A DNA stretch of 14,509 nt from the IMG/VR virus record IMGVR_UViG_2534681702_000004, positions 1 through 14,509 of that record. The stretch is one strand, 5' to 3'. This stretch comes from a virus. Its lineage: Duplodnaviria > Heunggongvirae > Uroviricota > Caudoviricetes. Both the position numbers and the translations under genes were made by a program. The notes under the pieces were generated by a model. The model did not search any database. It was not told where the DNA came from and saw only the letters and a program-made list of their open reading frames with translations. The number at the start of each line of letters is the position of its first letter. The first letter of the stretch is position 1. Shown here piece after piece: positions 1 to 14,509 of the stretch.

Positions 1-366
1 ATGATTGATGTCTTAGGGCCGGAGAAACGCAGACGGCGTACCACACAGGAAAAGATCGCAATTGTTCAGCAGAGCTTTGAACCGGGGATGACGGTCTCCC
101 TCGTTGCCCGGCAACATGGTGTAGCAGCCAGCCAGTTATTTCTCTGGTGTAAGCAATACCAGGAAGGAAGTCTTACTGCTGTCGCCGCCGGAGAACAGGT
201 TGTTCCTGCCTCTGAACTTGCTGCCGCCATGAAGCAGATTAAAGAACTCCAGCGCCTGCTCGGCAAGAAAACGATGGAAAATGAACTCCTCAAAGAAGCC
301 GTTGAATATGGACGGGCAAAAAAGTGGATAGCGCACGCGCCCTTATTGCCCGGGGATGGGGAGTAA
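1..366 (+). CDS. insC: IS2 transposase OrfA (InsC), HTH DNA-binding protein
   Basis: 121 aa [29 protein letters not shown]... matches IS2 InsC from recall. ATG at 1-3. Confidence 0.95.
318..324 (+). promoter_or_regulatory. A6G slippery heptamer for programmed -1 ribosomal frameshift, producing the InsCD fusion transposase
   Basis: AAAAAAG lies in the insC/insD overlap. insD is in the -1 frame relative to insC, the standard IS3-family arrangement. Confidence 0.8.
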
Positions 367-1229
367 GCTTAGTCAGCCGTTGTCTCCGGGTGTCGCGTGC
401 GCAGTTGCACGTCATTCTCAGACGAACCGATGACTGGATGGATGGCCGCCGCAGTCGTCACACTGATGATACGGATGTGCTTCTCCGTATACACCATGTT
501 ATCGGAGAGCTGCCCACGTATGGTTATCGTCGGGTATGGGCGCTGCTTCGCAGACAGGCAGAACTTGATGGTATGCCTGCGATCAATGCCAAACGTGTTT
601 ACCGGATCATGCGCCAGAATGCGCTGTTGCTTGAGCGAAAACCTGCTGTACCGCCATCGAAACGGGCACATACAGGCAGAGTGGCCGTGAAAGAAAGCAA
701 TCAGCGATGGTGCTCTGACGGGTTCGAGTTCTGCTGTGATAACGGAGAGAGACTGCGTGTCACGTTCGCGCTGGACTGCTGTGATCGTGAGGCACTGCAC
801 TGGGCGGTCACTACCGGCGGCTTCAACAGTGAAACAGTACAGGACGTCATGCTGGGAGCGGTGGAACGCCGCTTCGGCAACGATCTTCCGTCGTCTCCAG
901 TGGAGTGGCTGACGGATAATGGTTCATGCTACCGGGCTAATGAAACACGCCAGTTCGCCCGGATGTTGGGACTTGAACCGAAGAACACGGCGGTGCGGAG
1001 TCCGGAGAGTAATGGAATAGCAGAGAGCTTCGTGAAAACGATAAAGCGTGACTACATCAGTATCATGCCCAAACCAGACGGGTTAACGGCAGCAAAGAAC
1101 CTTGCAGAGGCGTTCGAGCATTATAACGAATGGCATCCGCATAGTGCGCTGGGTTATCGCTCGCCACGGGAATATCTGCGGCAGCGGGCTTGTAATGGGT
1201 TAAGTGATAACAGATGTCTGGAAATATAG
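324..1229 (+). CDS. insD: IS2 transposase OrfB (InsD), DDE catalytic domain
   Basis: 301 aa ORF matches IS2 InsD from recall. It overlaps insC in the -1 frame. Confidence 0.95.
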
Positions 1230-1577
1230 GGGCAAATCCAGCAGCAATAATAAGACGGCGTTTCAACAGCAAACCCTCAGGTGTTTCAAATAGCTGTTCT
1301 TTTTACGGAAATACTTATGAACTGGCTGGAATAAAGTGCAAGAAAATGTGACTACTATCTCATTTTTATCTGACATGATCTGTTGTCACTCGCTGCCAAA
1401 TTGTCGCGCTAAAGCTGATTAGCACGGTGATATTTGATACTCTGGCAGACAGCAGAAATAACGGATTTAACCTAATGATGAATGACGGTAAGCAACAATC
1501 TACCTTTTTGTTTCACGATTACGCGCAACACCACTGAGAACCGCCATGAACAAGGGCTTCATGATTTGTGATTTTAG

Positions 1578-1601
1578 TTTGGTACGCAATTTGGTACACA
1601 A
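1578..1601. repeat. Tandem direct repeat TTTGGTACGCAA / TTTGGTACACAA (2 x 12 bp, 11 of 12 identical)
   Basis: Read directly from the sequence in the non-coding stretch between IS2 and the tailspike gene. Confidence 0.6.
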
Positions 1602-1939
1602 CACAATTTTTACTTCAGCGGGTAGTCATCAAACTCACCATAACGAGCATCGTTAATGATGTATGTGATCACCACAAACATCACATCTGGACTAGTTCCG
1701 TTTTCATGCGCAGGTATTTGTTCACGCCTCCCTTTCTGCAACCCCTAAAGATGAGATTTTGGGGTTTTGGGATATCTTTTATCCGCAGTTCTCTATCCAT
1801 TATGCAAACCAGTAATGAACCATCACCGTGTGATAGTGAGGCATCTATCTGCCACGATAAGCGCAGAGAAATGATGCAATGGTGGGCGGACTGGATTGAT
1901 GAAAAGGTGGAGTGATCCGCCTTAACCACTATCGAAGAG

Positions 1940-1973
1940 CACAAAGCCTTGCAATCCAGTGCAAAGCTTTGTG
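1940..1973 (-). other. Strong stem-loop (14 bp stem, 6 nt loop) about 57 nt downstream of the tailspike stop; possible 3' stabiliser or terminator
   Basis: CACAAAGCCTTGCA ATCCAG TGCAAAGCTTTGTG; the single plus-strand mismatch becomes a G.U pair in the minus-strand RNA. No clean U-tract follows, so terminator function is uncertain. Confidence 0.4.
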
Positions 1974-2029
1974 TGATATTTGCTGGTTATCTGTTTTTTA
2001 TATAGAAATGATTATACCCATTGATATTA

Positions 2030-4531
2030 CTATCTTTGGTATAACGATTCTTCAAGCTTTCTAATTCTTTCGAAAAGACCTCTCATTATAAATCTATCAA
2101 GCTCCTGATCTCTAAACTGCCAAAGATCACCAGCCGCTCTAATCAACTTCATCTCTCCATTCTTAACTAAGTTTCCAAATTCATCAATTTCAGTAACATA
2201 TTCAAATTCATCATCCCAAGCATCATAACCAATAAATCCGTATTTTTTCCAATCAAGATTATTCTCCTCAAGTATTGCAATAACTTTCTGAACAGTCGTT
2301 CCAGCATGCAGTCTTTTAGATTCATCATCAATCCAAGACCAAAAACCTAGAACTTCTGCAATCTTCATTGCGGCATTTATTTCATCAGCGGTCATACCTC
2401 TAACTGCTGTCTTGAGTCTTGCATCAGAACTTGATTGCGTACCTCCGGCAAAATATCCAACATTATATCTGTTGCTCGCGCGCCCCAAATTTTGGGTTGC
2501 ATCACCAGATGGATGCTGAGTTCCATCGGCTTTAAAAACATAACGATCACTTAAATCTGCAGAAGGAGAGCTTTTTAACGAAATGGTAATATCACCAATT
2601 GATGAAGGTGAAATATCACAACCAGAAAGAGTTGTTGCATTCCTCAGCATGAGATTTCTCTGCGGATGTGCATTAACAGGAATCACCTCTCCTTCCGTAT
2701 CTATAATTACCCCGCCACCGTTATCTATATAGTTTGCAGCAACATTTCCTGACACATCTCCGCTACCAGTCATAACTATCATAGAATCTGTGCAGTTAAC
2801 ACCATACCTTCTGTTGTTTTTCGAACTTGCATTATTAGCTGCTACTGTTGCGTTGTAAACAGAATAGATACCATCTATTACATTATCGCTAGATGTTCCA
2901 CCAGTGAAAGCTATGTTTCCACCATATGACGCTGATACTCCATTTCTGGCATTTAGATATGATCTACCGTTTTCGAAATTAACTTTTGATAACGCCCTGG
3001 CCTCAATACCATTTGTTGAGTTACCACACGCAACACCATTTGGCGCGCTTAACTCACTGTTATTAAATGACCAGAACCCATTCAACCCATTTCCTGAGCA
3101 TACAGATCCGTTGGCCTGAATCGCACCACCGATATCAGATATAATCCCATCTTCACCATTACCAGAGCAAACCATGAATTTTCCTCTGATATGAGCTCCT
3201 TCCGCGTAAATACCGCGCTTTCTATTAGATGATGAAGCTATAAAATTACATACAACACCTGCTCGACCAGAAGCAACAAATCCCTGCTCCCCCCACCCTG
3301 ATATAACAATATCAGGACCAATTGCTAAATTACCAGACATGTCAAATACTTTATTTGATGGATCTGGTTCATCAATTGTTATATCAGGCGTGGCAATAGT
3401 GAACCCATGCGCTCCAATTGTGCCTATAGATTCTGCTACCGAGTAATCACCAACAATGGCTACACCATCAATTGTATTAATACAATCACCACCTGACACG
3501 GCAAAACCATCACAACCAGTATATTTGAGAACCGACTTAATTATAGATACCGATCCTCCAGTTAATGTCGATTCAGGGAAGTTATCAAGATGGCAAGTAT
3601 TATTTACTGTAACATTTGCTCCAGAAACTGACAGTACTTTCCATCCTCCACAGTGCATGTGATATGCACCGGTTCCTGAAACGTCATGTCTAATTATGAT
3701 ATAATCACCAACAGAAACATTTGAAGCATCAGAAAGCGATATCGTTACAGAATAATTTTTCTTCGAACCAGCAACTGATACAAGTGATGTTATTGATGTT
3801 TCATATTTGACACCCTTAATTGTCAAATTATGGGCGCCTATACAACTAACAATGGTCTTTTCTGTAAAATATGAATAGCCAGGGGGAATATTAACTGTAA
3901 GCCGCCCCCTTAACTCACATCTTGAAAACAACTTAAATAATCCAGAAACATCTTTTATTGACGGGTTTGCAACAAACTCACCAGGAGGAATAATTATAGT
4001 TCCTACGTTTGAACTTAAGGCATTTATAATTGCATTTGTTATGCTGCTGTCATTTACAATGTAATCAGCTATGCTGATTGACTCAATCATTTTATCATGA
4101 ACAGTTCTTCTGTCTGACGACATGCCTGGTTGCTTTACGTTAACAAGGTTATCTCCAAGTCCATCCAATGGGCTTAAAAGTTGTGCACGTAGTTGATCTG
4201 GATCATACTTCAGCACATTAGGAAAATAGAACTGCTGCGCACCATACGCATCATAAACAGCCATAGAATGGCCTTGCACGGTAACGAATTTGGCAATCTG
4301 TCCGTTATATACTGGATACCCTGCGGCATTGATGACGATTGGCTGTGCAACAGGAACGTGAGAGCCGTCTTCGTTCTCCACATAGACCTGAATCTGGTTT
4401 TCAGGATTTACCGGGTCAGTGTCAATTTTACCGATATAAATTTTGCCATTGGCTACGGCTTTAAAAGAACGCGCCATAGTGAAGAGTTGCGAAGGCATGC
4501 TTACTACAACATTGGCTGTAATGTCTGTCAT
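2030..4531 (-). CDS. Mosaic tailspike: P22 gp9-type N-terminal head-binding domain (about aa 1-111), divergent beta-helix receptor-binding/depolymerase body, and C-terminal intramolecular-chaperone-like domain (about 2033-2428)
   Basis: The N-terminus [11 protein letters not shown]...[22 protein letters not shown]...ENEDGSH...[12 protein letters not shown]...VLKYDPDQ matches the P22 tailspike head-binding domain from recall; similarity stops after YDPDQ. The middle is Gly/Asn/Ser-rich with repeats typical of a parallel beta-helix. The C-terminus has SSSDARLK, resembling the serine autocleavage motif of endosialidase/K5-lyase-type chaperone domains. GGAG RBS 8 nt upstream of the ATG. Confidence 0.85.
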
Positions 4532-4589
4532 TTAATTTGCTCCAGATACAAGGAATCGCCGCAGCGTAGCTACGGTGAATTTTGGGCAT

Positions 4590-4612
4590 AAAAAAACCCA
4601 GCCGAAGCTGGG
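4590..4612 (-). terminator. Rho-independent terminator downstream of ant
   Basis: Minus-strand transcript reads CCCAGC-TTCG-GCTGGG followed by seven T; it sits between the ant stop and the tailspike start. Confidence 0.8.
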
Positions 4613-4631
4613 TCGTTGCGTTGGTTATCTG

Positions 4632-5534
4632 TCAGTAGTTATGTACTGAAGGAGGCAATTCTTTATTCTTAAGTCTCATCCATGCGGAAAGATTCGTTGG
4701 TCCGTCTGGCTCATTAATATCAACATCTCGTGTGTGGTTTATTAAAACGTCTCTCGCCATTCCGATAACATACGAGAATTCATGACCGTAGTCGTAGCAT
4801 CTGCCGGAATAGTTCGATTGAATTTGTTTTAGCGCCAGATACAGTTCGCGGAATAATGCCTGTGAGCGGTTGGCATAATCCCATAACCATACAAGGCTGT
4901 TTGCTTCTTTTGCAGAAAGCTCGTTGGTTTTCTTCTCTTGTTTGCCGATAAATTCACCTTCAAGCACTACCCTGTGGATGTACTCTACGGCTTGCGGTAT
5001 CTGAGATGCATCAAGCTCTTCAATACTTTCCACATTGAAACGCTGATGAATCATTGCATAAGCTTCTGGGTACATTAGATGCTTTTTGCTGACTAGCATA
5101 TTTACAGCATCACGAAGCGGAGTCCTGTCATCAACAGATGTTTTCTTACGTGCATTTTCTGCCTTTCCCTTTGTCCAGTAGTCATGCAGTACAGTAAAGC
5201 ATTCTTCCTGGTACTGAATCAGTTTATCACGGATGTCAGCACGAACTTTCTCAGGGTTGATGCTGAACAGCCATCCATTTAACTTCTTCAAAGGAAGGCA
5301 GAGTAGCTTACGAAGCTTCCCATCAGCGGCAACCATGTTCATATGAACACAGTTGAATTTGCTAATCTGCTTCATGAGTTTTGTTTGCTGCGTTGACCAG
5401 CTCATTCCAAGGTTTTCAACGATTGGCTTCATCGCAACATATGCAACTCCGGCAGCCATGGCGGTGATAATTTGCTGACCGTTGAATGGTACATAAGAGG
5501 TGTTCACTGCTTCTAAAATTGCTATACTATTCAT
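4632..5534 (-). CDS. ant: Antirepressor Ant (P22 immI), 300 aa
   Basis: [43 protein letters not shown]... matches P22 Ant from recall. ATG at 5534 has a GGAGAAAA RBS. The longer ORF in the track starts at a TTG at 5600 and is rejected. Confidence 0.85.
5501..5528 (+). promoter_or_regulatory. Candidate Psar promoter with extended -10 (TGcTATACT at 5520-5528) inside the 5' end of ant, reading antisense
   Basis: The -10 hexamer TATACT has an upstream TG. The weak -35-like TGTTCA sits at the right spacing. This places the start about 5536, just past the ant start codon. Confidence 0.5.
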
Positions 5535-5535
5535 G

Positions 5536-5604
5536 TTGGTTTTTCTCCACGGATTTACTGACAACCGAAGCCCTGACTGTTCCCGCAGTTGGGGCTTCAA
5601 CTTT
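5536..5604 (+). ncRNA. sar: sar-like antisense RNA (about 69 nt) covering the arc-ant intercistronic region and ant RBS
   Basis: P22 encodes a 68-69 nt antisense RNA in the arc-ant spacer. Here the spacer is 68 bp. A hairpin at 5567-5598 is followed by CUUU. Exact ends are inferred. Confidence 0.55.
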
Positions 5605-5764
5605 ACGCGCCAATGCGCCCTTCCTTCTTAAAGCTTTCCATTACTCTCTGATAAATCTCAGAGTTAACAGACCGACCATTCTCTTCCGCCACCTTGCGGA
5701 CCAAATCCAATACTTCTTTAGGCCACCGCAAATTGAACTGCGGCATCTTGCTCATTCCTTTCAT
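5603..5764 (-). CDS. arc: Arc repressor (ribbon-helix-helix), 53 aa
   Basis: [53 protein letters not shown] matches P22 Arc from recall with one substitution (R16K). The track ORF extends upstream into the operator and is trimmed to the ATG at 5764. Confidence 0.92.
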
Positions 5765-5780
5765 ATTCACCTCACAATAT

Positions 5781-5797
5781 AGGTCCACCGTGGACCT
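5781..5797. promoter_or_regulatory. Mnt operator (O_mnt), 17 bp palindrome
   Basis: AGGTCCACCGTGGACCT; its reverse complement AGGTCCACGGTGGACCT is the canonical P22 Mnt operator as recalled. Confidence 0.85.
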
Positions 5798-5806
5798 ATT
5801 GAGAAT

Positions 5807-5827
5807 ATAGTAGAGTGCTTCTATCAT
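5807..5827. promoter_or_regulatory. Arc operator (O_arc), 21 bp, overlapping Pant
   Basis: The reverse complement of 5807-5827 is ATGATAGAAGCACTCTACTAT, the canonical P22 Arc operator as recalled. Confidence 0.85.
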
Positions 5828-5854
5828 GTCAATACACTAACTTGGAGTGATGGC

Positions 5855-6106
5855 ATGGCTAGAGATGATCCGCACTTTAACTTCCGTATGCCTATGGAAG
5901 TAAGGGAGAAATTAAAATTCAGGGCGGAGGCGAATGGGAGATCAATGAACTCCGAGTTGTTACAAATCGTCCAAGATGCTCTATCAAAACCATCGCCTGT
6001 GACTGGATATCGCGACGATGCAGAACGACTCGCTGATGAGCAGTCAGAGCTTGTTAAGAAGATGGTATTTGATACGCTGAAGGATTTGTACAAAAAACCC
6101 ACCTGA
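5855..6106 (+). CDS. mnt: Mnt repressor (maintenance of lysogeny; represses Pant), 83 aa
   Basis: MARDDPHFNFRMPMEVREKLKFRAEANGRSMNSELLQIVQDALSKPSPVTGYRDDAERLADEQSELVKKMVFDTLKDLYKKPT matches P22 Mnt from recall. GGAG RBS 7 nt upstream. Confidence 0.92.
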   Translation: MARDDPHFNFRMPMEVREKLKFRAEANGRSMNSELLQIVQDALSKPSPVTGYRDDAERLADEQSELVKKMVFDTLKDLYKKPT

Positions 6107-6124
6107 AGGTGGGTCCTATTTATT
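6092..6124. terminator. Bidirectional rho-independent terminator between convergent mnt and the lipoprotein gene
   Basis: A6 - CCCACC TGAA GGTGGG - TCCTATTTATT. The mnt stop codon TGA lies in the loop. The minus strand has a U6 tract directly after the stem. Confidence 0.75.
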
Positions 6125-6542
6125 AGTCTTGCTTTGTTGATGGTATAAGAGATGCGTTTGCCTCTTTTGGCTTCAAGGTATACATCCCACCATTAAAAGG
6201 ATCTACAGCAAGCCAACCAATTAACCCACCAAACACAAGGTTTCCACCAATATACCAGCCATTAGCATTGGCTTTGATTGGCAGGGTAACTGGTTCGTAC
6301 CCATCCTTTTCCATAGTGATCTGGTAGCTCTTTTTGCCAAAATAACTACCATCTGACTTGGCAAGAGTTACTCCTTGCGGGGTCTTACCTTGCGCAACAA
6401 TCACGCCTGATTCGTCTTTTACCTTAAAGCTCGCACCGGAAGGATTGCTGTTCACTTGCACAAGCTGCGTTTCGTCACCAACAATAGTTGCGCACCCAGA
6501 TAACAATATAGCGCCAGCAACGACGCCAATAATCCTCTTCAT
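6123..6542 (-). CDS. Hypothetical prophage lipoprotein (lipobox LSGC), cargo gene in the sieA position
   Basis: MKRIIGVVAGAILLSGC is a typical signal peptidase II signal. The ORF is followed by a terminator. An alternative start (MEIDMKR...) lies 12 nt upstream at 6554. Function is unknown. Confidence 0.7.
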   Translation of the reverse strand: MKRIIGVVAGAILLSGCATIVGDETQLVQVNSNPSGASFKVKDESGVIVAQGKTPQGVTLAKSDGSYFGKKSYQITMEKDGYEPVTLPIKANANGWYIGGNLVFGGLIGWLAVDPFNGGMYTLKPKEANASLIPSTKQD

Positions 6543-6659
6543 ATCAATTTCCATATTTAAAAAACCGGAAACATCCTAATGACAAACCATTCAAATGTGA
6601 AGTAGGCAAAAGATGTTTACTTTTTTCATGGTATCCTGCTCAAAACTAAGGAGGTTGGC

Positions 6660-7049
6660 GTGAAGCAATTTCTTACTGCTATGTTCTTATTCATATCTTT
6701 TGGGGCTACAGCAGAGTGCTGGGTCGTTGGAGATATGCGCGGAATAAGCTATTCAGAACGAAATAATTTCCATCCGGAAGAAGATGGTTTTAGTGGAACA
6801 TTCATCATTAAGACAAACGGTGAAGATGCCAGCATCACATATTCTGGGACAGATGCGGGCGGCATGGCTTACAAAGCATTGTCTAAAAACTCCATCATAG
6901 GAATCGGCGCGAATGGCGAAACTCAACGCGTTATCGACTCATGGGTAATACATCCTACTGGAACAGTTTTAATGTCAAAAACCATTTCCGGTTATGGAAA
7001 TATGGATTCAACCAAAGCTTTTGTTGGAAAAGTAAAAAGAAAATGTTAG
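6660..7049 (+). CDS. Hypothetical secreted protein (Sec signal peptide with ATA/E cleavage site), cargo gene
   Basis: GTG start with a strong TAAGGAGG RBS at 6647-6654. The N-terminus MKQFLTAMFLFISFGATA is hydrophobic. The mature protein has an N-proximal Cys and a C-terminal Cys. Confidence 0.62.
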   Translation: MKQFLTAMFLFISFGATAECWVVGDMRGISYSERNNFHPEEDGFSGTFIIKTNGEDASITYSGTDAGGMAYKALSKNSIIGIGANGETQRVIDSWVIHPTGTVLMSKTISGYGNMDSTKAFVGKVKRKC

Positions 7050-7073
7050 CGATTGAATCCAATTTCCCATACG

Positions 7074-8912
7074 TTACTGCTGTGTTGCCTCAGTAGCAAA
7101 CAGCGGTCTGATGGCATTCGCAGCGTTATTTATCGCTCTTTCATAGGCTGGTGTTCCTGCTTTGGTGTTTGCCAAACGAAGAAGCATATTCCTTGCTGCT
7201 TTGGACTCATACAAGCGCATCATTGCACCAAAACCAGCCTCAAGCCCCATTGATACGCCAAGGGTCGCAGTTGCGCCAATCGTCCTTATCCTGTTGGCTT
7301 GCGATTGCCCCGTCTGAGTTACTACATTTGCGGTGTCTGACCTTGCTGTTTGCTGTAGAACTTCATGAAGAGCATCAAGCTCTTTCATGTGCTTTCCAGA
7401 AAAAATAGTGTTGTAAATTTCACCGCCTGACTGAGATTTCAGCTTATTAACTTCAGTGATGAACTTGGCTGGAGAGTCCCCGGTCTTTTCCGCTATTTTG
7501 CTGACGTAAGCTGCACGCATAGCATCTTTCCCCTTATCATCCAGTGCGCTCCAGATTCGTTTCACGTCAGATGGTTTTCTGCTTAATACAACGGTATTTA
7601 TAAGTTCAGGACTGGCTTCACTGCTTGCCTTGTTGAGCTTGTTGGCAATGTTTTTATTAAGCACCTTATTATAAACGTTTGCATAATCGGAATTTGCTTT
7701 AAGGTATTTTGCTGCGTCTGATGCACCGAGGTTTTTAGCAACTGCGTTACGAAGGTCTTTTGACATTGCATTCTCTACCATATTGGTAGCTGCTTTTGCC
7801 TGGTTGGGGAAGACCATAGCATCTCCCTGAACATTAGATCTAAATGCTGTTCTGTGCTGACGCAAGAGATCAAACGTAACATCCAAATCAGTTGCAGGGT
7901 TTGCTAATTCTTCACGTAGGTTACGCAAGGATGTAAGCAGGCTTTGATTGGCAGACGTCCCAAGCCGTTCCTGTCTTGCGATCGCTGTATTCAGAGCATT
8001 CATGGTATTTGTGGTATCAACTGCGGCATTACCCATTTTATTGGTGACGTCATTGATAACAGCGCCAGCGGCATCCTTCCGCCCCCTTAACGTGGTGGTC
8101 AGAGATTTCACCACATCATCAGGGTTGTACTCACCAAAACGGTCAAAATAATTGCTTACCAGCTTACTCCGCGTTGCATATTGCTCTGCTCGCTTTGAGC
8201 CCGTCCCGAGCAAAGCCCCCTCGGCATCCTGAGTAAGGCCGCGAGTGAAAGCATTTTTCGGCGGGATAACATCAGATGTCATTGGTGTCACGCCCATCGA
8301 TTCTGATGTGGCAATTTTCTTCGCCACTTCTGGCGCAATATCACCTTTTATAGCCGTTATTCCACGCCCTATTCCCTTTGCTGCTGCGGAAAGAACACCC
8401 TGAGCGGCAAGGTTAACTCCGGCATTTTTAGCTGCATTTTGTGCGAAATCGCCTTTCTGATTTGCGGCCTCTGCCAGCGATCCAATAGCCATGCTTCCTG
8501 CCGTTCCAACTCCTGGAACTAAATACCCACCAATTGTTTCACCGGCTTGTGCGTATGGGTCTGTCGGTTTGTCTACTGGACGATAAACATCATCCAAAAC
8601 TTTTGGCCCACCAAGCCCCTGACTGATTGCATTAATCAGACTTGCGCCACCCTGCAATACGTCAAATGGTATGTTTACCAGACCACGACCAGCCTGTTCT
8701 GCAATTTGCCCTGCACTTTGACCACCAGTGAGCCAATCGCCAGCTTGTTGCATCAATGATGGTTCTTCACGTACTGGTGCATTATTGGCCTGATTAACTG
8801 TTTGTTGCTGAACAACCTGACCAGCAAAATAATCATCAATGGCGGCTCCAATATCTTCCGTGCTCGTACCATCAGGGAAGGTAAATGTCTTACCGTTTGC
8901 AGTTACTTTCAT
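7074..8912 (-). CDS. DNA-transfer (ejection) protein, P22 gp16-like
   Basis: About 612 aa, starting [32 protein letters not shown], which resembles P22 gp16 from recall. Ala/Gly/Gln-rich composition. The start overlaps the upstream gene stop (TGATG). An alternative ATG lies at 8915. Position matches gene 16 in the P22 order 20-16-sieA-mnt-arc-ant-9. Confidence 0.72.
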
Positions 8913-9740
8913 CATTCCACCGTAAATTGAATGCCTGATTTTGAGGTATATGATCCAACCTGATTCCGTGGTTCTCCTGAAGGTGTCGAATCTTGTGCTG
9001 GCGCTGCGTCAGTATTCAATGACATATACCGCTTAACGGCACTCCCCAATGATTCACCTTTTTTAACATCCAACCCCAATATCTGACCGCCATTACGCGA
9101 TTGTCCAGGATTGCCATTCGCGCTCATCCACTCAGCTTTAAACTCATTAAACTGCGCGTTTCGTCGCTCAAGGTTTGCCATTGCATCAAGCCATCTTGCG
9201 ACCGTCTCAGGGTTATCCATGTCAGTTGGCGCACCCTGCCGAACGATCTCAACGTCTTTATCCGTTGCTGGGCCGGGAGGTAGGAATTTAAGAACCTGAC
9301 TGTTAACAAGGGCATTTTGGCGGATGCGCAAATCACGCAATGTCGTATCGCTTCCGGTAAGTTTTGCGAACATGTTCTGTGCGTTACCGAACAAACCTGT
9401 CGTTGGTTTTTCTGCTCTGAACTGTTGAGCAAGCGCACTCATAGAATTGGCTGAGTTTGATGATGCTGTGGCATTGTTTACAGCCGTCTCGATGCCTTTT
9501 TCCATGTTTACTGACAGCTTAGGTGCTTCACTAATCAACTGCTGAGCCTTTTCCTGCGCTTGCTGCATCTTAAACCCGAACTCTTGCTGATCCAGAGCCA
9601 AGCGTTGTGCTGCGATATTGTGCCCAGTCATTGCTGACTGATAGGAAAGGTTTTGCCCTCTCGCCTGAAGTGCTTCACCAGCCTGATTGCTGCGGATTGT
9701 CTCTGCCAGCCTGCCTCGGTCAATTTCACGACCAGCCATC
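8912..9740 (-). pseudogene. Ejection protein (gp20-like), 3' portion, separated from its 5' portion by IS629
   Basis: The ORF continues in frame with the 11051-11283 fragment once the IS and one ATC copy are removed (352 aa total). The stop overlaps the gp16-like start. Confidence 0.6.
9738..9740. repeat. Target-site duplication ATC (left copy) of the IS629 insertion
   Basis: ATC immediately flanks both IS termini (9738-9740 and 11051-11053). Confidence 0.75.
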
Positions 9741-9782
9741 TGAACCGCCCCGGGTTTCCTGGAGAGTATTTTATCTGTGAAC

Positions 9783-10673
9783 TCAGGCTGCCAGATCATT
9801 ATTTCCGATGGAAGCATAATAAGCTTTTTCTGCTTCTGCCGGAGGAATATGGCCCAGCCTTTCCAGCAATCGTCGATTGTTATACCAGTCCACCCACGTT
9901 AGTGTGGCCAGTTCCACTTCTGTCCGGTTTTTCCAGCTCTTACGGTGTATTACCTCCGCTTTGTAAAGACCATTGATGCTCTCAGCCATCGCGTTGTCAT
10001 ACGAGTCGCCAGTACTCCCTGTTGATGCCAGTAATCCGGCTTCCTTAAGCCGCTGCGTGTAGGCCAGCGATACATACTGAGAACCTTTATCACTGTGATG
10101 GATTGTGCCGGACGGCCGACGGGCCCACAACGCCTGCTCCAGTGCATCCAGCACGAATGTTGTTTCCATGGATGATGAGACCTGCCATCCCACGATGTAT
10201 CCGGCGAACACATCAATGATGAACGCCACATAAACGAAGCCCTGCCATGTGCTTACCCAGGTAAAATCAGCCACCCACAACTGGTCTGGACGTTCTGCCA
10301 CGAACTGACGGTTTACGCGGTCGCATGCGGCAACGGCTTTCCGGCTGACGGTAGTGCGGACCTTTTTCCCCCGGAGAACACCGGCAAGTCCCATAACTGC
10401 CATGAGACGTGCCACAGTGCATCTGGCCACTCTGATACCTTCCCGTAACAACTGACGCCAGACTTTACGCACACCGTATACCTGGTGATTTTCATCGTAT
10501 ACGCGCTGTATCTCTTTCTTCAGCCAGTCATCGTGCTGCGCACGGGCACTGCGTTTATCCGGATGATGTCGCTGTTGCTGACAATGGTAATACGTTGACG
10601 GGGCAATATGCAGTTCGCTACATACCGGTCCGACCCCGTACTGCTCACGCAGCTTATCCAGCAGTGGCATCAT
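9783..10673 (-). CDS. IS629 transposase OrfB (DDE integrase domain)
   Basis: 296 aa ...[50 protein letters not shown]...[10 protein letters not shown]...[15 protein letters not shown]... matches IS629 OrfB from recall. Confidence 0.9.
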
Positions 10674-10996
10674 TTTTTCCAGAGGCGGTCGAACTCCGCC
10701 TTCGCAAAATAAGCGGAAGCCTGGCGAAGGATATCGTTACTGCGGCGCAGTTCACGATTTTCACGTTCCAGCTCTTTCAGACGCTGACGTTCAGCGCTGG
10801 TGAGCCCACCATCACCGCCCCCGGTATCCCGCTCATGCTGGCGAACCCAGACACGCAGAGTCTCCGGCGTACAGCCAATCTTTGGGGCAATGGAACAAAT
10901 TGCCGCCCACTGTGAGTCATATTCATCCTGACTTTCCAGAACCATACGAATCGCCCGCTGACGGACTTCGGGGGAAAAACGAGTATTTTTAGTCAT
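10670..10996 (-). CDS. IS629 transposase OrfA (HTH / leucine zipper)
   Basis: 108 aa [61 protein letters not shown]... matches IS629 OrfA from recall. An A6 run sits at the orfA/orfB overlap. Confidence 0.9.
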
Positions 10997-11050
10997 CCTG
11001 TTTACCTCTTTCTCAGGGAGTTTAGTCTCCAGGATTTCCGGGGCGGTTCA

Positions 11051-11053
11051 ATC
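11051..11053. repeat. Target-site duplication ATC (right copy) of the IS629 insertion
   Basis: See left copy. Confidence 0.75.
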
Positions 11054-11283
11054 TTATCCTGAACAGCAAACGCCTTTTCTGGTCCAAGCGCACCGAGAGA
11101 CATAGTAGTCAGCATGTGTGATAGCTGCTCTGGATTCTGGATACCTGTCTGAATCATCCAGTCAGCATTAGCACCAACGCGATTTAACCTGTCCTTGTTG
11201 TCAGTAATGAATTTACTGTAGGCTTCCGGTCCCTGAGAAAGAGCGACGTTAGCCCTCATGGCTAAATCGCCCATAACCGACAT
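11051..11283 (-). pseudogene. Ejection protein (gp20-like), 5' portion (77 codons), interrupted by IS629
   Basis: ATG at 11283 with an in-frame stop 36 nt upstream and no convincing RBS. The reading frame is continuous with 8912-9737 after IS removal. Confidence 0.55.
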
Positions 11284-11442
11284 CCTGCACAGGTTGAAGC
11301 CGTCAGGATGGCTATAGAGTTACGAAATGAGATGAATAAGGCATTAATGGAGATAGAGAAACCATTCACTGACAAACATTAAGAGTGGAAATAAAGAAAT
11401 CACACAGCCTCACACTCGATGAGGCCTGTACATATCTGATAG

Positions 11443-11467
11443 AGCCGCTATATGGCGGTTTCTTTTT
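11443..11467 (+). terminator. Intrinsic-terminator-like hairpin plus T-tract immediately upstream of the alpA-like RBS
   Basis: AGCCGC-TATATG-GCGGTT followed by TCTTTTT. A second hairpin GCCTCA-CACTCGA-TGAGGC lies at 11407-11425. Confidence 0.5.
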
Positions 11468-11482
11468 GCCTGGAGAATTAAG

Positions 11483-13784
<2,302 letters not shown>

Positions 13785-13789
13785 GTAAC
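13785..13789. repeat. Target-site duplication GTAAC (right copy) of the IS100 insertion
   Basis: See left copy. Confidence 0.8.
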
Positions 13790-14509
13790 AAGCGTTCTTC
13801 TGAAATCATGTGTTCGCCAGTAACCTATATCCATCCCTCCCCTTATTCTATTTACGAATCGGTTGGCTGCAGCGATGCTGATCGGTTTGTTTATGTCTTC
13901 TCCAGGGAAAAGAACATCATTGTACGTTGTCATGGCCTTTTCGAGGAAAGGCTTAATTTGTTCGAAGATTGGACGGCGGATAACATTACCCATCTTGCTA
14001 TGCTCTTTCGGTACGGTCCATACGTTGTCCAGCAGGTCAAACTCTGTCTTTGTTGCCAGCCTAAGCTCTGAGAGCCTCGCCCCCCACAGCATAAGCATCT
14101 GATGAAGTAGCTTATTTGACGTAGACGCACGGCTTCTTTCAATAGCAAGCCAAATCTTAGCCAGTTCGTGATACGACAGTACCCGATCCCCTACCTCAGC
14201 GCGGGAGCCGAAGTCCCTTGGTTGGATGCTCATAATTGCGCAACTATCTATCAACTGACGCCGCATGCACCAACTTATTGCTGATCTTAGTTGACTTAGC
14301 ACCTGCCTTGCTCGGCGTGGATTATCTCTTTCTTCTTCGGTAAGCAGGTCAACCCATTGCTTAACCGTGATAGAAGATGCCGGACGATTAGGAAAGGCGT
14401 CATGCATGCGCTTCATAACCGTTGATCGGTAAAGTGCCTGGGTCTTTTCTCTGAGAGTTGTAGAGACGTAGTTGTCGAACCAGTAGTCGAGACACTGGGC
14501 GACCGTCAT
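13785..14509 (-). pseudogene. P4-type tyrosine integrase, 5' portion (core-binding and part of catalytic domain through HDFRRT), interrupted by IS100; may extend beyond the window
   Basis: ...GYWRTHDFRRTLVT at the junction. The window ends on an ATG (MTVAQ...), but P4-type integrases usually have an extra N-terminal arm-binding domain, so the true start may lie outside. Confidence 0.78.

Follow-up and report, generated by a model that had tools for sequence, protein, structure and literature searches.

The tailspike gene described here probably encodes a depolymerase of the Escherichia coli K15 capsule, built on the modular plan of the CUS-3 tailspike and belonging to a P22-like (Lederbergvirus-type) phage, as judged from sequence comparison. 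K15 is a group-2 capsule with the structure ->4)-alpha-GlcNAc-(1->5)-alpha-Kdo-(2->. The gene occupies positions 2030-4531 on the minus strand of the window, by which we mean the whole 14,509-nucleotide stretch of viral DNA that was analyzed, and all gene features given below lie on that strand. Its open reading frame is intact, ends with a stop codon at 2030-2032, and encodes 833 amino acids in three parts: a head-binding domain, a beta-helix body, and a C-terminal chaperone domain. An earlier note, made from the sequence alone, had outlined this layout, and all five parts of it hold on checking, with one small correction concerning where the last 132 residues begin. A search of NCBIfam with the protein returned zero matches; in PHROGs v4, more than 20 families matched at the N terminus only, the sole matches elsewhere were to two tail-fiber families (aa 653-830 and 519-830), and no family covered the central body (approximately aa 230-520).

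The N-terminal part is a virion-attachment domain (aa 1-113; 4193-4531). It matches the Pfam Head_binding profile PF09008 over its full length (profile positions 1-113, E=1.4e-66, 222 bits against a cut-off of 24), and this score above the gathering threshold, together with the right-handed parallel beta-helix of the central domain, is what is found in P22-like (Lederbergvirus) tailspikes. In phmmer searches against solved structures, aa 2-115 aligned to P22 gp9 (E of about 1e-50) and aa 1-174 aligned to Sf6 gp14, the latter near-identical as far as the motif VLKYDPDQ and weakly similar beyond it. Foldseek comparison of the domain gave 90-93% identity to the N-terminal domain of Sf6 gp14 and 74-76% to P22 gp9; the domain has low pLDDT in the AF2 monomer model, owing to a shallow alignment. 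Residues 1-113 would dock the trimer on the tail hub of the virion, which for P22-like tailspikes is gp4/gp10.

Similarity to other P22-like tailspikes stops abruptly at the end of this domain. VLKYDPDQ comprises aa 106-113 (4193-4216), and the proposal that resemblance to P22 gp9 ends just behind it, near 4198, was right to within about 10 nucleotides: DNA identity to the CUS-3 tailspike region is at least 90% from inside the 3' part of ant to approximately nucleotide 344 of the gene (window position ~4188) and is random thereafter. In addition, 1152 E. coli records match the tailspike gene, only 16 of which extend past its first ~350 nucleotides. The recombination junction was placed from these DNA comparisons at approximately codons 114-116 (4184-4192), and in P22-type tailspikes, too, the mosaic boundary falls near aa 115 (PMC2629481). 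Base composition changes as well. GC at third codon positions (GC3) is 0.434 in the head-binding domain and 0.446 in the upstream ant gene, against 0.259 in the body and 0.250 in the C-terminal domain (49/113 in the head-binding domain versus 185/720 in the remainder; Fisher p=1.8e-4). Total GC declines from 0.445 in the head-binding domain to 0.396 in the body and 0.361 in the C-terminal domain, and a single-breakpoint likelihood scan of total GC put the break at 4109, a result reached by 13 of 300 permutations. The compositional break is real, being clear in GC3 and modest to marginal in total GC, and GC3 is the informative measure; the impression that the downstream part is more AT-rich is borne out by the drop in GC3 to approximately 0.26.

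Behind the junction, aa 114-163 (4043-4192) form the neck of the body and its N-terminal cap. This segment is shared with the receptor-binding protein of phage 536P12 from aa 116, resembles Sf6 gp14 only weakly (as far as aa 174), and has low pLDDT. The body and chaperone together are 55-63% identical, over approximately 670-720 amino acids, to the receptor-binding proteins of Sashavirus 536P12, Phapecoctavirus 536P1, Justusliebigvirus VEcB, and phage ETEC-TG, with identity beginning at aa 116 or 164. These four proteins carry the same module, including the cleavage motif discussed below; unlike the window protein, however, they have N-terminal anchors that are either Tail_spike_N or not recognized, with no head-binding domain, and they come from virulent sipho- and myoviruses, whereas the window tailspike derives from a P22-like temperate phage. 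The presence of the body and chaperone in unrelated phages under other anchors argues for a module swap, and with the sharp junction behind the head-binding domain and the GC3 break we take the gene to be just that on sequence grounds, as had been proposed. Recombination would have supplied all sequence after about codon 115, the source being a stock of receptor-binding modules common to unrelated phages. The gene is a further clean example of such modules moving between podo-, sipho-, and myoviruses, which is expected rather than surprising. Of note, conservation within the module is uneven. The N-terminal half of the helix is 51-74% identical between the window protein and the 536-phage relatives, and since identity in this half is so limited the specificity of the 536 phages may differ from that of the window spike. 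Over aa 164-300, the four receptor-binding proteins are only ~51-56% identical to the window allele, whereas over aa 164-470 they show 77-92% identity to a second enterotoxigenic E. coli (ETEC) allele (E66 type).

The body (aa 164-613; 2693-4042) is a right-handed parallel beta-helix of the pectin-lyase fold, presumed to bind and cleave glycans. The beta-helix repeats suspected downstream of the head-binding domain are present as a 23-residue repeat with an asparagine ladder, nine coils of which make up aa 407-613 (2693-3313). Foldseek searches with the full-length model gave poor TM-scores, a consequence of the arbitrary orientation of domains in a monomer-only AF2 model, and only E-values and match identity were used. 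The body is distinct from the beta-propeller and stalk of GH58 endosialidase tailspikes: a Pfam search of the window protein found no End_* domain (End_beta_propel, End_tail_spike), while the CUS-3 tailspike, run as a control, showed all of them. Several acidic residues (D341, D461, E415, E444, E460, and D466) are invariant or more than 90% conserved across a family in which identity has fallen to about 30%, a pattern typical of active-site grooves. We infer that the body is enzymatic, with hydrolase rather than lyase chemistry. Alternatively, the helix could be a noncatalytic receptor-binding structure, or it could act on some other glycan (colanic acid, an O-acetyl-type modification, or an unknown polymer), in which case its association with K15, described below, would be indirect. 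We regard this as unlikely, given the conserved acidic residues and the general need of P22-like podoviruses for a receptor-destroying spike (PMC11990801).

The C-terminal 132 residues (aa 702-833; 2033-2428; 15.5 kDa) constitute a Peptidase_S74 intramolecular chaperone domain, with a match to Pfam PF13884 above the cut-off (aa 702-757, 31.8 bits against 22). The earlier note had likened SSSDARLK, given as the start of the last 132 residues, to the serine autocleavage site of C-terminal chaperone domains; the S74 match upholds the assignment of the domain, but aa 702-833 begin at SDARLK, SSSDARLK itself starting at aa 700. With phmmer, aa 654-830 aligned to the tip and chaperone of T5 pb1 (4uw8, E=2e-27), and further matches were obtained to the chaperones of 7y5s (E=3e-23) and the phi29 gp12 C-terminal domain (E=2e-7). 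Foldseek comparison of the chaperone domain returned 4uw8 (E=5e-11) and the endoNF chaperone 3gw6 (E=5e-6). The AF2 model places helices at 715-727 and 747-756, hairpins at 767-806, and a helix at 808-832, and together with Foldseek it reproduces the chaperone fold, in which helices are combined with a "tentacle" formed by a beta-hairpin and with a coiled-coil helix at the end.

The proposed catalytic apparatus can be followed residue by residue. Upstream of the chaperone, the mature protein ends in a stalk or interdigitated region (aa 614-701; 2429-2692), of which aa 654-701 align to the distal tip of T5 pb1. Window residues D677, R688, S701, S702, and K707 align to pb1 D1239, R1250, T1263, S1264, and K1269, the SSSDARLK segment aligning to T1263-A1264(S1264A)-D-A-R-L-K1269, so that all five residues of the pb1 catalytic site, the Ser-Lys dyad and the Asp/Arg sensors included, are accounted for. 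The cleaved bond of pb1 is Thr1263-Ser1264, and the roles of the Asp and Arg residues there are known (PMC4690869). Across 38 aligned proteins, D677 is conserved in 34, R688 in 35, and S702, D703, and K707 in 31 each, and the S-D-x-x-x-K motif occurs in every aligned member that has this C-terminal domain. The predicted autocleavage site is S701/S702 (2426-2431), with S702 as nucleophile, K707 (2411-2413) as general base, and D677 (2501-2503) and R688 (2468-2470), within the stalk region, as predicted folding sensors. By this scheme, the S74-type chaperone would nucleate trimer folding of the stalk; once the stalk is correctly interdigitated, R688 from a neighboring chain, together with D677, would complete the active site, K707 would activate S702, and the S701-S702 bond would be cut. 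Cleavage after trimerization, which we infer from the conserved catalytic residues, would convert the 89.0-kDa full-length chain (predicted mass) into a 73.5-kDa mature subunit and release a 15.5-kDa fragment.

The C-terminal domain might instead stay uncleaved and serve permanently at the distal end, or the gene might be a decaying relic whose product no longer folds. In favor of this reading, the gene is located in a gutted prophage, and six to seven relatives of the body have other C termini without S74, so that the chaperone is not a strict requirement of the helix. Both possibilities nevertheless appear very improbable to us: every residue of the proposed S74 apparatus is present, the uncleaved form of T5 pb1 was inactive in receptor competition (PMC4690869), the reading frame is intact with one synonymous change relative to the copy in strain E925, and substitutions between alleles are mostly synonymous (17 synonymous versus 7 nonsynonymous in one comparison and 10 versus 4 in another).

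The three-part architecture is not new, the precedent being the CUS-3 endosialidase tailspike of an E. coli K1 prophage. That protein has the same design of head-binding domain, capsule-degrading body, and Peptidase_S74 domain, is encoded in the same genomic slot after ant, and likewise targets a group-2 capsule; its body, however, is a GH58 beta-propeller endosialidase with its own stalk rather than a beta-helix, and its target is K1 polysialic acid, whereas that of the window spike is probably K15. The P22 gp9, Sf6 gp14, and HK620 tailspikes have in common with the window spike the head-binding domain, the right-handed beta-helix, and the late-operon position, but they lack an S74 chaperone, end in a beta-prism or caudal fin, have bodies not recognizably similar in sequence, and act on O-antigens. 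T5 pb1, the best solved match to aa 654-830, keeps the SDARLK site, the Asp/Arg/Thr/Ser/Lys set, and a chaperone of about 133 residues. It differs in being a long fiber with a bullet-shaped, nonenzymatic tip that binds polymannose O-antigen, and in having neither a beta-helix depolymerase body nor a head-binding domain. The receptor-binding protein gp15 of Staphylococcus phage Andhra (PDB 8egr) belongs to a Gram-positive picovirus, has a different substrate, and lacks a head-binding domain; no S74 match was seen in it. A search of a 5.8-billion-protein set with the head-binding domain, aimed at counting architectures that combine it with S74, returned almost only short partial fragments.

The suggestion that the spike is possibly a capsule depolymerase gains independent support from its hosts. 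K15 capsule-specific (region 2) genes were present in 63 of 5426 E. coli genomes (1.2%) and in 15 of the 16 genomes carrying the tailspike (Fisher p=2.5e-29), although 12 of these 15 are related ETEC O6:H16 strains, so that the number of independent events is approximately 4-6 rather than 15, and co-occurrence is not proof of substrate. The lone carrier lacking a kps locus, LR-27, has a tailspike gene that is a 5'-truncated relic, and in M172-1 an IS1 element interrupts the K15 region. The association covers independent lineages, which argues against a merely indirect link to K15. Both the classical ETEC serotype O6:K15:H16 and the uropathogenic model strain 536 bear the K15 capsule (PMC7387560), and phages 536P12 and 536P1 were isolated on the latter. 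In the 536_P1 study, 18% of resistance mutations fell in the K15 region; K15 could not be demonstrated as a receptor there, and the K15 mutants were read as capsule overproducers that mask LPS (PMC11495123). Our literature searches found no K15 depolymerase, a list of E. coli K-specific depolymerases contains no K15-specific enzyme (PMC12488582), and a phage-host prediction preprint and an ETEC lineage-2 paper mention neither the receptors of these phages nor this prophage. The beta-helix most likely binds and hydrolyzes the K15 capsule, and such cleavage would open a path for the phage through the capsule of K15 strains, among them ETEC O6:K15:H16 and uropathogenic E. coli 536.

The O6 O-antigen is another conceivable target, in which case the spike would cleave the neutral GalNAc-Man-Man-GlcNAc repeat as an endoglycosidase, in the manner of the P22, Sf6, and HK620 tailspikes. 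O6 wzy, sought with a concatenated query, was found in 12 of 16 carriers against 154 of 5426 genomes (Fisher p=3e-16), but all 12 are ETEC O6:H16 strains with one rfb-linked prophage locus, indicating a clonal or hitch-hiking association. Prophage and O6 rfb cluster are separated by 38-55 kb in ETEC. The strain used to isolate the related phages, 536, is likewise of type O6, and resistance to 536_P1 maps mainly to LPS genes; these mutations, however, affect the core and heptose (waa, galU, lpcA, and rfaE) and are not O-antigen specific (PMC11495123). Moreover, 4 of the 16 carriers lack O6 wzy, including those with apparently complete prophages, M172-1 and GPEC859. Among non-ETEC carriers, the three whose gene is full-length or nearly so (M172-1, GPEC859, and PK12) have no O6 wzy and all have K15 genes, and the wzy type of M172-1 was not found in the other non-O6 carriers. 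We consider an O6 target quite unlikely. The O6 antigen had been our initial hypothesis, with host O6 wzx/wzy genes 38 kb away and relatives among the 536 phages, and was rejected on the lack of O6 wzy in M172-1, GPEC859, PK12, and LR-27.

The window itself is a gutted, IS-riddled prophage at sbcB-dacD that matches ETEC O6:H16 genomes. It has lost head, lysis, and early genes and is a remnant unable to make virions, in which the tailspike is a leftover with no obvious role in situ. The genes for a gp16-like protein (phrog_770), for Arc, and for Ant (P22_AR_N/C) precede that for the tailspike, which stands at the end of the late region, behind the ejection-protein genes and the immI moron (mnt/arc/ant). 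A consensus scan found a terminator-like hairpin (4595-4614, minus strand), with a stem of 8 bp and a T run behind it, in the interval that separates ant from the start of the tailspike gene, a position that fits the known P22 layout with the ant moron upstream of gene 9 (PMC2629481). Two P22-like prophages that appear complete, one at argW in GPEC859 and one at sbcB in M172-1, end with the same gene order, and their tailspike genes are 98.6-99.4% identical in DNA to that of the window. The E925 copy, which differs from the window gene by a single synonymous substitution, is from one of eight complete genomes at 99.9-100% identity. Carrier prophages occupy three attachment sites (sbcB, argW, and thrW), and the ETEC carriers are O6:H16 strains of lineages L1 and L2, ETEC O6:K15:H16 lineages being globally dominant.

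A further, improbable, possibility is that the beta-helix founds an uncharacterized glycoside hydrolase family that cuts the unusual alpha-Kdo/alpha-GlcNAc backbone of K15, and that its intact, nearly invariant reading frame in gutted ETEC O6:K15:H16 prophages has been kept, not by chance, but because the host or other P22-like phages resident in it make use of the spike. Virions might, for example, be retargeted by borrowing it, or the capsule might be turned over on lysis. Should the main prediction of a K15 depolymerase hold, the gene and its 536-phage relatives would be a ready reagent for typing or stripping K15 capsules, the selection of K15-locus mutations by 536_P1 would be explained, and there would be an alternative explanation for the host range of ETEC phage IMM-002, which has been reported as "CS3-specific." The tail fiber of IMM-002 is a relative with 35% identity and the same layout; the hosts of this phage are CS3-positive O6 ETEC strains, and those of their genomes examined here carry K15 genes.

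The gene under study is an uninterrupted ORF (2030-4531, minus strand; 833 aa) that encodes a modular tailspike ending in an S74 chaperone, a kind of protein already known. Pfam assigns a full-length Head_binding domain to aa 1-113 (E=1.4e-66) and a Peptidase_S74 domain to aa 702-757 (31.8 bits; cut-off 22), with a Beta_helix match below threshold at aa 456-583. Among solved structures, P22 gp9 matches aa 2-115 (E~1e-50) and Sf6 gp14 matches aa 1-174, with near identity up to VLKYDPDQ and weak similarity beyond. T5 pb1 (4uw8) matches aa 654-830 (E=2e-27), and the C-terminal region also matches 7y5s, 6eu4, and the phi29 gp12 C-terminal domain. An earlier note had proposed this P22-type head-binding domain and recommended the S74 search at the C terminus; its observation is confirmed and its interpretation supported, save for the C-terminal start point. 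The last 132 aa, said to begin with SSSDARLK, do form a 132-residue piece (2033-2428), but this starts at S702 (SDARLK), and SSSDARLK begins two residues earlier. We regard the architecture as close to certain.

Set against phage CUS-3, the DNA keeps at least 90% identity over a stretch that opens within ant, ~440 nt ahead of the start codon, and closes at gene nt ~344, beyond which the two sequences are unrelated. The junction thus lies at window position ~4188, codon ~115, close to the abrupt end of P22-like similarity after VLKYDPDQ that had been placed near 4198. A mosaic joint at about aa 115 is known for P22-like tailspikes (PMC2629481). The compositional break suspected here was found in GC3: the head-binding part, at 0.434, resembles the ant gene that precedes it (0.446), but the value drops to 0.259 for the body and 0.250 for the C-terminal domain (head-binding part versus rest, 49/113 versus 185/720; Fisher p=1.8e-4). 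The shift in total GC was smaller (0.445 to 0.396 to 0.361) and marginal in a single-breakpoint test; alignment with CUS-3 marks the break more sharply than composition does. Although 1152 E. coli records match the gene, matches extend past its first ~350 nt in only 16. Database entries also include hundreds of partial head-binding-domain proteins (110-215 aa) at contig ends; short-read assemblies seem routinely to break where P22-like tailspike genes pass from conserved to variable sequence.

Beyond the junction, the Gly/Asn-rich beta-helix repeats that had been described are evident as nine 23-residue coils in register (aa 407-613), with an Asn ladder in seven of them (458, 481, 504, 527, 550, 573, and 596) and a Gly ladder alongside. 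An AlphaFold2 model built with a 38-sequence alignment places most of aa 180-600 above pLDDT 90, all as beta strands. Coil repeats and model together settle the fold, not the chemistry. D341 and D461 are invariant across a beta-helix family diverged to about 30% identity, in which D362, E415, E444, E460, and D466 are conserved at >90%, and these acidic residues are candidates for the active site. Searches of PHROGs v4 and NCBIfam showed that neither covers the body family.

The C-terminal domain is predicted to release itself. In T5 pb1, Ser1264 is the nucleophile, activated by Lys1269, and the Thr1263-Ser1264 bond is cut; the oxyanion hole comes from Arg1250 of the neighboring chain, held between Asp1239 and Thr1263, so that cleavage occurs only after correct trimer interdigitation (PMC4690869). 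These residues (Ser1264, Lys1269, Arg1250, Asp1239, and Thr1263) align to S702, K707, R688, D677, and S701. S702, D703, and K707 were found in every aligned family member having the chaperone domain, R688 in 35/38 sequences, and D677 in 34/38. Foldseek hits for the modeled domain included the T5 pb1 distal tip and chaperone, 4uw8, at E=5e-11, and the chaperone of an endosialidase, 3gw6, at E=5e-6. We infer that the tailspike autocleaves at S701-S702, which would yield a mature chain of aa 1-701 (computed mass, 73.5 kDa) and a released fragment of 15.5 kDa.

The proposal of a module swap is borne out by unrelated virulent phages, which carry the body and chaperone at 55-63% identity behind other anchors (Tail_spike_N or none recognizable, in place of the head-binding domain). 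Similarity runs to the end of the tailspike from aa 116 in the receptor-binding protein of 536P12 (Sashavirus) and from aa 164 in the proteins of VEcB (Justusliebigvirus), 536P1 (Phapecoctavirus), and ETEC-TG. In six to seven relatives the helix is present and the C terminus different, so helix and chaperone are separable from each other. In O16-specific spikes, too, homologous pectin-lyase-fold domains recur across different phage families while the anchors in front of them vary (PMC11990801). A second version of the gene in ETEC, the E66-type allele, shares 83% identity overall with the window allele and matches it exactly at aa 1-~140 and ~510-833, whereas over aa 164-470 its identity to the 536-phage proteins is 77-92%, against only 51-74% for the window allele. 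The helix itself has therefore also been a site of recombination, which might serve to tune recognition, of O-acetylated K15 for instance. The E66-type allele is carried by E66, E54, and E143 (ETEC O6:K15) and by PK12, and its DNA (L005:24-2522) is only 55-70% identical where the N-terminal half of the helix is encoded (window 2992-4102; gene nt ~430-1540).

The window corresponds to a region of ETEC O6:H16 genomes, a prophage remnant flanked by sbcB and dacD. Eight complete genomes have the tailspike gene at 99.9-100% identity, and only one substitution, a synonymous one, separates it from the gene of lineage-1 strain E925. A truncated integrase (13712-14509) adjoins IS100 (istA/istB, 11898-13698), which joins it directly to the ejection-protein genes; two small morons, immI (mnt, arc, ant), the tailspike, and IS2 (1-1229) follow, and no head, lysis, or early genes are left in the window. 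An IS3-family element (9783-10996) interrupts the gp20-like ejection gene, leaving parts at 8912-9817 and 11002-11283; E925 lacks this insertion, so the window stems from a close relative of that strain and not from E925 itself. The morons, between the gp16-like gene and immI, encode a lipoprotein-like product (6123-6554, minus strand; 143 aa; phrog_6823) and a signal-peptide-like one (6660-7049, plus strand; 129 aa; phrog_2651); neither has a Pfam match, and where they lie points to a role in superinfection exclusion or conversion. The immI region keeps its classical control layout, with divergent promoter-like sites at 5776-5832 (arc/ant, minus strand, TTGACA-17-TATATT; mnt, plus strand) and a strong terminator-like hairpin at 4595-4614, between ant and the tailspike start. 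In other prophages the gene is a working phage part: alleles of 98.6-99.4% DNA identity end apparently complete P22-like prophages of GPEC859, from chicken, at argW, and of M172-1, from a pangolin, at sbcB, and PK12 has the variant allele within a thrW prophage. Most substitutions between alleles are synonymous (17 to 7 and 10 to 4, synonymous to non-synonymous).

The O6 antigen was favored first as the target, as O6 wzx/wzy lie 38 kb from the prophage in the host, strain 536 is also O6, and O6 occurs in 12/16 carriers (E. coli genomes with the gene beyond its first ~350 nt) versus 154/5426 genomes overall. It became an unlikely reading once M172-1, GPEC859, PK12, and LR-27 were seen to lack O6 wzy; the M172-1 O-antigen polymerase type was not found in the other non-O6 carriers. 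Each of the 12 O6 carriers is an ETEC O6:H16 strain whose prophage occupies one and the same rfb-linked locus, and such proximity allows both to move together in recombination, inflating the apparent association. The sbcB site places the prophage 38-55 kb from O6 rfb in these strains (NZ_LR883050.1 1830392-1871007; L003, L001).

When the co-occurrence test was repeated with the capsule locus of strain 536 as the query, K15-specific region-2 genes were found in only 63/5426 genomes (all at >=99% identity) and in 15/16 carriers, including three non-O6 strains (Fisher p=2.5e-29). Distinct prophage backbones and attachment sites alone give at least 4 independent events against a 1.2% background (about 2e-8). 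The sole K15-negative carrier, LR-27, has no kps or K15 locus, and its gene is a 5'-truncated copy behind an endolysin gene in a remnant. There, a deletion joins the region just past that gene to the tailspike at ~gene nt 381 (L008:46983-49124), and the fusion product, without a head-binding domain, is annotated 'tail fiber domain-containing protein'. ETEC O6:K15:H16 and strain 536 both have the K15 capsule, ->4)-alpha-GlcNAc-(1->5)-alpha-Kdo-(2->, 3-O-acetylated in part (PMC7387560). In a study of resistance to 536_P1, 18% of the resistance mutations mapped to the K15 region and kept the phage from adsorbing; the authors could not show K15 to be a receptor and suggested that over-production has a masking effect (PMC11495123). 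A wild type that is sensitive though capsulated would be expected if 536_P1 carries a K15 depolymerase. We consider the K15 capsule the probable substrate of the tailspike. Since K15 has no uronic acid, hydrolysis seems more likely than beta-elimination for the predicted cleavage. In M172-1 (L010:20252-20905 and NZ_CP058714.1 2852272-2856515), IS1 adjoins a truncated O-antigen flippase gene in the rfb cluster and is also inserted in K15 region-2 genes; surface glycans may have been lost once the prophage was established, or under pressure from phages.

Among known spikes the nearest precedent is that of CUS-3, which has the same head-binding and Peptidase_S74 domains (same Pfam scan) and also targets a group-2 capsule, but carries endosialidase domains in place of the beta-helix body and probably has a different capsule target. 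The E. coli K types for which PMC12488582 quotes known depolymerases do not include K15, and no K15 depolymerase was found in the literature searched, whose incomplete coverage makes this absence of evidence only; the predicted specificity is apparently undescribed so far. For work on phages of ETEC and UPEC the tailspike is of moderate practical use, and conceptually it surprises little. The tail fiber of the T7-like ETEC phage IMM-002 (MF630921, 34234-36384) is 35% identical to the tailspike module, with the same body and S74 layout. The reported receptor of this phage is the CS3 fimbria. Lysis was confined to O6 strains positive for CS3, and O6 CS17 strains were not lysed (PMC6301781). Among the genomes examined, CS3-positive O6 lineages carry K15 genes, and so capsule specificity may confound that conclusion.

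Follow-up and report, generated by a model that had tools for sequence, protein, structure and literature searches.

A complete epsilon34-like immunity I module in a degraded P22-like prophage remnant of Escherichia coli

The window that we analyzed (the whole 14,509-nucleotide stretch of DNA) is a P22-like prophage remnant in the dacD–sbcB interval of E. coli, and it contains a complete P22-type immunity I (immI) module, that is, mnt, the Mnt and Arc operators (Omnt and Oarc), arc, sar, and ant, at positions 4595–6114 (Table 1). We consider it very probable that this is an ordinary complete immI module (an 'ant moron') in its epsilon34 variant, a passive passenger of a recently degraded dacD–sbcB remnant in a diarrheal E. 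coli lineage. Its intactness is then explained by the very short time since the decay and by the position of the module in a right-end block that was spared by the deletion; no benefit to the host need be invoked. immI is a classic subject of phage genetics that dates back to the 1970s–80s, and the module described here is already known: it has been described for epsilon34, its sar RNA is in Rfam, and RefSeq names Ant and two Arc-family proteins at the locus. The significance of the analysis extends little beyond correct annotation, and its useful results are the negative ones.

The coordinates of the operators and promoters were obtained by projecting the P22 feature table (BK000583) onto the window. 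Pant and Pmnt are divergent, overlap, and are located between arc and mnt; the P22 features map to 5781–5832 with 0 mismatches, and a promoter scan that is independent of the BK000583 mapping places both divergent promoters at identical coordinates. Both operators had been predicted to match those of P22, and they are base-for-base identical. Omnt has a 17-bp symmetric core, AGGTCCACCGTGGACCT; when the T at 5780 is included, the palindrome (which was checked) is 21 bp. Oarc is located between the −35 and −10 elements of Pant and covers the −10 element of Pmnt. In a three-way alignment of positions 5480–5880 (window, epsilon34, and P22) the mean column identity is 98%, and megablast against epsilon34 gives 98.4% over 1692 bases (E-value 0); a chance match is no concern at such sequence identity. 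The ends of the module also have counterparts, that is, the terminator downstream of ant is in the same place as the annotated ant terminators of P22 and epsilon34, and a rho-independent terminator is annotated in epsilon34 at the place homologous to the hairpin at the end of mnt.

The arc-ant operon on the minus strand, the divergent promoters, the operators, the Arc, Mnt, and Ant domains, and the location are all those of immI; thus, the original prediction of a complete P22-type immI within a degraded prophage holds, with all of the elements at or beside their predicted coordinates. The immI of P1 and a ribbon-helix-helix (RHH) toxin-antitoxin pair were considered as identities for the module and were ruled out by the Repressor_Mnt and Arc matches and by the operators; Mnt has a weak FitA-like RHH Pfam match that is due only to the common RHH fold.

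Table 1. Coordinates of the immI module and of neighboring features in the window.
Feature	Coordinates	Strand	Description and basis
Tailspike gene, intact, 833 aa	2030..4531	−	Pfam Head_binding (1.4e-66) and Peptidase_S74; RefSeq 'phage tailspike protein'
Intrinsic terminator after ant	4595..4614	−	8-bp stem, T-run; terminator scan
ant, antirepressor, 300 aa	4632..5534	−	Uninterrupted ORF; epsilon34 allele
Psar	5500..5528	+	Weak −35 GTGTTC, 17-bp spacer, extended −10 TGcTATACT (5520-5528); from P22 BK000583 Psar feature
sar antisense RNA, 68-70 nt, predicted	5535..5604	+	Rfam RF00262 at 5535-5602; 5' stem-loop and 14-bp terminator hairpin
arc, ribbon-helix-helix repressor, 53 aa	5603..5764	−	Uninterrupted ORF; P22 Arc with R16K
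Mnt operator (Omnt)	5781..5803		Mapped from BK000583 'mnt operator' feature; 0 differences from P22
Pmnt (TTGAGA, 17 bp, TATCAT)	5799..5827	+	Promoter scan 10/12; P22 Pmnt feature, 0 differences
Pant, arc-ant operon promoter (TTGACA, 17 bp, TATATT)	5804..5832	−	Promoter scan 11/12; P22 Pant feature, 0 differences
Arc operator (Oarc), 21 bp	5807..5827		ATGATAGAAGCACTCTACTAT on − strand; P22 'arc operator' feature, 0 differences
mnt, maintenance repressor, 83 codons	5855..6106	+	Uninterrupted ORF; P22 Mnt with N54D and T82P
Terminator-like hairpin at mnt end	6097..6114	+	Terminator scan
Rest of 'ant moron'	6123..7049		Two ORFs; context
Lipoprotein-like ORF	6123-6542/6554	−	epsilon34 gp15 homolog
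Hypothetical ORF	6660-7049	+	In position of epsilon34 gene 14 (HK620 hkcB homolog)
Gene-16-type ejection protein, intact, 613 aa	7074..8915	−	RefSeq 'P22-gp16 family phage DNA ejection protein'
IS1203/IS629 within truncated gene-20 homolog	9742..11050	−	blastn against L003
IS100 (istA/istB) splitting integrase gene	11832..13784	−	blastn against uninterrupted int of CUVM3; RefSeq annotation

Arc matches P22 Arc at 52 of 53 residues, as expected from the prediction of one substitution; it is identified by Pfam Arc (PF03869; 9.8e-31, 105.8 bits) and aligns over its full length (residues 1–53) with PDB 1arq/1par (E = 5e-31). The window and epsilon34 Arcs differ only at residue 43, so K16 is also present in epsilon34 Arc. 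Mnt had been predicted to be the P22 version; 81 of its 83 residues match P22 Mnt, so this is correct except for two substitutions, and one residue differs from epsilon34 Mnt. It is matched by Pfam Arc (PF03869; 3.9e-30) and Repressor_Mnt (PF11423; 7.2e-19), and it is composed of an RHH N-terminal domain and a C-terminal tetramerization helix (PDB 1mnt, E = 1.2e-45; 1qey for the C-terminal domain). Ant was also expected to match the P22 version; instead, it is the epsilon34 allele (99.3% identity to epsilon34 Ant, 86.0% to P22 Ant), with 26 of the 42 residues (of 300) that differ from P22 Ant located within residues 21–80. RefSeq names this protein 'phage antirepressor Ant' (WP_001084293.1), and its Pfam matches are P22_AR_N (PF10547; 2.9e-45) and P22_AR_C (PF10548; 2.3e-28); a comparison of Ant with solved structures found no match. 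The Pfam domains of Arc, Mnt, and Ant are all full length.

The spacer between arc and ant had been predicted to be 68 bp and to have an antisense extended −10 promoter and a hairpin that would give a sar-like RNA at 5536–5604; all three are borne out. The spacer (5535–5602) has the same length in P22, and the leader of ant is CCGTGGAGAAAAACCAAC, followed by the ATG. On the plus strand, the spacer matches Rfam RF00262 over the full length of the model (positions 1–68 of 68) with 95.6 bits (cut-off 43; E = 7e-20); the RNA is predicted to fold into two hairpins at its energy minimum (−29.4 kcal/mol, z = −4.78). Two bases differ from P22 sar, both in hairpin loops, and both changes are common to epsilon34. 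The RNA is complementary to the spacer, including the Shine-Dalgarno sequence of ant (GGAG). In all of the variants that were examined, sar was detected beside arc-ant. Psar is located within the first codons of ant; its −35 element differs from that of P22 (GTGTTA) by one base, which is the same base in epsilon34, and the extended −10 element is retained. Psar and the sar terminator were identified by homology and Rfam; neither was flagged by the generic promoter/terminator scan, as expected from an extended −10 element with a weak −35 element and from a short T-run, exactly as in P22.

Descriptions of how mnt, arc, sar, and ant work are available (PMC11016777); the steps that follow are drawn from P22 genetics and biochemistry. 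Transcription of arc and then ant would start at Pant (minus strand); Arc would bind to the 21-bp Oarc and shut down both Pant and Pmnt, so the burst of Ant would be limited. Mnt would be expressed from the divergent, overlapping Pmnt and, when bound at Omnt over the start site of Pant, would keep arc-ant off in the lysogen and favor its own promoter. The sar RNA would start inside ant at Psar and end at the hairpin that adjoins the arc stop codon; by pairing with the spacer, including the ribosome-binding site of ant, it would block the translation of ant. Ant, if made, would inactivate lambdoid CI/C2-type repressors by noncovalent binding. The near-identity to P22 and epsilon34 suggests that Mnt and Arc would repress Pant and that Ant would inactivate C2-type repressors in the same manner; likewise, sequence identity suggests that sar, mnt, and ant would be transcribed in the source strain. 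By analogy with P22 lysogens, the module in the remnant probably is locked in the Mnt-on, ant-off state that was inherited from the lysogen; Ant probably would have no cognate repressor on which to act (immC is gone; vide infra).

The module is flanked by the gene-16 homolog and the tailspike gene, that is, it occupies the location of the 'ant moron' in the late operon. In P22 (Sauer et al., 1983; X01916; BK000583), immI likewise has ejection gene 16 on one side and the tailspike gene on the other, and its Omnt, Oarc, Pant, and Pmnt show 100% identity with those in the window; however, P22 has orf59a and sieA downstream of mnt, whereas the window has the lipoprotein-like and hypothetical ORFs, neither of which has a Pfam match. 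The ant moron of epsilon34 and its 'apparently functional immunity I region' have been described (Villafane et al., 2008; PMC2629481). The epsilon34 module (genes 16 [mnt], 17 [arc], sar, and 18 [ant], plus 14 and 15; EU570103) has the same gene order and spacing as that in the window, including the gp15 homolog downstream of mnt and the ORF in the position of gene 14; it also has the same Psar and sar variants, and Ant, Arc, Mnt, sar, Psar, arcO, and Pmnt/Pant are all annotated in its record. The two differ in host (Salmonella Anatum for epsilon34, E. coli for the window), in one base of the outer half-site of Omnt (P22-like in the window, G in epsilon34), in the tailspike (that in the window matches the head-binding domain of the epsilon34 tailspike but not beyond), and in context, because the module in the window is in a remnant without the immC, replication, lysis, and head genes.

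The remnant carries IS2, IS100, and IS1203, and a deletion junction maps to 11275/11407. Everything that lay between the gene-20 fragment and an xis-like HTH gene, amounting to tens of kb of the prophage, has been lost; immC (the primary immunity region) is missing, as are the genes for replication, lysis, and the head. The structural and integrase genes had been predicted to be disrupted by IS elements; this is the case for int (IS100) and for the gene-20 homolog (IS1203/IS629), but the tailspike gene and the gene-16 homolog are intact. The IS1203/IS629 element is absent from eight otherwise near-identical genomes, has a 4-base overlap at its junction (blastn against L003), and contains an ALIL frameshift pseudoknot at 10599–10715. 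The 5-bp overlap at the IS100 junction suggests a target duplication.

Eight complete genomes of diarrheal E. coli isolates carry the same remnant without the extra IS1203/IS629, with 99.9–100% identity over it; strains E1433 and FORC_031 are examples of carriers. A search of 5426 complete E. coli genomes found the full immI module in 104, among which remnant versus complete status was inspected at eight loci. The carriers include apparently complete prophages at argW, for example those of ETEC1722 and VE-F5, unlike the remnant in the window; the VE-F5 prophage has the same Mnt accession as the remnant. The O111:H8 strain 8234 has a nearly identical prophage at the same sbcB–dacD site that is near-full-length, whereas the copy in the window is deleted and has three IS elements; the O111:H8 prophage retains int and the LexA-family repressor, cro, cII, replication, nin, Q, lysis, terminase, portal, and capsid genes. 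Only 3 of 4942 bases differ between the two (positions 4800–9741); two of these are substitutions in immI, the gene-16 homologs differ by one base, and Arc (WP_000677939.1) and Mnt (WP_000090241.1) have the same RefSeq accessions in both. Three other dacD–sbcB remnants have different internal deletions; each retains immI as well as the whole right-end block, from the tailspike to the ejection genes.

The original prediction also suggested that usefulness to the host is the reason that the switch has been preserved; this is not supported, and we consider such selection in the remnant, through a benefit to the host or to other resident prophages, to be unlikely. It could act by two routes: Ant could induce co-resident lambdoid or P22-like prophages, or Mnt from the remnant could repress the Pant of superinfecting immI phages in trans, so the resident prophages would be protected. 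In favor of selection, every ORF and site of immI is intact; P22 Ant has been reported to act against the repressors of the phages L, lambda, and 21, with cross-prophage coupling proposed (PMC3121763), and deletion of immI alters the lysogeny frequency of P22 (PMC11016777). However, the remnant is young: with only three substitutions in ~5 kb relative to the near-full-length prophage, an intact module is the neutral expectation (the probability for the 1317 coding bases of immI is ~0.96 with substitutions alone and ~0.85 with an assumed indel rate). Part of the similarity to the O111:H8 prophage could be due to prophages having recombined recently, and not to a recent common ancestor. In addition, all of the neighbors that were spared by the IS elements and the deletion are equally intact, including the tailspike, the gene-16 ejection protein, and the two moron ORFs; where the head genes are lacking, neither the tailspike gene nor the gene-16 ejection gene serves any evident purpose. 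While Mnt is present, ant is also expected to be silent.

The carriers do not favor selection either. The eight that share the remnant are so nearly identical that there is essentially no post-decay variation from which selection could be read, and an analysis of dN/dS on the remnant branches was rejected as powerless because immI has only two substitutions. The window and the three other dacD–sbcB remnants, with their different internal deletions, all keep the mnt-arc-sar-ant module, which could be a hint of selection, but the tailspike and ejection genes are kept equally; because the other remnants retain the whole right-end block, the retention of immI is positional and not specific for immI, although with eight loci inspected this is anecdotal. 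The neutral reading has its control in two comparisons, one with the neighboring genes and one with a near-full-length relative: an intact regulatory module in a prophage riddled with IS elements is not evidence of domestication when the prophage is only ~0.06% diverged from such a relative.

It is also quite improbable that the immI of the remnant is an active trans-regulator of other phages in this E. coli lineage, either by Mnt silencing an incoming Pant or by the epsilon34-type Ant occasionally escaping from Mnt and sar and inducing heteroimmune resident prophages. If it were, the silencing of incoming immI phages by Mnt would shield resident lambdoid prophages from antirepression, a 'dead' prophage would still influence lysogeny, and the recurrence of immI at dacD–sbcB would reflect selection, not position. 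The idea that Ant could affect co-resident prophages is plausible, but it has already been raised for P22 Ant (Lemire et al., 2011; PMC3121763); if demonstrated, the trans-acting scenario would add modestly to the antirepressor crosstalk that is already known among prophages. The trans-acting antirepressors of Gifsy/Fels prophages (PMC3121763) likewise are encoded outside of the primary immunity region and can target repressors made by other prophages in the cell; however, they are controlled by LexA and required for induction, whereas Ant in the window would be controlled by Mnt, Arc, and sar. The likeness is one of concept.

Finally, the module could be intact in appearance only and functionally dead as the result of its substitutions relative to P22 (R16K in Arc, N54D and T82P in Mnt, A-to-C in the −35 element of Psar, and the diverged N-terminal domain in an Ant that differs at 42 of 300 residues), but this is very unlikely because the operators and promoters are unchanged, the Pfam domains are full length, Ant is nearly identical to epsilon34 Ant, K16 in Arc, the C in Psar, and both loop changes in sar are also found in epsilon34, a viable temperate phage, and the same Arc and Mnt accessions recur in near-full-length or full-length E. 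coli prophages.

The P22-type immunity I module (immI; 4595–6114) in this decayed P22-like prophage is complete, that is, all of the cis elements and proteins of the immI logic are present in near-identical form. In searches of solved structures, the Arc repressor structures 1arq/1par match the 53-aa protein over its full length (E = 5e-31) and the Mnt structure 1mnt matches the 83-aa protein (E = 1.2e-45); no relative of Ant was found among them. In a megablast of 4500–6200, identity was 98.4% to Salmonella phage epsilon34 (1692 bases) and 90% to P22 (1552 bases), and Ant, Arc, Mnt, and sar are annotated beneath the match in both phages. The original prediction was that Arc (with one substitution), Mnt, and Ant are the P22 versions. 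This is exact for Arc (R16K) and nearly so for Mnt (N54D and T82P), but Ant is the epsilon34 allele, with 99.3% identity (two residues differ) to epsilon34 Ant vs 86.0% to P22 Ant (42/300 residues differ, 26 of them in residues 21–80).

Features of the remnant in window coordinates; differences are relative to P22.
Feature	Position	Strand	Remarks
IS2	from base 1		
HumD/UmuD-like pseudogene fragment	~1568–1915		between IS2 and tailspike; frameshifted, internal stop (RefSeq)
Tailspike	2030–4531	-	intact
ant	4632–5534	-	300 codons; Pfam P22_AR_N + P22_AR_C (antirepressor domains)
Psar	5500–5528		1 difference: -35 GTGTTC vs GTGTTA
sar	5535–5604		2 differences, both in hairpin loops
arc	5603–5764	-	53 codons; Pfam Arc
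arc–mnt intergenic region	5765–5854		90 bp; 1 difference (5780, just outside Omnt)
Mnt operator (Omnt)	5781–5803		0 differences
Pmnt	5799–5827	+	0 differences; TTGAGA-17-TATCAT in consensus scan
Pant	5804–5832	-	0 differences; TTGACA-17-TATATT in consensus scan
Arc operator (Oarc)	5807–5827		0 differences
mnt	5855–6106	+	83 codons; Pfam Arc + Repressor_Mnt
Lipoprotein-like ORF	6123–6554	-	RefSeq start 6542
Hypothetical ORF	6660–7049	+	
Gene-16-type ejection protein	7074–8915	-	intact
Gene-20 homologue, 3' fragment	from 8912		split by IS1203
IS1203/IS629	9742–11050		
Deletion junction	between 11275 and 11407		
Small HTH gene	11483–11674		xis-like
int C-terminal stub	between HTH gene and IS100		
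IS100	11832–13784		5-bp overlap at junctions
Remainder of int	after IS100, to window end		

Features annotated in P22 (curated record BK000583) were mapped to the window via a gap-free alignment and the differences then counted; both operators are unchanged, as predicted. A consensus promoter scan, independent of the mapping, places Pant and Pmnt at exactly the mapped coordinates. The predicted arc–ant spacer measures 68 bp, the same as in P22, and the antisense promoter and hairpin of a sar-like RNA were also recovered: Psar retains the extended -10 TGcTATACT, the Rfam sar model RF00262 matches 5535–5602 over its whole length (95.6 bits vs a gathering score of 43), and folding of the sar strand gives the 5' stem-loop and 14-bp terminator hairpin that are expected (-29.4 kcal/mol, z = -4.78). 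The ant Shine-Dalgarno GGAG, in CCGTGGAGAAAAACCAAC followed by ATG, lies within the sar-complementary stretch. Arc K16, the Psar base, and both sar loop substitutions recur in the viable temperate phage epsilon34, and E. coli prophages of full or near-full length carry proteins with the RefSeq accessions of the window Arc and Mnt; cryptic inactivation is therefore disfavoured. With T at 5780 (P22: C), the Mnt-operator palindrome spans 21 rather than 17 bp (ATAGGTCCAC-C-GTGGACCTAT); in epsilon34, the outermost base of one half-site of the 17-bp Mnt operator is instead G.

For the mechanism, PMC2629481 and PMC11016777 cite as primary P22 papers Sauer 1983, Susskind 1980, Liao and Wu 1987, and Schaefer and McClure 1997. 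By analogy with P22, arc and ant would be transcribed from Pant; Arc bound at Oarc would repress both Pant and Pmnt, and Mnt bound at Omnt would repress Pant in the lysogen, thereby favouring Pmnt. The sar RNA would pair across the ant ribosome-binding site and block translation of ant, the product of which is expected to bind and inactivate C2/CI-type repressors. Judged from sequence, the elements are probably expressed, with the remnant in an Mnt-on, ant-off state. This mechanism is known from P22 work reviewed in PMC2629481 and PMC11016777, and the targets of Ant include the repressors of L, lambda, and 21 (PMC3121763). A trans effect of the remnant's own Mnt or Ant on the host's other phages is considered very unlikely.

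Every sequence-testable hallmark of a P22-type immI and of the Rfam sar is found in the module, which is the epsilon34 variant of the ‘ant moron’ (immI plus adjoining genes between ejection gene 16 and the tailspike gene) described in 2008. RefSeq already names a ‘phage antirepressor Ant’ and two ‘Arc family DNA-binding proteins’ at the locus, and Lemire et al. 2011 (PMC3121763) had already raised induction of co-resident prophages for P22 Ant. The intactness of the module is the sole aspect of the finding that is not textbook. Of 5426 complete E. coli genomes, 104 have the full module (at least 80% coverage) and 1233 have partial matches, mostly ant domains; in two of the genomes sampled, ETEC1722 and VE-F5, the module belongs to a P22-like prophage at argW that is apparently complete.

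The window is E. coli DNA. Over 91% of its length it is 99.9–100% identical to the complete genomes of eight isolates from human diarrhoea (E1433, E1535, E1620, 254D-1, 360D-1, E2386, FORC_031, and LR883050), and the unmatched 9% is the IS1203/IS629 copy, found only in the window. In E1433, the region is flanked by dacD and sbcB. From the gene-20 fragment up to the HTH gene everything is missing, namely the remaining virion genes and the lysis, Q, nin, replication, immC, and early-left genes; with this central region gone, the gene-20 homologue cut by IS1203, and int cut by IS100, the predicted description is right: a degraded prophage in which IS elements disrupt structural and integrase genes. 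The deletion joins the gene-20 fragment to sequence upstream of the HTH gene; the ~131 bp that separate the homology blocks have no match at either the O111:H8 or the CUVM3 locus, and no IS flanks the large deletion in the present sequence. IS1203/IS629 belongs to the IS3 family (orfA/orfB, with an Rfam ALIL frameshift pseudoknot at 10599–10715); the 4-base overlap at its junction suggests a target duplication, and IS activity is ongoing in the window's lineage. The HumD/UmuD-like fragment occupies the place of the gtr/acyltransferase conversion genes of related prophages.

At the same site, O111:H8 strain 8234 has a near-full-length P22-like prophage that comprises int, HTH, and early-left genes, a LexA-family repressor, cro and cII, replication, nin, Q, and lysis genes, terminase, portal, capsid, and ejection genes, immI, and a tailspike, with IS1203 inserted at two places. 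Window 4190–9741 aligns with it gap-free with 42 differences, 39 of which are left of 4800 (tailspike N-terminus/head-binding domain, tailspike–ant intergenic region, and ant 3' end); the 4190–4800 cluster is a sharp recombination (mosaic) boundary. Only three differences occur in 4800–9741 (ant 5119; mnt 6067, synonymous; gene 16 7484). When this whole divergence (6.1e-4 per site) is charged to the remnant branch, 0.8 substitutions are expected in the 1317 coding bases of immI; nonsense or start-loss changes are 5.5% of the possible substitutions, so the neutral probability of no knock-out substitution is 0.96, or ~0.85 for an intact immI with indels at an assumed 0.15 times the substitution rate. 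An intact immI is the neutral expectation. The similarity to strain 8234 could stem partly from recombination; if so, recent exchange with functional phages again accounts for the intactness.

The proposal that the switch was kept because it is useful to the host is not borne out: the neutral probability is high, its neighbours (tailspike, gene-16 homologue, and the two moron ORFs) are intact to the same degree, and retention is positional. A remnant without head genes has no evident use for virion proteins. At dacD–sbcB, different E. coli lineages have at least four differently deleted P22-like remnants (those of the window, CUVM3, E54, and F719), each of which lacks the central head, lysis, and immC genes and retains the tailspike-to-ejection block. 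A gene-10 homologue fragment is fused to the nin region in E54, a gp4 fragment to a ral fragment in F719, and a tail-needle gene fragment to early-left genes near eag in CUVM3. All three retain mnt-arc-sar-ant (sar detected), and in all three the tailspike-to-ejection block, with gtr genes where present, is whole. Judging by the eight related loci inspected, retention therefore follows position at the right end of the prophage, where the lethal central genes are distant, and is not specific to immI. The eight genomes that carry the window remnant are near-identical over it, so they provide essentially no post-decay variation. CUVM3 and F719 have another allele for the body of ant, with homology preserved over 5519–6050 (ant start, sar, arc, the operators, and most of mnt). 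The CUVM3 remnant looks like an F719-type remnant after further deletion, since the two have the same RefSeq protein accessions for Ant, Arc, Mnt, and a Rap1a/Tai-like protein.

The product of the 6123–6554 ORF, a homologue of epsilon34 gp15, has an N-terminus (MKRIIGVVAGAILLSGC) that resembles a lipoprotein signal with a lipobox; it has no Pfam match, and RefSeq names it ‘peptidase associated/transthyretin-like domain-containing’. The position of the ORF corresponds to that of sieA in P22, which makes it a candidate moron for superinfection exclusion or conversion. The tailspike is a mosaic: its P22-type head-binding domain (aa 1–113) is common to epsilon34 and the O111:H8 prophage, most of its body matches strain E54 only (~94%), and its C-terminus carries a Peptidase_S74 intramolecular-chaperone domain of the endosialidase type.

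Follow-up and report, generated by a model that had tools for sequence, protein, structure and literature searches.

Organization of the locus

Two small divergent genes were identified between mnt and gene 16 in the window, which is the whole stretch of 14,509 nucleotides analysed here (positions 1 to 14,509 of the IMG/VR record IMGVR_UViG_2534681702_000004). One is LIPO (6123..6542, minus strand), which encodes a 139-aa lipoprotein, and another is SEC (6660..7049, plus strand), which encodes a 129-aa exported protein. Both reading frames were intact at the positions predicted from the letters (6123-6554 on the minus strand and 6660-7049 on the plus strand). The left border of the slot is the maintenance repressor gene mnt (5855..6106, plus strand), an 83-aa ORF with 98% nucleotide identity to P22 mnt. 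The right border is a homologue of gene 16, which encodes a DNA ejection protein (7074..8915, minus strand, 613 aa, PGAP name P22-gp16 family). PF26808 was matched on the 613-aa gene at the gene 16 position in related loci, and the C-terminus of the gene 16 homologue in the window belonged to the P22 type in C-terminal clustering. In P22, sieA has a position and orientation equivalent to those of SEC, convergent with gene 16, and the earlier assignment of this region to the sieA slot was borne out, to the nucleotide for SEC.

A terminator-like hairpin, ACCCACC-TGAA-GGTGGGT (6097..6114, both strands), was found by terminator scan between the convergent mnt and LIPO. It has T-runs on both strands, with TTTTTTG following it on the minus strand, and its counterpart in epsilon34 is annotated as a rho-independent terminator, which agrees with the bidirectional terminator originally proposed beside these genes. 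No clear terminator was seen between SEC and gene 16, and comparison of the window with P22 and epsilon34 revealed no conservation on the 3' side of the cargo ORF.

Among P22-like phages this slot is already known as the hypervariable 'ant moron', for which Villafane et al. 2008 gives ten gene arrangements among sixteen genomes and enters epsilon34 gene 15, the equivalent of LIPO, as function unknown. Slot comparison, suggested at the outset as a check for cargo turnover, likewise revealed many different ORF families. The slot belongs to a P22-like E. coli prophage that has decayed and is now defective. As this remnant also retains intact gene 16, ant and tailspike genes, the intactness of the cargo is no proof of selection for it.

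LIPO and its product

LIPO corresponds to epsilon34 gene 15 and to GALLYPH_14 of prophage Gally (PHROG 6823), so the lipoprotein, at first not recognised, has known relatives. Read from the first in-frame ATG (6554), the gene would span 6123-6554 on the minus strand and encode 143 aa. All homologues and the PHROG profile begin at the MK(K/R) equivalent of Met5, which favours 139 aa within the 139-143 aa first proposed. The N-terminus is MKRIIGVVAGAILLSGC. The signal peptide (6492..6542, minus strand), as read from the sequence, ends in the lipobox LSGC (6492-6503) that had been predicted, with Cys17 as the predicted lipidated residue and Ala at +2; Cys17, Ala18, Thr19 and Ile20 were invariant across 25 homologues.

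Residues 25-93 (6264..6470, minus strand) are predicted to form a beta-sandwich domain of transthyretin / PEGA / CnaB-like type, followed by the Gly-rich hydrophobic segment NGWYIGGNLVFGGLIGWLAVDPFNGGMY (residues 94-121; 6180..6263, minus strand), which is more strongly conserved in the family than any other part. Its columns N94 to Y121 were invariant, with a mean Kyte-Doolittle hydropathy of 1.28, and residues 95-112 were modelled as a helix at low confidence by AlphaFold2 (mean pLDDT 76 for the protein). A profile search of solved structures gave a weak match to the Ig-like domain of a collagen adhesin (E = 0.0008). With a dN/dS of 0.04 against epsilon34, LIPO is, judged by sequence divergence, a real gene under purifying selection.

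A promoter-like site for LIPO (TTCACA, 17 nt spacer, TAGGAT; 6573..6601, minus strand) was given by a consensus scan with 9/12 matches, a score that shuffled sequence reached equally well. By-eye inspection for a PhoP-box-like motif 5' of LIPO revealed nothing convincing.

In HK97-like prophages of E. coli, a homologue with 68% identity was observed in the interval flanked by the tail chaperone and tape-measure genes, and others in prophage tail clusters of Proteus and Pseudescherichia. LIPO was present in 124 of 5426 complete E. coli genomes, and it is a mobile cargo gene, siphovirus prophages included.

SEC and its relationship to Hex

SEC starts with GTG, 5 nt past the RBS AAGGAGG, in line with the strong RBS noted at the outset. 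Its signal peptide MKQFLTAMFLFISFGATA (6660-6713), the second of the two predicted export signals, is followed by ECW. Cys20 lies at 6717-6719 and the C-terminal Cys129 at 7044-7046. With the PGAP start, ATG 6681, the signal peptide would be shortened by seven residues at its N-terminus. The AlphaFold2 model of SEC is an up-and-down beta-barrel (mean pLDDT 87), for which a profile search of solved structures gave no match. The mature protein is without a hydrophobic segment (maximum 19-residue hydropathy 0.77) and has a dN/dS of 0.13, by which SEC, too, is read as a real gene under purifying selection. It was present in 147 of the 5426 E. coli genomes.

The secreted protein could be recognised as well, as Emek orf129 (PHROG 2651, E = 2.9e-61) and as a member of the family of Hex and Sf6 gp38. 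In tblastn it matched 434, Sf6, HK446 and HK633 with 27-28% identity at 100% coverage, and identity to 434 Hex and Sf6 gp38 was 27% over the full length. The relationship within the family was supported by pairwise blastp (E = 3e-12) and by hhalign (99.8% probability, E = 3e-28). Among 102 aligned sequences, Cys20 was conserved in 100% and Cys129 in 98%, and all 45 inspected N-termini had a signal-like hydrophobic start. On these alignments, SEC is a full-length homologue of phage 434 Hex / Sf6 gp38. Other members of the family occupy slots directly 3' of cI, in an mnt-Rap1a-SEC operon, or at a bor-like place in the gap between the lysis genes and terS, and these other slots are lysogen-expressed.

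Neither protein gave a diagnostic match in Pfam, NCBIfam or PADLOC, where the sole matches were a PEGA domain (Pfam PF08308) scoring under the Pfam gathering score and a weak Leptospira family; searches of PADLOC-DB 2.0 gave no match for LIPO or SEC at E up to 1. Literature searches found nothing on PEGA-domain prophage lipoproteins.

A sieA-type expression cassette with a shared start codon

The cassette TTTACTTTTTTCATGGTATCCTGCTCAAAACTAAGGAGGTTGGCGTG (6616..6662, plus strand) contains an extended -10-like TGgTATCCT, the RBS AAGGAGG (6648-6654) and the shared GTG (6660-6662). These 47 nt, RBS and GTG included, differ from the sequence upstream of P22 sieA by 3 mismatches. The cassette overlaps the annotated PsieA partly, the 3' part alone being conserved in the window, and a promoter scan called no promoter for SEC. 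Epsilon34 gene 14 and Emek orf129 likewise have this cassette upstream. It was found in at least 120 viral contigs and in 214 of the 5426 E. coli genomes, and was not found in two scans of species-representative genomes; of the sets searched, it occurred only in viral contigs, in E. coli genomes and in the examined phage records of Salmonella and Escherichia.

Across 120 viral contigs, the shared GTG serves as the start codon of no fewer than 12 unrelated ORF families, mostly of membrane or secreted proteins (SEC 28, hkcB-like 24, SieA 7, and others), and the representative sequence had a hydrophobic membrane or signal segment in 11 of 12 families. SEC was the commonest substitute for sieA in the sampled viral contigs. 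According to PMC10883804, sieA is carried by just 22 of 66 sequenced P22-like phages, and sieA with 85 bp upstream suffices for exclusion in single copy.

It is proposed that SEC replaced the sieA ORF exactly at the GTG start, and because of this it would inherit the proximal promoter region and RBS of sieA. In the literature on the ant moron, searched at keyword level, neither a start-codon-precise ORF exchange behind the sieA cassette nor a link between SEC and Hex was described; both the exchange at the shared start and the SEC-Hex link are new here.

Independent assortment of LIPO and SEC

The two genes had been predicted to be a cargo pair. As mobile prophage cargo both behaved as expected, while the pair did not hold: LIPO occurred in 124, SEC in 147, and the two together, as the adjacent arrangement of full 1.5 kb, in 44 of 5426 genomes. 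In 16 of 28 viral contigs and about 100 E. coli genomes, SEC was present without LIPO, and LIPO adjoins at least 5 cargo types. An obligate pair is ruled out by these co-occurrence counts in E. coli genomes and viral contigs. Since the genes assort independently, each without the other in most genomes, LIPO and SEC are by their distribution not a functional pair and are juxtaposed only.

It is therefore most improbable that they act jointly as a two-component envelope system, which would be consistent with their adjacent, divergent arrangement around a common 117-bp control region. LIPO was also over-represented beside SEC, being present in 12 of 28 contigs with SEC and in 15 of the 92 others (Fisher p = 0.008), but the 120 viral contigs in this comparison are not phylogenetically independent. 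Moreover, LIPO is found with hkcB-like, tm62, tm75 and 109-aa cargo and, in Gally, with an unrelated lipoprotein, and either family is found alone in other phage types.

Expression and possible role of LIPO

The protein sequence of GALLYPH_14 is identical to LIPO, and its transcription in the lysogen LF82 has been published. It reached log2 fpkm 9.4-11, comparable to the C2 repressor, in the four conditions other than LB, macrophages among them, and Gally late genes were silent where GALLYPH_14 was high (PMC9928086 S1 Table). In LB, as given in PMC9928086, it was 3.3x the prophage background, under the authors' cut-off for morons. The promoter region of LIPO in Gally differs from that in the window. 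Of the predicted expression of both genes in the lysogen, the part on LIPO thus stands for an identical protein, and for SEC transcription is suggested by the sieA cassette. With variable presence, a terminator and lysogen transcription of an identical protein, LIPO has the attributes of a moron.

LIPO would be mobile cargo in its own right, transcribed from a promoter of its own and sharing a terminator. Under the +2 Ala rule of E. coli its product would be sent to the outer membrane, and the Gly-rich segment that follows the predicted transthyretin/PEGA-like sandwich probably serves in membrane insertion or self-association. Expressed from the prophage, it may alter the envelope.

A tentative alternative, held to be somewhat doubtful, is that LIPO is a host-adaptation or envelope-stress factor and not anti-phage, useful inside host cells in a role like that of lambda Bor in serum resistance. 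GALLYPH_14 was up 14-fold in macrophages compared with LB (log2FC 3.84, q = 1e-31) and was also high in B1/B6 samples, taken as bacteria-only culture-medium controls. An outer-membrane-type lipoprotein with a glycine-rich segment would suit such a role, and longer chromosomal relatives of LIPO exist outside prophages. However, mnt and the tailspike gene, which lie near GALLYPH_14 in the prophage, went up under the same conditions, so the induction of GALLYPH_14 may be regional and not specific. LIPO resembled neither Bor nor any glycine-zipper Pfam family, and the slots it occupies house exclusion genes in P22 (sieA region) and HK97 (gp15).

Proposed mechanism of SEC and alternative explanations

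The preferred reading, given a probability of roughly 0.55, is that LIPO and SEC are two independent lysogenic-conversion ('moron') envelope genes, and that SEC is likeliest a periplasmic exclusion factor. SEC would be exported by Sec, cleaved after ATA and folded in the periplasm into a soluble beta-barrel of eight strands, with a Cys20-Cys129 disulfide probably stapling the first strand to the last. Acting there, it would most likely exclude superinfecting phages, probably through interference with the machinery by which incoming P22-like phages eject DNA across the envelope. The idea of exclusion gains indirect support from the homology of SEC to Hex, without which a lambda-imm434 lysogen reportedly fails to exclude P22 (PMC3564112, citing Susskind and Botstein 1980); literature searches on Hex exclusion found nothing further.

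The homology to Hex also points in another direction. In the sole biochemical study of Hex (PMC3564112), the protein has a cytoplasmic role and blocks RecA-stimulated repressor cleavage; spontaneous induction of hex- lysogens was 30-fold higher and recA-dependent, and the fragment sHex inhibited cleavage of the 434 and P22 repressors in vitro. SEC could accordingly be cytoplasmic, or active there before export, and stabilise lysogeny by protecting a 434/P22-type repressor from RecA-stimulated autocleavage, with no envelope exclusion role. This is considered improbable. Export signals in the Hex/SEC family, with signal-like starts in every N-terminus inspected and the two cysteines 98-100% conserved, put the published cytoplasmic mechanism in doubt. 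In the same source sHex starts at ECWIV, which coincides exactly with the site predicted for signal peptidase, and the full-length protein proved toxic and was not obtained in purified form. The sieA slot is also far from the repressor gene, the early region of the prophage remnant is outside the window or lost, and other family members are located between lysis genes and terS. SEC may instead be a periplasmic immunity protein or inhibitor against non-phage attack, such as a type VI peptidoglycan hydrolase, a colicin/bacteriocin or host lysozyme, in a slot that gathers general envelope protection; this is judged unlikely, if less so than the cytoplasmic role.

The reading of SEC as a periplasmic exclusion factor could be extended by three linked claims, which jointly are speculative and have a smaller chance of being right than that reading itself. 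Hex/SEC may be a new mechanistic class among superinfection-exclusion proteins, in which a soluble, disulfide-stapled beta-barrel in the periplasm blocks the trans-periplasmic gp7/gp20/gp16 ejection conduit of P22-like phages; if so, the anti-RecA mechanism published for Hex in the cytoplasm would be artefactual and due to the use of a fragment without its signal peptide. The sieA promoter-RBS-GTG block may be a dedicated plug-in site, at which at least 12 unrelated envelope proteins were swapped at one start codon. LIPO may add a third, outer-membrane layer to the Hex/SEC defence.

Prophage exclusion genes determine which phages are able to infect pathogenic E. coli and Salmonella, with consequences for phage therapy and horizontal gene transfer. 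Here a frequent substitute for sieA is tied to Hex, a phage 434 exclusion gene that has long been known but is little understood, and the shared start-codon cassette gives a catalogue of at least 12 small candidate envelope defence proteins. If these proteins are without anti-phage activity, the region is merely one more case of the known flux of the 'ant moron'.

Comparison with known systems

Cor (phi80/N15) and Llp (T5), to which the pair had been likened, share with LIPO that they are small phage lipoprotein cargo with an outer-membrane-type sorting signal; in LIPO this is the lipobox and, by the +2 rule, predicted outer-membrane sorting. No sequence or fold similarity was found past the lipoprotein signal peptide, and the likeness to Cor is confined to it, with the Cor PHROG matching residues 5-24 alone (E = 0.0036). 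LIPO differs in predicted fold and in size, with a 70-residue beta-sandwich and the Gly-rich segment.

HK97 gp15, a superinfection exclusion protein according to the title of Cumby et al. 2012, is a moron whose product resides in the inner membrane. Its slot houses the 68%-identical LIPO homologue in HK97-like E. coli prophages, but gp15 is unrelated to LIPO, being of 62 aa and not a lipoprotein.

P22 SieA and SEC are alike in genomic position, orientation, the upstream 47 nt, RBS and GTG start; both lie between genes 16 and 9, behind the PsieA region and convergent with the former gene. The P22-type C-terminus of gene 16 adjoins SEC at 26 of 29 loci and SieA at all 7. The two proteins have no sequence similarity. 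SieA resides in the inner membrane, which it crosses with three or four helices, and carries the motif FxRYPxEAxxFNK (PMC10883804), whereas SEC lacks the motif and its mature form is not membrane-spanning by hydropathy, which sets it apart from SieA types A-C.

434 Hex ('heterologous exclusion'), annotated as 'repressor protection protein', lies directly 3' of cI on the PRM transcript, and SEC occupies a late-region position, the sieA slot. Their sequences are far apart, and the published cytoplasmic mechanism of Hex misfits the export signals. Both are nevertheless prophage genes in slots expressed during lysogeny, as far as the cassette suggests for SEC, and their products share size, signal peptide, the x-C-W mature N-terminus and the C-terminal FVGxVxGxC motif.

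Prophage remnant and the sieA slot

The window was revealed to be a segment of the E. coli chromosome, with dacD on one side and sbcB on the other, and the same prophage remnant was observed in the dacD-sbcB interval of many strains. Between mnt and the gene 16 homologue, the slot sequence matched FORC_031, E1433 and further strains at 100% identity, and O111 strains at 99.8-99.9%. The P22-like (Lederbergvirus) prophage is represented by its right end, with the tailspike gene (2030-4531, minus strand), ant (4632-5600, minus), arc (5603-5827, minus), mnt (5855-6106, plus) and the gene 16 homologue (7074-8915, minus). This prophage is a defective remnant (1-1229, 8912-11283 and 11898-14509): an IS2-like element was located at the left end, an IS3-family element (9783-10996) split the gene 20 homologue, and a truncated integrase gene was left beyond an IS21/IS100 element (istB and istA, 11898-13698).

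In P22, gene 16 (leftward) is followed by sieA (rightward, under a promoter of its own, PsieA), then by orf59a and mnt, so the position of the Sec-exported protein gene SEC is that of sieA, and the two small genes do occupy the sieA slot as the original prediction held. The predicted bidirectional terminator was also found, as a hairpin with T-runs on both strands (6097-6114) between the convergent mnt and lipoprotein gene LIPO; the epsilon34 counterpart of this hairpin carries a terminator annotation. Villafane et al. 2008 (PMC2629481) introduced the name "ant moron" for the stretch between gene 16 and gene 9, reported ten arrangements in sixteen genomes, and listed epsilon34 gene 15, the counterpart of LIPO, as a gene with many homologues in bacteria but no known function.

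The two ORFs

The divergent lipoprotein and secreted-protein ORFs were both present as claimed. LIPO (6123-6542, minus, 139 aa) starts with MKRIIGVVAGAILLSGC followed by ATIVG, a lipobox with Ala at +2. An in-frame ATG further upstream at 6554 would give four extra residues, while the homologues and the PHROG profile all begin at MK(K/R). SEC (6660-7049, plus, 129 aa) starts from a GTG 5 nt after the strong RBS AAGGAGG, a start common to SEC and P22 sieA, and its signal peptide MKQFLTAMFLFISFGATA is followed by ECW. The RefSeq/PGAP start is the internal ATG at 6681 (122 aa), which shortens the signal peptide by its first seven residues; the PHROG 2651 profile begins only at residue 14. Both genes are under purifying selection, with dN/dS of 0.04 for LIPO against epsilon34, and zero against Gally (at dS = 0.054); for mature SEC, compared with a diverged allele, it was 0.13.

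SEC and the Hex family

SEC had been regarded as unrecognisable, and an initial homologue search gave only 22 close relatives, but it can be placed by homology in the Hex family. The relatives rose to 117 when 1.84 billion cluster representatives were searched by profile, and tblastn against phage genomes matched its whole length at 27-28% identity to the gene directly 3' of cI in 434, lambda-imm434, Sf6 (gene 38, L007:1501-1905, the hex-family counterpart), HK446, HK633, Sf101 and Huey. In 434 this gene is Hex, annotated as "repressor protection protein", and profile-profile comparison of the SEC and Hex clades gave 99.8% probability (E = 3e-28). Cys20 (mature residue 2) was invariant and the C-terminal Cys 98% conserved in 102 aligned family members, and all 45 N-termini inspected had a signal-like hydrophobic start.

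Family members elsewhere occupy lysogen-type slots: immediately 3' of the CI/S24 repressor gene in Cronobacter, between the lysis genes and terS on the opposite strand in Klebsiella (a lambda bor-like position), and in an operon of mnt, a Rap1a-family gene and SEC in other P22-like prophages (L019-L022:5650-5985). In the latter, mnt overlaps (ATGA) the Rap1a-family gene (PF18602, with its own signal peptide), and SEC lies 16 nt further on. Since the Rap1a family confers immunity to type VI secretion amidase effectors, this prophage mnt operon apparently includes an orphan immunity gene against type VI secretion. SEC alleles of the sieA cassette (window 6660-6716) and of the mnt-Rap1a operon (L019:6001-6057) were 95% identical in the mature domain with unrelated signal peptides (dN 0.57), so the mature coding part has become joined to two different 5' ends.

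The name Hex stands for heterologous exclusion: lambda-imm434-lysogenic Salmonella excludes P22 and hex- prophages do not (Susskind and Botstein, cited by Shkilnyj et al. 2013, PMC3564112). The latter authors, who found full-length Hex toxic and were unable to purify it, worked with a fragment, sHex, beginning with ECWIV, and proposed that Hex blocks RecA-stimulated repressor cleavage, which would stabilise lysogeny. In our analysis 434 hex (L006:1501-1905) encoded a typical Sec signal peptide, MIRIAALLSILLTTSANS followed by ECWIV, together with the two conserved cysteines of the family. Because the N-terminus of sHex coincides exactly with the predicted signal-peptidase site, we read it as an indication of Hex export, and consider the cytoplasmic anti-RecA model due for re-examination. 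None of the words "signal", "periplasm" and "membrane" occurred in the searched text of PMC3564112, whose anti-RecA model takes no account of export.

Cargo exchange at the start codon

The 47 nt before SEC (TTTACTTTTTTCATGGTATCCTGCTCAAAACTAAGGAGGTTGGCGTG) differed from the P22 sieA upstream sequence by 3 mismatches, with RBS and GTG included in the match. The block was also seen before epsilon34 gene 14 (hkcB-like) and before Emek orf129, a SEC with 97% amino-acid identity. Homology among these phages stopped at the start codon, where SEC takes the exact place of sieA.

A 33-nt core of this cassette was scanned across viral contigs and gave at least 120 loci, in which the ORFs starting at the shared GTG belonged to at least 12 unrelated families. 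Among the matches listed, the cargo was SEC (28 loci), hkcB-like proteins of 107/109 aa (24), a different 109-aa membrane-anchored coiled-coil protein (15), membrane proteins of 62 aa (tm62, 9) and 75 aa (tm75, 9), SieA (7), a 116-aa multi-pass protein (6), proteins of 140 aa (5), 149 aa (5) and 103/106 aa (4), and secreted proteins of 99 aa (4) and 68 aa (2). A hydrophobic signal or transmembrane segment was present in 11 of 12 families, judged from one representative each. The block was found in 214 of 5426 complete E. coli genomes, and none was found in species-representative genomes.

Single-copy sieA with 85 bp upstream suffices for exclusion, and sieA is present in only 22 of 66 P22-like phages (Leavitt et al. 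2024, PMC10883804). Conservation before SEC was limited to the promoter-proximal part of the annotated PsieA, which contains the extended -10-like TGgTATCCT, so the transcription of SEC in the window is inferred.

Cargo type correlated with the adjacent gene 16 C-terminal allele: among the loci listed (L025-L144 and window 7074-7200), SEC was beside the P22-type C-terminus in 26 of 29 and SieA in 7 of 7, and the 107-aa hkcB-like gene was beside the epsilon34-type in 10 of 10. Simple physical linkage can explain this correlation, which could exceed linkage because mutations that escape SieA lie in the gp16 C-terminus.

Distribution and expression of LIPO

LIPO was also said to be unrecognised, while it corresponds to epsilon34 gene 15 and is identical in protein to GALLYPH_14 of prophage Gally in E. 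coli LF82. More than 700 family members are spread across Enterobacterales. Conservation peaked from N94 to Y121 (NGWYIGGNLVFGGLIGWLAVDPFNGGMY, almost invariant), with the beta-sandwich less conserved. AlphaFold2 gave a confident transthyretin/PEGA/CnaB-like sandwich for residues 25-93, and a low-confidence helix for the Gly-rich segment. The hydropathy of this segment (1.28) was below that of membrane/signal segments in the other cargo families, a value that would fit transport to the outer membrane by the Lol system.

LIPO is mobile cargo. A homologue with 68% identity lay between the tail chaperone and tape-measure genes of HK97-like E. coli prophages, which is the HK97 gp15 moron slot; LIPO was just 5' of the tape-measure gene in Proteus prophages and between tail genes I and J in Pseudescherichia prophages, and a longer form existed in non-phage chromosomal context. 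In the HK97-like prophages with the LIPO homologue (L009, L011:10261-11424), a porin gene (Porin_1/Porin_4) was inserted between tail genes M and L as well, giving the tail cluster two envelope cargo genes.

In published RNA-seq (PMC9928086, S1 Table), GALLYPH_14 had log2 fpkm of 6.2 and 4.8 in LB overnight, 9.8-10.5 in B1 and B6 (taken to be bacteria-only medium controls), and 11.0 at 1 h and 9.4-9.5 at 6 h in macrophages. The C2 repressor was at 10.5-12 in the four non-LB conditions and the neighbouring ejection genes at 2.3-4.2 in all conditions, while mnt, the tailspike gene and GALLYPH_13 rose in the same conditions as GALLYPH_14. Its LB value was 3.3 times the prophage median, below the five-fold cut-off of the authors, who concluded that Gally has no morons. 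From these values GALLYPH_14 is transcribed from the prophage at a condition-dependent level, though the LIPO promoter region of Gally differs from that of the window. The lysogen expression first proposed for both genes is supported for LIPO through its identical Gally protein, and for SEC it is predicted from the conserved part of PsieA. GALLYPH_13 (L005:4640-5155), the Gally gene divergent from LIPO, codes for a lipoprotein unlike LIPO (MKKSLLIIPLLLAGC), whose expression in the lysogen was 4.5-fold over prophage background in LB and reached log2 fpkm of about 10.3 in macrophages at 1 h (PMC9928086).

Pair or independent genes

The two genes had been considered a pair. Among the complete E. 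coli genomes, 124 had LIPO and 147 had SEC, with the full 1.5-kb arrangement present in 44, and these counts, with the varied partners, speak against a functional pair. LIPO lay 87-88 nt 5' of the cassette in 27 of at least 120 viral loci, and in a 28th it was reduced to a 49-aa remnant beside SieA. Among the viral loci listed, it accompanied SEC in 12 of 28, the 107-aa hkcB-like gene in 8 of 10, tm62 in 3 of 9, tm75 in 1 of 9 and the 109-aa class in 2; its enrichment beside SEC gave Fisher p = 0.008, uncorrected for shared ancestry. Other LIPO partners were present in phage 720R6 and in Gally, where the partner is a lipoprotein too, and in Emek SEC was partnered by a DUF4065 gene pair. There (L002:1290-2163) the DUF4065-domain gene overlaps a 161-aa ORF between mnt and SEC, replacing LIPO, and the arrangement looks like a toxin-antitoxin pair.

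Possible roles and comparison with known systems

LIPO and SEC are most likely two lysogen-expressed cargo genes for envelope proteins, independent of one another. For SEC, the exact replacement of sieA, the homology to an exclusion-linked gene and the universal export signals point to a periplasmic role in superinfection exclusion against P22-like phages. Its target could plausibly, if speculatively, be the ejection-protein conduit, which SieA also targets. For LIPO, the position in the sieA region and the HK97 gp15 slot suggests exclusion; its expression pattern fits a host-adaptation or envelope-stress role equally well.

In the literature searched, no statement was found of a cassette exchange exact to the start codon, of SEC as a Hex-family member, or of the conflict of export signals with the published Hex mechanism; together these three make a cheap and decisive experiment possible. 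Literature and databases already covered the region, the two ORFs and the slot's variability, and prophage envelope cargo, exclusion genes included, is a well-known kind of element.

Follow-up and report, generated by a model that had tools for sequence, protein, structure and literature searches.

A recent IS629-type insertion in an Escherichia coli prophage remnant whose gp20-type ejection gene was very probably already dead

A gp20-type ejection gene in a P22-like prophage of Escherichia coli is split by an insertion sequence (IS), and the question raised by this locus is whether the IS disabled a working prophage or landed in a gene that had already lost its function. The DNA analyzed, referred to here as the window, is a stretch of 14,509 nucleotides (IMG/VR record IMGVR_UViG_2534681702_000004, positions 1 to 14,509); it is an assembled sequence, and the correctness of the assembly was assumed. 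A sequence-only reading of the window had described a complete IS629-type element flanked by a short duplication and had linked the insertion to a prophage that can no longer make infective particles. The analysis supports, with a probability of about 0.93, the recent and strain-specific insertion of an intact IS of the IS629/IS1203 group into a gp20-type gene that was already dead. The interrupted gene is called gp20′ below, and the coordinates of the features are collected in Table 1.

Table 1. Positions of the IS, the interrupted ejection gene and neighboring prophage features in the window.
Feature	Position	Strand	Basis
Target-site duplication, copy 1, ATC	9738..9740	.	End inspection and empty allele
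Target-site duplication, copy 2, ATC	11051..11053	.	End inspection and empty allele
Complete IS3-family IS, IS629/IS1203 isoform group, 1310 bp	9741..11050	-	Ends, identity search, alignment
Left inverted repeat, transposase-proximal, TGAACCGCCCCGGAAATCCTGGAGACTA	11023..11050	-	End comparison
Right inverted repeat, distal, TGAACCGCCCCGGGTTTCCTGGAGAGTA	9741..9768	+	24 of first 28 positions complementary to the other end
orfA, 108 aa, HTH_Tnp_1	10670..10996	-	ORF list, Pfam, alignment
orfB, 296 aa, HTH_21 and rve (DDE), -1 frame relative to orfA	9783..10673	-	ORF list, Pfam, NCBIfam
ALIL pseudoknot, frameshift stimulator over the GGAAAAAATGA orfA/orfB overlap	10599..10715	-	Rfam RF01497
gp20′ upstream fragment, N7 gp20 codons 123 to about 196	11054..11275	-	ORF list, N7 comparison, BLASTP
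gp20′ downstream fragment, N7 gp20 codons about 197-471 and stop	8912..9740	-	ORF list, N7 comparison, BLASTP
gp16-type ejection protein gene, intact, 612-613 aa	7074..8915	-	PGAP: P22-gp16 family phage DNA ejection protein
Older deletion junction, 2-bp TA microhomology	11274..11276	.	Three-way comparison
AlpA-family HTH gene (xis-like), prophage int arm	11483..11674	+	Annotation and phage comparison
IS100 (IS21 family, 1953 bp) in the prophage integrase gene	11832..13784	-	Annotation, alignment

The IS is complete, as had been proposed. Its termini fit the TG...CA pattern with imperfect inverted repeats over a length of 1310 bp. Both ends start with TGAACCGCCCCGG, and the inverted repeats agree at 13/13 terminal bases and at 24/28 over the first 28. 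The transposase reads on the minus strand, which is also the direction of gp20′ and gp16. The orfB product matches the NCBIfam model transpos_IS3 at 311.9 bits, and orfA and orfB overlap in the -1 frame at TGGAAAAAATGATG. The OrfAB frame from 10996 to 9783 spans 1214 nt, and the frameshifted coding sequences that PGAP annotates in homologous copies are equally long. The ALIL model RF01497 was matched over its full length in Rfam with a score of 119.2 bits versus a gathering score of 50. The intact parts of this copy, the identical copies found elsewhere and the empty-site polymorphism described below suggest that it is competent for transposition.

Copies that match the IS at 100% over all 1310 bp occur in chromosomes and plasmids of other E. 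coli. These identical copies carry only the PGAP label 'IS3 family transposase', and the plasmid annotations give no isoform name. The group was therefore judged by comparison with the PGAP-labelled IS1203 of O111:H- strain 11128, which aligns without gaps at 96.1% identity (51 substitutions). IS629 subtypes lie 4-5% apart and include IS1203 and IS3411 as isoforms, and the IS629 target duplication is 3-4 bp (PMC3271280, Rump et al.). The 96.1% identity to IS1203 falls within the 4-5% IS629 spread, and together with the 3-bp duplication it makes 'IS629-type' what appears to be a fair label at the level of the group (IS629, IS1203 or IS3411). The group is known from E. coli O157:H7, O111 and Shigella, and features shared with it here are a length of 1310 bp, TG...CA termini, orfA/orfB, ALIL and a 3-bp duplication.

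Removal of the IS and one ATC joins 11283->11054 to 9740->8912 on the minus strand and gives 1059 nt, equal to 352 codons and a stop. The rejoined junction reads ...GAT AAG ATG GCT..., where the G of the duplicated GAT is the last base of Lys77 and its AT opens Met78. The in-frame rejoining, the codon count and the ATG junction codon of the sequence-only reading were thus all reproduced. In the interrupted state, the mechanically called ORF 11283->11002 (minus strand) begins with three junction-derived codons and continues 16 codons into the IS before it stops, and the ORF 9817->8912 (minus strand) begins at an ATG within the IS end and shares the frame of the gp20 C-terminal fragment.

Eight complete E. 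coli genomes (FORC_031, LR883050, E1433, E1535, E1620, E2386, 254D-1 and 360D-1) match the whole window without the IS, in two pieces that total 13,197 bp. The empty site was aligned base by base in one of the eight, E1433, where it reads GACCAGCC-ATC-TTATCC and contains one ATC. The ATC on each side of the IS is therefore a true 3-bp target duplication, as had been claimed. E1433 differs from the window over 13.2 kb by 3 substitutions and one T-run indel. The filled junction (140 bp across 9740/9741) had no true match in 5,426 complete E. coli genomes, and the exact 33-nt filled junction was absent from GTDB representative genome contigs and JGI metagenome contigs. The sole near-full match to the filled junction was in GF66.2, and this is a separate insertion 55 bp off. 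Matches in O111 EHEC that reach 11050 or 9741 were considered as a shared IS site; inspection refuted this, as the search had joined nearby pieces, and O111:H- 11128 has an intact gp20, with its IS1203 copy next to dacD. Sequence across the IS site is contiguous and uninterrupted in the 471-aa homologues of phage N7 and strain EEC_W5, and it is also uninterrupted in dozens of other prophages. Near-identical genomes with an empty site and a single ATC, coupled with the absence of the filled junction elsewhere, identify the insertion as real, derived, strain- or lineage-specific and recent, in agreement with the recent date first suggested. At least three of the IS-free genomes (LR883050, E1433 and E1535) carry a 100% identical IS at another location, so possible donors exist.

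The gene that received the IS belongs to the gp20 family, as the sequence-only reading had it. The rejoined protein matches Pfam PF16928 (Inj_translocase) at 182.6 bits versus a cut-off of 29.7, and the match is confined to the C-terminal half of the domain (profile positions 112-217 of 218). Inj_translocase is the "DNA/protein translocase of phage P22 injectosome". The best tblastn match was Escherichia phage N7 (MH717096), in which the gene is annotated as gp20 and encodes 471 aa. BLASTP aligned residues 4-352 of the rejoined protein with residues 123-471 of N7 gp20 (347/349 identical, 99%), and the absence of a gap across the IS site places the IS between N7 gp20 codons 196 and 197. NCBIfam returned no matches for gp20′, gp16 or the AlpA-like protein, Pfam returned none for gp16 or the AlpA-like protein, and a sequence search for solved structures of gp20 found none. 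Full-length genes are present in EEC_W5 (471 aa, uninterrupted, 99.3% DNA identity, preceded by gp7, gp14, gp26 and gp10 homologues), O111:H- 11128 (468 aa) and CUVM3 (471 aa). The 468-471-aa relatives in N7, 11128, CUVM3 and EEC_W5 all have gp7, gp14 and gp26 upstream.

A full-length gp20 has about 430-471 aa with an N-terminal channel and outer-membrane segment, and residues 1-122 are absent from the rejoined protein. P22 gp20 has 471 aa, and infectivity depends on the ejection proteins (PMC8954989). In situ cryo-EM of P22 gp20 shows that residues 1-47 line the gp7 channel, that the next helix lies in the outer membrane and that residues 68-185 form the PP1 bundle (bioRxiv 10.64898/2026.09.03.749273). 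These roles would make the missing 122 residues structurally essential and speak against a functional short form. The sequence-only reading had offered a shorter homolog or an already truncated gene; truncation held up, and the shorter homologue was ruled out for the 352-aa ORF by the Pfam coverage, the mapping of the junction and the N7 alignment. The window resembles N7 and P22 in that a gp16-type gene directly follows gp20′, with an overlap of stop and start. It differs from both in the loss of residues 1-122, the split by the IS and the lack of an upstream gp7, so that within the gp7-gp20-gp16 synteny gp16 is in place and gp7 is absent through deletion. On this alignment, gp20′ is a 5′-truncated pseudogene, a fragment of a member of the gp20 family.

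The truncation coincides with a deletion junction. N7-like gp20 homology runs up to 11275, and matches in many genomes end at the same base. From 11274 onward the sequence is Sf101/IME10-like and corresponds to the intergenic region that follows eag and precedes the AlpA-family gene and integrase. In a three-way comparison the two homologies overlapped by 2 bp (TA), which sets the junction at 11274-11275. Here gp20 codon 123 is joined to the eag/alpA/int arm belonging to the same P22-like prophage, and the first three codons of the rejoined ORF, from the ATG at 11283, derive from the junction. No replication, lysis, head, portal, terminase, gp4/10/26/14 or gp7 genes were found between gp20′ and the alpA/int arm, where a complete Lederbergvirus prophage has its replication to tail-accessory genes between int and gp20. 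The deleted segment starts at the end of the leftward early operon, takes in the replication, lysis, terminase, portal and coat genes together with gp4/10/26/14 and gp7, and ends with gp20 codon 122. Some 10 kb of phage DNA is left between dacD and sbcB, and with relatives of ~39 kb as the model the loss would amount to ~29 kb, about three quarters of the phage.

All 8 IS-free genomes match across the deletion junction at 100% identity, and PGAP describes the E1433 gene as "phage DNA ejection protein, incomplete, missing N-terminus". The truncated pseudogene and the deletion junction are thus shared by genomes that do not have the IS, which contradicts the implication that the IS caused the loss of infectivity. 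The deletion is best read as the product of illegitimate recombination that predates the IS and is independent of it. With deletion and pseudogene both found in genomes that lack the IS, the prophage had already died by the time the IS inserted.

The rest of the remnant keeps the organization of its relatives. The gene order in E1433 is dacD, IS2, humD′, tailspike, ant, arc, mnt, two small genes, gp16, gp20′, alpA-like, IS100 inside int, and sbcB. Lederbergvirus prophages of O111:H- 11128 and CUVM3 occupy the same dacD-sbcB site and have the same gene order of int, alpA, then gp20, gp16, mnt/arc/ant (with sar RNA) and tailspike, and phages Sf101 and IME10 match the int arm. In contrast to the relatives at dacD-sbcB, about three quarters of this prophage is deleted and three different elements, IS2, IS100 and the IS629-type IS, have been added. 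Among the near-identical genomes, the IS629-type element is the latest and sole polymorphic IS of the remnant. IS100 is flanked by a 5-bp duplication, GTAAC, at 11827-11831 and 13785-13789.

Several further differences and features were observed in the remnant. IS100 in the window differs from E1433 by one substitution at about 13639 and by a 1-nt T-run deletion at about 12779. The deletion reduces the IstA ORF to 317 aa, against 340 aa in E1433, and may reflect a sequencing error in the homopolymer. The window begins inside an IS2 element (1 to about 1239, InsC/InsD ORFs 1-366 and 324-1229) that bounds the remnant on the dacD side and adjoins a humD-family pseudogene fragment (about 1610-1848). 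The remnant keeps an intact immI module of the P22 type (mnt, arc, ant, sar); the sar RNA (RF00262, 95.6 bits, full-length Rfam match) lies between ant and arc at 5535-5602 on the plus strand. The tailspike ORF (2030-4531, minus strand) encodes 833 aa versus 645-715 aa in O111 11128, N7 and EEC_W5, and its N-terminal head-binding part alone matches N7, which is the usual mosaicism of receptor-binding proteins.

Other prophages of this family have been hit by the same IS group. GF66.2 carries an independent 1310-bp IS629-type insertion in its gp20 homologue (L007 4126-5435), 55 bp from the window site, in the same orientation and with its own 3-bp duplication, GAT, in a prophage that appears more complete. 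IS1203 lies within gp16 of the dacD-sbcB prophages of O111:H8 7-16 37A (L008 5330-6543) and O111:NM 14614 (L009 6008-7221), at different positions and in both cases co-oriented with the late operon. These three insertions share the IS group, the 1310-bp length and the late-operon orientation with the window; they differ in their insertion points, and their prophages keep full-length upstream genes. The ejection-gene block therefore contains four independent IS insertions that are all co-oriented with the late operon, a number (n = 4) that is not significant. It is very unlikely that IS629-type elements prefer the gp20/gp16 block by region or orientation, or that a co-oriented IS drives gp16 expression in a domesticated remnant. 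A different internal deletion was observed in CUVM3, a pig isolate, where the eag region is joined to a 5′-truncated gp26 needle gene (L004 16585-17744). This deletion indicates repeated, independent prophage decay at dacD-sbcB.

The locus could be explained in other ways. In one of them, the IS knocked out a working gp20, possibly of a naturally shorter form, and so disabled a prophage that was otherwise viable. In its favor, the rejoined frame is open for 352 codons from an ATG start, and gp16, tailspike, ant, arc and mnt are intact ORFs downstream. However, residues 1-122 of every full-length homologue are missing, the C-terminal half of the Pfam domain stands alone, the first three codons derive from the junction and the same pseudogene is found in IS-free genomes. 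Nor are there head, portal, terminase, lysis, replication or gp7 genes between gp20′ and alpA/int, and this explanation is the least probable of those considered, to the point of being nearly negligible. It is also highly unlikely that gp20′ and the remnant are a domesticated, expressed module in which the co-oriented IS alters expression of the gp20′ C-terminal fragment or gp16 by read-through or an outward promoter. Promoter-like sites in 8800-11500 were no commoner than in shuffled sequence, and none faced outward in the IS end. The module would draw on the co-orientation of the IS with gp20′/gp16, the in-frame ATG at 9817 and the gp16 and tailspike ORFs that are still open, but open ORFs are expected by default in a young remnant.

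The remaining alternatives concern the insertion event itself. The IS is multicopy in related genomes, and a repeated element can be misplaced by an assembler; a misplaced repeat would not normally duplicate the single ATC of the empty allele exactly while the flanks remain otherwise collinear, and an assembly artefact is rated just as improbable as the domesticated module. A little less far-fetched, and still very unlikely, is an ancestral IS-bearing state from which the eight IS-free genomes arose by precise excision, promoted for example by IEE, in which case the insertion would not be recent. Precise, scarless excision of IS629/IS1203v with transposase and IEE is documented (bioRxiv 10.1101/2023.06.07.543989). 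Against it, the empty site occurs in 8 genomes from several strains and the filled site in 0/5,426, and dozens of other prophages are uninterrupted at the IS site.

With a recent insertion into an already dead gene as the preferred reading, the order of events would be as follows. A P22-like (Lederbergvirus) prophage would have integrated between dacD and sbcB. A deletion by illegitimate recombination would then have joined the end of the early operon, by alpA/int, to gp20 codon 123, and IS2 and IS100 would have inserted in the remnant. In the lineage of the source strain, the 1310-bp IS would finally have entered between gp20 codons 196 and 197 with duplication of ATC. The order of deletion before IS rests on parsimony across genomes rather than on a dated phylogeny. 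From IS3-family biology, the OrfAB transposase would be made by a -1 frameshift at the A-run with the assistance of ALIL, the IS would move by a copy-out/paste-in route through a circular intermediate, and the ATC duplication would result from a staggered cut in the target that is then repaired. The insertion most likely had no effect, since the gene it struck was by then a pseudogene and the remnant around it non-inducible; it is most likely neutral and without bearing on particle production.

The locus combines a known element with known behavior and a decaying prophage; this is routine IS biology, and its importance is small beyond annotation and strain typing. For annotation, the 352-codon rejoined ORF is a 5′-truncated pseudogene and not a short gp20 homologue, and the older deletion of about 29 kb, rather than the IS, accounts for the prophage defect. 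For typing, this E. coli clone could be subtyped by its IS content, with the insertion as a marker specific to the lineage. The locus also illustrates stepwise prophage decay, in which a large deletion was followed by insertions of three different IS elements.

Follow-up and report, generated by a model that had tools for sequence, protein, structure and literature searches.

An internal deletion of about 29 kb in a P22/Sf101-like prophage at sbcB of Escherichia coli has very probably joined a beheaded gene 20 to the prophage's own xis/int cassette. The junction lies in a stretch of viral DNA of 14,509 nucleotides, which is called the window below. The first-pass annotation of this window had flagged the interval 11284-11482 as an abrupt change from the phage late region to an AlpA/integrase module, and had offered four readings of it: a deletion or recombination scar, a leader peptide or attenuator for the alpA-like gene, a small RNA, and a remnant of an att site. 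The abrupt discontinuity is real, and the scar is the correct one of the four readings, as seen from a sharp switch from N7-type to Sf101-type sequence at the junction. The junction is more than chance, yet it is a routine prophage deletion scar, whose components are all known or annotated in relatives.

An important process was the base-by-base comparison with the two parental sequences, which places the breakpoint at 11274-11275 (/11276), about 9 bp to the left of the flagged interval and not at 11284 as had been assumed. The window equals Escherichia phage N7 through position 11275 and equals phage Sf101 from position 11274, with a 2-bp overlap (TA). In the search of phage genomes, the matches form two groups meeting at this one point: 11054-11275 matches the 'DNA transfer protein gp20' of N7 with 99.5% identity and the match stops at the junction, and 11274-11831 matches Sf101 with 98.6% identity, covering the stretch upstream of xis, the AlpA-family gene and the 3' end of int. 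No phage record in that search covers both sides. Alignment with intact phages, for which the first-pass annotation had regarded colinearity as an argument against a scar, gave matches that split exactly at the junction and no colinearity across it. As expected for a deletion scar, the switch takes place within 2 bp, both flanking frames are truncated, and each side is colinear with distant parts of the relatives. A microhomology of 2 bp is weak evidence about the mechanism.

We also checked in which genomes the junction is present. It was found in 8 of the 5426 complete E. coli genomes (FORC_031, for example) and in one metagenome contig, which carries the same form as FORC_031, without IS1203; the exact junction sequence gave no match among the GTDB species representatives. 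The features of the window are listed below with their basis, from left to right.

1511-1523, minus strand: 13-bp att core (CGTAATCGTGAAA), the attR-side boundary; exact match, sole copy in the window.
8912-9740, minus strand: 3' part of the remnant of gene 20 (DNA ejection/injectosome translocase), separated from the 5' part by IS1203; Pfam Inj_translocase profile positions 186-217, colinear with FORC_031 and with N7 gp20.
9741-11050, minus strand: IS1203/IS629-type element of the IS3 family, 1310 bp, in gene 20; comparison with the IS-free FORC_031.
11054-11275, minus strand: what survives of gene 20 nearest to its 5' end, from the codon equivalent to N7 gp20 residue 123 onwards; N7 identity up to the junction.
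11274-11275, no strand: deletion junction with a 2-bp microhomology (TA) common to both parental sequences; comparison with N7 and Sf101.
11276-11283, minus strand: ATG that is in frame by chance, with 5 further nt, all stemming from the side upstream of xis, which adds M-S-V and makes the truncated gene 20 resemble a complete ORF; junction comparison and translation.
11276-11382, plus strand: remnant (codons about 37-71) of a 71-codon ORF (phrog_15342), whose tail from an internal Met is the 24-codon ORF; full ORF of Sf101 and profile match.
11396-11430, plus strand: fossil of the first ~12 codons of a P22/SfV-type xis (…SHSLTLDEAC), start codon lost, containing hairpin 1 (11407-11425); DNA comparison with P22/SfV xis and tblastn.
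11442-11467, plus strand: predicted intrinsic terminator upstream of xis, hairpin 2 with T-tract; terminator scan, fold and conservation.
11483-11674, plus strand: xis, AlpA/HTH_17-type excisionase of 63 aa, with a GGAG RBS at 11472-11475; phrog_66 and similarity to phi24B Xis.
11655-11831, minus strand: 3' part of int, an sbcB/2851-type tyrosine integrase, convergent with xis with a 20-nt overlap; 98.6% identical to Sf101 int.
11832-13784, minus strand: IS100 (IS21 family, istA/istB) in int, with a 5-bp target duplication; break of the Sf101 alignment at 11831/13785 with a 5-bp overlap, and PGAP names IstA/IstB.
13785-14509, minus strand: middle part of int; the 5' end of the gene, attL and sbcB are outside the window; identity to Sf101 int 98.8%, FORC_031 context continuing into sbcB.

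We explain the gene 20 side of the junction on the basis of FORC_031, which is free of IS1203. Residues 4-352 of the remnant read from this genome align to residues 123-471 of N7 gp20 with 99.4% identity, and the remnant enters the Pfam Inj_translocase profile at position 112 and the PHROG profile at position 122; the PGAP label in FORC_031 is 'phage DNA ejection protein, incomplete, missing N-terminus'. Gene 20 of N7 comprises 471 codons and directly follows gene 7. Judging from this alignment, the gp20-like ORF is a 5'-truncated gene 20 with its first 122 codons deleted, and the earlier suspicion that the upstream portion of the late operon had been lost was right. The observation that this ORF has neither a good RBS nor an upstream partner was also sound, and both are missing because the first 122 codons have been deleted and the ATG comes from the other side of the junction. 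The start at 11283 must be given up: the ATG at 11283-11281 and the next five bases derive from the Sf101-like side, and the ATG thus belongs to xis-side sequence.

Two insertion sequences had been overlooked, IS1203 splitting gene 20 (9741-11050) and IS100 splitting int (11832-13784). The former, named 'IS3-like element IS1203' by PGAP in the matching genomes, is flanked by a 3-bp target duplication (ATC, at 9738-9740 and 11051-11053). It is absent from all 8 complete E. coli genomes with the junction and from the metagenome contig; since the junction thus occurs without it, IS1203 was inserted after the deletion, and its insertion is the most recent event at the locus. A deletion mediated by an IS was considered and rejected on the same observation, together with the fact that no IS abuts the junction. 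The IS100 insertion in int is common to the window, FORC_031 and relatives. Each of the two insertions was an event of its own.

The first-pass annotation had described the AlpA/integrase module as unrelated to the late region. This view does not hold, basing on the att cores: the cassette is native to Sf101/2851-type phages, and the late genes and the int-xis cassette are enclosed by the same two cores. The 13-bp core at 1511-1523 has been reported as the attP/attL core of Sf101 and 2851, two phages with sbcB as their integration site (PMC4159516). The second core lies outside the window, about 500 bp past its right end, and was seen only in FORC_031 (99.9% identical over the shared sequence), where it is found 33 nt into sbcB, at the 5' end of this gene, in the colinear locus (positions 23957-23969 of locus L001). 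That locus sits between dacD/IS2 and sbcB, and the prophage remnant in it is about 12.2 kb long, including IS100. The window itself starts inside IS2, as the transposase ORFs in 1-1229 are colinear with the IS2 beside dacD in FORC_031. The P22-like late genes (20, 16, mnt/arc/ant, tailspike) run in canonical order towards attR, according to the ORF map, the PGAP names in FORC_031, Pfam and the N7 match. Repeated att cores, a 2851-type integrase beside attL and P22-like late genes, which together characterize an sbcB-integrating Sf101/2851-type prophage, have therefore all been found. The idea of an att-site remnant in the spacer is not supported: the search with up to 2 mismatches gave no core match in the spacer or elsewhere in the window outside 1511-1523, and the integration target is sbcB, not a tRNA gene.

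In FDN-24, LSC52, Sf101, HK140 and mEp234, which keep more of their genomes, lambdoid early-left genes stand before the same xis-int pair next to sbcB or attP; they include N, ral, kil, recT/erf, ea22 and lar. From the Sf101 map, an intact prophage of this type would be expected in the order attL, int, xis, early-left, immunity, replication, lysis, head genes, 14, 7, 20, 16, mnt/arc/ant, tailspike, attR. A single illegitimate recombination at the 2-bp TA microhomology would have removed the DNA that extends from a point 208 bp upstream of xis through codon 122 of gene 20, and the truncated gene 20 would thereby have been fused tail to head with the leader of the prophage's own xis. The size of the deletion was obtained from the Sf101 map (about 18.8 + 10.6 kb), and both this size and the premise of a single prophage rest on mosaic relatives. 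The spacer of about 200 bp would then be the native 3' end of the early-left operon, which contains, in order, the last 35 codons of the 71-codon ORF, the 5' fossil of a P22-type xis left over from an older cassette exchange, a conserved intrinsic terminator and the RBS of xis.

The late genes and the cassette could instead have been brought together by a deletion or recombination between two different tandem prophages at sbcB, a P22-like one giving the late genes and a second lambdoid one giving xis-int, which we regard as improbable. Many unrelated lambdoid phages, among them Stx phages, HK140 and mEp234, do have the sbcB-type cassette, variability at sbcB is high (PMC4159516), and a single intact parent, combining an N7-type gene 20 with an Sf101-type xis leader, was not retrieved. 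However, no phage records other than those of Sf101 and IME10 contain the 208-bp stretch before xis with the phrog_15342 ORF in it; of these two, the taxonomy was consulted for Sf101, which is a Lederbergvirus. The attR-side arm is Sf101-like too, 1494-1975 having 89% identity with the Sf101 attP arm, so that both ends and the late genes fit one Sf101-like genome, and the FORC_031 locus holds just two att cores.

Among the closest known systems is Sf101 of Shigella flexneri, a Lederbergvirus integrating at sbcB (PMC4159516). Identity with the window amounts to 98.6% for the int-xis cassette together with the 208 bp that precede xis; the two have one att core in common, resemble each other in the attP arm and follow a common P22/Sf6-like order of late genes. 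The Sf101 paper pointed out a large non-coding gap between orf19 (AlpA) and orf20 (PMC4159516), and it is in this gap that the breakpoint of the window falls. Sf101 is intact with 38.7 kb, whereas the window lacks about 29 kb, from the early-left genes through gene 7 plus 122 codons of gene 20. In addition, the gene 20 allele of the window is N7-like, not Sf101-like, ant/mnt/arc and a different tailspike are present in place of oacB, and IS1203 and IS100 have been added.

As a side observation on the late region, two small genes were noticed between gene 16 and mnt, at 6123-6554 on the minus strand and 6660-7049 on the plus strand, one of them with a lipoprotein-like signal (…LLSGC…). They look like moron or superinfection-exclusion candidates; the position between gene 16 and mnt is the one in which P22 carries sieA.

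We next turn to the spacer. The 24-codon plus-strand ORF at 11308-11382 exists as described, and translation and profile searches indicate where it comes from. The 24-mer matches positions 48-71 of the 71-position phrog_15342 profile (E = 7e-13), and the full 71-aa ORF is intact in Sf101 (positions 2894-3109 of locus L003), roughly its first 36 codons having been removed by the deletion. Among phage records, tblastn found the 71-codon ORF only in Sf101 and IME10, unannotated in both, and we call it a putative gene. Pfam searches with the 71-aa ORF and with a 33-aa ORF of the spacer gave nothing meaningful. Since the 24-codon ORF is the truncated tail of the 71-codon ORF and is missing from most phages with the identical terminator-RBS-xis sequence, the proposal of a leader peptide or attenuator for the alpA-like gene was rejected. 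A conserved leader ORF with an RBS was not found, and no alternative antiterminator pairing stood out in the folds.

Both hairpins proposed for the spacer are present. In hairpin 1, GCCTCA (11407-11412) pairs with TGAGGC (11420-11425), with a folding energy of -10.5 kcal/mol (z = -3.1). The DNA around it can be aligned beside the xis genes of SfV and P22 (ATGGAATCACACAGCCTCACACTTGATGAGGCCTGT): the P22 gene starts with ATG GAA TCA CAC AGC CTC ACA CTT GAT GAG GCC TGT (MESHSLTLDEAC), and the former ATG is AAG in the window. The fossil peptide matches the annotated xis genes of SfV, SfI, P22, ST104 and others in tblastn, and in P22 and SfV too the palindrome of hairpin 1 sits within the xis coding sequence. 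We examined whether hairpin 1 could be a minus-strand terminator for int and discarded this candidate, because its T-tail is poor (GTGTGATTTC) and the xis fossil explains the sequence better. In phages 2851, mEp234, WGPS6, Stx2_16002 and others, the homology to the window starts exactly at the fossil, which points to an old exchange by which the sbcB-type cassette took the place of a P22-type xis-int. In most phages, the fossil also forms the left mosaic limit of this int-xis cassette.

The 12-codon fossil precedes two different RDF genes, the AlpA-type xis of the window (11396-11430) and torI of K-12 (positions 2180-2215 of locus L013), which suggests that the xis 5' end has served repeatedly as a joint for recombination. 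In the yfdT-ypdJ-torI region of the E. coli K-12 prophage CPS-53/KplE1, a relic of the 5' end of a P22/SfV-type xis (…EPYSLTLDEAC…) is likewise located directly before a functional RDF gene; this relic is annotated as ypdJ and forms the same hairpin-capable sequence. The K-12 case differs in that the downstream RDF gene is torI and not an AlpA-type xis, in that there is no equivalent terminator sequence, and in that the prophage is located at argW.

Hairpin 2 had been placed at 11443-11467 as a terminator-like hairpin with a T-tract. Its stem actually occupies 11442-11461, with 8 pairs including 4 G-C, and is followed by TTTCTTTTT to 11467; the fold has -10.5 kcal/mol (z = -2.0), and the terminator scan detects it, having found 3 sites against 0.8 expected. 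The stem, the T-tract, the RBS and the xis start have been kept in 10 phage or prophage loci whose upstream sequences are unrelated. HK140 has other loop bases and a C-G pair in place of the T·G pair, and the equivalent position is annotated there as 'rho-independent terminator'. An analogous GC-rich hairpin with a T-run (CCGCCTTCGGGCGGTTTATTAT) is found between the preceding gene and xis of phi24B, on the minus strand (about 1605-1628 of locus L016), at the position that the terminator has in the window, although the Xis proteins have just 47% identity. Basing on this conservation, hairpin 2 is predicted to be a conserved intrinsic terminator in front of xis.

A small RNA, the remaining reading, is disfavoured by both searches made for it. 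Rfam covariance models gave no match on either strand of 11000-11950 at E <= 1, and the sigma-70 promoter scan of 11000-11900 gave no site, so that neither a small RNA nor xis has an obvious promoter. The fold of the whole spacer is no more stable than that of shuffled sequences (z = -0.7), with only the two local hairpins standing out.

The leader of 75 nt (fossil hairpin, terminator and a frame ending in ATGA) is invariant, and there is a slim chance that it is a genuine excisionase control element. If true, translation from an upstream gene or uORF would suppress the terminator and couple into xis, and the fossil would have been co-opted and would not be inert. The chance is very slim that the spacer is a working regulatory leader of xis, in which attenuation or translational coupling through a short upstream ORF would control the terminator. 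Two ORFs could play this part, the 24-codon one and a 33-codon one with a GTG start at 11385-11486; the frame of the latter runs without a stop through both hairpins and closes with ATGA, its stop overlapping the ATG of xis. Terminator and hairpin 1 are conserved, and where the cassette is linked to yfdT, the 33-codon frame is provided with an ATG and a GAGG box and shares bases with the stop of yfdT (TAATG). However, the 24-codon ORF is a truncation product without a spaced RBS, and the start of the 33-codon frame is not conserved: right before hairpin 1, phages 2851, mEp234, WGPS6 and HK140 differ and have unrelated sequence or the stop codon of the upstream gene, in differing frames. According to a rough estimate, 25 stop-free codons occur by chance about 30% of the time, and the 33-codon frame is accounted for as the P22-xis fossil, again with no alternative antiterminator pairing standing out. 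The yfdT-linked cassette is that of E. coli RIVM_C037794 (positions 2500-2605 of locus L006), where a 30-codon uORF with GAGG and ATG overlaps the preceding stop as TAATG and closes with ATGA at the start of xis. This uORF, which would be translated across the terminator, is probably a leftover, yet it is the sole hint of coupling.

The alpA-like gene with an RBS after hairpin 2 is present as the first-pass annotation had it. The small HTH protein matches phrog_66, 'excisionase and transcriptional regulator' (E = 2e-8), and has 47% identity with the Xis of phi24B (E = 4e-19), the two integrases being 57% identical; the phi24B Xis has been validated experimentally and promotes Int-dependent excision (PMC3064807). 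The protein is identical to the Sf101 ORF, and the DNA region with gp19 is 98.6% identical to Sf101. In Pfam, the scores are below the gathering thresholds, with 17.8 bits for Phage_AlpA (cut-off 21) and 16.8 bits for HTH_17 (cut-off 27). By its similarity to a validated Xis, we assign the AlpA-like protein as a prophage excisionase.

The convergent layout of int and xis is also found in Sf101, HK140, mEp234 and phi24B. In phi24B (vB_EcoP_24B; Fogg et al. 2011, PMC3064807), as in the window, an inverted int converges with a small HTH excisionase gene, their 3' ends overlap, and a hairpin with a T-run is located just upstream of xis. In the model for that phage, transcription of xis comes from pL and is controlled by CI, and that of int comes from a separate promoter which CI does not control (PMC3064807). 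The two systems differ in attachment specificity and sequence, and phi24B is a functional Stx phage; as pL has been deleted and int disrupted in the window, the phi24B model describes its ancestor only. In intact relatives, the terminator would most likely limit xis expression to N-antiterminated pL transcripts, so that Xis would be made only after induction, and int on the opposite strand would be read from its own promoter, as in phi24B. In the remnant, because pL is gone, no promoter-like site is present before xis and int is split by IS100, the cassette would be inert and unable to excise, leaving the prophage locked in place.

It is barely conceivable that the AlpA/integrase module is an independent P4-like or PICI-like satellite or island in or next to the late region, with the spacer as its end or att remnant: intact Sf101 Int does have the P4-type arm-binding domain (Arm-DNA-bind_3) together with Phage_integrase in Pfam, the phi24B annotation mentions a 'P4 integrase conserved domain' and several records label the small protein AlpA family, but the identical cassette is integral to the complete phages Sf101, 2851, mEp234, HK544 and HK140, the att core is in sbcB and not in a tRNA gene, has no match in the spacer and encloses the late genes as well, the sequence from xis leftward to the breakpoint is Sf101 early-left DNA, and the ORF map of the window contains no satellite genes.

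The internal deletion would be the first step of a stepwise grounding, followed by the insertion of IS100 in int and then of IS1203 in gene 20. The remnant resembles other 'grounded' or cryptic prophages, in which the lytic and regulatory modules have been lost, the recombination module has been inactivated by an IS, and tail/ejection and moron genes have been kept; nothing in it is distinctive, only the particular breakpoints being lineage-specific. In FDN-24, a prophage of the same type at sbcB (positions 5042-6226 of locus L002), the gene of a 'DNA transfer protein', truncated at its 5' end, lies directly against that of the N antiterminator, and this independent deletion indicates that decay by deletion has occurred more than once at the sbcB locus.

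Apart from getting the annotation right, the finding has little significance. For the ORF at 11002-11283, the appropriate entry is a gene 20 pseudogene that lacks its 5' part and is interrupted by an IS; the AlpA-like gene should be entered as the excisionase of the prophage, and the spacer as the native leader of xis, including the terminator. The few E. coli strains in which the exact junction occurs could be traced by it as a lineage. The locus also gives a tidy example of how a prophage is grounded step by step, and it shows a mosaic joint at which an older P22-type xis would have been replaced, leaving the 12-codon fossil that is also found in K-12 as ypdJ.
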